A DNA stretch of 64,000 nt from Oculina patagonica (Eukaryota). The stretch's first letter is position 1; every line of letters starts with the position of its first letter. The position numbers and the translations under genes are program-made. Shown here piece after piece: positions 1 through 64,000 of this stretch. The notes beneath the pieces were generated by a model, which made no database searches, was not told the origin of the DNA, and saw nothing but the letters and a program-made list of their open reading frames with translations. The stretch covers positions 10,726,001-10,790,000 of the forward strand of contig NC_135762.1 of assembly GCF_052425735.1 (NCBI RefSeq), given 5' to 3'.

Positions 1-539
1 TAATAACGCTGAGGGGCTAGACTGTTCACAGCCCTTTAAATTCGCGTATTTTCTTCAAACGCGAGAACAGTGTACTGATCGATGGACCAGCTGGCATCTC
101 ATCCAGGAGTATTAGAAATAATCTTAGCCGTAGGAATTACAACGCCGAGGGGTCTGTATTCCACGGTCCTTGTGCGAAGTCAGACATGACTTGCAAACGT
201 GGGTGGGGGGGGGGGTTCAATTATTTGAAGAACTTCACCCGATACCCTTACAAATCTTCTCTTAAAAGTCCTAATTTTTCAGGGCAAATAAAACTGATAC
301 GTTTGTAAGGAAGACTTGCTCTGCTAGTTGCAATATTGGCAAAAAAATTATGCCCTTCTGCCGTAGTAACAGCCCTGCAATCGATTTGGTTTATTTACAT
401 TTAGAGTGACGTCTGGTATGAGCATTTCTTGAGCAAGAGATCCGGCAACAGACAAGCCAAGCAGTTTTATTCTTCGTTGCGTGGTCCTCTGCATTCAACG
501 TTTTTTTTTTACTAATCTTCAAGTAATATTTTTGGTCAG

Positions 540-1200
540 GAGGTCACTTTGACGACAAATGTATGTATTGTGTTTTGCAGCCATCCATTAAGACCCATAA
601 GATTATAATCATCATTTCTGAAAATAGCATTTGTCCTTAGGGTCCTTGCGAAATCCAGAATGAAACACGCCATCAGCAAGTATATGACATTCACTAGATC
701 GTTCTTCAAAGATAATCTGATCAAACAGAGAGTAGAAACCCAAACTGAAGCGATGACAAATCTGGACTGAGTATCATACTCGATAACCAGGCTTGTTGTT
801 AATTAATTCACATGTTAGGATAATAAAATGTACCCGGGTATAAACTGATGTTTAAATGATAAAAGGTAATATCAAATGGAGAGTAGAAACCCAAACTGAA
901 GCGAAGACAAAACAGGACTGAGCATCATACTCGAGAACCTGGCTTATTTTTTATTTATTCGCACGTTATAAAAAAAACATACTGCAAATTCAACTGAGTG
1001 AACTGGTTCAGTGCTCTTTTTCACTGAAGATCAAAACAGGATGCCATGGAATAATTAATTCGAACTGCGCAGACCGATAAACGAGTGTTGGTCAAGTTTA
1101 CAGTCTGGGATAATATCTGGTTAAAATTTCCACAAGGTAAGTGAGGGCGGGTTTAAAATTAGTCTGAACTAAGCATAACGTTTTGTAGACTTTGAAAGTT
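540..1200 (-). pseudogene. Possible highly degraded third methyltransferase paralogue
   Basis: Minus-strand translation across frameshifts gives, in order, LVQTNFKP / LTYLVEI / IEYDTQS / WVSTL / FDQIIFEER / DG / LDFAR. These are colinear with FIQTDVCP / SAYLAEL / KSYDTQS / WLWSTM / FDPKLVTEER / DG / FDFRG of copy A. Aligned by eye only. Confidence 0.35.
720..970. repeat. ~150-bp local tandem duplication
   Basis: GAGAGTAGAAACCCAAACTGAAGCGA...GGACTGAG(T/C)ATCATACTCGA occurs at ~728 and ~879. Confidence 0.85.
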
Positions 1201-2860
1201 GAGTCGATTCATTATCGGAATTTAGTTCACTGAATTCATTTGCTTGATATGTTTCCGGCCTGTCTGTTAGTCGTGAAAGGAAAACAAATCTCTTCAGTAT
1301 GCGTTTGTAGTGAAATAAATGTGACACGCAGCCCGATAACGATAAGAAAGAACAGTCTGGTGAGGCCACTCGTCGTTCGTCTTGCCCAGCTAGTATGTAT
1401 TCAGTTTTGCTCCCAATTTCACATTACCAGCGTGCGTTTAGGTTACAAAAGATACCCTGCATAAGCGATCGACGTGCATCTTTAGCGGAGTTTTATCTTT
1501 AGAAGCGCGTTTATGTTAGCGTACTTGCTTTGTGCCAGCTTCGATACTGAGATCACATTTGACAACACTCAACATTCTTGGTTTAGTTGAAAATAAACCA
1601 GCACAAAACTTCTGATCCCGACATTCTGATCATGATCGAATCATGACATTGTTGTGTCATTGATATGCGTGAAAGCTGCTGGAAACGTTGCAAAACTTCA
1701 AGGCTGCTGACTTTTTTCTGCAGCTTTTTACTTGCATCAACAAGAAGGTCTGCTGCTTGAAAAGTAGTAGCAAATGAGGATGCTGTTAGCAACAGCCTTT
1801 CTTTGAAGCTGGAGTTGACTTTCATTGTCAAAGTTACCCGCCTTTATATTTCCATCGACAATTAGCTGTTCTACTGACATATGATGCTGATTGCATCGTG
1901 GATATCTCTTCTTTAAGAAAAGTACGGCTCTGGCTTGGTTTGTTGCTGACAAAACCACTTCCCATTAAAATCAGCATTGAACGTCCAGCCTCTTATGGCT
2001 ATACATTTAACAACCTTTCCCCAAAGTTTACATGCTTGATTGTATTAAAAATTTATTCCTTCGTTTTCTTAGCGTTGCCTGGATACAGTAACGAACAAAC
2101 TGTTACCTTCTGGTACCAGGAGCGTTGCCAGCTTCCTGGCCAACCACTTTTTGAGGGGTTTTTTTTTGGGGGGGGGGGGGGGAGGTCCACCAGGGAAGGT
2201 TTTGAGATTAAGACCCTAGGAAATATTTTTTTACTTTCGACTTTTTGGTGATTGTGTGTGTGGCTCAACGGCTCCTAAATTCTAACATTTCATTTGAAGG
2301 CATTGCGCCAATTTTTGCTCGTTCGTAAATAAACGCACCTTTCTTCACCGCCGTTGTGCATTTGCCTGTCACCTGGCTAATCCATGCATAGTCAGAAGCT
2401 TAACAGTTTGCACTTGCTATATGAGCCTTGATCTCATCAAAAAAGGGGAGTTGTTAGATTTACAACGCTAAGATGTTTTAAAAATTGCTTTCTATTTCAT
2501 CTTGAAAGTGCATCAGCTTGCATTTTTCGATGGTACATTTTAAAAATACGAGTAGGCTGAAAAACAGTTGTAGGCCCGGGCCTACGGGTCTATAGGCTAC
2601 ATAGCTACTCCCCTGGGTTCGTATCCACCATTCGTTTTAATTCAGCATTTACTATATTGTTTCCCTTCTAATTTAGTTATACAAAACAATATATGATATA
2701 ATTTTTGGTGTGAAAGAATAAAGTTGCTACTATCATTATTAGAGTACTCGCTCACGTTTTTGATTGAGAGAGAGAGAGAGACTGATCAAGTAAAAGGAAT
2801 TCTAACGATGAAACCTCTTCGTTGTTTGTAGATATTTGCTTTGGTTTGGAGCAAGAAAAG

Positions 2861-3662
2861 ATGACAAATTCGCCCAGCAATAGCCCAGCAGAGGGATACA
2901 AACAAACTTCGCTCTCCGTGCAAAAAATGGAAGGCATAATATTCATTCAAACGGATGTTTGTCCTCAACCCGGAGCCACCATCTTGGATTTAGGCTGTGG
3001 TACAGGAGAGCTGTCTGCATATCTCGCTGAGCTTGTAGGACCCGAGGGAAAGGTTGTGGGGGTTGATCCTGACAGGGAACGAATTCTACTGGCTCAGCAG
3101 TCTCACCTTGAAATCAAGAATCTCTCATTTTTGGAAGGAAGCGCTTCAAACTTTCCAGAGATTGGCTTGGAGTCGTACGACATTATTTTCAGCAATCATG
3201 TCATGCACTGGATCCCTGACAAAGAAGACGTCTTTAAGAATATGTTTGAAAGTCTCAAAAGTGGAGGAAAAATAGCCGCGCAGTACGGAGATCATCCTCA
3301 TCCTTTTGCATTAAAACGCTTTCAAAGAGCTAAATCCAGAGACTGCAGAGCTTCTTTGTGAGTTGGTTCAATGGGAAGAGAGGGCCAAGGTAGAGCAATA
3401 CTGTTCCTCGGCGGGATTTCAGATCATTAAGAGTTACGACACTCAAAGCACACAACTGGTTTTCGAAAGCATCGAGATTCTTCTGACGTGGCTTTGGTCG
3501 ACAATGCATGGTGCGTTTGATCCTAAGCTTGTAACCGAGGAGCGTTTGCAGAGATATTATCCTTACACAAGTCGAGATGGCCAGCCTCCTTTCGACTTCA
3601 GAGGAAACAAAGAGGAATCGAGCATGTGTCGACTGATAGCTATAAAACCTTTTTGTATGTAG
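2861..3662 (+). CDS. Class I SAM-dependent methyltransferase (Methyltransf_31/UbiE/JHAMT-like), copy A; intronless, one +1 frameshift
   Basis: ATG 2861; motif I ILDLGCGTG, VVGVDPD, YDIIFSNHVMHW. Removing one A from AAAA at 3313-3316 joins ORF 2822-3361 to ORF 3363-3662 and restores NAFKELNPE, matching SAAKELNPE in copy B. Confidence 0.85.
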
Positions 3663-3859
3663 CTCTGTGAACCGTGTGGAAATGTTCACTTGTTTATTTC
3701 ATTTTAATGTTTAATCGACTCGTTAACTCTTTAACACAGAGATACACAATACTCGTAAATTTTTGCTATGACAGCTACCTCAACCTTCCGCGGAGAACTT
3801 CTTTAAACAGTGTTAAACTCTGCAAAAAGTTGTATAATAACTTGTTGGGAGTTGCTCAA

Positions 3860-3880
3860 TAGACCATATTCGTATTCTCG

Positions 3881-3913
<33 letters not shown>

Positions 3914-3977
3914 AATGCGGGTAATCTTTTCAAATGCAAATGACATGAAGCTGTTTTTAATGATATTCCCCCGCATG

Positions 3978-4010
<33 letters not shown>

Positions 4011-4031
4011 CGAGAATACGAATATGGTCAA
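3860..4031. mobile_element. Short palindromic MITE
   Basis: ~60-bp near-perfect inverted arms TAGACCATATTCGTATTCTCGGTATTGGACTGGAACTAGCTTGCAATGGAGGCT. Confidence 0.85.
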
Positions 4032-4379
4032 TTGGCAAACACTAACCAGACTAACCTCCAAAATAAAAGTTTAAATGAAAACCACAGAGGTGACCAGTGG
4101 TTGAGAAAAATTAAGTGGCATTTTAGGTCCCACCTATCCAAAAATAAAGGTGGGGTGGTCTATCTCACTAAGTATACAACTTTTTGAGATGACATTTTGC
4201 CGAGGGCCTAAACAGCCTAAACTTCTATCGACAGTCTAGTTTGATCAGGGTTGTTGTCACAATAGTGATCACGTGACAGATTAAGGTATCCAATGACGAT
4301 ATTATTCTTTAGGCAAGATGCAGGACAACTTACATCAAACCAACTTCACAAATAACATTTGAATAGTCTTATATGCTAT

Positions 4380-4997
4380 AAGTTCTACACGAAACTAAGG
4401 GCTTGATTACATGAGCCTGGCTGGCTCGGTTTGCCAATATGACTTTCTGCCGGGTATAACATCGTATTACAATGAGCCTAGCCAACCCAGCATGGCTAGA
4501 TTTGGCACGAACGACGGGTTTAATTTTTGGCACGCATAATTTAGGTGCGAAGACTGAGTCGAATGATGTTTTTCCAGCAATTTGGTGTTTTATTTTCTAT
4601 ACTTATGTAGACATATGAGCTGCTTTGACTCTACATCATATTTATAAAGAAGAATATTGATTTTGTGGTAGGCAGTGTGCTCAGAAGAGAAATTTAATGG
4701 TGGCCCTGTAAACGTGATTATCAAAAAAAATTCAGCCCGGCTAGTCGGGATCCCGGCATCGCGATCCCGGGATTTCGGCTAACCGGGCTGGCCCGGTTGT
4801 CATGTAATCGCAAAATTAATTTCTTTTGTGATTAATACACGTGCCAAGATCTCGGCAAAACCGAGCCAGCCTGGCTCATGTAATCAGGCTAGGTTACGTG
4901 CGTGTGTTTTCGGGCTTTTGGGTGATGACAAAATCGTGACATTTCACTAATCACGTGACCTGGAAACGCCTTCCGGTTAGTTTCGTGTAGAACCTTA
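4380..4997. mobile_element. Harbinger-like MITE with a second Harbinger-like MITE (~4399-4890) nested at TAA in its left terminus
   Basis: Outer TIR A(A/G)GTTCTACACGAAACTAA / TTAGTTTCGTGTAGAACCT; inner TIR GGGCTTGATTACATGAGCC..GCTGGCTCGGTTT / AAACCGAGCCAGCCTGGCTCATGTAATCAGGC. Confidence 0.7.
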
Positions 4998-5053
4998 CGG
5001 AAACCAGATAAGACTTCAAAGATTAAAACATATACAGCTTTTAAGAACAATTT

Positions 5054-6764
5054 AAATTACAGCTCACGGGACTGTGAGCGTGAAGGGTGAAGACAATTTT
5101 TGCTGTTTTTTACTATTTTTACAATTTTTACAAATTATAACCTTATGTAACCATGACAGTTATAGTATGTATTCATTTTCAACTATAGCTTACTTTAATT
5201 TAAAAACTTCTATTAAAGTTTTCATTTCGTGGCGTACCTTTAGGTAAGCGTACTGACCACGCAAAATAAAGATTGTTTTTTACATATATAAACTAGTAGT
5301 AATCAGCGATTAGGAGAATGCGTTCGAGTAAGGCTTGAAAGGAGGGGTAGTTTTTGGTGTTGACTGAGATTTCCCCTTTTTCTTGTACAATTTGTTGGTG
5401 ATGGGACAAAAGAGGAAGGTGAAATGTTTGTAAGAATAATTAAACAACATTGATGGCGAATAAACTGTGAACAATAACTTTATTAATTCCAAGAATGAAT
5501 GACAATTGCTTGTATTTGAATGTGTGTTATGTGTAACATACAAGTATGAAAGTAACGACACAGTTCAAAGTTCAAACTTAAACCCAGCTGTGGCACTGTT
5601 CCTTTAAGGTTACAGACAACATTATTTTATATTTGAAACAGCAACATGTGAATTCCATAGAAAGCACTTTTTACTTAAAACAGCAATCTATTGAAGTATG
5701 AATTAATATTGCAGAATTTGCTTTCAACTAAAAATACTTACTGCCTGGATAATTACATTGTCACACCAAGTTCCCGGTGTTGACATTTGCTGAATGAAGT
5801 CTTGCCAACTATTGTCAGAAACGCTCTCAACATAAAATTCTGGATGATTATTCAAGTGCCTAATACCAGCAGCACGAATTTGAAAATGCAGCTCTGCAGT
5901 TCCATACAGTTGGTATGAAGCTGACCTAAAATAACAGTCTCCACTCCCACCAACATCATATCTCTTTATAAGCTTACTATCATAATTATTGTGGGTATCA
6001 TTTATCGAAGTCTGGACAGAACTCTGTGCACGACGTGATTTGGTCATGTTATACAAAAGAATGCTTCCGGTGCCGCATTTACTCGACTGAACAATGGTTC
6101 GGTTGTATTCGATCACTTCATCTGCTCTGATGTCGTCTACACCGTGCAAATGTTTAACGCAAATGCGAGCCTCATCACTCGATAACGCCGTGTTCTGATC
6201 ACAAGTAATGATCAAGTGGCTCAACAGCCGCCGCCGAGCTACATAACTCGGAAAGTTTGTTATTTGATCACAAGCCATGATCAAGTGGCACAATGGCCGC
6301 TGAACTATACAACTCAGAGCATTTGCTATTTGACCACAAGCAACGGTCAGTTTTGGCCGCAGTTCAGCGACCAAAGACGACAGAAGAGGCAATTCTTGTA
6401 CGAGAACGAAAGTAAACAGTTTTACTAAGTACACAATCTAGCGACCAAACGAAATGTTCTAGCGAATTCGTGAAGCACGCGTGCAGAACAGCGACCAAAG
6501 ACGACAAAAGGGACGATTCAATGCAAAAACGAGACTAAAATATCGTCGCACCAGTTTCCCGGCCGAGACTTGCCCCTGCAAAAATCAATCGGGGTGGCCA
6601 ATTTGGAGTCCATACACCTGCGCGCGCATTACGGCTCGATTCATTCCGCATAACAGTGCACAGGCCTACCAACTCAAAAGACACAGGACGCAAAACAGAA
6701 TTAGGCTTGCGCTCTCCTTCGTCGAACGCAATAAACTCTTTACGCTCACTTGAGGTGTCTTTTG
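5054..6764 (-). mobile_element. Non-autonomous Helentron/Helitron2-like element carrying an OTU protease fragment
   Basis: Subterminal inverted repeats GTGAGCGTGAAGGG (5074-5087) / CTCTTTACGCTCAC (6736-6749), 12/14 match; terminal hairpin GCTCAC-GGGACT-GTGAGC (5062-5079); internal OTU ORF; no Rep/helicase seen. Confidence 0.7.
5724..6434 (-). CDS. OTU-like cysteine protease domain (transposon-borne, partial)
   Basis: DVGGSGDCYFRSASYQLYG...HFQIRAAGIRHL...WQDFIQQMSTPGTWCDNVIIQAV is an OTU Cys-box pattern. A GTAAGT donor follows QA at ~5741; no His-box seen. The N-terminal part is built from ~65-bp tandem repeats (6195-6360). Confidence 0.7.
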   Translation of the reverse strand: MYLVKLFTFVLVQELPLLSSLVAELRPKLTVACGQIANALSCIVQRPLCHLIMACDQITNFPSYVARRRLLSHLIITCDQNTALSSDEARICVKHLHGVDDIRADEVIEYNRTIVQSSKCGTGSILLYNMTKSRRAQSSVQTSINDTHNNYDSKLIKRYDVGGSGDCYFRSASYQLYGTAELHFQIRAAGIRHLNNHPEFYVESVSDNSWQDFIQQMSTPGTWCDNVIIQAVSIFS

Positions 6765-6874
6765 GTTGTTTCTCGTGTGTTGACTGAATATTTATAGGCT
6801 TCGTCGCGACGTTTTAATGCCTTTTACAGTGAGACCGTTGGTCTGTTTAAAGATTAGACTCGGCCTCAAACCCA

Positions 6875-7089
6875 GGGCCCATTTCTCGAAAGTCCCGAGA
6901 AACTTTTCGGGCCTGCAAAGCCATTTTAAGTTAAAAACAGAATAGCGCATAATCCTGTTACTTCGAATGAAGGGAACCTCTATTTATATTAAAAATATGT
7001 GAATAACAGCTCTGTAATCATAAGGTTTGGGATTTTGCTATGGCTTCCCGGGTGGGAAAACTTTTCGGGACCTTCGAGAAATGGCCCCC
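6875..7089. mobile_element. Harbinger-like MITE
   Basis: TIR GGGCCCATTTCTCGAAAGTCCCG / CGGGACCTTCGAGAAATGGCCCC with CAG/CTG flanks. Confidence 0.7.
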
Positions 7090-7269
7090 CTGGATCGCTT
7101 TCGGCGGAGATAACTCTCCTAAAATTTGTGTCCAGCTACTGGAGGCTGTTGCGTGTCTTTGTTTTGTTTTGTTTTTGTGACCATGAACTTCCTGGTGAAG
7201 AATATACGGTTACTTTTTAGGTCATTATGAACACTTCATGGAGACTTAAGGAACACTTCATGGAGACTT

Positions 7270-7890
7270 ACGTCAAAGTGTGTCGGACAATGTTAAAAAC
7301 TCGAAGCTAAGGAGTTCTGTCACAAGGCCATCGTTTCTTAGACTTGAACAGGTTATTTTCCATTCATGTATACTTTTTTTTGTTTATAGCCTCGTTTATA
7401 GAAATTTCAGTCAGCGCATTAAACGCATCATGGTACGTCAAAGAGTGCCATTGACTGTAAAGTCGGGCTCATCTTCAAATTGACGAACAGTTACAAATAA
7501 CTCCGTGACGTGATTTGATTTTACACGGTAAAGGAAATTCCTCTCACATGCAGTGCTTCTATCCACCCCAGAGTAGAAAACGACTTGGGTACCGACGATA
7601 AGTTGAGCAACCAGTGCTACTGCTGAGGGGTTTGACTATTCACAGTCCTCTATGATTTTATTTTCTTGTACACTGTATTTTCCTTTGATTGTTGAACGCG
7701 AGATTAAGCGCGCGAGAGAACTGGACGCCAGCACAAACCGGAAGGCGCAAGGGGGTGGGGGTTGGGAGTGATTCCAGTGTATTAAACGGGAGTAACCTGC
7801 AATGGACTGGTATATCATCCAGGAGTAGTTGCAATAACCCTAGGCGCTTCATCAGCACTACAAAGTGGAAGTCAACTGCCGGTCTGTTTA
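7270..7890 (+). repeat. Duplicated block (old SINE remnant with an Academ-like MITE inserted); paralogous to 9490-10838 and partly to 1-135
   Basis: Shared strings AACTCGAAGCTAAG.AGTTCTG.CACAAGGCCA, CCACCCCAGAGTAGAAAACGACTTGGGTACCGACGATAAGTTG and CTGCTGAGGGGTTTGACT.TTCACAGTCC. Confidence 0.85.
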
Positions 7891-8424
7891 GCCTTAGCCT
7901 TTCCCGATTATGCTTGTAAAACTGGCATTAATTTTATGCTCCTGTTTCTTTTTACACCTATGTAACACTTGTTTTCGTTTCTCGAATTTGTCCGGTATTA
8001 TATAACACAATGTTAGCTCTTTTCCGTTAAAAATACTCTATATACACTTCATTGGGTTCAAAACGTTCATCTTTTATGACGTGGCTAACGCCATCTTGTT
8101 TTGATTTTTGGCCGTTGTCCGGCTAGGCCTTCGTCTAAGTCAAAAAATATAATGGAGAGACAGCATTTATGTGGAGTGCTGTATGGCCTTCAAACAACGA
8201 TCGGAGTATCTTCGAAAATCTTTGGTTTAAAAACTGCTCAGAATACAAAACGTTTCAAAAACGTTGCTCCAAATATGAAAGCATGCCGAGTATTTTTGGG
8301 ACAGTCTTAGCCCCCCACGTTCCAAAACGCTCCGCCGCCGCCTCTGCTTAAAATGGCTTGAAGTTTTAGCACTTGATTTTGTTTGCCTCGCTTTTGCATC
8401 AGTTGTTGTAGCTCTACCTAAAAA

Positions 8425-8822
8425 CCCACCAGTAAGAACCTAATTTTTTCCAGGTTAGCCTAAACAGGTTCTTATATAAATGATAGTTAACACAAATTTA
8501 GGCTATTCAGGTTCATAATAGGTTCTTATTTTCTGAAGAAAAATTTACATTGATGCTAATAGAGCTTTTAGTGGTATACGGCCTATTCCTTGTATAAAAT
8601 TTGCTTACCACATAAGTGCTTATGTAAAAATAAAGCTCTAATCATTTAGAATATGACATTATATACATGCACAGTAACGCTTTGTCCAAACGTAATTCCC
8701 AAAAGTAAATATTTTTAATCAATTTTAGAAAATTTGAGGCTAAAAAGGTTCTTATAAAAATGGGGTCTTATTTGCAAATTTTAGCCTAACAGGCTCTTAA
8801 ATCTTAGGTTCTTACCCGCGGG
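8425..8822. mobile_element. TIR element with CCC termini (EnSpm/CMC-like)
   Basis: CCCACCAGTAAGAACCTAA / TTAGGTTCTTACCCGCGGG, with internal repeats of AGGTTCTTA. Confidence 0.6.
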
Positions 8823-9582
8823 TTATTACTGTATCCGGAAGCAAGACACGATTGAACGTGTTCTTGCAGTGTACAGGTGGTTGTTACGGGTGGTTGGTGG
8901 CTGATGAGCATAACGAAACTTTGGAGGAAGAGGATAAAATATCTTCAAATAGTGAACTAAGTTCAGAACGTCAAGACAAATTGGTTGAAAGCAATTCAGA
9001 ACTGGATGAGGAAGAGGAGGGTTTCCTGATATTATCAAGTAAATATTTGTTGTGGTTTTATTTGTTGTAGTTTCATTTGGTTTAAGATTTTTCACACCAG
9101 GTTGATTTTATTTTTCATTTTCTCATTTTCATTATCATTATCTAAAACAAAGAGAAATAAAAATCAAACCAGTTTGAGACATTTTAAACCAAAGATAAAA
9201 TTAAACTACAACATATTTAAAGGAAAACTAAAGCGTGAAGCATCTCATTTATTGTAGGGGGGAGGGGAGGGGGGGGGGGGCTGCATACTATTTTTCAGTT
9301 TCGTCAAGAGGGTGTTTGGTTTATTGCACAGTCCCTAATATCCATACCACAGTCATGAAGGAAAGGTCATAACAGCTGAGGAACAGATCGCAAAAAATAA
9401 ATCGTCTTGAATTTAGAAGAAATGTTGTAACACACTCACTGTAAAGCTTGTTTTAACTGTTTTGGTCGCTTCTTTATGATGAAGATTTTAGTGTGTCGAC
9501 AATATTAACAACTCGAAGCTAAGCAGTTCTGCCACAAGGCCACCGTTACTCCCACTTGGACACGTTAATGTCCATACATGTC

Positions 9583-9687
9583 CACGAGTCTCTCGTAGCT
9601 CAGTTGGTTAGAGCGCCCAACCGGCCGGTATCTGGGAGGCCATGGGTTCGATTCCCTCGTGTCATTGTTGAACAATTCATCTTCATC
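9583..9687 (+). mobile_element. Short tRNA-derived SINE
   Basis: A box GTAGCTCAGTTGGTTAGAGC and B box GGGTTCGATTCCC; flanked by CATGTC; absent from the paralogous block at ~7365. Confidence 0.7.
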
Positions 9688-10018
9688 ATGTCTACGTTTT
9701 TTTGTTTATAGCCTTGAATAGAAATTTCTGTTCGTGCATTAAACGCATCATGGTGCGTCAAACAAAGAGTGTGATTGACTGTGGGAATTCCTACTACAGT
9801 ACTTCTCTCCACCCCAGAGTAGAAAACGACTTGGGTACCGACGATAAGTTGGGCAACCAATGTTACTGCTGAGGGGTTTGACTCTTCACAGTCCTCTATG
9901 ATTTTATTTCCTTGTATTTTTCTTCGATCTTTGAACGCGAGATTCAAGCGCACGAGAACTGGACGCCAGCGCAAAATGGTCGGCGCAAGGGGATGGGGGG
10001 GGGGGGGGGGGCGTTTAG

Positions 10019-10720
10019 ACCGCGGTCAAACGATAGAAATATGTAAAAAAAAACGAGAAAAATACTTCAAAGATAAGATTCTAATTTTCCCTGTTCAAAG
10101 ATCGTTACTTTACCGGTATTCTGAAGGTTTACTCAATTGTTAGGAGCTTTGCTGAAAAAGTTTAACATGTTTAAAAACAGCGGGTAAATACGGACTTGTC
10201 GGCGCCATTTGTCAAAGCATTCGGTTCGGTTGCGGAGCGTTTTAAAAAACTACACGTTTATTTGAGGGAATGGAAATATATTTTACACGCGGCAACTATT
10301 TTATCTTTCCTTCCTCATACCGTAGAATTCCGGTTATAAGCCCTGGGCTTATACAACTTCGTAAGGTGTTTTGGGTGGGCTTATAAGCGGAGGGGCTTAT
10401 ATCCGGGAGGGCTTATAAGCGGAATAAAAAAACGTCTCGAAAAGATCTACAGGAGTGTTGATCAAAAACGTTTTTAAGTTAAAAACGCATAATAACGCAA
10501 CATTTAGCCCTGTTCAGAACTGTCATCCAGCAGAGGGGGGCTTATATTCGGAGGGGCTTATAATCGGATGTATTTTTTTGTTTCCAGGTTGATGGGCCTA
10601 TAACCGGGGGGCTTATAAGCGGGGGGGGCTTATAACCGGAATTTTACGGTACTTGCCCTCTAATTTAAACGAAATTCCCCGAAATAGAAAGAAAAACTGC
10701 CTGATACGTTTGACCGCGGT
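10019..10720. mobile_element. TIR element containing a Tc1/mariner-type MITE (10320-10649)
   Basis: Outer TIR ACCGCGGTCAAACG / CGTTTGACCGCGGT; inner TA-flanked CCGTAGAATTCCGGTTATAAGCCC / GGGCTTATAACCGGAATTTTACGG with repeated GGGGCTTATA. Confidence 0.8.
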
Positions 10721-10838
10721 GAAGGGGGCGGGAAGCGAGAACAGTCTATTGTTAGACTAGAATCTCATCCAGGGGTAGTTGTAACAACCCTAGCCGGTTC
10801 ATCAACACAAGAAAATCAGAGTTAACTGAAAGTCTGTT

Positions 10839-11338
10839 NNNNNNNNNNNNNNNNNNNNNNNNNNNNNNNNNNNNNNNNNNNNNNNNNNNNNNNNNNNNNN
10901 NNNNNNNNNNNNNNNNNNNNNNNNNNNNNNNNNNNNNNNNNNNNNNNNNNNNNNNNNNNNNNNNNNNNNNNNNNNNNNNNNNNNNNNNNNNNNNNNNNNN
11001 NNNNNNNNNNNNNNNNNNNNNNNNNNNNNNNNNNNNNNNNNNNNNNNNNNNNNNNNNNNNNNNNNNNNNNNNNNNNNNNNNNNNNNNNNNNNNNNNNNNN
11101 NNNNNNNNNNNNNNNNNNNNNNNNNNNNNNNNNNNNNNNNNNNNNNNNNNNNNNNNNNNNNNNNNNNNNNNNNNNNNNNNNNNNNNNNNNNNNNNNNNNN
11201 NNNNNNNNNNNNNNNNNNNNNNNNNNNNNNNNNNNNNNNNNNNNNNNNNNNNNNNNNNNNNNNNNNNNNNNNNNNNNNNNNNNNNNNNNNNNNNNNNNNN
11301 NNNNNNNNNNNNNNNNNNNNNNNNNNNNNNNNNNNNNN
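10839..11338. other. Assembly gap (500 N)
   Basis: Run of N. Confidence 1.
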
Positions 11339-13919
11339 ATTGCAAGTGTGTGCCCAGGTCTTCAGAAGCGTCTTACTAACCAAATCTAAAATAATTCCAA
11401 AACATGCTGTACAAACATTCTACTCTTTGTGACAAACGACTTGACGACCAATTGTTCAGAAATGAAAATCGACACAGCTCTTGCTAAATAAAAAACAAGT
11501 TTTACGGCGGAGTCAGGCTCAAAAAATATACCGCAAGATCACACCCCCATTCATAGTCAGAAACCAGCAAACCATCTAGTTTGCTAAAAAAAACACTGCG
11601 TGGCATCAATGACGTTACCTTTTTCATTTACAAAAATAACTTTAACTTGTCAAAGTAAGTAAATTTCACAATGGTGAATATCAGTACAGTATGGGGCCCA
11701 GTTCTCGGCCGGGTCCAGTTCTCGGCCACTTTGTGTTTAACGCGTGTTTTCACACTCCAGTTGAATTAAAAGAAAAAGGTATTTCCTTCAAACGATAGAC
11801 TGATTCATGTGCTTTAAGTATCTTGAGTTTGATCGTTCAATTCGATATAGAAAGCTCACACGTCGAGTTTACGCGGAGGTAGGTGAATTTGCATTCCCGA
11901 AAAATTTGTTTGTTTACGGCTCCTTAAAATTCATGGATGTAGTTAAATTCGTATTTTATCCAAAAGCCCCCACCATACGAGCTAATTTTTGGCATGTGAA
12001 ACGTAGAATAATTCAGCTTTCTGCTTTAGTTAACTTTTCGTTGAACCGTTGTAGGGGTGGCGAATGGTAAAATCCGAGACTCGCCGAGACGCCGAGACCC
12101 TTGTTTTAAAATCCGAGACCGAGACTTAAATTATTTTAGAAAATCCGAGCCCGAGACTCTGTGAGCTTCTGTGCAGTAAAAAACCGAGCCCGAGACACAG
12201 TAAAACATTTAGCCCGAGATTAGCAAGACGTTAAGTATAACTCACAGTTAGACGCCAACTGCTACTATTTAGTTATGGATTAACTTTGCAACCTTGTTAC
12301 GACCTATCACCAGAGGAGGTTGGACACGGCCCGGGTTGCATTATGGTAGCGGTAATTAACCAATCAGAGAGCGTGTATTATTTCACAAGTTTTTTCGGAA
12401 GGTTTCGTCGCTCGAGAGGTATACGTTGTTTCTGTCCTTTTTTTATCAAGATGAACGTGTTTGAAATCTAATTAATAACAGAGACACAGATATACGCCTT
12501 GGAATTAATTTTTGCAATAATAAAACTAAAGATGGCTCTGAAGCACTTGTAGGGAGTCTTGTTTTTAAAATTCACAAGAGGTTATTGCCGATCATTCTGC
12601 AATAATTAAAATAGAGGTAGCCGAACTCGTTTTAAAGTTTTGAAATAAAGGGTGTTTTAATGGTAAGTTGTAATGTCAAGAATATAATCGTTACCGATGA
12701 TTAGATATTTATCGATACGATTTGGTACCATTATCCTAGCATGATTTTAGCATTATCTTCATGTCGAGCAATCAAAACGTGTTTAAACCAGTTAAACCAA
12801 TGCCAAACGGTTTGTAGGTCAGTATGGCATACACAGAATGGCCTATTTACTAATTGATTCAAGCTTTGTGTTTGTTAGCATTGTATTAATTTCTCTCTTT
12901 TGTCTCTCTGTTGTTTTAATGCTACTTCGTGTTTTGCTTTGTTCCTCTTCACTAGGTTTGAACGGACGGGGATGTGCGTCATCATAAACTCTATAAGTTT
13001 TTTTTAATAAAGCAGATGTTCATAACTTTGAACGAACAGACTAACAGCCATGATGAATTAAAACCCAAAATGAAATGCTAGCTTAGTGTTGACTTCAGAT
13101 TTAGTGGAGATTTTAAACAATAAACTCGACCGTGGCCACTTTTGGCTCGTCACGCAATCTCATTGCGTGACCCGTTGCGTGAAGCCAAAAGAACGTCTGC
13201 GTGGGAGGCTAACTCGACTATTGAATAGCAATCAGCCGGCCATATGCAAATTACCAAGGTCAATTGAGGTTAGCTAAATAAGAGAACCGCTTTCGCATCG
13301 ATTAAATCGTTCACTCTAACAAGTCGCCATTTTGCATTTGAACGGCAAGAAAAAAAAGATATGCTCAGCTCAGCAGAGGGATATAAACAAACCTCGCTTT
13401 CCTTTCAAAAGGTAACCGGTAAAATGTTCATTCAAACGGATGTTAGTCCTCAAGCAGGAGACGCCATCTTGGATTTAGGTTGCGGTACAGGAGAGCTGTC
13501 TGCATATCTGGCTGAGCTTGTAGGACCCGAGGGAAAGGTTGTGGGTGTTGATCCTGACAAGGAACGAATTCTAGTGGCTCAGCAGTCTCACGGTGAAGTC
13601 AAGAATCTCTCATTTGTGGAAGGAAGCGCTTCAAACTTCCCGGGGATTGGCTTGGAGTCATACGATATTATTTTCAGTAATCAAGTCATGCAATGGATCA
13701 GTACTGATAAACAAGAAGCCTTTAAAAACATGTTTAAAAGTCTTAAAGATGGCGGGAAAGTAACCATTTTGTACACCGACCACATTGCGCCGTTTATCTT
13801 GAGCGCTGCTAAGGAGCTCAATCCAGAAAACTCAGAGCGAATTTGTAAGATGTTTCACTGCGAAGAGAGGACCAAGATCGAAAGCTATTGTTCCTCGGCG
13901 GGGTTTCATATCATTAAGA

Positions 13920-15650
13920 TACGGTGTACGATGAGTATCATGCGTTAAAATCTTGAAAAGTTACATGAAATCTTGAAAAAATACATAAAATCTTGAAAAG
14001 TGACATGAAATCTTGAAAAACTCGAAAAAATCTTGAAAACAAAGTGAAAAATCTTGAAAAACGCGAAAAAATCTTGAAAACGCGAAAAAAATCTTGAAAA
14101 ACACGAAAAATCTTGAAAAACGGTAAAAAATCTTGAAAAACGCGAAAAAATCTTGAAAAACGCGAAAAAAATCTTGAAAACGCGAAAAAAATCTTGAAAA
14201 ACACGAAAAATCTTGAAAAACGGTAAAAAATCTTGAAAAACGCGAAAAAAATCTTGAAAACGCGAAAAAGCTTGAAGATTAATAAAGGTCAAATGAGATA
14301 TTGATCTCACGTGAGACGACGTGCTTGCATGTTGAATACATGTCTGTTAGGCCAAACACTACTCCCTTTGAGCTGTTTCGGTAAAAGTATTGGTTGAGAT
14401 TTGCGTTTTGGAACTCAACTAACTCCCTCCATTTTTTTATTCGTTTTGTCTCGTTACTTGCATCCAACAAATAAATTCTATTACAGTTTGATTACTGCAT
14501 TTGAAGTCTCCAGGATGCGGTAACGATGATCTCTTCTGGCAATTTTTTTATTCTTAAGCAAGACTCGAGTTTCGGTTCTTCAGTGGAACTCATCAGTTGC
14601 TCCTAAAGTCTCGTCCAATTATTTGAAATCATTCGATTTGCCGTTTTTGTACAAATCTCAACACCCAAGCTAAGGGGAGCTTGAAAAACTGAAATAACTC
14701 ACAATGCTTTGAGACTGCATTACCCTTGAAAGGACTAAGATCTTAGATCTTCGCATCCGTTGAAAAGACACAATCCTGCGAGCTGACCGCACGCTTATGA
14801 TAAACAAAATCATTGTTCGAGATAGCCTGCAGAACAGGCGGTTTTTATATTTTTCATTCGCGCTTCGCGCTCGCCCTCGCGTGACCCGCTAAATAAAAAC
14901 CTAGCACTACGCGCCTCGACCCGCAAAATAAACCGCCTGTTCTGCAGGCTATGTTCAAGAGGTCTACTGATCCGATACACGTTCCAGACAGTGAGACAAC
15001 AATATCCTTTTAAAGGACTGATAAACGACTTTTAACTAAACATGCCACAGAACAAGCAAACAAAATGGCATTAATATTTTTACTGAAACAGCTCTAGAGA
15101 TCTAGAGAACGTAAAATCCATAATTAAACAGACTGAAGGTTAACTTTAAGCGGCCAACGGGAGTCGCGTTTGGCCTAACAGACATGTATTCAACAAGTAC
15201 GTCGTGTCACGTGAGATCAAGATCTCAGTTGACCTTTTCATGATAATTTTAAGCTTCCAGCGTTTATATCAAGATTTTCGCGTGATTTTCAATGATTTTC
15301 AAGATTGTTTGGCGTTTTTCAAGTTTTCTCGCGTTTTTCAAGATTTTTCGCGTTTTTCAAGATTTTTTCGCGTTTTCAAGATTTTTTCGCGTTTTCAAGA
15401 TTTTTCGTGTTTTTCAAGATTTTTCGCGTTTTTCAAGATTTTTTTTCGCGTTTTCAAGATTTTTTCGCGTTTTTCAAGATTTTTTCGCGTTTTTCAAGAT
15501 TCTTTACTTTTTTTCAAGATTTTTTCGTGTTTTTCAAGATTTCATGTCACTTTTCAAGATTTTATGTATTTTTTCAAGATTTCATGTAACTTTTCAAGAT
15601 TTTATGTATTTTTTCAAGATTTTAACGCATGATACTCATCGTACACCGTA
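13920..15650. mobile_element. Non-autonomous foldback DNA transposon, IS3EU-like (TAC..GTA termini, 6-bp TSD)
   Basis: TIR start TACGGTGTACGATGAGTATCATGCGTTAAAATCTTGAAAA is perfect on both sides; TSD TTAAGA at 13914-13919 and 15651-15656. Arms are ~450-500 bp and contain arrays of a ~20-22-bp unit AAAATCTTGAAAAACGCGAA. Confidence 0.9.
14823..14951. mobile_element. Academ-like MITE nested in the foldback element
   Basis: TIR TAGCCTGCAGAACAGGCGGTTT / AAACCGCCTGTTCTGCAGGCTA; 9-bp TSD TGTTCGAGA/TGTTCAAGA. Confidence 0.8.
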
Positions 15651-16184
15651 TTAAGAGTTATGACACGCTAAGCACACAACTGGTTTTCCAAAACATCGAG
15701 AATCTTCTTAAATGGATTTGGACACTGACACACGGTGTCTTTGATCCTAAGCTAGTAACCGAAGAACGTTTGCAGAGATATTATCCGTACTCAAGCCGAG
15801 ATGGTAAACCTCCTTTTGACTTCAGAGGCAACAAAGAAGAATCGGGTATTTGTCGACTGATAGCTGTCAAGCGAGACAGTAGTGAACATATATGTACCAC
15901 GTGACCCAAATACTGGATCGTGATTGGTTACTTCCTGAACCGCCACACCTTACTACTAAGGAGCCCATGACTATTGATTTTATATGATTTCTTAAAATGT
16001 TATCAATTTTAAAAAACTATTGACACGGCCGAACTGAAGAAAGATACTTAACCCTTCAGCCTCACAGCCAGCATACAAATTCTCCTTACTGGTTTTCATA
16101 CATTTCTTATGACACTAGCTGGGAGTATACATAAAACATTATTTAAGTGTTTCTTGCATTTTTGATTGTGAAGAGAAATAATTA

Positions 16185-16698
16185 CCTTATTATAGGAAAT
16201 TAACGCTTCATGAAATTAACGCGAAATTCAAAAATTCACGTTAATTTAAGTCGCGTTAATTTTTTTAAAAGTTAATTTCCGCGTCGTTAATCAAGTGGAG
16301 CGTTAATTTCCATGACGTTAATTTCCATTATTTTTGGTCCTATTTCTCGATACAGTCCAGTCATTCTTGACTTCTAGGAAAAGGCATTATTTCATCATGG
16401 TGAAAATCTGCCGGTAGCACTGAAACTGTGAAGAACGCTCGAGTGGTCAGATTCCTTTGCTTTACCTTTACATGTCGGATTATACGCCTAGTGTCGAAAA
16501 ACACTTGTTCCTGTTGTCTCAACAAGATTTCTTTTCTTTGTGTTCGTCTCGTTAATTTCCTTCATTTTGAAATGTTACCCCCTCTTTCGCGTTAATTTCC
16601 TTTATTGGGAAGTAATTTTTCCTTCAAATCGCGTTAATTTAAGTCGCGTTAATTTCAAACACCTTAATTTACACAAGCGTTAACTTAGTATAATAAGG
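16185..16698. mobile_element. Tc1/mariner-type MITE
   Basis: TA-flanked CCTTATTATA..TTAACGCTT / AAGCGTTAA..TATAATAAGG; repeated GCGTTAATTT. Confidence 0.75.
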
Positions 16699-16789
16699 TA
16701 TTGCTTGTTGACTATCCTTACTTTTTGAGAATCTTGTCTTGCAGAAGCTGGAAAGTAGAAAATTAACTCTGAAGTAATTTAAAAAGTTT

Positions 16790-16935
16790 AAATAACCCTG
16801 GAAGTTCCTTATGGGAGTTAGCTCAAGAAAGGAAATCTAGGACTGCACACGATTCAAAGATAATTTCTTTGACTTCAGTGGGATTTGAACCCAAGATCTC
16901 CGGATGAGATTTCCGTTGCTCTACCGACTAAAGTT
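16790..16935 (-). mobile_element. tRNA-derived SINE remnant
   Basis: Minus strand TAGTCGGTAGAGC...GGGTTCAAATCCCAC (A and B boxes). Confidence 0.6.
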
Positions 16936-17171
16936 GCTCTTTCAAAGCCGCCAGCAACATGTCCAGTTGCCTCTATGCGGGGTGTGCATCTGTAGCGCAT
17001 CATGATAGTTGAATTCAACATAATATCCATCCGGCCCCAGGGGTGGCTGTGTTCTTATCTTAAAATGAAGTACATCGGGTGCTTAGACAAAAGAAAACTC
17101 GATTTTTCTTTTTGCTAATAAAACTTCCGAATAAGACTCGTGCTCATCGTCTACTTTGTTTATGATGTTAA

Positions 17172-17565
17172 AAGGACTGTGTCACGGCTGAGTTAAGTTT
17201 ATTTTTTAAAGTTTTGCCAAATACTTGCATTGAAATTTAGTTTGCAAAGAAATTACTCCTGTTAATCCAAATGACAAAACCATAGCTTTATTATATTGCG
17301 ACCAAATGTGTCTCCCGGGCGTTATAATTTAAAGTTACAAGAAAACAAGATTAACTTTGAAAACTGTTCAGCCCAACAATATTTCAAAACCCATATTGCA
17401 ATCCGTTTCAATCTCCGTCACTTTATGGCCATCCGTTCCTTCTTTTGTATTTGCTGTGTAATTGAAATGTTCCTTTACTGTTTTGAGAGGTTATTTTTAC
17501 ATTTCACCGAACTCGATGGCCATTTCCTATGCCTGAATTTGGCTAAAATCTGTGACACAGTCCCT
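17172..17565. mobile_element. Kolobok-type MITE
   Basis: TTAA TSD; TIR A(A/G)GGACTGTGTCAC / GTGACACAGTCCCT. Confidence 0.8.
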
Positions 17566-17703
17566 TTAATTAAAGAACAACAAAATTGAAGGAGGGAAGG
17601 GAGGGCGTACTGGCAATTTTTTGCCAGGGGGGTGGGGGGAAGGATACGTACCACATTAGAAAACTCTGGAATCATTCAAATAGATCATTCCCTTGCATTG
17701 TCT

Positions 17704-19005
17704 CAGGGGCCGCGGAGACCATTTTAAAGTGGTAGGGTTAAGAAGCTGACTAAGACAAGCAAGCATTAGGGGTCACTGTTACGCCATTTATCGTTTAAAA
17801 CTTCATAGCGGAGCTCTCTCTCGGGACATCCATAAGTAAGTAAATGGTATTTCATCGAACTGTGAAATTTTGGGGGTCTCCGCCACCCCCGTATGTACGC
17901 ACGGATTAAGCCTGAGGATGAGGAGGTTTCCCGCTCGTGGCTAAAGAAAAGTAGAGGAAATTACAAACAACAAATAAAGCTCGCAGGGCAAGACAAAATA
18001 TAGACAAGGGGTAAAATTACTCAGCGACAGAACACAGCAAAACATCTGAGAGATTTATTATCCAACTGCTCTATTTTGTTTGTCTTTTTTCATGTGTGAG
18101 TGTGTCGAAACCTCGATGCGCCTTTGCGCAAAAAAAAAATGCGGCTCTCGTTCAATCGCTACACGGTTAAATTGACGTTATCTTCTATCGACTGGATGAT
18201 GTGGACGTTTCAGTAAGATCTAACCGAAGTTATGATATGAAAACGCGGGGAAATTTATTGCGCAGTGCTCACTGTGTAGGCTGAATGAAACCGCGAGTAA
18301 AAAGAGCGACAGAGAACTTTCTGACCCACGATGTCCTTAAAAGTCATTTGTATTCCGTGAAGTTGTGGAAAACGAAAATGGTTTACGAGGAGGCCCGAAA
18401 TAGTTGCGAATGATATTCCTTGTGCAAGTCCAGTTTGCTTGTTTCTGTTGTTTGCTGTTGAATCTGCGGCTGTTATCACCAAGAATACAATAACCTTAAC
18501 TTAAGCAAATGATTGTGTCAAAACAAAGCTAATGCATACATTAAGTCCGCTGAAGAAAGAGACAGAACCCTGGTGCAAGCTAACAACCTGTACTGAATTG
18601 CTAAGTCTGTTTTTACTTTCTGGACGCAGTTTCGATAGTTTCCGTGTGGGTAAGGTTTAGTTTTTTCCCATTTAGGTCATTTTTAATAAATGGAAAGCTC
18701 CGATTTTAGGCTTGCCTAAATCTATATATTACATCATATCCTTTTCATCCGGAGCCCTAAAATATCAACTCAACCAAAAAAGGGGTAGGGCTACAGTCAA
18801 CTCTCGTTATAGCGGACACGCTTGGGACTTCGTTTATTGTCCGTTATAGCGAGAGTCCGTATTAGCGGGAGTCATTTCCAGTCAAACCTCTTTCGCCGGG
18901 GATCTGGATTTTGTCCGTAATAGCGAGCGTCCGCAATAGCGGGTTGTCCGCAAGGCGAGAGTTGACTGTATAGCCCTACCAGCCCCTCCCTTTCCGCGGT
19001 ACCTG
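17704..19005. mobile_element. hAT-like non-autonomous element with a nested Tc/mariner MITE (18794-18968)
   Basis: Ends CAGGGGCCGCGGAG / TTCCGCGGTACCTG; inner TA-flanked CAGTCAACTCTCG / CGAGAGTTGACTG. Outer TSD unclear. Confidence 0.6.
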
Positions 19006-19446
19006 TTGTCATCAGCATTTCTGAAACAGTCATACAACCTAATCCGCGCACACGAGGAAAACTCGCGTACATTTGCTGCTCGGCTAAAGCTTCCAGAATT
19101 TTACCTTCGATTGTGTAAAATTTAGCAAAGCAGGAAAAGCTTTCTTTATCAGGTGTTTGACTGTGACACATGGAGTCGTAAAGTGAAATTCGCGCTTGCA
19201 GTTTTTAAAAATAAACGCGATAGTGGACACAGATACGCATTTTACATGCGTTGATTTGTTTAGAACTCGCCTTAGACATCGCGTTAACTGTTCTGAGTGT
19301 AAAAAGGACATCGTCGCTGAGTACCAAGACGCTCATGCAAGAACTAAGCATATAGGCAAGAATGTTAAATTTACTTTTTCTCGTGCGCCAAATCAGTCAC
19401 AACTAGGATTCACCGGTGGCGATAAAACAATCACCAATATGCTTAA

Positions 19447-20274
19447 GGAGGCTCGATGTAGTTTTTTTAGCCGAAGGGTGGTTGTTTTGAAAATTAAAAT
19501 TATCTAGGAAGCCAATCTTCGATTTTTGCCAAAATACACCATAATGATCAAATATGACCAAATTTTAATTTTTTACCAGTCACTTTGTCACAAAGGTTAC
19601 CATAGCAACCATTGACGTTTTCTTTTGTTCTCAAACAAGCTCGATTTTCTCGAAATCTAGATTGACTCTTGGTATTCATTTTTTTATATGTTCAAGTATA
19701 GTAGATTGACTACCTGTACACACAATTTTAGGAAAATCTGTAAGAGCGTTTTAGAGTAAAATTTCTTATAGTTTCCTACAATCGGCAGTCGATATATTTT
19801 AACAAATTAAAGCAAAATGTCTTTCACTTTTAGTTAATGGTCTTTGATGGTGTAAGTATTTATATTTCAGTGAGAGTAACTGTGTTCAAATAATACGAAA
19901 CAATTTTAAACCGCCTATTTTATAGTAAAACGGTGTTTTGCTGAAAATTTCATTCTTGATTTACTTGAAAACGCTCTTACAGATTTTTCTAAAATTTCGT
20001 AAACAGTTAGTCAATCTACTAAACTTTAACATATCAAAAAATAAACACCAAGAGCCAATCTAGATTTTGAGAAAATCAAGCCTGTTTGAGAACAAAAGAA
20101 AACGTCAATGGTTGCTATGGTAAACTTTGTGACTAAGTGACGGGTAAAAAATTAAAATTTGGTCATATTTGATCATTATGGTGTATTTTGGCAAAAATCC
20201 AACATTGGCTTCCTAGATAATTTTAATTTTCAAAACAACCACCCTTCGTCTAAAAAAAACTACATCGAGCCTCC
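19447..20274. mobile_element. Kolobok-type palindromic MITE with very long TIRs
   Basis: TTAA TSD (19443-46, 20275-78); arms starting GGAGGCTCGATGTAG remain complementary for roughly 300 bp. Confidence 0.9.
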
Positions 20275-20426
20275 TTAAATGCAGTAAAATCGACGCCGAA
20301 AACGTTGCCTCAAATCTTCAAAATGACAGCAGTACAGATATAGTGGGTTCATCGAATAATGCTCTGGCTAAGTCAGAAATCGAAGTGATCAGTTTAAGTG
20401 AATAATGGTGCTCGGCGTGCTCCGGC

Positions 20427-20832
20427 TAGGCTCTTACCGAAAGTGCTAGCACTTTTTTGGCATTATTTGGCCTCACGGGCATTTTTTTTTTCATTTTTTC
20501 CCAAAAAGCACTGCTAGCATTGTTTTGGATTTTCGACTGACTATTTGTTTAATTTTAATGATAATGATAATGATAATGCATTTATATAGCGCATTTTCCA
20601 TGTGTATATGTTCAAATGCGCTTTACATATACTGTAATTTTAAGATACAATTGTAAAGGCCAGACCACAACACCGGTAGCTTCGTCCTACTCTTTGCGAA
20701 TAGTGTGTGGGTTCTTTAACGTCCCCTGTTAGAAGACTGAAGATACAGGAGACGGGACCTACGGTTTATCGTCCTTTTCCGAGAAGACTAGAATGTCTAA
20801 CCACTTGCAAATGTAATTACAAAGGCAGCACA

Positions 20833-20873
<41 letters not shown>

Positions 20874-21397
20874 TGGGGTTCGAACCCACGACCTCCCGCA
20901 CAGCAGTCCGGCGCTCTACCAACTGAGCTAACCAGGCGGCGGTTAAAAAGCACAATCTGACTTTATTTATGGCGTCCAAAGATGCATTAGCCCTCATTTT
21001 AGTCAAAGGAGCCGTGGAGGCCTGGGGAATAGGTTTGATACGTCAGTGGTTGCCTTCTAGATACCCAGTCCATCACACTCGTTCCAAGATGACGTCATCC
21101 ACGTTGTCATCGAGGAACAATGGAAGTCAGCCAGCCAAGGCAGAGATAGCTCGAGAGCGTACTCTGACATCAAACATTGATCGTTACATTTTATTGTTGA
21201 AAAATGAAAAACTGAAAATCTGAAAAATGTAATATTCTATGTTTAAAAAAATCGGAAAAAGTGAGCATTTTTATGTTACCCACGAGCACTTTTTTTAAAA
21301 AATAGCATATCATTATTTTAGCACTTTTTTGGCAAAAAAACGAGCACTTCTTTTAGCATTTAATGCTTTTTTTACGAGCACTTTCGTTAAGAGCCTA
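20427..21397. mobile_element. hAT MITE
   Basis: TIR TAGGCTCTTA.CGAAAGTGCT / AGCACTTTCGTTAAGAGCCTA; perfect 8-bp TSD GCTCCGGC (20419-26, 21398-405). Confidence 0.9.
20556..20942 (-). mobile_element. tRNA-head SINE with Nin/Deu-like body and L2-like tail, nested in the hAT MITE
   Basis: Head CCGCCGCCTGGTTAGCTCAGTTGGTAGAGC..GGTTCGAACCCC; body TTCTCGGAAAAGGACGATAAACCGTAGG..GGACGTTAAAGAACCC..AAGAGTAGG; tail GCGCTATATAAAT then (CATTAT)n. Same family as 32157-32532. Confidence 0.85.
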
Positions 21398-21492
21398 GCT
21401 CCGGCTACGTCAGAATTATGGATGTTGGTGTGGCACTGATGATCATCTGGGAGTCTCCAGTCAATAATCTACAATATGAATCTAGAATAGTA

Positions 21493-21903
21493 CTTACTTA
21501 TCCTCATCGGGCCCATGGGACTCTTGGGGCGGTTTTCCCGGCGATCAGGTTACGGGGATCCTTGTGGCTTTGCCCCGCAGCTGTCATACGCGTGACACCA
21601 GAATTCCAGCTAAGAAAGCTATCATCGGGTGGCTTGCATGTCGCCCGACGGCACCCCGTGATGAGTTCGTCAATTTTCTTTTCGGTTTCCGTAATCATCT
21701 ATTTCTACAGGGTGCGGGGATAAGCCGCACACCCAACCCCCAACCTGGAGGACCAGTGACTACCATTTTGTCTGGCCTCTACCCTTTGACCTGCCCGCCA
21801 AGGTTAGACCTGCTGGGGGAAGACCCCCGATGGTATAGCTCTCAAGGTCATTGAGGCACGCAAGCTCCCCCACCACGACAAGGCGGTAGTCTACGGGGAA
21901 GAC
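21493..21903 (-). mobile_element. Bipartite non-autonomous RTE element (Bov-A-like: RTE 5'UTR joined to RTE 3' tail)
   Basis: Perfect 12-bp TSD TCTAGAATAGTA (21481-92, 21904-15). 5' CCGCCTTGTCGTGGTGGGGGAGCTTGCGTGCCTCAATGA resembles the RTE/BovB 5'UTR; 3' GATGAGGA(TAAG)n. Confidence 0.8.
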
Positions 21904-23512
21904 TCTAGAATAGTATGGGAAATTAATTTACGACTGAGAGTACCCCACACCAGCTAGTGTAGTGCAGTACAGTGCCCAACAACAAACTGAAAAAAAAATA
22001 CAAATATGTATATCAACGTATGATCCCCTTCACTAACAACCAGAAACTCACTGCGTGCTAGGCAACCACTGACTCGTGTGAATTTGACTGGCTTTACCAC
22101 GCCAACTTCAGGTTAAAATAGAAAATATCTATCGCTTCAAAAAAAATGGAAGCTTCTTTAAAAACTGGCTTTACCCAAATCTCTCTTGTTGCCCAAAAAA
22201 TCTGGGTTGCCCAAAATTTGGGGGAAGGGGGGGGGCTGCAGCCCCCCACCCCCCCCCCCCCGGCCCGTACGCCTATGGTCAGGGCAAGGGGACAGAACGA
22301 GACTTGGTTTAGTGTAAACTAAACGTTGTGATAGAAGGGATATGTTTCAGAAATGCTCGTGGATACTTCTTATGTTGAAATATCAAATGCTCTGCAGGCA
22401 TGGAATTGAAAAAATAAGCTAACCCCATAAAAAAGTGCTTCGTGTTGGGGAAGTCTGTTCGTAATTCTCCCAGAATGACAGCTCTAAGAGGATATTTTCT
22501 TTCTTTGTTGTTATCAGAGCTTGGGATAAAAAGCACTCATTCCACTTGTCTCCCGTGGGAGGGTGGGTGGGTGGGTGGTTATTTGAGAGATCAGGTCAAA
22601 AACAAAACAGAACCGTTCTGAATTTCGACTGATTTTTAATCGAACGATTTTATATATCATTTTTATAGTGAAAAGCCGAATTCATCATTATTTTTTAGAG
22701 TTTATTTTGTTGGAGTTTACTATAAAATACACTACACTCTGAGTTTTCAGTAACAATATTATTAAGTAATAATACATGCGTTCAATGTCATCAAGTTTTT
22801 TTTTTGTTTTTTGCTATTTTTAAATCAATTACAATACCTATGTCATAAAACGAAGGTTGGGTCAACTAAGCAGAAACGGAAGAGGGTCCAAAGTCCAGTT
22901 CTTTGCACCTTCTTTTTCTATTCTAGACATTCGAAAATGTAGGACGTTTTGGACTTGTCTATGGTGGTACGTCTGTCCGTTTCACTGTCCTGATGTAATT
23001 TATAAAATGTTGAGAATATAATTATGAATATAAATATGATATTTTTATAGTAGTTAGCATTTTTATATTAATTTAGCTTTTAAGTTTTTAATTCGTGGAA
23101 TAACTGTAAACTAGCCGTAAAGCTAAGCTTTTTTCACGTTAATAAAGTGTCTATCATCTATCTATTCTGTATCAGCTAGGACTTTTACGACATACATACG
23201 AATTAAACATTTTTTTTTATAAAATGCCTAACAACTGACGAATTTAGTGATATTTAAAAATCGCAATATGATATCTAGAGCCATAGAGTAGCATTTTTCC
23301 TTTTACAAAGAGACTACGCTTCTCTTCCCAGTCTCTCCTAACGTATAACAACAAAAACTGTTGCTTAGGGCAACGTGCATTTTCTCATCGGCTCCAGTTC
23401 TATGAAAATCACTCTTGAACGATATTTTCTTCCTTTAAACCATAAACACCTAGATTTAGAAATTTTTATATTCAACTACCACATAACATGCCCAATTTGT
23501 TTTGTATCCGTA

Positions 23513-23665
23513 TAGGCCATTTTCAAAAATACCATAATACTCTTTGTTGTCCCTCCAAAATTGTGCATAAGCATAGTTTTCAATTTCTCTTGGAATAGCA
23601 AGAGAAATTGAAAACAATTTTGGAGGGGCAACAAAGAGTATTATGGTATTTTTGAAAATGGCCTA
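23513..23665. mobile_element. Short palindromic MITE
   Basis: TAGGCCATTTTCAAAAATACCATAATACTCTTTGTTG and its exact reverse complement. Confidence 0.85.
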
Positions 23666-24438
23666 TTGAGACTTTGTTAAATGCGCTTTAGGAACATAAT
23701 TATTATCATGATACTTATCACTCACCAAAATTACTGCATTCTGACTGGAGAAGAGCTATACAAATAAATTTGTATATGTTTTCCGTTGAAGCATCTATTT
23801 CTAGTCTTTCCGAAGTTCGCATGATGAGTGTGCTAAAAAATCAAAACTCGCACGACCTCGTGCAATTCCGCCGTTTTAGGCACTCGTGATGTTTAAAAAA
23901 CACTCAAATTTAAGGCTTGTGTTGATAACTTTCAAAAAAAATGCTTGTAACTATTAATCACGAATTGTAACAGAAGGTCGTGCGATTTTTTGGGCCATTT
24001 CTGCCTTTTGCCTTTCTTAATATGGGAAAAAAGTGCATTTAATGCTGAATCGCTAACTATTCTCTACAAAAACAAGGAATTCCTAAACCAACTCGTTCCC
24101 AAGGCTTTTCCCTCCAAATTACCAAGGGAAAAGTCCTGGGAACGAGGTTGATCTTGAACCCGACCATACATCTGTACTCTAGTTGGAAAGCTTGAACTTC
24201 TAAGTACATGTATTAATTTGTGTGTCTTCAGATATCTGAAGTCTTTGTAGTTTAATTTCAAATAACAATTTAGTTGCTTTCATTCGATTTTTACTCTTCC
24301 TCTTCCGCTGTCAAACCTTTATTTGATTTTATGGATGAAACTTTAACGTATTATCATTTACATGAAAGTTTTTACTTGTGGCGGTTTAGGAAGTGAACAA
24401 GTTCAGGTCAATGTCCCTACGAAGCAGAAAGTCAATTC

Positions 24439-27400
24439 CTAAACGTCTTCTCCACTTCCTGAACCATCATCATCATCATCATAAGGTTTATTCAATACTT
24501 CATCGACTTTGCAAATGACCACATCTCTTTGTACCTCGGACATCTTGCTCGGCACTTCGTACGTAATTCCCGCCAGTTCAAACCGCGGCAGACACTGCCG
24601 TAGGTCTTCCATCAACGACGACAGTTCTGCGACCTTGAAGCAGCTGGTCAGCGGATCCTTAAGAAGACTCCAGATGTGTGCATAATTGCCTTGGTTCTCC
24701 GGCGAGCCTTCTCCATTGTCCTCCAGAATTTCGCCAATTTTACAAATAACCAAGTCTCTTTTGATACTGTCAATATCTGTTGGATACTCGTATGTATGTT
24801 GTGGGTCACCTAATTGACATTGCTCGAGCTCAGCCACCAATGCTTCTACGTCTCGCGGTCTCGTTACACTTGTCAGCGGCTCTTTCAGCTCTTGCCAGAG
24901 CTGTTGAAAGGATGCTGACCTAAACTGAGGTTCCATTGCTTCAATGTGATCCTCAAGAGCTTTGGCAATTTTAGGTTTAACTCCGCCGGGAACAATCTTT
25001 CTCTTGCGGAAGAAGGGAATTCTTGGAGCGATTTTCTCCCTTTTGCGTTTCGCTTCAAGAAAGGAGTCCAAAAACGAAACATAAGCTGTGCCTTCTAAGC
25101 CCAAATTTGCCTGTCGTGAGCAAAGAGAAGATAGAAATGTAGCAATATGCCATTACATTTACTTGAGTAAACGTTTGCACGACATCTCTGTTTTCTTTTT
25201 TTATTTCTTTCCCACCCCCTCTCCCCCCCTCCCTCTATGCTGGAATGATGTCTCACTAGAGTCAGTAATATTCTACACTGGCATCATTCGGGGATTCCCT
25301 TTTTGTTGGCATTCACTGTCATAGGCATTCAAGAAGATATTCCGTGAAATTGTATAGACGTCAGGAAGCCAGCAAGCCAGCAAGTAACTGTACATACTAG
25401 TAAATACCCCTATACCGGTACTTTAGACAATTATATCCTTTATATCCCATAGGAAATTGAAGCCAAAGAAGCGTTTGTTACTGAAGATCAAGATGGGAAT
25501 AATTGCGAAAAGTGTAACTTAGGGCGCTTTCCATTTGTCAGAACTGGCCGGCCGGTCCTGTGGTTTTCTTTGTCCCGAAAAATGGGCCTTTTGCACGAGA
25601 GTTTTCCACAAATCCACCATAACAATTTGTATAACATATTATGTATTGACTGATTTGACCGGACAAATCTGACTAACAACGCGGTGAACGGAATTCTGTT
25701 CTCGAATATACTGGTCTGGCCGGCCAGCATAGACAAATGGAAAATGCCCTTAGTTAAACTTACGTTTAATTTACGTCAATTTTAATGAAATTCTCTTAAT
25801 ATAATTCCACTTTGTTTTTTAAGTAAAATTTCATTGTTCCCATCGCTTCATTGAAATTTCATGTGCGCTTTCTATTACAATTTCTGCAACTTGCAATCGC
25901 CCAAAACCTTTTGGGTTCCACGTGCGACCTAGTACCCAATGGGTAACTTGTGGTCTATGAAAGTTGATGGATGACTGGACGCCCAGTGGCCGCCCCATTT
26001 CGTTAGCGTCCAGACGCTATCTGACCCTTATCATCCATGTATGTCCCTAGTGTCAGAAACTGACAAAACATCGCTTGTTCGTACTGGAATTTAGCAAGTG
26101 GACGTATTGAATCAGCCAGGTCAAAAACATAAAGGAACTGAACTTCGTACGCCTCGTTATCACACATTATCGACATATTAGTGATAAAACTGGATCGCGT
26201 CAATAAATTGACTTATTTGTGGGATTTTTTATAACCAGGTGGGTCTTTTTAACAACAGTGAACCATTTCTCCCTTTACTGATCCCTGGCTTATGTGTGAC
26301 GCTGTTGGACTGAATTGTCTGAGAAACGTTGTCGTGTTTAGCGATTTTAGTTTATGCGCTGTCGTAAATTGAAGTTTCGAGCCTTGACCCTACCTTACTT
26401 TTTAGCTACTGCACAAGGCAGAGGGAAACGACCTTTGATCTTTTGTTTTCTGAAATCAATGACATTTGCTTCGAATTTGCTGTAATGTTCTGTAATATTT
26501 ACACTGAATCGGTTCACGCCTTAGCCAGTATATAAAAAAGATGGTATTTCTACTCCTGCCCGGCGGATTTAATGCTGGATTCCCTTCGCAGGGGAAGCGC
26601 CTAGCATCTAATTCGTAAACACCCATTCAGTTTATACTCCTGGGTGAATAAAAGCGCTGTCAGAATAAAGTGTCTGGCTCTTTCAGGACTCCACTAACCA
26701 TTAGGCCAGCGTGCCTCCCAATTAACTGGTTGAGTGCTTTCTAGAGTTAAAAAAAATGCAAGGATGGCGCTGTGTTATTATGTTAACTGTTGCGTGATTG
26801 AAAGCAAACAAAATTCACATGCATGAAGCGTATACAAGCGCGGCAAACGCCATCTTCGATTTTAATGTTTATATGGACGCATCGTATTTTTAGTAGCCTG
26901 TTAGCGCATCAGAAAAGCCTTGAAACTTAGCTGACAGAGTTTGGCTAAAATAAGATAACTATGCGAGTTTCTCCAGCATGTGTATGCACTTTCGCTTTCT
27001 TCAAAAATAATTTGAGAGGGGCACTGGTTGTTTAGATTAACAAGAAAAGATCGATAAACAAATCATTCAGTCAACCTACAGTCTTTTCATTTCGACAGAA
27101 AAATATTTTTACCATATCTAATGATTCTAATGGAGTTGACTTTTAACTAAACGAAATACGCGCTTTAACGGAATGTATTGTGTTTATACCCCAACCTGGC
27201 TGGCGAAAGAAAGCCGCTTGTACGCATGTATGTATTAATACGGTTCATGGTAAGTTCCTCTCTTAGCGTTCAGCGTTCAGTCTGGAATTTTCGCCACAGA
27301 GGCTTACAATGGCAAGTTAAGGCCATCATTATTTTAACAACTACCCAACTATTTCAAAACAAAAACTATAACAATATGAACTTTCATACCTCTATTTGTT

Positions 27401-27518
27401 CAGGTGCGACTTCGCGTTTTGAGACGGCAGAATCTTGTAAGTCCGTTGACTGGCTGTCGCTAAAATGCACGAAAACCAATTTTACAGAAAGAAATACAAT
27501 TATTAAAAAACGCGACAT
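24439..27518 (-). CDS. Uncharacterised secreted proprotein (266 aa, 2 exons) with a duplicated ~65-aa Cys-containing domain
   Basis: Exon 1 27518-27390 encodes MSRFLIIVFLSVKLVFVHFSDSQ...KREVAPEQIE, donor GTATGA, phase 0. Exon 2 25110-24439 follows acceptor CTTCTCTTTGCTCACGACAG in the matching phase. AATAAA on the minus strand at 24323-24318. Confidence 0.8.
25523..25749. mobile_element. Harbinger MITE in intron
   Basis: TTA TSD; TIR GGGCGCTTTCCATTTGTC / GACAAATGGAAAATGCCC. Confidence 0.8.
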
Positions 27519-29077
27519 TCCGCGACTTCGTCTTCTTAAACAGTCCTGACGAAGATATTCTCAGCATCCGTGGAGCGCTTTTGATTTTAAAAATAATGAA
27601 ACTTCACCCTTAAATGTTCCAATATTTACTCGAGTAACACGTATTAGAGGCACTTAGCTATTCGACCTTGAGAGTGCCTACCTGTCATTGGTCACCAAAG
27701 CATTCATTGCAAACACCGACCTTTTTCAACACGCTCCGTAGAACAGCAATGATTTCTGAAACAATCGTGACTCAAAAACCTGTTTTCATTCACCAACATG
27801 TTTGAACTCCCAGCGTTTGTGTCAGACAACCGCGGGGGCGAAAATAAAAGATAAATAAAACGACCAGATTGAAACTAGGCACAAAGAAAAAGTACGGTGA
27901 TATATAATAACAATTGAGTCGATTAATGTACGAACCAGTTTTCGCATGAGATTCATATTCATTTACTAAAATGAATGACCTCCAAATAGATTTCTTTATT
28001 ATTTTTTCTTTATTTAATACTGTATTCATCCTTTGTATGACTCAATACCCTATTGCTTATTGTTATCTAGGGCGGCGATATCCTCATTCAAAAATATGGA
28101 AGCCGTTTAATGCTAATTTAAACCCTTTTCACTTTTTGTGGTTGTCACAATGAAGACTACTCTCGAAATACTCGATCTCGAGTTGACACAGCAAAAGCTG
28201 AAGTTGTTTGGCATCTCTGATCAGCTCTTGCCAGAAGCATTTTACTTCATTTTTTGCGTCAAGTACTAGACATTACTGCTACTGGTCCCTTAATGAAGAT
28301 GTCAACCGTGGTACCCCATACGTCTTTCATAGTTTCATTCATTTATCGTGGCACTTGCAGCCAGTGTGACGGTTTTCTGTTAAAATTTCATGTAAGATGT
28401 ATTTTGCGTGTAATACGCCGGATCCCAAGTACTTGAGGTTTGGAAATGAACACTTTGTGTTTTAAAACCAAGTTTAATTTACTCAAATTTAAATTGAGAG
28501 GAGATTCATCCGAAATAAAGGAAGTTACTCGCTTAAGTCGTCATTATTTCTTGACGAAAATGAAGGTGAATGACATGCAGAAAAAAACACTTTTGTTTGG
28601 AAAACAGGAACGAAATAAACAAAAGAACAATGGTAAAACAGAGCCTACACTGCTTGTTCAAGGTGTTCTGTCAGTTTGGGGATGAATATCCCAAAGAACG
28701 AGTTCATTTTGGGAGACAAAACCCCTCGTCTTTTCTCTACTCGCTATTTTTCACGCTGCTTCTCAAGCAACCGAACGCCTGAAAAAGTTTGCTAAACAGT
28801 GTGACTGTCACTCCACTGGCCAAGTAAGCTGCGCCGTTAAAAGCGGAAACTCTGCAGTTCACTTATTCCACCCACGGAGGACATTCCGGGCCAACGAGAA
28901 CGCGACCGCCCCACCGATATGTCTGGAGCCTCGCAATGTGAACTCTCCACGAGCGGGACTGAAAACGCACGAACCCGCAAAAAAAAAACGCACAAGAAAG
29001 AGACGAACAAAGAAGACAGGAGGGGCACAAGTGTTAGCCCCCCCCCCCCCCACCCCAAGACATCAAAAGGCGGCTAC

Positions 29078-29217
29078 TAGCCTGCGTGGAGGCGAAAGGG
29101 AGGGGAGGGTGGGGGGAAAGAAGGAAGAGGCCTCCCCTTCTCGCCCCACTTCCTCTCCCTTTCTCTCTTTTCCCAACCCCCTCTTTTCTCCCTTTTCGAC
29201 GCCTGCTACGCAGGCTA
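29078..29217. mobile_element. Academ-like MITE
   Basis: TAGCCTGCGT.G.AGGCG / CGCCTGCTACGCAGGCTA with purine/pyrimidine arms. Confidence 0.65.
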
Positions 29218-30229
29218 AGCTGCCATCGGAATGAGTGATCAGCGTGGATTAATTACCTCCAGAATCACGAGACGAAATAAACAGGCCTAGGGCCTTCATC
29301 GCACTGGTTGCCATTGTGTTGGGAAATGCAGGAGGGAGAAAAGGGAACAGGGAGAAGAGGGAAGGGTAGTTGTAAGACTACGAAAGAAAGTCGGATATAT
29401 GTATGAGCTGTTGTTTTGACAAGAACAAAAATGCACCAGTACTGAAACACATGTAAAACAAGGGCGCTAATAAGCCCACCAGTCAAAAGCCCAAACAGTC
29501 TGTACTGGTAATTCCGATGTTGGAAAATACAATTAACCGTGAATGAAATCTTAACGAGCTTTTGTCTTTCCAAATGGGTTAGGAGAATCAAAGGAAATTA
29601 CATGAGGAAAATTGCTGGTCCACAAGAAACTAAAATTACAGTGAAGAAGGAGGGGTTGGGTCCAAGAGCGAGTAAAATTACAGTGAATGTACGGGAAAAA
29701 ATCGGATACTCCGGGCATGCATGCATGCTTGCAAATGCATACTTCTTTTTTAATGCATCTCTGATCAACCCTTTTTTAATTATGTTACCTCAACGCAACA
29801 TTCCCGTTCATCATATCCCGGGATCATATAGTGATTGAAATTAGAACAACAGCCAAGTGAGGTTTTATGCACAGATGGTTTATTTGTAATACTAATACCG
29901 TATCGTAAGTGAAATGTGCTGCCATGCCGTATTGTAAACGTGTACGTTAGTTTTATCATAGCGTGGTTTCGCAACTGAAACTGCTCCAGATTCCATTAGC
30001 TTAATAGGAATTTACTTCTGGACATTCAGTAATATAATTTTGGTTATCAAAACTGATTACTATTCTGGCCTGTCGGGCGCCGTAGTACTTATGCCAAAAT
30101 GACACTTCTAAATAAGAGCCTAACCGCCCTCCTTTCTCTTGCTAAAGACACTATTCCCTCATTTTTTTTTTGGTAAACGAGAGCCGCAGACCACGACCAG
30201 CTGAAATAGACGTGATTTATCTACAAAAC

Positions 30230-30413
30230 AGACCATTTCCGAGTTACTTTTTGCCTCTGTTCAAAACGAGTCTAGGTGCGAAACCATTCACATGAAAATG
30301 AGTTTCATCTACAGGTCCATTTTCATGCAAATCAAACTCATTTTCATTTGAATGGTTTCGCACGTAGACTCGTTTTGAAATAGATGGCAAAGAGTAACTC
30401 GGAAATGGCCTAT
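30230..30413. mobile_element. Short MITE
   Basis: AGACCATTTCCGAGTTAC / GTAACTCGGAAATGGCCT. Confidence 0.75.
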
Positions 30414-30842
30414 TGTGACTAGGAAATGCCATAGAAACTGCTGTCACAATCAAAATTTCTTGACCTTGATTGAATACTATATCGCACGCCACAGAGAGGA
30501 AACGGTAATCTCGCATGATCTTGGTGTTTAAGTCTTTGTCTGGAAATACCGCAGTCTTTAATTAACCCGCTCTTTATCTTCAGACCCGATTCATACTGAG
30601 AAGCTGATAAGAGAGAAATACCTTAAGTATCTCCTAAATAAACTTTGATTTAATCTGAGTACTATTTTAATGTTCAGACGCTTTTTTCGACTTTTTACTA
30701 TTATCACATTCCGACCTTGCATGTGATGCTTAATTCTTACTTCACCAGTTTTTCCATCCCATCACTTAATATGTAAGGCTTTTGATTTCAGGTACAGTAT
30801 TTGAAGTGAATGGAACAATTAATGTCACAGAATAGGTCATTC

Positions 30843-30967
30843 TAGACTGTCCACAGCCCTCTATTTTTTCGTGTTTTTTCGATCGATGAGCGCGCGGTGA
30901 GAACGGCGAGAGAACCTGACGCCAGAGCTTTTTTGCGTTGAAAAATCGAGAGGCTGTGGACAGTCTA
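30843..30967. mobile_element. Academ-like MITE
   Basis: TAGACTGTCCACAGCC / GGCTGTGGACAGTCTA; degenerate 9-bp TSD AGGTCATTC/ATTTCATTC. Confidence 0.75.
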
Positions 30968-31882
30968 ATTTCATTCGTGCTTCCAGTTTCGCGATCGTCA
31001 CAAACTTTAATTCTATCTACGTTTTTTTACTTTTTATCTCCAGATTAGCTTCTCGTACTCCGTTCAGCATAGAGATCTGACAAGTGAAGGACATTTTAAG
31101 TATCTTAAATCAGCCTTAATTTCCGCTCCCGTTCTATTTTAATACTGAGACGCCTTATCGCGAATTACATTTCTTGCCTAGATTTTCGTGTCGTAAAGTT
31201 TCGTTCTTTTGTGAATTTTTCTCTCGCTGTTAATATTTTCCCATTGTTAGATTCATTCATGTATGGAACAACATATCACAACGAATTTTTTTCAAACATC
31301 GAGCTGTCTGTGACGTCACACCAGCACTCGCTCTATATCTGCTATTACTGGTTAGTGATAAGTAAATTTTAATTTCCTTTCATTTCAATTAAATTAGGGT
31401 TTTCCTGATAAAGACAATTTTAATCAGCCTTGATGCTTTACAAGAGTCACACCCCTCGCCTACGCAACTAGATCAGATTGAAACAATGTGTCTTTCAGTT
31501 GTTAGCTTTTCCTTGTGTTTATGGCTAACATTCGCCCTTTTTTGACACTGAACATTCTCCGAGTGCGGAACAATCTCTATGAACAGGCTGAATTTCTATC
31601 ACACAGTAACTCCAGTTACAATAAACACTACCCAAACTCTTCCTTTTTAGTTACCGCTTGGTATTCAGACAGGCAACTCCGACCCGACTCTATAATTAAC
31701 TGCAGTTGATAAGAGAAGAGTATCTTGAGTATACCTTACGTAAACTTTAATTTCCGCATTTTGACATTTAGACGTGCTTTTATTATCTAGAGTCACATTC
31801 TCGAACAATCCTCACATATGCCCTGTCGTAAAACATGCGTTCTTTGGCAGTCTATTATAGGCGGGTCGAAGAACAGTTCTAA

Positions 31883-32001
31883 TAGCCTGTTCCAGGCTCT
31901 CGGTAGTTGAAAGGGAAAGCGAAAAACGCGGGCGAGCGAGAAAAAAACGAGGGGGGACTTTCGCTCTCCCATAACTACCGAGAGGAACCTGGAACAGGCT
32001 A
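31883..32001. mobile_element. Academ-like MITE
   Basis: TAGCCTGTTCCAGG..CTCGGTAGTT / AACTACCGAG..CCTGGAACAGGCTA. Confidence 0.7.
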
Positions 32002-32156
32002 TTCTCGCAAGGTCTCAAATAAATGACTGCGCTGACTACCCTGCTAGAGAACAACAGAGCAAACAACAGGAACAACTCCCCCCCCCCCCCCCCCCAACAG
32101 TTTTCACTGTTACACTAGAGGACCAGTAGAATTACAAGCTTGCGAGAGCTGCTGCA

Positions 32157-32225
32157 CCGCCGCCTGGTTAGCTCAGTTGGTAGAGCGCCGTACTGCTGTG
32201 CGGGAGGTCGTGGGTTCGAACTCCA

Positions 32226-32266
<41 letters not shown>

Positions 32267-32403
32267 TGTGCTGCCTTTGTAATTACATCTGCAAATGGTT
32301 AGACATTCTAGTCTTCTCGGAAAAGGACGATAAACCGTAGGTCTCGTCTCCTGTATCTTCAGTCTTATAACAGGGGACGTTAAAGAACCCACACACTATT
32401 CGC

Positions 32404-32442
<39 letters not shown>

Positions 32443-32532
32443 CTTTGTGTAGTAAATTACAGTATGTGTACAGCGCATTTGAACATTACATATGAAAAAT
32501 GCGCTATATAAATTGATTATCATTATTATTAT
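32157..32532 (+). mobile_element. tRNA-head SINE with Nin/Deu-like body and L2-like tail
   Basis: Nearly identical to the reverse complement of 20556-20942; A/B boxes; (ATT)n tail. Confidence 0.85.
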
Positions 32533-32619
32533 CACTAGTGTGTCAGTCTTGTTCTATCCGAAATGAATTCGTACACCAACACCAACTTACATAAGCCAAA
32601 CATATTTCCACTCATCTGG

Positions 32620-32840
32620 ATACCTTTCTGGATACCACACCGTGTCACAGTAGTCAAGTACTGGTATAATGAATGACTTATAGATGATATTTGCAGTGTT
32701 TGTGGTGACATCGCATCTTATCCGACTCAACATGCCCAATCTCTTGCCAGCCTTGCCCAAAACATATTTAACATGGGCATTCTACGAGAGGGCATCGTCT
32801 AAGACGACACCGAGATACTTATATTCTGACACACGCTTTA
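32620..32840 (-). mobile_element. L2/CR1-group LINE reverse transcriptase C-terminal fragment
   Basis: KRVSEYKYLGVVLDDALS*NAHVKYVLGKAGKRLGMLSRIR...IYKSFIIPVLDYCDTVW with an in-frame stop. Confidence 0.85.
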
Positions 32841-34549
32841 CTTTTCACTAGGGCCTCTAAGGATAACAGATTTTATTGTAAAAGCTGATGGAGTAACCCT
32901 ATTTAAATAAAGGCTTCTCTCTCTCTGGTCCCACAGATTCGCACCTATGGAATGTCTGTACCGAGCTAGCGCCCGATAAGAATCCCCCAGTACCTTAAAG
33001 CCTATAAGGTCATCAGCGGGCAATAAGTTTATTTTAATTCGTTGATGACAAAATGCCCCATCGAATGAAAATCCCCCTCCATCTCCGCCCGTCTGTAATA
33101 TGCTCTCGATCTCGGAAACAGCCTGTACATAATAGGTCCGTTTTGCGTACACACAAAAAGTGCTATCGCTACAGACAGCCTCATAACTCAATGTAGCTGT
33201 AAAATGGGATCTTAACTCGGGGTAAATACAAATGAATTGCACGAAAGCATGCTCACCAAAAGAGCTCAAGAGTATTTTTGTATTATCTTTTAATTTACGA
33301 TGTCTGTTCTTTCGAATTCTTCATGAAGGCGAGGCCGACTGACCCTACACGTGGTCTGACTTTCTTTGTTTTTCCGTCCGAAATCATCGGGAATGAATGC
33401 ATTTGTTTGAAAAAACATATTCCTAAATAAGAAAATTCGATTAAACTGTAGCAACCCGTCATATTTTTAGTACAGTCACCGGTCAATGATGGCACAAGAA
33501 AGTCATGACATTTTAAAAGATTCCTAAGATGTTCATGTTCAGCGAAGAAGCTACTCGAGACATTATTCATTGATGATCTCTGGCTCGCGATGAAGGTGAT
33601 TTATTGATTTTGCCGGGGGTTTGGGGTTAAGTTCTACTGTCATTTTTCCTCATAACTTTTCAGTATCTTGTTATAATTAGTTGACTCAATTCTTTGGTAT
33701 TAGATCATTCTAGTGATTGTCTACGAGCTAGCATTAATTGGATAGAGCCCACCCGGTGCTTGACAGGTCATGGGTTTGATTCTCGGGAACTCAGTTTTTT
33801 CTTTTTCCCACGCTCGTGACATTAATTGCCGCTTATCGCGTAAGTTGGCCAAAAAGAGAAGACTGAATAAGCAAATGGTCTTCATTGATCACAAGCGCTG
33901 CAGTTCACGGAGGTCCACTCAAACCTTAGATTAGCGGTAAGGGTGCTAAACCGACTCATTACGTTAACTAAATCTCCTTTAGCCGGCTTGATAGATTGAT
34001 CAGACAAGATCGTGAAGATGTTTGCTTTCCATTTATCGATGTTTTTTCAAGCCCCACGTTATCATCATAAGCGTCCATTTAAGCTACTTTATAGGTATTT
34101 TTGCACTCTCTCATTCAATTTCAGACGGAAAAATCAAAAGTGAACACATTGCCAAATACTGGGACGGAAGGGGACTAGACAAATAAAGACAGATTATCGT
34201 TTTTTCTTCGAGTAGTAGCCGAGACGATTATCTTTTTATTGTTCGTTCCAGAACAAATGAAAATAAATACACAAGAATGACATTTTTTCGGTTGTATAAA
34301 ACAAACCCTGAAGCTAAGGTCTTTGACCCCCGCATTGCGGTTTCAGCAGTTTATTATGGAGGACCATGCTACTATGAGAACAGGCTCCCTCGATCCCTTC
34401 ACCTCCTCACCTTGGAGCCCGAAGGAGTTAAGATGGGATTGTCATTTGTTGGACAGTTAATGCTTTGCGGTGGTCTGCAGAATCCTTGACTCAAATCAAA
34501 ATTTTAATGCCGATGTCATTGAGGTTGACACCCAAAGTACTACTAAGAA

Positions 34550-34930
34550 AAAAAAAACCGCGAAACACTAATGATCGAGATCTTTAATAGAAAAATGATT
34601 TCTGCAGCAAATTTAAGAAAAAGGAAGGAAAAGGAAAAAGAGAATGAAGCATGTTGACAATATGTTTGTATGTATAAGTTTTTTGTCAATGAATGATCAA
34701 AAAAGAAACCGCGAATCACTAGTGATCGAGATCTTTGATAGAAAAAAATTATTACTGCAGCAAATTTAGTGTGCTAATGATAGGCGTTGTCCAGTAATCC
34801 CAGCTGAGAATTGTCTTCAAAAAGTAATTATAAAATGATAACACCCGGCATAAGATGGAAAAAAGAATGAAGCTGCTGAAGCATGTAGACAATATGTTTG
34901 TATGTAGAAGCATTTTTTTATCAATGAATG
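34550..34930. repeat. ~150-bp local tandem duplication
   Basis: AAACCGCGAA.CACTA.TGATCGAGATCTTT and GAAGCATGT.GACAATATGTTTGTATGTA each occur twice. Confidence 0.75.
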
Positions 34931-35130
34931 ATATAGTTTTTTTAAATTGTACCCAGAGAAGATATACAATGTCGGTATAACTCAGTTTGCAAGCCTTACA
35001 AACAAAATGTCTCCAAACCGGTGCCCGAAACAGCCTTTTCCAGACCATATCTAACATAATGGCGGGCGGGGGAGTGATTCAATCAGCTTTTTGGTTTTTT
35101 GGTCTTTCCATAATCGGATCGATATGAAAT

Positions 35131-35245
35131 TATACCAGTTGTAGTCTACTACCAGTAGTAGTCTACTACCAGTAGCTTATACCAGTTGACTACCAGTAGT
35201 CAGTAGTCATTATACCAGTTGTAGTCTACTACCAGTTGTAGTCTA
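35131..35245. repeat. Minisatellite (~17-bp unit TACCAGTTGTAGTCTAC)
   Basis: About 6-7 imperfect copies. Confidence 0.85.
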
Positions 35246-36395
35246 ATATATGTTTTTTTCAGGGAAATCGACTTTACCGTGACAACGATAAACCGCGATT
35301 AAATACCTCGTAAACAGCAATCCAATATAAACTGAGTCATTGAATAAAAATACAAAAATAAAACAAAATGTGTTTGATTTCTGCTGAAAAAAGGGCGACA
35401 GAGTTAATAGATTCTCCTAAAAAAGCGTAGAGGATCTGCTTATATTTTCAATGCCCCATTAGGAGTAACAAATCATCACACACACATCACCACTCGTGCA
35501 TAATTTCTTTTCTTTTCTTAGAGGTATAATGGTTTGTTTCTTTACAAATCTTAACCAATCAGCTGACCTTGTCACTGGCGATTTTTCGAACAGGCATGAA
35601 GTCAAGCCAGTCAGGTATCTATTTTTTTTATCATTTACTAATCACAAATTTCACTTTGCAAAATACTGAATGCAATTTTTTAATCACGTGAAAGTGCTGC
35701 TCGTTAGTTTTCATTTGAATGGTCACACACTTGGCTTCCATCCACAGACTCAGTTTTATACAAATTTAGAACCAAATGAACCGAAGCTTTGGCTTTGGGA
35801 GTACAAGGGTCGAAAGAATTTGGGATCGCCTGAGACCCTAGTTCTGTAAACCAAACAAATTACGAATTAATTAATCAGTTCTAAACATACTGAAATCATA
35901 TGTTTTTTATTACCACAGAATTTTGTTTGGGACCGTCTCTAAGAGAGCCAAGCTATTCAATGTACTAAAACATTATTTGATTGAAAGAATTTTCCATACA
36001 AGCATACAAACAAAATCTGTGCCTGTGGTCACCATTAATTATTATTAATTACTAGCCTCTGAAATTTCATCGCATTTTTTGTGACGCTGAAAGGAAATCA
36101 GCAAGTGTAAATAAAAAACGAATGTAGGAAAATTATGAAATGAAATCGCCATGACGGGTACAGTCTCTAGATCACAGCTGTTTCAGTTTCTTGTGCGAGA
36201 TAAGAGCAATTCAGTAAAAACTTGTGTTTTTTGTTTTTAGCTCCCGTCTTCAAATGTAAGAAGAAACATTTCGGAAATTTAATAGAGAGCTACTTCAAAA
36301 ATATGGCGAAAATTTAAAGTGTTTGTTTGGAGAAAGGGATTTGCCATCTAGGGATACTGCGGTAGCAATCAGTTGAGGTAAATCGCTGAGACTAA

Positions 36396-36949
36396 GGGTG
36401 CGTTTCTTGGGAATCCAAATCCGGATTCTGATCCAAAACGGATTGCGTCTTACCTATATCCGAAAATGGAATCTGACGAAAGAATCCCACTTCGAGTGGA
36501 ACAATCTGAATCCGGATAGGATTCATGATCCGTGCGTCTTGGGAAAGGACGAAAAAGTACCTGGCCCAGCGGCTGCTGTGAAATACAGGTTCGCTCGTAA
36601 CACTGCCAACAGGAGGGGACAACAAACACGAGGAAACGGAGCCAGAAGAGAGACAAAACGGGACAGGCGAACAGCCACTGTGGCCACGAGGACGAATGTC
36701 CGAGTGAATGCACGATCTCGCTCATCCGCCTCAGATGCCTCCCACATGTGCTACCAGAGATCACTTCGACGTGTGGTAGATGTGCTAATTGAGCGGATAC
36801 ATTGGGGAACTCGACATAATTTGTGCTGAATTATGTACTGTGCGAAATGTGCGGGGTGTCAGGCAAAATCCGGGATCTCGTTCTGGGAGCAAAGATCCGT
36901 GTGATCGAGATCAATGATCCATTTTGGATTTTCCCAAAGAAACGCACCC
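36396..36949. mobile_element. Harbinger non-autonomous element
   Basis: TAA TSD; TIR GGGTGCGTTTCTT.GG.AA / TTCCCAAAGAAACGCACCC. Confidence 0.85.
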
Positions 36950-39598
36950 TAAAGGTGCAGGCTATCCGTCAACTACAGTGTATTAGGAACGTGCCGAACA
37001 CAGCGCTGTAATTAATTGCAGTAACAAAAATAGTCTAGCTTTAGAGTGTAAAAGTTAATGATGAAATAACGGCCGGCTTTGCGATATCTAGAGCTATGCG
37101 ATTCATCGTCCTGTATGGATTTGCACAACAGCAATGTTCTTCAACAAATTTTACCATTTTTAAAACCACAAAGAAGCCCTAGAATTTCGAGTGCATGCCA
37201 CTGTCCTTTAAAATATTTTAAAAATTAGACACTCGAACCAAGTGACTAGCTAATTAACAAATTTGCCATCTTTCTAAAATGTTGATAAAATCGCTAATTC
37301 ATTGGACAGGCACAAGTGGTGCTACTCGTACATGGCCATGTGATCAACGAATTACAGGTTTGTAAACAGATGTTTGTTTGGGGTGTTTTGTGTTATGTAA
37401 CCATTCTATCGACTCTGTTCTGTGGTTGAAGCCCACTATGCTAAGCAAAAATCCTGGGTGTTTGACCTTTATTCTTATTATCGATGAACATTGAGCTGAC
37501 TAAATCCCTTTTCCGGCGTTTTTTTTTTTTATGATCGCAGCCGATCACGAATAAGTGAAGTACACGGATTCATGTAATTCCTACTCTGGTTGGAATTTTC
37601 TCTGCTTAAAATCCAGTTTCCCATGATAATTAAAACTGTCTTAGAAACAGATGGAAGCATTTTGTCAGGGGAATGTAACAATGTATACTTTTATCTTCCG
37701 TTGTTGACAAATCTCTCACGAAGGATTTTCGCCTTCATAGATGATCAATATTTTCTTTACCTCAACATGTGCAAAATTCATTTAAAGAAGAAGGATTTCT
37801 AAATATTTTTAGCCTTTGCTAAGCCAGAGATAAAATCCTAAGACTCTTCATCCTTTATACCACGAAGATAACTCGCTTTCATTGGCCAAATCGCTAATCG
37901 TATACGATTATACAAAAGTGTGTCTTTGTTGGGCTATTTTTGTGTATGACAGGCAGAGAAATAGCTAGAAATGTAACTGGTCAACAACGATGCAAATCGA
38001 TCTATTAATGATAGCTAATAACCGTAATCTTAATTTTATCAGCAAAGAAAAATAATGATCGATTGAAATTCTTTCAACGGAACGAATACTTCATCGAGCT
38101 CATCCGTGCAGATTGAATCTGAACTGTTTCCTTTCATTTTCCAACCAATTCAACTTGTTCTGTTCGGGCCGCGAAAGAGAATTGCGAAAGACTTAAAAAG
38201 CTTTGATATAGCTGAGACCTGTAGAGACCTTAGAGACCTTGATTTGAATACAAAATCTCTCAAAAATAATCAAACCAAATATTTGAAAATGGTCGTAAGA
38301 AAATTGTGATGCTGATCTAAAACATCGGTCTGTTTATTTATGATAACCAATTTTTTGCAGTGTTTGAAAAAGCTCTTGCCGCCGGGCTCTACTGTTCAAA
38401 CTTAATTACTTTCAAACACAACTCAACTATAAAAAATATAATACCTTTTCGAAATCAACAGACCAAATCTGATCTTGATTAATTCTTTATTTGGCAATTT
38501 CCCTTTCGATTTTACCTTAATCACAAACCAGTCTGAAAGTCAATAAAGTTACCCTGTTATGGGAAAACACAAACTCAATTATCCCAGTCATTTTGGAATC
38601 TTTTACAAATGTTTTTAGCACAATAAAAGAAGAGGTTCTTAAAATATTCTTTTGTCGCCTTTAGAGACAATGCGAACAAAAACGTATTTTCTGGTCTGTT
38701 ATTACTTAAACAATAAGCATAACCACAATCTTTTTACTCGTAATGGCCTAACCATTAAGTAACTCAATAAAAAGACCTTGACACAAAACCTCTTCAATGA
38801 TGAATTACTTGAATATGTTTTTCTATCTCTGCGCTAAAACTGAACCTCAAACAATGTTGTACTCGCGCTCCAAAGAGTCGATGGAATTAGCAACCATTGA
38901 AACTGCCAACGCATTGTTTTATAAAAGAATTACTTAAGATCTATCCGCAGTTTGTTTTTGTTTCGTCCGTCTTTAATTTCGGCGCAGAGCTTTGTGTAAA
39001 CAAGCTGAAAAGTGACCTCCTCTAGAAAGGTTCAACGCTATTTATTGCAGTTGACATATCGCAAATATTTAGTAATTCCTGTACAGGCATGTGTGCCATT
39101 AAGGGTGACCTTTCCGCTTAAAGCCCACCTCGCGCAAGCCTTTAAATCAACACAAACGGTATCCAGCGATTCTACAAGCGGTTTTCACAGCAGAAGTAGA
39201 TTAAACACTCATTGGGGGTTTCCGTATTCCCGTAAATCGTTTCTATTCTACAAATAGAAGTCTCATTAACAAACCAGATGCTAATTTAAACATGCCTGGA
39301 ATGTTTAGTGCGGCTTTTACAGGACAAAAGCATGTCACTTGACTAAAACTGTACAAATAAATCTGCGAGGCAAAAGCAGAAAGAAGATTAAAAAACTGAA
39401 TTATGGTCGACTCAATGACCACATTTTCTAGCACGTGTCTCTTCCATTCCTTGAAATTCCAAGAAGTGCATATAGGCGTCTAAGGTTTATTTTTAGATCT
39501 CACAATACGATGAGAGATAGGGTTTTAAGTTGTGAACAATTAGCACGCTGCATTCTTCTGATTGCTCTCTGCTCTAATCAGTGCACCACTCTCGACCA

Positions 39599-40195
39599 TC
39601 ACAAACCATTTACAATCTTCTTGATTTCGGCCCCCGCTTTGATAAGGAACGACGCGCAGTCGAAATGCCCCCCGCGCACCGCGAAATCCAGCGCGGAGCA
39701 CCCTTGCGAGTCCAGCAACTCCACTTCAGCCCCGAAATCAATCAGCAGTTGAAGGCATTCGAAGCTCCCTTCTGCGGCCGCGTAATGTAACGCTGTGAGT
39801 CCAGACGGACTCTGGTGATTCACATCGATTTCGTCTTTTTGCATAATTCTCGTTAGCTCATCTACATCGTTGTCGGTGACCGCAGTGAAAAAGACGACTT
39901 CAGGAGCGAACGACACACTTCTTGTCCTCTTCAACCCATTTGGCGGAGGATCCGAAACTATCTCCTTACTGCGCGTTGGCCTTTTCGAGTGCATCCTTGC
40001 CATTTCTTGACAGTCCGGTAAGGAAGAAGCCCTCCTCAACACTCCTAGGTTCCTTTCATTTGGCGGCCTGTTTATTTTATGCTTTATGCTAGCCTCGGAA
40101 TATTTCCTTGCCTTGACGCGGCCGTACCGTTCGTCCTTCATTCTCTCTACGGAAGGGGCAAAACCACAAAACGATTGTCGACGATAGCCGTTCAT
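39599..40195 (-). CDS. PPP1R27: Protein phosphatase 1 regulatory subunit, PPP1R27-like (RVxF motif + ankyrin repeats), single exon
   Basis: RSVSF PP1-docking motif directly before ankyrin repeats (SGLTALHYAAAEGSFECLQLLIDFGAEV; GCSALDFAVRGGHFDCASFLIKAGA); RRASS candidate PKA site; 198-aa intact ORF. Exact orthology not tested. Confidence 0.8.
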   Translation of the reverse strand: MNGYRRQSFCGFAPSVERMKDERYGRVKARKYSEASIKHKINRPPNERNLGVLRRASSLPDCQEMARMHSKRPTRSKEIVSDPPPNGLKRTRSVSFAPEVVFFTAVTDNDVDELTRIMQKDEIDVNHQSPSGLTALHYAAAEGSFECLQLLIDFGAEVELLDSQGCSALDFAVRGGHFDCASFLIKAGAEIKKIVNGL

Positions 40196-40519
40196 GGCTT
40201 TTTGATCGATGAAGGAAGAGCACTCGAAGCCCGTGCGTGAAATTAAGCCAATGTTACACTACCTTGGGCGTTCGTGTACGATTATTTCCCTTCCACTTGA
40301 TCGTAAAGTTCAAGTGTTGATGACAGAAATCCTTGAGAAAGAGCTTTGAAGTGCAGAACAGCGGAGCCTCGGCCAAAAATGCGGCTTGAGTTATCTCATC
40401 GTCTGATAAACGTCCAGTGGACAATATCAAAGCACACATCAACTTGTCCCTTACTTATGCGGTCCATCTAGTTGACATCTAGTGTCAACCGCAGTATTTT
40501 AGCCGTAATTAGTGAGGCG

Positions 40520-40533
40520 TGACGTCATTGACG
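40520..40533. promoter_or_regulatory. Candidate CRE (TGACGTCA) plus adjacent TGACG half-site upstream of the PPP1R27-like gene
   Basis: Perfect palindrome at 40520-40527, ~325 bp upstream of ATG 40195. Confidence 0.4.
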
Positions 40534-43035
40534 CGCAACAATACGTGTGTTCCCGGGTCAGACTTAATTATTTGGCGGGTTTTTCCCTCCCACGTGGCTC
40601 GTTTGCTTTGTAGATTTAAAGGGCCTTTTCTTTTAATACGCTAATATTTAAACTGCAACTTAAGTGACTTTCAAAATTCGCTTTTCACCAAAGTGGACAT
40701 AACCGAAAGTGTATCCCAACGATCGATCGAATTGACGCTAGGAAATGGTAAAACTATGTGGCCAGCTAACCAGTAATTGCCCAGGAACAGAGCTGAGGGG
40801 GGAAAGAATCGCAGCCAAAGGCTAAACGCAAATGATTAAAGTGTCATTATTTTATCATCAGTAGCCGCGGCAAAACAGTGAGAGAATTTTTTTAATTGTT
40901 TGTGTTAAATCTCCTGCTACCCCCCGCAACACTGGACCCGGGAGTGGGGACGTTGAGAGGGGGGAGGGGTTGCGGGGTTGGGGATGGAGCATATTCCGCT
41001 GTGTAAGCTACACAGGCTTCTGTCACCCTAACCTAAAAGGGTACATATTTTGCCTTTTATTGTTTGAAATAGGAGGGAAACGCATTTCAGTCTTACAAGG
41101 CACTACAAGACTGATACACTTTAGAAATTATATTGCTTCCGGCTGAAGTCTGAGAAATAGGGTACAGATTTCAAAGGTTCGATCTGAAGGACGGTACGGA
41201 AAATGATCTATTTTAACCAAACATCTCGAGAAGCTAAAGTTGTACGTAAGTACAGTTCATCCCACCTACTCACCCACCACCCCCTCCCACATCATTTCCG
41301 TCTCATCATAGGCGAAGAGTTAAATCAACCGGGTTGTGGTGTTTCAAGCTAGCATTCCAAAAAACAATGTACCGGAAAAATCTTGGCTAGGGACATTCCG
41401 TGGTTTGTGTTGCAAACGTCAACAAACGTGTTTCAATGATTGTTGTTTGGTAAACCTCTAATTGTAGCAAGTATTTATATAAACCCTGTCGAATAAGAGA
41501 TAACACACTGGTTGTTTAGCTTTGTTCAGTTGCGTAATCTCCTTTAATCTCTGATAGCAGGATCAACATATATAGTCTCTCCTTACAATAAAAAATTTAA
41601 AGGAGTAAATGCTTTTCCCTGCAACTGTCAACCATCGCGTAGCCACTGAAAATTTAGCCGTCTACCGTCAGATAGCAATTTTTGGCCGGCGTTCACCGTC
41701 CAAACTAACCTCCCATTACGACTTTCTAATAAGAGATAAGGTGCAGGTGGCATTGTCTAACTACGTACTATGCTCACTGATCCCGTATTTATCACCGATA
41801 GTGACTGATAAACAGATCATTCTTCTTTACGATACCAGTACACTACCAAACAGATAAGTGATGAGAATGGAGAAAATCATAAACTAGGGGATTATATTTT
41901 TATTGCTTACGAGTAAGACCAAATCGCTAGAATTTATGTGGAGCAGTTGGAATGGAGAATTAACATTTCGGGATTACGCAAAGAAAGGCTTAAATTGCTA
42001 TTTTTATCAAAGAGTGTTTAATGTTCACTATTTAAACCTCTTACCTATATTAAATAACTCCATTCAATAATAGATAAGATACAGGTTGACTACTGTCCTT
42101 CAGATAAAATTTATCCCGGTTCCGGATCTTTCTGTAATTTTTTAATCCATTTATATATTTACTGATATAATTTTATTGCACAGTAATCAAGCAGTGGTTC
42201 TCGTACGAATCCTTGCGATTCGAACCACAAAAATGAAACGAAAAATCCATTAAATTGTAATGAATTTCACTCTAGGGGGATGAACATTAATTCAAAGGGA
42301 GAAATGAAAGCATAACGTTAACGTTAATAAGCTTAGTTAACACTACCCAAGGCTACCTTGATGCCTTAAATAATTAACATCAAAAAGAAAATAAGGAAAT
42401 TGTTTTAGAATATATCAAGTATTGCAGTTAACCCTTAGACGATAGACATGCTAAGTTATACCTTTTTAATTTGTGCCGCCGGACAGTGATATTATCTTAC
42501 GATTGTAATCAGAGGTCTTTTAAATCATGATGTCTTGTATTTAAACAAGATAGGCCAGGGAACGCACGGATATCTGGTGTTTCGAGTATAAATTGGGCGG
42601 CTCCCCTGCCTGTGCGTTCGCAGGTGGAGGGTAAATCGAGATTTTTCAGCAGGGTGAATGACTCAGCTGCTAGTCATTTAAAACTATCTTTTCTACAAGA
42701 GTCGACTACTTGGAGTGAGCATCTTTATAGGTTCATGCCGCAGAGTATTTTCAGACCGTCCTTTTTTAGAATTCGTTTTAGGAAAATTCGTTTTTTGCTG
42801 ACCCGTGATCACAAGCGTCTGCGTTTCTAATGATTTAATAAGCCATAGCTGACCTCCAACTCGTGAGAAAGTAGATCTAAATAGACACATGTAGCTTCAT
42901 GTCAGACAGTTACGAGGAGTGTTCATTAGAGACTGATGAAGCCGCTGCGAAAAAACAAACGCCCAACGAGGAAATTCTGTCAAAAATCTTGAAGTGTTGT
43001 TGTACTGTTTTCCTGTATCGTTTAGGGCCTTTTAA

Positions 43036-43631
43036 TCCTCGGACGTACAAGCAAACTCATACCCCCACCACCGTACAAGGGGGGGGGGAAGGTGGGGGGG
43101 GGTGGAACCCCTCCCCGGAGTTTTTGTTATATTAAGGCGTAGCGAAATTATTTTGCTCTTAGAAGAAAGCTCTTAGCTTACTCTACAAGATGACATAATT
43201 TTAATTGACTGTGACGTCATATGACGTCACATGACGTCATAAGAGCCGCAATCTTGGATCCACCATCTTGGATTTCAACATTTTCTTAGAAAGTCACAAA
43301 ATAACGGAAATTGATGCAAAATCAAGCTAGAATGCTTATGGAATTTAAAAATAAACAAATCTTACATTTCTGTTTTAAAAAACTGGAAAAAAATCAAGAA
43401 AAATGTTAAAAATGACGATTTTTGGCAAGACCTGCTTGTATTTATGACGTTGCCATGGCAACGTCATATACCATGGACACATGGTTGACATATCACAATT
43501 TCCGCAAAGGATGAATGAACAGCTACCGAAAGTTTCAGCATTGTAGGGTAAATGCTTTTTTCAAAATTGGGAAAAAACCTTACGGGGGGGGGGGGGGGGG
43601 TGGCATCCAACCCCCCTTGTACGTCCGAGGG
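43036..43631. mobile_element. piggyBac-type MITE; a truncated end copy lies at ~44165-44342
   Basis: TTAA TSD; TIR (T/C)CCTCGGACGTACAAG / CTTGTACGTCCGAGGG. Confidence 0.85.
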
Positions 43632-44520
43632 TTAAAGGGATATTTGTTTGTAAACTAACACAGTTAAATCTTTTCCGAGATTTTCTAGCTAAACATTAAA
43701 ATGGTAGAAGCTTAAGGGCGGAAATATCATTAACCGAATTTTCGAGCTGTTATTGTTGGCGTTTTTTCCGTACCCAAAACAACGTTTTACCACTCCGAGA
43801 AAAACAGGTGTTATAGATTTTCCACATAACGAAGGTTCGAGGTGACATTTCACTAAAACAAGTTTGAGGACTTCCTAGCAGATATTCATGCATCGAAATG
43901 ATCCGTGGGGTGCACTTATCTCTTTGCAGAGTAGCAGCTCAGAACAAAATGCTAGAGAGGACTGGAGACTCGGATACCCTTTCTGGTCCTTCAGCCAGCT
44001 TTAGACATATTAAAAGGGAAACACTCGATGAAGCCAGCCGCGATGCTCTTTTTTGCGTCTTCTTTAAATGCAAAATTTGTCAGCTTTGTTATGATTTTAA
44101 ATATAAATGGTTTCCGCACATTCTCAATTATTTCACTCATGTCCCGTAGAACTTTGTTTTTTAACCTTCGGACGTACAAGGGGTGGGGGGGATGCCACCT
44201 TACATGATGTTTTTCGAAATTTTGAAAAGAGGTTTTACTCTACAAAGCTGTTCATTCATCCCTTGCAGAAATTTTAACATGTCAACCATGTGTCCATGAT
44301 ATTTGACGTTGCTATGGCAACGTCATAATTACAAGCAGGTCTTCTCTTTCTGAGAATTTTGTGGTACATAAAGAGAATATAATCCTTATAGACTATGGTT
44401 TTCTTTATATATTCTCCTTACTTGTCTGCTGTGGAATGTGTCGTTATGATGAGAAGATTTAAGACGTCGATCTCTTTTTTGAATAAAATTGCGGTGGATT
44501 AACAATGAGAATCTGACTAA

Positions 44521-44821
44521 GGGACGGACCATTTAATTTTTGAGGATGGGGAGGAGGGTGTGTGTTGGGGAGAGGCAATATTTCTAAGTGAGAATTTTTT
44601 TCAGCATTGGTATTTTAAAGAAGTTTCTTTACCCACATTACCTATACCTTGTATAAGATTTTTTTGCACCATCCATCTTTAGCAGGTAGGACTTGCTTGC
44701 ACTTTTCCTCTTGCTTACTTGTGTACGATTTTTTTGTCTTACTTTTTTTGTGCAAGAAGGTTTTTCGTAATTGCCCAACCTCTCCCCCCCCCCCCCCTCA
44801 AAAAATAAATGGTCCCGTCTC
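44521..44821. mobile_element. Harbinger-like MITE just upstream of the collagen-Ig gene
   Basis: TAA flanks; GGGACGGACCATTT / AAATGGTCCCGTCTC. Confidence 0.65.
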
Positions 44822-44961
44822 TAACACCGTCGCAACAAGAATTTCTCTTCTCAAGTTTCGACTTCCGCTTAGTCTAAGCACAGTACGAAAACAACTTCAC
44901 ACAGACAGTTTGCCTCTATTTATAAGTTTCAATCGGTAAGCCCTACAAACCATTATTGGGG

Positions 44962-47900
44962 ATGTCTAACAAGACTGCGCCGAGTTCCCCTTGCCTGTTT
45001 GGCGCATCCTTGTCAGTGCTGTGTCTTATTCTGCTGTGTGCTTCGACGATACGAAATGAGTCAAGGCACTCTGACCTCGAATCACGAGTTATTTTGGTAG
45101 AAGCATCTTTAGATGATCTAAGGACGAAGCTTGCTCGTGTCTCCGCGAAAGAAGATTCGGCAGAAAGTAACAAAGGTAAAGGTTTCAATTAATTTCTGTT
45201 GATTAATTCAGATAAACACCAACTTTTCATCGATACGTGACTTAATCGACTCATATTTGTCATAATTCTTGTGCGTTTCATCGATAATGGGGTCACTACC
45301 TTTTTATTTTATATTTAAAGATTAGTTTGGCATTCCAATTCCGGAGTACTATAATGGTACTACGTAAATTCAAATTGCCCATGGACATGGACATCAATAC
45401 CTCTTGCTAAGGGACTGGTCAATAAGTATCAGGGGGGGTGGGCCGGAGCAATTGGAAAAGTGGTGGCTCGAAAATTTGTGACCCACCCCTTCCGTCTGGC
45501 TCAAAACTGACTAACCCACCCCTAACAGGTGGTTGAAAATTACATGACCCACCCCCTTTGCTAAAAAAAATCAGGGGACCTATCATTTCTTTTACATCTG
45601 TTAGGGGTTGGAGATTTTTAAATTGACTTCAGCTTTTAAAGTGAAACTCCCTACATAGACATTTCCCTGATGGACACTGCTGTTCCATGTACGTCTTTTT
45701 CCATTTCTTGCACACCAAAGAAGGATGAATTTATCACTTCTCATACTAGCCTTTTGTAAGTTTTCCACACATTTGTGTGTAAAGTCCATGGGGAAACTGA
45801 ATCAGTATATGATATTAATTCATAATCAATTACTGAAGAGTTCATATTTTTATACAGAAATTAATAACATAAAATACAACCACTGTCAGTCATTCATATT
45901 TGCAAATTATTTGAGAAAAGAGTTTACTGGTATTAAAAGGCCTAAAGCCCTGCATGAATCTATGTAGGTTGAAGAGAGTCAGGTAAAACTGATGATATGA
46001 TTCCAAGCCATCTAGGGGGGTCAGGGGGCATGCTCCCCCGGGAAATTTTATATTTGGGCCTTTTGAAATCGCTAGAAATTCATTTAAAACTGCTTAAATG
46101 GAGAAATTTATCAATTTTATATACTGATTAATTACAATACAACTTTTCTTGGAACTATAACAGTTAAAAGTTAGTGAATAAATAAGATGACCCACCCCCT
46201 ACGTGTAGATCAAAACTACATAACCCACCCCTTTTCGAGGGCTCAAAAACTGATGACCCACCCCCTTTCTGCTCCGGCCCACCCCCCCCCCCCCTGTACT
46301 TATTGACCAGTCCCTAAGTGATAGGCCATTGTGCCAATACCCTGCGAGCAGAGTATTGTGCCAAACGCGTGTGGAGTGTATGTAGAATGAAAGGGTCCCC
46401 CATTTCATACAGTTTTCGTGGACCTATACACACCATGGCACTCCCAAAAGTCGTAACTAGTCGTTCTTTTCTCAAAGGTCAGACCAACTCGCCAAGGCTA
46501 GGCTGCTTTGGGTAAGTTGGGCTCTGTAAGCCTAAGTCATGTAACATAAACTTCGGAAATGAGAAAAGTGAAAGTCGTGTATTTCTCATTGTGAAGCAAC
46601 TTTAGATCCAAAGAAGATCCTCAAAATAATTTTACACAGATTTTACTGATCAATAATTCTTGTTTACAGATGCAGCTTTCAATGACCTTGAAGATCATGT
46701 ATTGCGTTACCGCAAGAGCTTGTCACGTTCATCAGCGAACAATCCCTCAATCCAAAACGAGATCACAACACAAATCAGGAACGTGTTCTCAACAATGATA
46801 AACACATTTTGTGCACGAGATGAGAAACTCTGTTTGCAAGGACCAAAGGGGGACATGGGAACGCCAGGATTGCCAGGACCCATGGGAAGACCAGGAGCGA
46901 AAGGAGACAAGGGAAATCAAGGTTACCATGGCAAACAAGGGCGAATAGGTCTCAGAGGAGTGAAGGGTGCGCTGGGAAGGGATGGAATTAAGGGAGAGAA
47001 AGGTATGTTTAGAGAACTCTTGCAACTGCTTCCACTTCCAGCCCTTCTAACAAGAGGTTCTGGATCTCTCTCCTCCGAAGAGGCTGAATTGGTTATTTCC
47101 TGTGGAGAGAATCCGCTAAGCAATGTGAGTGCAGGCGCAAGGCAACTTTTACGCCCGCACTCATCTCGCACAGCGGATTTCTAAATCGAACGTTCCATGA
47201 AACCTCTTCGGCGGAGAGAAGGCCGGGATCGACTTAACCGAAAACCGACGAACAACCAAAGAATTAAGAGAGAAATATCTTGATTTCTTTGTTTCCTCAT
47301 GAGTATATAACCAACGTTCTTACACCCTCATTAAGGCCTCACTCTAACAAGTTTATCAAGCAACAGATTTCTGTGAACCAGTTTAAAGTCACTTCGAAAA
47401 ATCTTGAAGCAAAATTATGAATCGAAGAAAAAATAATAACCATCTTAGGATCTCTCATTCTTATTAAATGTTCCAACCATGTTCCTCAGCCTCACTTACC
47501 TCGTTTCCCTTTGTTATTTCGTGGCACATTTGAAGGGTAAAGGTACACAGCATTTGTTTTGTTCAGGATCAACTTGCTTGGCCACCACTGGCAGCCGATA
47601 AATGTTTGTAAAATGATCATCTCATTTAAATGTTGTTGAAGACAACTTCAATTTCATTTTAAAATCATTTTTCTCAGGTGACCCTGGCCAGTCAGTTTTT
47701 GCTCCCAAAATAACATTTCCACCGACCTCCTTAACCGTTCGTGAAAGCATTTCAGCATCGTTCAGATGCAAGGCGGAGGGTCTTCCCACACCTGTAATAG
47801 CCTGGACTCGAGCTGGAAGGTTACTTACTGGTGAACACCACGTGATTCAATCTGATAATACATTGCTACTAAGGAATGTGACGTATGCTGATCACGGGAC

Positions 47901-49322
47901 TTACACGTGCTCCGCTGTCAGTGTTCTGGGTAATGATAGTGCATCAGCCCACCTAACAGTGCACGGTAAATGTTTTAATGTTAAGCCTGTATATAAATCA
48001 TTTTTATTTGTATTCGTTTCCCGTAGAACTGGCTAATAATTTGATAAATAACTCTCTTATGCTGGCGCACAGGTCACACTACAGAATCTCATCCACAGGA
48101 TGAGAAGTCAAAACCACATATTAATAAAACGGGCTTCATCATTACTCTCTGTTAATCGCCCTTGACTGTGATTTCTCTTGCAGTTCCAGTTCAAATAACT
48201 AAAGGACCAAAATCCCTGGTGGTAGAAGAAGGCAGTGATCTAATCTTAACATGTACAGCGACGGGTCACCCTCAACCGAGCATTAGCTGGGAGAGACTGG
48301 GTTCATCTTTGGATACCAGGAGACTCCTCGTCGACGGTAACAACTTCATGATAAAATCCTCAAAAGTCTCGGACTCTGGAACGTACTCGTGCAGGGCCGA
48401 AAATGTTATTAATTTTGTGACTGCTTCGGCCAGTGTTGTTGTGGTACCAAAACTTCATTTCACTGTGAGCCCGCCTAAAACTATCGCGATTTTAGCGGAA
48501 AAATCAATTATCCTTCACTGTCAGGCTGACAGTGCAAACTTTCCAGTTGTGGTCACGTGGTCACGAGCAAACGGCCAGCGGTTGACTGCAAGCCACAGAA
48601 CACTGTCAAACGGCTCGCTCGTTATCGAAAAAGCATCCCAAGACGATCAAGGTATTTATACATGTAATGCTCGAAATCTAGTGGCTTTCCTTTCTTTCAA
48701 TGTCAGCGTCAATGTTGTGTTCGCAAGTTCCTGTAGTGAGCTAAAACGGGCTGGCTTTTCAGATAGCAAAACCTATTCCATCAGCCCGAGCGGATTGGCG
48801 CCATTCACTGTCTTCTGCGACATGCGTGACAAAAATGGCGTTGGCGTGACAGTTATTGGTCACGACAGTGAGGCACGAACTTTAGTTATCGGGAGCGAAG
48901 GTCCAGGTAGTTTTCAGCGGAATATAAATTACAGTGGCTATAGCAAACAACAGTTGGTCAACCTTATTAAAGCGTCTACAAAGTGTGAACAGTTTATTAA
49001 GTACGAATGTCACCACTCAGTATTGTTGTATGGCGATAACGAGGATGTCGGCTGGTGGGTGTCACGTGACGGTGTCCAGATGAACTACTGGGGAGGGGCC
49101 CCACCGGGAAGTCGTAAGTGCGCATGTGGCGTCAGCAAGTCATGTGTTTCATCAGGCATGCCCTGTAACTGTGATAACAATGATCTCGAGTGGAGAGAGG
49201 ACAGTGGGGTTTTGACAGATAAGTCAACGCTACCTGTGTCTCAGCTCAGGTTTGGAGATACAGGGGGCTCCGACGAGAAAGGATATTACACACTTGGAAA
49301 GTTGAAATGTTATAACTCGTAA
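44962..49322 (+). CDS. Type II membrane collagen-like protein (657 aa): signal anchor, 20 Gly-X-Y triplets, 3 Ig I-set domains, C-terminal Caspr/neurexin IV-type fibrinogen-like domain
   Basis: Exons 44962-45175, 46670-47002, 47678-47965, 48184-49322; all introns GT-AG, phase 1; total 1974 nt in frame. Ig motifs C..G.P.P..W and D.GTY.C.A.N; C-terminal [44 protein letters not shown]. Confidence 0.9.
45411..46314. mobile_element. Harbinger MITE in intron 1
   Basis: TAA TSD; TIR GGGACTGGTCAATAAGTA / TACTTATTGACCAGTCCC. Confidence 0.9.
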
Positions 49323-49603
49323 CCATTACATGTAAGCAGATAGTCTGACATCATATAATGGGCCGGGGAAGAAGAGAGTAGGGGGTACCAATCAAGGTTT
49401 ATGCGGAGAAGCCCCGCTCAGAGATCCAAACCCTGCTCTTTTATATACGACTTTTAACAGAAAAAGTAACCTTTTCATTTACCTATTATAAAAATGTTAC
49501 CCCTCCTAGAACTACCCTGCAGTAGAAATACTGCATTCCTTTTCTTAACTTCTCACTTGAGAACCTGTAAAATTACGTAGAGGAATCGGCCGTATTTTGC
49601 TAT

Positions 49604-50012
49604 TAAAGGAATCCTCCACTCTAATGACAAGTTGACGTTGAATTGTTTGGAAAAATGCCTAAATTTCAATTTTACAAGATAAGGTAGAAATAACATTTCA
49701 TCATCATAATAAATAAATTTTCCGCGCGCCGCCATTTTGGATTTTTTGACGTGTAATGGTTGCTCAATTGTTTCACACAAAAGATCGTCTGCTTCTAAAC
49801 AATAGTGGCAACCATTTCACGTCATAACATTCAAAATGGCAGCTCGCGGGGAATTTAAAAGCGAAAACCTTTTCCTTTTTGTGTTACTATTAAATGTTAT
49901 TTCTCCCTTGTCTCGTAAAATTTTATAATTTAGACATTATTCCAAATTACTCTGCCCGCCCCAGATAAACATGTGCCAAGATAAACTTGTCGTGAGAGTG
50001 TAAGTTTTCTTT
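49604..50012. mobile_element. Degenerate Kolobok-type MITE
   Basis: TTAAAGGAATCCTCCACTCTAATGACAAGTT / AACTTGTCGTGAGAGTGTAAGTTTTCTTTA. Confidence 0.55.
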
Positions 50013-50562
50013 ATCTTAGAATTAAAAAGAAAATATCTTTTTGTCACTAAACTTTTTGTCATCATAGTCTATGAACTATGTTGTCATATAACATTTCAAA
50101 TTTGGGCCATGGTAAGATCAAAGGGGAGAGACGCTGGGAACGAGGTTGCAAAGGGAGAAGTTCCACTAATTACTTAACCATAAACTTAGTCCTGTTAATA
50201 GATGCTATCTATTCATGGTGGGTTTTCAAAGATATTTAATCAGAAACAGTTCACCAGCAATTTCAATGAAAATGTTTATTAGAGAGAAATTCACACTTGT
50301 TTCTCTTTATATGTGTCTGAATCCTTATTAACCAAGTGGTGTGGAAGCTATATAAACTGGATTCCTAATTAACGGTTTAAACTTATCTATACAATATCTT
50401 AATTTGATTTATTGCTTCGTAGCGAGTTACTAGGAATATCTATAGAATTAGTATAATTTCCACTTTCATGCTTTCTTTTTAATCTAGCTTTTAGTCAAGA
50501 TTGGGTTTACGCCACTCAAGAAATTTTGTGAAACGCGAGCACCTTTAAAATCGTAAGGGTTA

Positions 50563-52045
50563 TAGTCCGGCGGCTTAGCTCGAAATTTTAGTTGAATTGT
50601 GCACTTTTTGATACAAGCATGGAACTTGGCACAATGAAAGTGGTCACCAACAGAAGTTTTTTCAGATATAGTGCCAAGTCCGAAAACCACCAGTTTTCAT
50701 GGAAACCGTAATTTATTAAAATCAATGAAATTTCGTGAAATATTTGTTTGTCTATTGACTTTATTGGTCTCAAAATTTACCAAAATAATTTAAAAAAAAG
50801 AAAAGGACCAAAAAGGAATTGCGCGAACGGGAAAATAATGTTACCCATGCGAGGCGCAACCCTAAAAACTAGTAAGAATGGTGATAAAAATCTTAAGTTT
50901 AAAAAACAATACAATAAATCTAATTAATTACTTATAGTTAAAAATTATGGTTAAAAATCTAATTGATTACTTATAGCTAAAGTTAGAAAACAAGTTGCAG
51001 ATAATATTAGACACAAAAATTAAGAGCGGTGACAAGGGCAGTTACGGAAGAGGAACCAGGTGCAGGGCATGTCAATATCATAGGTAGAGTCCAGTAAAGT
51101 AAAATAAGTGGCGCGCAGAAAATATTTGAATAAACTTAGGCTAGAAAATTTGTCGTGAGGGGCGAGATTACAGATAGTGTTCCAAGGCTTACAATTGTAT
51201 TGAAAAAAGAAGCTTGAAAAGTTGCGGTTTTACAGTAAGCAGGTTTAAGTACGAGGGTGGTGTTCTTAGAGCGAGACCGCCATGCGTGACGAAAGTAACA
51301 TATCGATCAATATTTAGGTCAGCGTATCCAGAAATACAGTTATAGAGAAATAAAAGATCTCTCAAGTTCCCTGTCATATGTAGAGTGGTAGCAAGCGAAG
51401 AGTCAGCAGTCGTTGTTTGTAGGACATCTCGCCGATTCTAGTTCTTAGTATCCAGCGAGTGGCGCGCCTCTGGACTCTTTCTAGGATCGTTCTCAAATTG
51501 ACACTAGCAGAAGCAGCTGGTTTATAGACAAATACTATTATGTCAGGTAGTGATACCAAGTCGCACGTACAAAATTTAGAATGAAATGCTGTAATTTAGA
51601 CTGTTCACAGCCCTATATTTTCCTATTTTTCTTCTGTTAGCGAACGGTTCACCGATCGCGTGAGACCTGGACGCTAGCGCAAAACGAAAGACGCAAGGGA
51701 GCAGAGGGCGGGGAACGAAAAATCTTTTCCCATGCAATAATTTCCAACTAAATTATTGGTATAAAACAGATGATAAAAAATAACAATTGTAAGCCTAATT
51801 TAAAGCATTCATATCTGTATTTATGAATAAAAATCTACAATAAAAGGTTTATAAAAGTACAGAAGAAGTACTTCGTGGGAGAGGGGCCTCTCGGCTGAAA
51901 ATTTCATTGCTGTTTACTAGCTGAAAATGGGAAATTGGCGTTGGCACTATATCAAGAATTGATTAGTGTGCGAATGCTTTTAATCCTGCAAAGTTTAGTG
52001 CTTGTATCAAAAATCGCACAATTCAGGAGCTAAGCCGCCGGACTA
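50563..52045. mobile_element. TAG-terminated TIR element (Academ-like) containing a CR1 fragment
   Basis: TAGTCCGGCGGCTTAGCTC / GAGCTAAGCCGCCGGACTA with further subterminal complementarity; TSD not evident. Confidence 0.75.
50760..51490 (-). mobile_element. CR1-group LINE 3' fragment
   Basis: ILERVQRRATRWIL..MSYKQRLLTLRLLPL..DLLFLYNCISG, typical of the post-RT region. Confidence 0.8.
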
Positions 52046-52325
52046 TGCTAGAAAATTTAAAATTGTGGCTATCGTGATTGGATCAAAAAATATCTATCAG
52101 GGTTTCCACTTCGTCTAAAATCGTCAATAATTTACTGATGTCAGAATGATTGAAAGAATATTTCGCCCTAACAAAATCGCCATCTTGATTTTTACTCAAA
52201 CTATCCCACAATTCCTAGAGAACTAAAATAGTGCTCAGCCCTTCCCGAGTTCTCTAATTGCAGCCAAAAGTGTGTATAAAAATGCCATACATACTAGCAA
52301 AAAACTTGTTACACAAAATACGCCA

Positions 52326-52722
52326 CATCCTTGGAGAACCCAGGGGCAGTAAGTCGGGGCGACGGGTAGCTCATCGGGACGACGCGATTTTCGGGCGAAA
52401 TTTTACAACAAACTCGGGAGAGCCCCTGTGCACTTTCTTTTACCGAACTAGTTCCAGGAGCGTTTAAATCCCTTCTTTCTGATTGGCCAGGAAAACAGTT
52501 TTTCTGGCCAATAAGCGAGGATGACCAGCAGAGCGATTCTGCCGTCTTCTTAGACGAAGTTTTTTTTACTCATCGACTCGTCGTGGCTGCTCAGCCCATG
52601 CATCGGATGATTTTACGTGGAGAGTCTAAGGACTACACTAAGTTTTCACCCGAAAATCCCGTCGTCCCGATGAGCTACCCGTCGCCCCGACTAACTGCCC
52701 CTGCAGTGGGCCTCCGAGGATG
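52326..52722. mobile_element. MITE with CATCC termini and a perfect 9-bp TSD
   Basis: TSD AATACGCCA (52317-25, 52723-31); ~75-bp TIRs. Confidence 0.85.
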
Positions 52723-53012
52723 AATACGCCAGCGTTTACATGTGAAAGTACGTATTAAAAAGCGAATTAGTAGCAGCATGAATTACTTTATGTATTGTTT
52801 TTTGCATTTGTTAGACCCTTCGTGAAATTTTATCATTTCGTCGGAAAATCGTCGCAAATTCCTGGTACTAAGCTTTCTCCTATTGTTTGCCTTATTATCC
52901 CTAGCGTGACAAAGCCCAGACGCTCAGCATCCTGGCTTTGTCATGGGACGTTCCTGTGACCCAGTTTAAATGTTCCTTTTAGCTATAGGTACATCAGCTT
53001 GAATGTGACGAA

Positions 53013-56000
53013 CTAAAACAAGCCCTTTTCCTTCTTAAGCTGAACTTGCTTCCATCTTGGAAGAGACTCGAACTCAGTCCTCTCCATGTCAAATACCAAG
53101 AAAAACTCCTCGTTTGACAAGTAACGCTGTGAAAAAATAGAAAAATAACCCAAAACGTACAATTAATATATCACTCTTTTTGGTGAAATTTGCCTGATTA
53201 CGTCGTTGTGCAGAATTAATCGCTAGTGAGATTTAGAAATAGTTTAATTACCAGCACGCATAATTCTGTCATGATTGTTTCGTCGGAAATGATAAGACAA
53301 GAATCAAATAATAACTTATTGTGAGATCACATCACTTATGAGGTAACAAACCTGTAATTTCTCTAATTAAGAAGATTTGATCTACCTTTCACCTAGCCGC
53401 GAATCCAACAGAGACGCCAATGGGTAAATATTGCTTCTCTCTTACTTCAATGTTAATTTTCGATGGATTTATTACTAACTGATACTTATTTTCATACAGA
53501 ATTCGAATTTTACTTGTACAAGAATTGAACATCGTAACAATAAACGAAAGTAAACTATTTGAAGCCTTGGTGAAACACGCGACTGGGCGAAACAATGATC
53601 AAATATAAAGTAATCCAAAAATGTCAAATATCCCAGTCAAATATGAAGAACTTATTGCATTGCCTTGACGGGGAATGCGGACAAATGTACGGACCATTGG
53701 ACCATTAAAACTAAACAACCAAAATGATTAAGCTTGATGATTTACCATATTTGCTTATGTATGGGGCACCACGGGAATCTCTTTTTAAACAACACCGCAA
53801 TTCTTATGGATATAAGTGGATGTAGTAACCGATGTACACTTATACGTTTAAATGAAAAAGAAATGTTGAAAAAACATTAATTATTACGTGCCAAAGGTCT
53901 CTGAAAAGCCTTTCCAATCACCAAGTTTTTAAAACATCATGGGCATTTTAGATTGGTTAATGTACAAGTCACGGTGCCTGTAAGCATTGATGGTATACCT
54001 CTTTGTTTGTCTTATCGATTCCTCCTGGTAGAAGGTGAAATGGTTGAGACAAAACTTCGTACGGGTATGTGGAGCCATCGGTTTCAGTGAAGTCGCCATT
54101 GTTATTGTTATTTATTACTTTCGCAGTCTGCAACGAAACATAACGACGTCTGAGTACACCTTTGTAAAACCCTTTTATTAATCACACAACAGAGAGAAAA
54201 TATATCGTAAATGCTGACCTGTGTAGTATTGTAGCAAACTGACACGTTAGCTGTTTTGAGTTTTGTGTTGTTATAGTAGTTCTGTTTAATTTCACTGTAA
54301 TTTATGGCTTCATAATCTGTAGCGCCATTTCTGAGACTACCTCTTTGTCAATGCTTTTTTCAGCATTTAGAAAACTTTCGCTAACTTTAAAGTTTGATTT
54401 CTCTACAAAATCGCAAAATTTAAGTCTCGCGATAGTTGCTTCTTCCATTTTCTCGAAATTAAGTTCAAGCGAAACTATAAAGCTAAAAGGTAACTCAGGA
54501 TACAAAGGACTAGCAAACATACGATTTGCTGCACAATATTTCGATTCAAGCGACACGTGAACTCGGGAATGATCAAAAGTAAAGATAGAGGACGTCTTAA
54601 TGGACCACCAAATTCTCCAAAGTAATTCTTAGAGAGGTCTATGGCAGTCACGTCACTAAAGGGAATTGATATTTTGAGCATAGAGAAATAAGAGGTATTA
54701 TGTTCTTGGTGAGGAGTTCGAAACTGAAGGTTATTTGAAAAAAAGAAAAGAAGACAAGAAAATAAAATCTTTGCTTACCTGTGTAGTTATTCGTATTTCG
54801 GAGACTTTTCTGATGCCGTCTTCTCCCATTTCTTTTTTAATCTCTTCGTATGTTTTTCCTTTCTGAAAATGGAGAGAAGAGGAGTTAATATATTGAGTCA
54901 TGAATGACCTAGACTTAAAATTTATTACTTTTGAATTAAACTCAGAGGAATAACATTAGCATAAAACAGCTACTAAGTGAATACTACAAACTGACGTCTA
55001 AAATTGTATCTGAACCTTGCCCTCACTCTCATTTTCCATCCTGCGAAAAAGACAGGCAACTATACTAAATAGGTCTTTTCCTAGGGCTGTTTTCATGTAT
55101 TGTAATCCGCTCTCGTTTGCCATAGCGATGGATTGTGTAATTAGATGGCATCATTTAGTAACGCTGTAATGTTTCTGTTAGACCAGTTTAATTCGTTTGG
55201 GATCTTTCAAACCCCTATAGCTTAATGATTGAACGAAGTTTCACCCAGTCTATTTTTTAACTCTTTTCCTGTGCAGTCCTTGCGCTTTTATGATAACTGC
55301 TAAAAAATAAGCTACGACATAACTAGGCCAAAGAATAGTAGGTAAATGAGCAAGCTTACGCTCCATTTGTCTCTGTCCCAAGCCTGAAAATGTCCTGTGA
55401 AATTCAGTGGTTCGTAGCCCTGTTTGACTTGGATAATCATCGTATCGTCCAAGGTTCGACCAGACGGATCTGACCGCACGTAATCCTTCAGGAAAGAAAA
55501 ACATTATTGGCCATTTACCATTGCAATGATTAGTTTACTCGGGGGTTACAAGTGTTCTTCTGGCGTTGACAAGCAAACAAGTGATAGCCACTTTACATTT
55601 ACATTCATTTCTATAAAACAAGCGGGAAACTGGAATAGCACGAGAAGAATTTAGAAATAACGAGCCGAAAGCGAGATTTACAAGTTGCATGTCAGTACAA
55701 ACAACTGTACATGTTCTTCCGACGTCTTAAGGTTTATTGCTTACTTCTTTAGGTCGATAGACAGATTATCTTATCGCTTTTTTTTGTAATGACGTGGTTT
55801 ACTGGTGCAATGGTCACGAGCTATATTTTGATCAATTAAAGCGAGCGTAGCATTCCGTTTTTCGTTTTTTATAAAATTCATTTTACCATGGCTACGGTGA
55901 CGGCTTCAGCTTTCTCGACTTCGTTGGCTCCTTCTCCTATCCAGACAAATACCTGAGAAGAAAATAAAATCCATTCAGCAATGGATCGGCTTAGAGGATC

Positions 56001-57487
56001 CTAGTCAGCTTCGGCCAGTTCTCTTCCATCTAATTCGGAAATTTCGCATGTTGAAAAGAAATCTTCGTCTATCCTCGTGCGTTTGCTTTACTGAGGTCTA
56101 AAACTGCCAATGCTTTTTAAAATAATCGGTGCACATTCTTGACTAGTTATTCTATCATTCTTTCGCTTATTTGAAGTAAAATTTATCAGTTAAACTTAAA
56201 GGATCGTAGTCAGCCTCCGCCATTATGGATGCCATCGAAATTTTTGAAAACTGCACGGCGAAACGAAATCTTATTGCACTTGAAGTCTGTTAAGTAGTTT
56301 CACAGTGATCTCTTTCCTTTAATTTAGACAAGCTCCGCGAAAAAATCCTCATATGAAAACAAAACAAAGGCGTGGCTGACTATGGTCCTTTAATATAGTA
56401 GACAAGGTAAAACAAAACCTTCTCCGCATAACTACACTACTATCATAAAACAAACCAGAGAAGTTATGAGAAAAAAGAGAATAATTAACCAGGGCATTTG
56501 GCTGAAAGATTTTCAGTGTAGAAGGAAAAAAAGGTAAAACGTAAGGGAGAAGTTCATTCCAAAATGGCACTTTTGTTTCTTAACGTTATACAAAGATATG
56601 CTTTTAACTAAAATTTTAGCTTCCAAAGAATAATCAAACCCTATGAAGTCCTTGTCAAAAAAATTGCAAACCGGCCGCCGCCATCTTGAAATAACTTTAA
56701 TAGCAGCCTGCCGCCGGTATGCGTGACATCAGTGAGCTCAAATTTTACTATCTTTTGGAGTTAAGCTTGTGCAAAATAATGCTGCACAAACAAGTGTTTC
56801 GAAAAACAAGCCAATAAAAAATTAACAAGGAGTGACACGTATGTCAAGGAGTGACACAATGTTTAGACTTTCTGCCAAACTTCAGGTTTAGCTCTTTGAC
56901 TTCACACATACATCACCAGGCTGCTATTTTACTCCAAGATGGCGGCGGCCGATCCTCAATTTTCGGACTACTTCAGACAAGGATTTCATAGAATTTGAAT
57001 ATTGTTTGAAAGCTGAAATTTTGGTGACTAACATATCTTGGAATTACCTTGTCGTTGGCGTGAAGAAGAAAAAAGTGCCATTTTAAAATGAACTTCTCCT
57101 TTAATTTCTACGACAATAATCCACTGCGAGACACTTCATTTATAACAGCACAATTTCACCTCAAAACCACACTTGTACCTTAAAACTACATATTCACCTC
57201 GTCATAAGTGTCCAGGAACATAACATCGTCCTCGATAAGGTCCTACGAGAAATAATGCTCATCATTAAAAAACCTCAGTGAATAATCAAGAGAGGAAATG
57301 GAATGACAGACCGGATAGACATTTTACCTCCTGACAAAATTCAAAAATCTCCTCTACTCTAAACGCTCCTGAAGCGTTGGAACACTGAAACAAACGTGGT
57401 GGATAGCTGGGTTTTTCCTCCTAGGAAACAAATAAAAGGAAGCTGTTCATTTTAGTAATGTTAGAGACGAAACAGTTTCGAATTTGT

Positions 57488-57532
<45 letters not shown>

Positions 57533-60500
57533 AAAGTCGCAAGTAGAATTTTCACCGTGACGGTATCTGACGGGAACTGATCACTGTTCCATATAAAAAG
57601 AAAAGGTGTCAGATGAACGGGATTGCGCGAATAACCGAGCCTGTGCTTATACAAGAGAATTCACGTCCAAAACGGAGCCAATACTGTATCTATGGGCGTC
57701 GTTAAGCTAAGCCAAGAAAGACAAAGCTAACCTCCATTCTTTTTCCTGTGGAGTATTCTTCGTATCCACCAATAGCTTCCCAAAATGTCCTCGGTTCTTT
57801 GCCTTCCCGAATTGGCTCGACCTCCCTAAACAAGTGATCAATGGAAGTCGCGAATTACTCTAACAGCTCTATAAAACACCCCGCAGTTTACAGCCCTTGT
57901 GCTTTAAAGAATTGATACTACCATCTTATATCGGTTGATAAAATACTAGTATCAACCAAATGCCAAGTGATCATGATTAACGGAGAAACTAATAATCGTG
58001 TTCTTGACTTAACAGGTTACCATAGCGTCAATATAACCAATCAAAATTACCCTAAACTTTAGGTTTATTAGCGGGTAACTGAAGAACGAACAGATTAGGA
58101 GCCACCTTAAATTTTTAAAATATTAAGGCGCATGCCTTATGTCATAAGTGTAAACCAGACTTACCAAGTAAGAGTTGATTGAAATTTTTTTCCTTACCTG
58201 CCAACCATCAGGTAATCAATCAGCTGTCTTGCATTCCTCCTTTCAGCTGCGCAGGCGCCCTGTTGAAAAATAAAACGAATATAATCGACGTCACACATAC
58301 TAGACTATACACCGGTGCGTAAACAGAGCACAAGATATTTATCAGACATTAGCCCTGTTATAGCAGAAAGAAATATTTACAATGGCAACCGTAAAAAGTG
58401 ATCATGAAAAGTTGAACAAAATGTCAGGGAACTGCTAAACCGAGTACTAACCCTTCCTCTCCACAGATAGGCTACATAAGGAGTCTCCAGCACAAACATG
58501 TCTCCTGAATTCAGCGAAGCGGCTCTTCGGGGCACCTACAATTTTCCAAAAAAAAAAAACACATGGAAACACTGCTGTTCCTTAATTTTTTTTTCTATTG
58601 TCGATCCAATTAAATCACTTGACTGTACATGTACAGTCGCATTTTCATTTCCCAACTCCCTTGGTTTTCCGTTTCGAGCGTTAGCGTAATTCGCCAGAAC
58701 TTCCGCTTTCGCTAAAATACACTAAATACTATTACTCGCACCCCGACGTAAGGCAATAGTTTCTTTACAAAGCAATCCACCGATCCAACTCAAACAAATA
58801 GCTTAAAGCAAGTACAATACAATACATACTTTATTGACTTTCCCCCTAGAGACTTTTCAAAGACAATGAAATAAATACAATAATAATTTAAAACTACTTA
58901 AAAACTCTAAGATGATATTCATACTTAAAATTAATTAACTATGATTAAGAAGCTATAAAATCTTTGATAAGTTTACGTTTAAGATAAACTTAAAAGCAGA
59001 TACTTTCTCGAGAGTTTTTAGAGAGCTATCCATGGAGTTCCAGATACTGACTATTCTGTAGTAAAACGTCCTCTGACCACTGGCAGACTTGAAAAGAGGA
59101 ATGTTCAGCATTTGTGAACTTCTTGTGGCACGTCTGCTTATTTCTCCTCGCTTACTAAACTGGGAAGACAGATACTCCGGCACGCGGGATGTTAGACATC
59201 TGAAGGCCATGATAGCGCTCCTGAAATATAACTGAGTCGCAACTGGTAGCCATTTAAGCTCTTTTAAAACTGGTGTGATGTGATCATATTTGTGCGTACT
59301 GGTCGCAATTCGAGCGGCAAAGTTCTGAATACCTTGTAATTAGGACCAATAGACACAGACCTGCATTGCTTTGGCATTCATGTCTGACGAACCACGGACA
59401 TGAAACATTCTTTTGCCTTCACTGTCGTACGTATCCTCTTCTGACCCAGCGCGGTATCCTGCTCCCTTGCCACCCTATGTTAATCAATGGATCGAACAAG
59501 CCATATACATTTAACAAATCGCAGTGGAACAGTTATGCATAATGGGCGGACTTGCGGATGTTCTATTGAAACAACGCAACTGTATTTTTCTGGGGAAATA
59601 CTAAAGAATCTACCATCGTGCCGTTGTTAGTTATTATAACAAAAGCCAGCCATAAAGCTAGCGCTGTAATGGCTACAACCTTTTTATGAGGGCGCACTGC
59701 TTTCGTTCACGCGACAATATAGTGCCCAGTGCTCTTATCTAGCGACTTCAAAATCCTTCAAGGTACTATTTGCAGCTTGACGTGTTGATGATTGACCTTA
59801 AAAAAAATCGTGATCAGGGCAGTCTCTAAATGAGCACCTACCTCCAGAATAATGAAACGCCCTCGAAACATTCTCAGGAAGTGTTCTGGTTCTTTGTTTT
59901 GCACAACTCGTATCTGCAATGCAAGCACAAACAATTTTTACAATTTCGATCAGTTAGGATAATCATTTTCTTCCTTCCTTCCTCCCCCCCTTCCTCCATC
60001 CCACCCTCCCTGTCTCCCTCTCTCCTTCCTTTCTTCATCCCGTATTTGATACAGCAACCGAGCTGAGCGAACACAAGCGTCCATTCCACCAACAATATGC
60101 TCTTGGATATCATCTCCCAGCAAGTGCTGAATGTATGTCCCAACGAACTAATACAAACTCTAGAAGGGATATCCCTCGTGCGTTTGTATTTAAGAAAACA
60201 CAATGGTTGAATTGTAGCTAGAAAACACAAGTAGACAAATTGATATCAAGGAAGAAGCTTCCAAACTAACAAAACTGTACACAATTCCTTTTAACCTGCG
60301 TTGCTATCCCTCCGAGCTGTTTGTCCATTTGGTCAGCTAACATCGCTGATGCTGCTCTTTCGTCGATGCTGCTTTTTGCTCCCTAACAAAAATGAGAAAC
60401 GAAAAGTGGTCAGCGAGCACTTTGTCTTTGAAAACATTTTTGTTCACTATCGCCCCCTCCCTTTGTGATGGGTTAATTATGGTTGGTTGAAAAAGTGTCA

Positions 60501-62640
60501 GTACGATACATCTCAAAGACAACTATCTGAAGGTATATACCGAAATTCTTATATTGAATTCATGTCCGTTGTTGCGTATAACTACTCGGATGAAACAACC
60601 CTGAAATAACGAACTCCACCTCACGTATAACAAGGACTTAGTACATGTACAACAAGCACAAAGAGTCCAAAGAATTAACCCGGTTCACAATGGTGGGAGT
60701 CGAGATGCAAACTATTACTTAATTGATACATTTCTTTACATTAAATTATTTTTATTACCTGCCAAAAATAGATTATTATTTGTCTCCTCCAATTAGCCAT
60801 GAAGCTATATTTGATGACGTAAGAGTCGCCGCTAAAGAACACTCCATGTAAGTTTGGTTCCAAGGGATAGAGGTCATGGTCTTCAACGCGCCAGATCTGG
60901 GAACGAGTGAATAAACATTAAAAATACTCCAGTGGCCCTCAAGTTAAAAAAAAAAAAAAAGAATCACTCTATACGGAAATGATTTATAAAAATCTACATA
61001 TAAAAGGGTACAAACAAATAAATAAATAAAAATATGATAAGTATGAATAAATAAAACAAATAAAAAGAAAACAGCAATGTAGAAATAGGCATTAAAATCA
61101 ATATTCAAGGCGATGATGACTTCACCTATGCATCTGTCCAATGATACTAGGTCATAGGCATTAACCAATCATAACGCGTGCAGAATCTCGGTAATGGTAT
61201 AAAACAGATAATTGTTTTGTACCTCGACATCTCCTGTTCCATCGTCTGGGAGGAGCTCTGTTTTGTGTTTCGGTCTTTCTCGATCATGCAGCTGACTGGC
61301 ATCAAACTTTTCATTGCTTTGTTTGGCTTTGTACAAGAAAAGGTTTAACTCATTCAATAGATGACTTTGTGATTTTAAATTATTGTTAATTAATAAAAAC
61401 AACAAATTTGAAGTAAACTGTTGTTTTAAATAATCCATTTAAATTTTGTTGTTTTCCTGTAAATATTAAGTTCAATCATTTATTAAGTATGGTGTCCGGT
61501 TGGTAATTAGTGAACAAGAAACATTTCGTTTAAATTTTTCAAGTTCTTTGTTGATTGCCATCCTTGTTGTTTTTTGCACATCAGTAGAAAAATATACCTT
61601 AGCGTTATATACAACTCTATTAAAGTTCAAGTCTTATTCAAGTAACCAACTAAATATACCTAAGTTTCCCTGTCGAAACACCTTTCCCATTCCTACTTGC
61701 TCTCCTTCGTCCCTCCACCCGGAGAAAAATTGCTTGAAGATCGGTGTCTCCCCTCCCTCCACCACACGGGTGACTTGTGTCCAATTAGGATAACCCTTCT
61801 GGCTGATAAATTCCTTGGAACGAAAAAGAGTGTAAAAATGAAGAGAGATACAATCACGAAAAAAATAGGATTACCGTTACCAGAAGTTAGTCTTGCATTT
61901 ATAAATGGCGACGACACTGAACGAGGTAGATTGAACACCCTTATTCCACAAGCGTCTCCTTCAAGCAAACCCCACCGAATTTTGGGGTGTTTTGTTGTTG
62001 TTGTAGACTTGCACCAAGTTGCCCTCTTGTTGTTGTTGTTGTTACCATTTGCAATTTGTGCTTTACATAGAACTATACCTTTGTTAGCAATCACAGTACC
62101 AAGTTTAGTTTAGTTTTGTTTGGTTCTCAAGGGTCAAATTTTTATCCATAGCGAAAAAAGATAATAAAATAAAACTTTTATTTAAGTGTCGATTTATTTA
62201 GCCCAATTGGGAATCATATAACACGAGGTTAAGGTTTTGGTCTATACAGGTCGTATACAAAACATGGAACACCCCGGTAGATCTGGTGCAGGGACCAGCC
62301 CGGACCCCATGTAACTGCCTTATTTCCAATAAGCGCCCTCCTTTGAGCTATCAAAATAATAAAAAAGCACCCTGGATGTCAAATCGAATGATTACGATAA
62401 TTTAGGAATAGCACTCGTCCGAACTTGATCACGTGCAAATAAAATCAGTTGTGAGTAGTTTATATAAGCGGCACTGGAATCGGGTCTTTATGCCAGTCTG
62501 GAAGTCTGTGGGTTAAAAAGTAAAGCGGTGTCATAGCTTACCATTCCATTCTTCATTCCTGCCTTCTTCTCGGCATCTGTACATTTCTTCCCAATCCAAA
62601 CAAATATTCCACTGCTTCCGCAGTCCAGAATAAAGCAATC
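53013..62640 (-). CDS. VIL1: Villin/advillin-like actin-binding protein, 3' part (end of gelsolin repeat 3 through repeat 6 plus headpiece); 5' exons lie beyond the window
   Basis: 17 phase-consistent GT-AG exons: 62640-62542, 61813-61660, 61326-61223, 60896-60759, 60382-60296, 59913-59842, 59474-59361, 58535-58452, 58259-58198, 57825-57732, 57420-57328, 57242-57198, 55952-55887, 55485-55360, 54862-54779, 54127-53999, 53126-53013. Motifs [46 protein letters not shown], and headpiece [16 protein letters not shown]. Villin versus advillin orthology cannot be resolved. Confidence 0.95.
54475..54723 (-). CDS. Candidate alternative terminal exon of villin ending in a hydrophobic tail
   Basis: 55-nt intron 54778-54724 (GTAAGC...TTCTTTTCTTTTTTTCAAATAACCTTCAG); 82 in-frame codons ending [16 protein letters not shown]; AATAAA at 54179-54174. 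Confidence 0.45.
   Translation of the reverse strand, partial: FRTPHQEHNTSYFSMLKISIPFSDVTAIDLSKNYFGEFGGPLRRPLSLLLIIPEFTCRLNRNIVQQIVCLLVLCILSYLLAL
56200..56389. mobile_element. Kolobok-type MITE in villin intron
   Basis: TTAA TSD; AGGATCGTAGTCAGCC / GGCTGACTATGGTCCT. Confidence 0.75.
56542..57104. mobile_element. Kolobok-type MITE in villin intron
   Basis: GGAGAAGTTCATT..AAAATGGCACTTT / AAAGTGCCATTTTAAAATGAACTTCTCCTTTAA. Confidence 0.7.
57488..57535. repeat. (AAAT)n microsatellite
   Basis: About 11 copies. Confidence 0.95.
58808..59340 (-). mobile_element. L2 LINE 3' fragment in villin intron
   Basis: [40 protein letters not shown]; 3' tail AATAAAAGTATGTATTGTATTGTA. Confidence 0.9.
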
Positions 62641-62899
62641 CTGGAAGAAAACTAATTGTTTACATGAATGCTTTCTTTCTTTTACAGTTCTAACTGTCTA
62701 TCCTTTACTTGAAAATAAAAAAAAGCGTTAGCATTGACTCTTAGAAATAGAATAAATGACAGCGAGAACGTAATAAAATGAAAGCACTAGTCGATAAAAA
62801 TAACAAGGCAATACTTTCAAAGCCACAATAAATCTCGCTGTACTGGTTTAGGACAAGACTCGCGTACCTTACAAAGCCAAATAGATTATAAAATGGGAA

Positions 62900-64000
62900 T
62901 TTTCAAAAGTAATACGACTTTTTTAATTTTCACAAACATGTTTCGACGGTACATCCGTCATCGTCAGTGTGACGGTTATGAAAGTTTACAGTGATTTAAA
63001 ACGTGCCTGTTACAAATCATACGTTACATTGCGTTGAAAAGCAATACGCTAGATAAATTTTGAAGTTAACGGAATTAAAAAGAAGCGCGCGCGCGTGCAG
63101 CTATAGGGAAAGCGTCAAATTGATGTGTTTGACCTGTTGATTAAGGTCCGGCTTTTCCCACTTGATGTACATAGACTCCTTAAGCTTAACCTGGTACTTG
63201 GTAGGTGCAGAGTCTAAGATCTTGAAGCAGTCTAAGTTACAAGAGGTACGGCATGACTCTGAAGCCTGCAAATGCTTATAAACGTGAGAGGTTCTGTCCG
63301 ATGACAAGTGCTCGTGCACGCGCGTGGAGAAATGTCGGCTTGTTTCGCCAACGTAACAAGCATTACAGCTTGCACAAGAAAATTTGTACACGATGCGCGT
63401 ACGGAGCCTGTCAGGGAGAGGATCTTTCACGTTAAACAAGTTCTTAATTTTAAAAGTAGAATAAACAAATTTGATGTCTATGGGTTAACAGAATCGATCG
63501 ATTAGCTTGCGCACCCTTTGTTGGATGTGCAACACCCGAAAAATGCCCGATGTAGGGGATCTTGAAATAGTGCTTGGGCAACTCCTGTTGCTCGACACCT
63601 GTTGAAGGGAACAAATTTGTTTATTCTACTTTTAAAATTAAGAACTTGTTTAACGTGAAAGATCCTCTCCCTGACAGGCTCCGTACGCGCATCGTGTACA
63701 AATTTTCTTGTGCAAGCTGTAATGCTTGTTACGTTGGCGAAACAAGCCGACATTTCTCCACGCGCGTGCACGAGCACTTGTCATCGGACAGAACCTCTCA
63801 CGTTTATAAGCATTTGCAGGCTTCAGAGTCATGCCGTACCTCTTGTAACTTAGACTGCTTCAAGATCTTAGACTCTGCACCTACCAAGTACCAGGTTAAG
63901 CTTAAGGAGTCTATGTACATCAAGTGGGAAAAGCCGGACCTTAATCAACAGGTCAAACACATCAATTTGACGCTTTCCCTATAGCTGCACGCGCGCGCGC
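62900..64000. mobile_element. Penelope-like retroelement: two 5'-truncated GIY-YIG arms in inverted orientation within a villin intron
   Basis: IVYKFSCASCNACYVGETSRHFSTRVHEH..LKESMYIKWEKPDLNQQ on minus (63439-63101) and plus (to 63984). The arms look identical over ~63085-63472 versus 63611-64000. The left arm extends upstream through YFKIPYIG (with frameshift and stop) to ~63610. Confidence 0.92.
62930..62972 (-). ncRNA. Minimal type I hammerhead ribozyme of a Penelope-like element
   Basis: UCACA CUGACGA U GACGG-AUGUA-CCGUC GAAA CAUG UU UGUGA: stem I UCACA/UGUGA, core CUGANGA..GAAA, 5-bp stem II, palindromic minimal stem III ACAUGU, cleavage triplet GUU. Confidence 0.8.

Follow-up and report, generated by a model that had tools for sequence, protein, structure and literature searches.

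A minus-strand gene of two exons lies in a 64,000-nucleotide stretch of the Oculina patagonica genome (contig NC_135762.1, forward-strand positions 10,726,001 to 10,790,000; hereafter, the window), and its coding span runs from 27518 to 24439. What kind of protein does this gene encode, and what might such a protein do in corals? The original prediction, made from the letters of the window, proposed a secreted proprotein with basic clusters, a duplicated cysteine-containing domain, and an acidic Ser-Gly tail. The features that bear on the question are as follows (positions in the window; residues of the spliced product).

27390..27518, minus strand: exon 1, coding part (start codon, 43 codons), equal to the N-terminus of RefSeq XP_078371849.1
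Residues 1-22 (exon 1), minus strand: signal-peptide-like segment, with likely cleavage after FSDS and before Q23
25111..27389, minus strand: single phase-0 intron, 2279 nt, GT..AG, from the sequence and the joint in a contig of run X2
24439..25110, minus strand: exon 2, coding part, residues 44-266 (223 codons, 25110-24442) and stop codon (24439-24441)
24997..25050, minus strand: basic pro-region, predicted to be disordered (pLDDT <50 for residues 60-87)
25039-25050, minus strand: KRKR, residues 64-67, in the pro-region
24997-25008, minus strand: RKRK, residues 78-81, in the pro-region; KRK is kept in anemones
24721..24915, minus strand: repeat 1, three helices, residues 109-173, with invariant W115, P121-L122-T123, C141, and C166
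24490..24690, minus strand: repeat 2, three helices, residues 184-250, with C200 and C216 (stony-coral side only) and near-invariant C243
24442..24480, minus strand: acidic Ser-Gly tail DDDDDGSGSGEDV, residues 254-266, with serines S260 and S262

Gene structure and splice junction

A signal-peptide exon was predicted to splice in phase to a 221-aa open reading frame (ORF), and the coordinates, the GT..AG intron borders, and identity to a RefSeq protein all agree with this. The ORF list of the window holds both pieces, as a 221-aa ORF (24439..25104, minus strand) and a 44-aa ORF (27384..27518, minus strand). On the donor side, the coding end of exon 1 reads ...CAAATAGAG and is followed by GTATGA at 27390/27389; on the acceptor side, ...CACGACAG stands directly before GCAAAT at 25110. 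In-phase translation yields 43 aa from exon 1 and 223 aa plus a stop from exon 2, and the spliced 266-aa product matches RefSeq XP_078371849.1 ("uncharacterized protein LOC144655470") at every residue.

The 27390^25110 junction, which had been put forward for confirmation, was found in a 1024-nt Logan contig of run X2 that covers 24203-25109 and then 27389-27475, with the 2279 nt of the intron skipped. The ends of the gap are CT..AC on the plus strand, i.e., GT..AG on the minus strand, and the cut may be shifted one base to the right, which places it at exactly 27390^25110. Because the RNA status of run X2 is only a guess and its contig differs from the window by ~3%, this support for the junction comes from outside the sample itself, either from another individual or from a close relative. 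Exon 2 is matched by Logan contigs from three runs at 96-97% identity, and full-length pocilloporid orthologues of 281 aa are encoded contiguously in contigs of 1.5-1.8 kb. Of the 3.5 million raw reads in poly-A run X23, none fell on the exons, and therefore the gene is expressed at a low level or not at all in that sample, or the sample is from a different organism. Neither Rfam nor a tRNA scan gave a match in the locus or the intron. The gene occurs once in the 529-Mb assembly, and it is a real, spliced, single-copy two-exon coral gene.

Family range and the duplicated helical core

We found 27 homologues, including named Stylophora and Montipora proteins, and cluster look-ups added further orthologues in Pocillopora, Orbicella, Actinia, Exaiptasia, and Nematostella. 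A profile search of 1.84 billion representative proteins gave 15 matches, at least one of which is spurious and four of which are fragments of 33-80 aa. Two candidate members were rejected: P0082 (2534 aa) is a translated satellite, and P0081 (418 aa), a ~47-aa tandem array beside dynein-like ORFs with an hhalign probability of 22%, is probably spurious. The gene tree splits the anemone side from the stony-coral side, as expected of one-to-one orthologues, and the genes of Nematostella and Exaiptasia are laid out as in Oculina, with a signal-peptide exon of ~40-45 codons and one large exon. Six named orthologues have the same architecture, share the two-exon layout and the two repeats with the Oculina protein, and are 39-89% identical (Stylophora LOC111335497, Pocillopora LOC131776597, Orbicella LOC110065850, Exaiptasia LOC110248176, Actinia LOC116290620, and Nematostella LOC5510228 [A7SCC2]), but they vary in whether and where they carry the SG motif, in how many core cysteines they have (3, 4, or 5), and in the first basic cluster; all are annotated as "uncharacterized protein." An ankyrin gene (PPP1R27-like) lies close to most of the orthologues. 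At the sensitivity of HMMER, the family is found only in Hexacorallia, i.e., stony corals and sea anemones. In literature searches that covered every accession and locus name together with four conserved motifs, no relevant mention of the family came up; the gene is already in RefSeq, unnamed.

The two repeats of the prediction stand on firm ground: residues 109-173 and 184-250 share 34% identity with a BLASTP E value of 5e-15 (single comparison), far beyond chance, and the repeat pair was also detected in the anemone orthologues of Nematostella (E 3e-11) and Exaiptasia (E 6e-8). Since the repeats are still detectable in these two orthologues, the duplication is old, and the core is an ancient tandem duplication of a ~65-residue three-helix unit. 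AlphaFold2 modeled the core with seven helices (mean pLDDT 80, pTM 0.77) and gave pLDDT <50 to the pro-region and the tail. The family alignment has 29 invariant columns in the core, and S108 is invariant in the R107-S108-A-S110 loop. Among the changes listed against the ~3%-divergent relative (13 synonymous, 11 non-synonymous), only two replacements lie in the repeats, both conservative (A133T and S158T), and the rest are in the pro-region or the inter-repeat linker. Judged from these alignments, the core is under purifying selection.

The cysteines, which were expected to form one disulfide per repeat, do not follow that scheme. When counting starts at the conserved motif at the head of the core, anemone-side members have 3, two unnamed members have 4, and stony corals have 5 (once 6). 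Each of the six members on the anemone side (P0024, P0026, P0027, and the three named anemones) has tyrosine in place of the first cysteine of repeat 2. The odd cysteine count prompted a homodimer prediction, in which the chain was not folded by the model (pLDDT 35-37).

Searches for a known relative of the helical domain covered sequence, profiles, and shape. Pfam returned no family for the query and only scattered, incoherent sub-threshold matches for the 27 members. The best hit of a PDB sequence-profile search, a PCIF1 WW-domain protein with an E value of 0.79, was rejected. With both the full and the core-only models, Foldseek gave best E values of 0.59-0.65 against PDB, with none at or below 0.001, and of 0.067 against AFDB clusters, with TM scores of at most 0.25. 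A wide VIA-align search with both models reached best Z scores of 5.0-5.6 with unrelated helical proteins, below the stated background for helical models; a likeness to glypican (VIA-align Z 3.8-4.0) was within noise and was set aside. The ESM Atlas, searched by features and by shape, held no usable match (TM of at most 0.29 normalized on the query). The possibly unnamed helical domain of the original prediction thus came through Pfam, PDB, AFDB, and the ESM Atlas without a relative, and a match to a characterized domain did not occur; as modeled, the helical domain is an unnamed one that matches no known domain or fold.

Probable secretion, basic clusters, and the Ser-Gly tail

The protein consists of a predicted signal peptide, a basic and disordered N-terminal region, a compact acidic all-helical core, and a variable tail. 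That it is secreted, as was claimed, appears likely: the signal peptide was called by eye and by hydropathy, the N-terminal hydrophobic window has a mean Kyte-Doolittle value of 2.86, and a hydrophobic N-terminal segment is found in all eight full-length RefSeq models (Oculina, Stylophora, Pocillopora, Orbicella, Montipora, Actinia, Exaiptasia, and Nematostella), with small residues possible at positions -1 and -3 of the putative cleavage site in the N-termini of the eight species. On these features of the sequence, the protein very probably enters the secretory pathway.

Dibasic and tetrabasic sites are targets of proprotein convertases, for which the Oculina genome has 26 P-domain matches. 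The N-terminal basic region (pI 9.6) is poorly conserved and ends in a conserved aromatic-x-K-R-K motif, and it is followed by a helical core of pI 4.7. Three basic clusters had been predicted, and all of them are present in Oculina, the first being SKRE at residues 33-36; only the third, as KRK, is conserved from corals into anemones, and KRKR is conserved neither in Acroporidae nor in anemones. The basic pair is also compatible with a bipartite nuclear-localization pattern.

Ser-Gly flanked by acidic residues is the attachment consensus for glycosaminoglycans, and the Oculina tail fits its acidic Ser-Gly-X-Gly form. Contigs from runs X1 and X2 lack 3 bases at 24465, which shortens their Asp run by one codon. 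The genome also encodes a xylosyltransferase, with matches to Xylo_C (PF12529) of 95.7 and 70.2 bits on contig C12. The predicted acidic Ser-Gly tail therefore holds for Oculina as a motif that is present and fits the consensus, but it is not a property of the whole family, because its position moves and some members do not have it. SGSG or GSGSG has a different position in each of three clades: most stony corals carry it at the C-terminus, Actinia, Exaiptasia, and P0024 have it at the N-terminus, and in P0022 it lies in the linker. Comparison of the orthologues showed no SG motif in Montipora, Nematostella, and the P0026/P0027 lineage. Since several orthologues are without the motif, the family as a whole cannot depend on a glycosaminoglycan chain. 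The SGSG of anemones precedes the KRK site, and hence cleavage at KRK would part it from the core, which is awkward for a model in which processing and the sugar chain both serve the core.

Possible functions and known systems

The explanation that we favor, with a probability of roughly 0.55 for the whole of it, is a secreted hexacoral protein that enters the endoplasmic reticulum (ER), may be cut by a convertase, and yields a soluble core, with SGSG as a probable glycosaminoglycan acceptor. After ER translocation, the signal peptide would be removed around S22/Q23, and a subtilisin-like proprotein convertase may then cut after the conserved KR(K) to release a core of ~20 kDa. This core would act as a soluble extracellular ligand or binding module rather than serve as bulk structural material of a matrix. 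The acidic SGSG at the C-terminus of most stony-coral members would be a probable xylosyltransferase (glycosaminoglycan) acceptor, making the product a small, perhaps part-time, proteoglycan; in some anemones, the equivalent SGSG would be found just behind the signal peptide. A more far-reaching proposal is that the ~65-residue unit is a new extracellular domain and fold from the hexacoral ancestor, in a conserved secreted ligand bearing a glycosaminoglycan chain whose attachment site moved three times (N-terminus, linker, and C-terminus). We regard this as doubtful. If it were true, the moved site would mean that selection acts on the presence of a chain, irrespective of its place, and the moving Ser-Gly site, if it bears a glycosaminoglycan, would be a neat case of positional turnover of a modification site.

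Among the other explanations, a prohormone or neuropeptide-like precursor, in which active short peptides would be released from the N-terminal basic sites and the helical part would be a carrier or sorting domain, has a small chance of being right. The stretches between the basic sites, where such peptides would lie, are the least conserved part of the protein, and the strongest conservation is in the 160-residue folded core, even though a signal peptide and several di- and tetrabasic sites in a disordered region are what such a precursor would have. Furthermore, the likely mature N-terminal Gln could cyclize, the acidic charge of the core resembles that of granin-type sorting domains, and convertases are many in the genome; however, the protein has neither repeated short peptides nor Gly-basic (Gly-Lys/Arg) amidation signals, and its repeats are ~65-residue helical units.

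A protein from a secretory organelle or gland peculiar to hexacorals (e.g., from mucus or the matrix of spirocysts or cnidocysts), with the SG site carrying chondroitin, is improbable. Cnidarian cnidocysts contain chondroitin, for which a role in capsule morphogenesis has been reported. The named range of the family (Actiniaria and Scleractinia only) matches hexacoral-specific traits, and a predicted signal peptide and an SG motif are present, but a small, single-copy, slowly evolving globular protein is unlike typical structural proteins of the capsule, and the Nematostella orthologue is without the SG motif. No mention was found in the supplements (small files) of the Stylophora cell atlas.

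A coral skeletal organic-matrix (biomineralization) protein, whose Asp-rich tail would, like the acid-rich proteins of corals, bind calcium carbonate, was among the candidates first named, and we consider it very unlikely. Nematostella, Exaiptasia, and Actinia, all anemones that do not calcify, have one-to-one orthologues; hence the family is not skeleton-specific, and a skeletal or matrix role is unlikely as its ancestral function. Probable secretion, the Asp run with flanking acidic residues in Oculina, and the acidic tails of several stony corals would suit such a role; however, the acidic run comprises five residues, varies in length among close relatives, and in Orbicella and Montipora is weak or missing altogether, while conservation falls on a folded domain instead of low-complexity acidic sequence, and the gene is single-copy and not expanded. 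The Stylophora accession was not found in any main text or in the Stylophora and Oculina skeletal proteome supplements, which are small files and weak evidence.

Least credible is a protein that is not secreted, with the N-terminus as an anchor or annotation artefact, KRKR...RKRK as a bipartite nuclear-localization signal, and the R-S-x-S loop as a kinase site: KR and RKRK are spaced by 12 residues, as in the bipartite pattern, S108 is invariant, and the GenBank model KAL9972325.1 has a different start without a signal peptide, but the signal-like N-termini with small residues placed for cleavage are kept across the eight species, the position of the signal exon is conserved, anemones have not kept the first basic cluster, and the alternative 5' end of KAL9972325.1 looks like a transposon-derived fragment.

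Lineage-restricted secreted proteins are many in corals and anemones, but few of them are single-copy, one-to-one orthologous from anemones to stony corals, strongly constrained, and confidently folded without a known relative. It is reasonable to consider this protein a candidate extracellular signal or binding factor specific to hexacorals, and its function is directly testable, because both laboratory anemones, Nematostella and Exaiptasia, have an orthologue.

The secreted, possibly processed protein that we favor can be set against three known systems. With the acid-rich and skeletal matrix proteins of corals, it shares probable secretion and, in Oculina, an Asp run, but this run has only five residues, and the protein has a globular domain and anemone orthologues. 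With granins and prohormone precursors, the Oculina protein shares a disordered basic N-terminal region, KR and KRKR sites, the conserved KRK, and an acidic remainder; however, what is conserved is a folded two-repeat domain, and Pfam gave no homology to granins, 7B2, or proSAAS. Serglycin, bikunin, and the C-terminal domain of testican are small "part-time" proteoglycan cores with an acidic Ser-Gly-X-Gly acceptor. No sequence or fold relation between the Oculina protein and any solved or Pfam-modeled protein was detected, and the position of the motif is not conserved in its family, but the Oculina protein shares with these cores a predicted signal peptide, small size, and an acidic cluster (D254-D258) adjoining G-S260-G-S262-G and then E-D, which is a resemblance rather than homology.

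A two-exon gene and its splice

In this window of the stony coral Oculina patagonica, the gene at 24439-27518 comprises two coding exons on the minus strand. These features, with the intron repeats and a neighbouring gene, are as follows.

27390-27518, minus strand: coding part of exon 1, from the ATG at 27518 to 27390, 43 codons, directly before GTATGA
25111, minus strand: 3' end of the intron, where the tract ...CACGACAG ends, preceding exon 2
24439-25110, minus strand: coding part of exon 2 as read from the sequence, starting at 25110, 223 codons, stop codon at 24441-24439
25510-25761: MITE-like element in the intron, 52-nt terminal inverted repeats, 79% complementary and 148 nt apart
26657-26773: second high-copy repeat in the intron, summed contig depth 280-600 in three runs
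39602-40195, minus strand: single-exon ankyrin-repeat gene, 84% identity over 198 aa to Stylophora XP_022797132.1, 'protein phosphatase 1 regulatory subunit 27-like'

The two exons join in phase, and the spliced product of 266 aa is identical to the top protein match, RefSeq XP_078371849.1 ("uncharacterized protein LOC144655470 [Oculina patagonica]"; 100% identity). The original prediction of a separate signal-peptide exon, made by eye, thus matches the model of the NCBI pipeline. The 529-Mb assembly has one copy of the gene. A GenBank submitter model, KAL9972325.1 (294 aa), is less favoured: it has another 5' exon, at about 27455 and upstream, in place of the signal peptide, and this exon resembles part of a retroelement protein. 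Evidence in favour of the signal-peptide exon comes from the RefSeq model, from conservation in Orbicella and from an unbroken contig spanning 27389-27700. An out-of-frame ORF of 35 codons (27460-27567, minus strand) begins with an ATG at 27567 and runs over the main start codon at 27518; it could be an upstream ORF if transcription begins that far up.

Transcript support was checked over 24200-27700 with contigs from three public runs and the raw reads of one more (X23). A 1024-nt contig from one run (X2) covers 24203-25109 and resumes at 27389-27475, skipping 2279 nt with CT..AC ends on the plus strand, which is GT..AG on the gene strand. Shifting the cut by one base to the right gives an equally good fit and yields the predicted 27390^25110 junction; since the contig differs by about 3% from the window and X2 is only guessed to be RNA, the supporting sequence belongs to a close relative or to a different individual. 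In a second run (X1), a contig extends into the intron as far as 25186, and hence represents unspliced RNA or DNA. Contigs of 1.5-1.8 kb encode whole 281-aa Stylophora- and Pocillopora-type orthologues uninterrupted, including the signal peptide, the pattern expected of spliced mRNA. None of the 3.5 million poly-A raw reads of X23 fell on the exons; expression in that sample is weak at best, or the sample is from a different organism.

Logan contigs of three runs stack hundreds to thousands deep on 25510-25761 and show many 'opposite strands' joints, which marks this element as a high-copy repeat. tRNA and Rfam scans of the repeat at 26657-26773 gave no match. Elsewhere, in 13938-15654, ORFs at 13938-14310 (minus) and 15204-15654 (plus) consist almost wholly of short F/S/R/Q/D/K motifs (FSRF, FQDF, FKIF), and resemble the translation of satellite or tandem-repeat DNA, possibly in inverted copies.

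A two-repeat family without known relatives

Residues 1-22, MSRFLIIVFLSVKLVFVHFSDS, resemble a signal peptide, small residues at -1/-3 would permit cleavage before Q23, and a similar N-terminus is present in each of the eight full-length RefSeq models; secretion is very probable on hydropathy and conservation. A basic, poorly conserved pro-region follows (residues 23-87; pI 9.6 for 23-81), which is predicted to be disordered (pLDDT < 50). The core, residues 88-252, is acidic (pI 4.7 for 82-252) and all-helical, with blocks near pLDDT 90 in the full AlphaFold2 model and, when modelled alone, a mean pLDDT of 80 and pTM of 0.77. The protein ends in DDDDDGSGSGEDV and contains no N-glycosylation sequon.

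The core holds the two tandem repeats that had been predicted (residues 109-173 and 184-250; 34% identity, E 5e-15 by internal alignment). Each repeat has three helices, the first bearing W-x2-L-[KR]-x-P-[LM]-T, the second terminating in L-x2-C and the third bearing R-D-[LV]-x-I-C-K. Internal similarity is also detectable in the orthologues of Nematostella (E 3e-11) and Exaiptasia (E 6e-8), so the duplication is older than the split between sea anemones and stony corals. Across 29 sequences, 29 core columns are invariant. Listed differences from the relative at about 3% divergence are 13 synonymous and 11 non-synonymous; just two replacements (A133T, S158T) lie within the repeats, and all others in the pro-region or the inter-repeat linker.

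A word-indexed search returned 27 homologues (39-100% identity), and cluster look-ups gave Stylophora, Pocillopora, Orbicella, two Montipora species, Actinia, Exaiptasia and Nematostella, all annotated "uncharacterized". Among 1.84 billion representatives, a full HMMER profile search picked out only 15 proteins; two extra profile matches were treated as spurious or unsupported, one a translated satellite (P0082) and the other a tandem array with an hhalign probability of just 22% (P0081). Every one of these matches with a named organism belonged to Hexacorallia. The gene tree separates the anemone side from the stony-coral side, as expected for one-to-one orthologues, and Oculina, Nematostella and Exaiptasia share the two-exon layout. 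In Nematostella, Exaiptasia and another assembly (locus L002), the orthologue has a small PPP1R27-like ankyrin-repeat gene no more than a few kb away; this gene adjoins it in Stylophora, where GenBank model PFX21525.1 fuses both genes, and lies 12 kb from it in Oculina. This microsynteny is conserved across Hexacorallia, with varying orientation.

The domain had been proposed as possibly unnamed, and this was upheld. For the Oculina query Pfam gave no family, and for none of the members did it give a coherent match; PDB sequences searched by profile gave no match, and ESM Atlas no usable one. Foldseek searches of the PDB and an AlphaFold cluster library, run on both the full model and the core alone, yielded nothing at E <= 0.001, and TM did not exceed 0.25. 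The best VIA-align Z among 48,161 chains was 5.6, less than the tool gives as the usual background of helical models. These searches allow no characterised family to be named, absence of a match being no proof of a new fold.

Cysteines, basic clusters and the Ser-Gly site

One disulfide per repeat, as originally proposed, does not fit the family. C141 and C166 are invariant, and C243 is lost only where one sequence is truncated; all six members on the anemone side have Tyr at C216, which in repeat 2 corresponds to C141, while C200 is confined to the stony-coral side. Counted from the conserved core-opening motif, core cysteines number three on the anemone side, four in two members and five, once six, in stony corals; that the number is repeatedly odd hints at a cysteine that is free or pairs with another molecule.

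The three basic clusters named as convertase targets (SKRE, KRKR, RKRK) all lie within residues 23-87, but only the third is broadly conserved, as [YF]-x-K-R-K (e.g., YYKRKVYPD in anemones); KRKR occurs only in some stony corals, and conservation of SKRE is weak. This putative KR(K) site sits in a predicted disordered segment and the genome encodes many P-domain convertases; cleavage there is plausible.

The proposal of the acidic tail as a glycosaminoglycan site held in part. The tail fits a textbook-like acidic SGXG acceptor, a candidate site, and the genome has a xylosyltransferase gene. Across the family, SGSG/GSGSG recurs at three different places: it is C-terminal in most stony corals, directly after the signal peptide in three anemones (Actinia, Exaiptasia and P0024) and in the inter-repeat linker of homologue P0022; it is lacking in Montipora and relatives, Nematostella and two further homologues (P0026/P0027). 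By a rough estimate from typical Ser/Gly frequencies, well under 1% of proteins this size should contain SGSG by chance, so its presence at three distinct positions suggests that having such a site at some position is selected for; its loss in several lineages indicates that it is not essential. The anemone SGSG lies upstream of KRK, where cleavage would separate it from the core. In the Asp run of the tail (24463-24477, minus strand), the X1 and X2 contigs lack three bases at 24465, one GAT, so that its length varies among close relatives.

Probable role of the core

A skeletal or matrix role, also in the original prediction, is improbable as the family function because non-calcifying anemones retain the gene; a secondary role of this kind within corals is possible. 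No member is mentioned in the searchable literature, and none occurs in the searched portions of the supplements to two papers, one on the Stylophora/Oculina skeletal proteome (PMC9532382) and one on the Stylophora cell atlas (PMC8162421).

The observations underlying the original prediction are confirmed, and its interpretation is partly supported. The analysis establishes the gene and its splice, the repeats, the family, the constraint on it and its lack of known relatives; secretion is strongly inferred, and processing, glycanation and role weakly. The best reading is a secreted, hexacoral-restricted protein whose functional unit is the conserved, folded two-repeat core. Tentatively, this core would most likely act as a soluble extracellular ligand or binding module; the basic pro-region may be cut off at KR(K), freeing it, and in most stony corals the tail would probably carry a glycosaminoglycan chain. 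The gene was already in RefSeq, without a name, and belongs to a hitherto undescribed family whose structural and evolutionary picture is clean.
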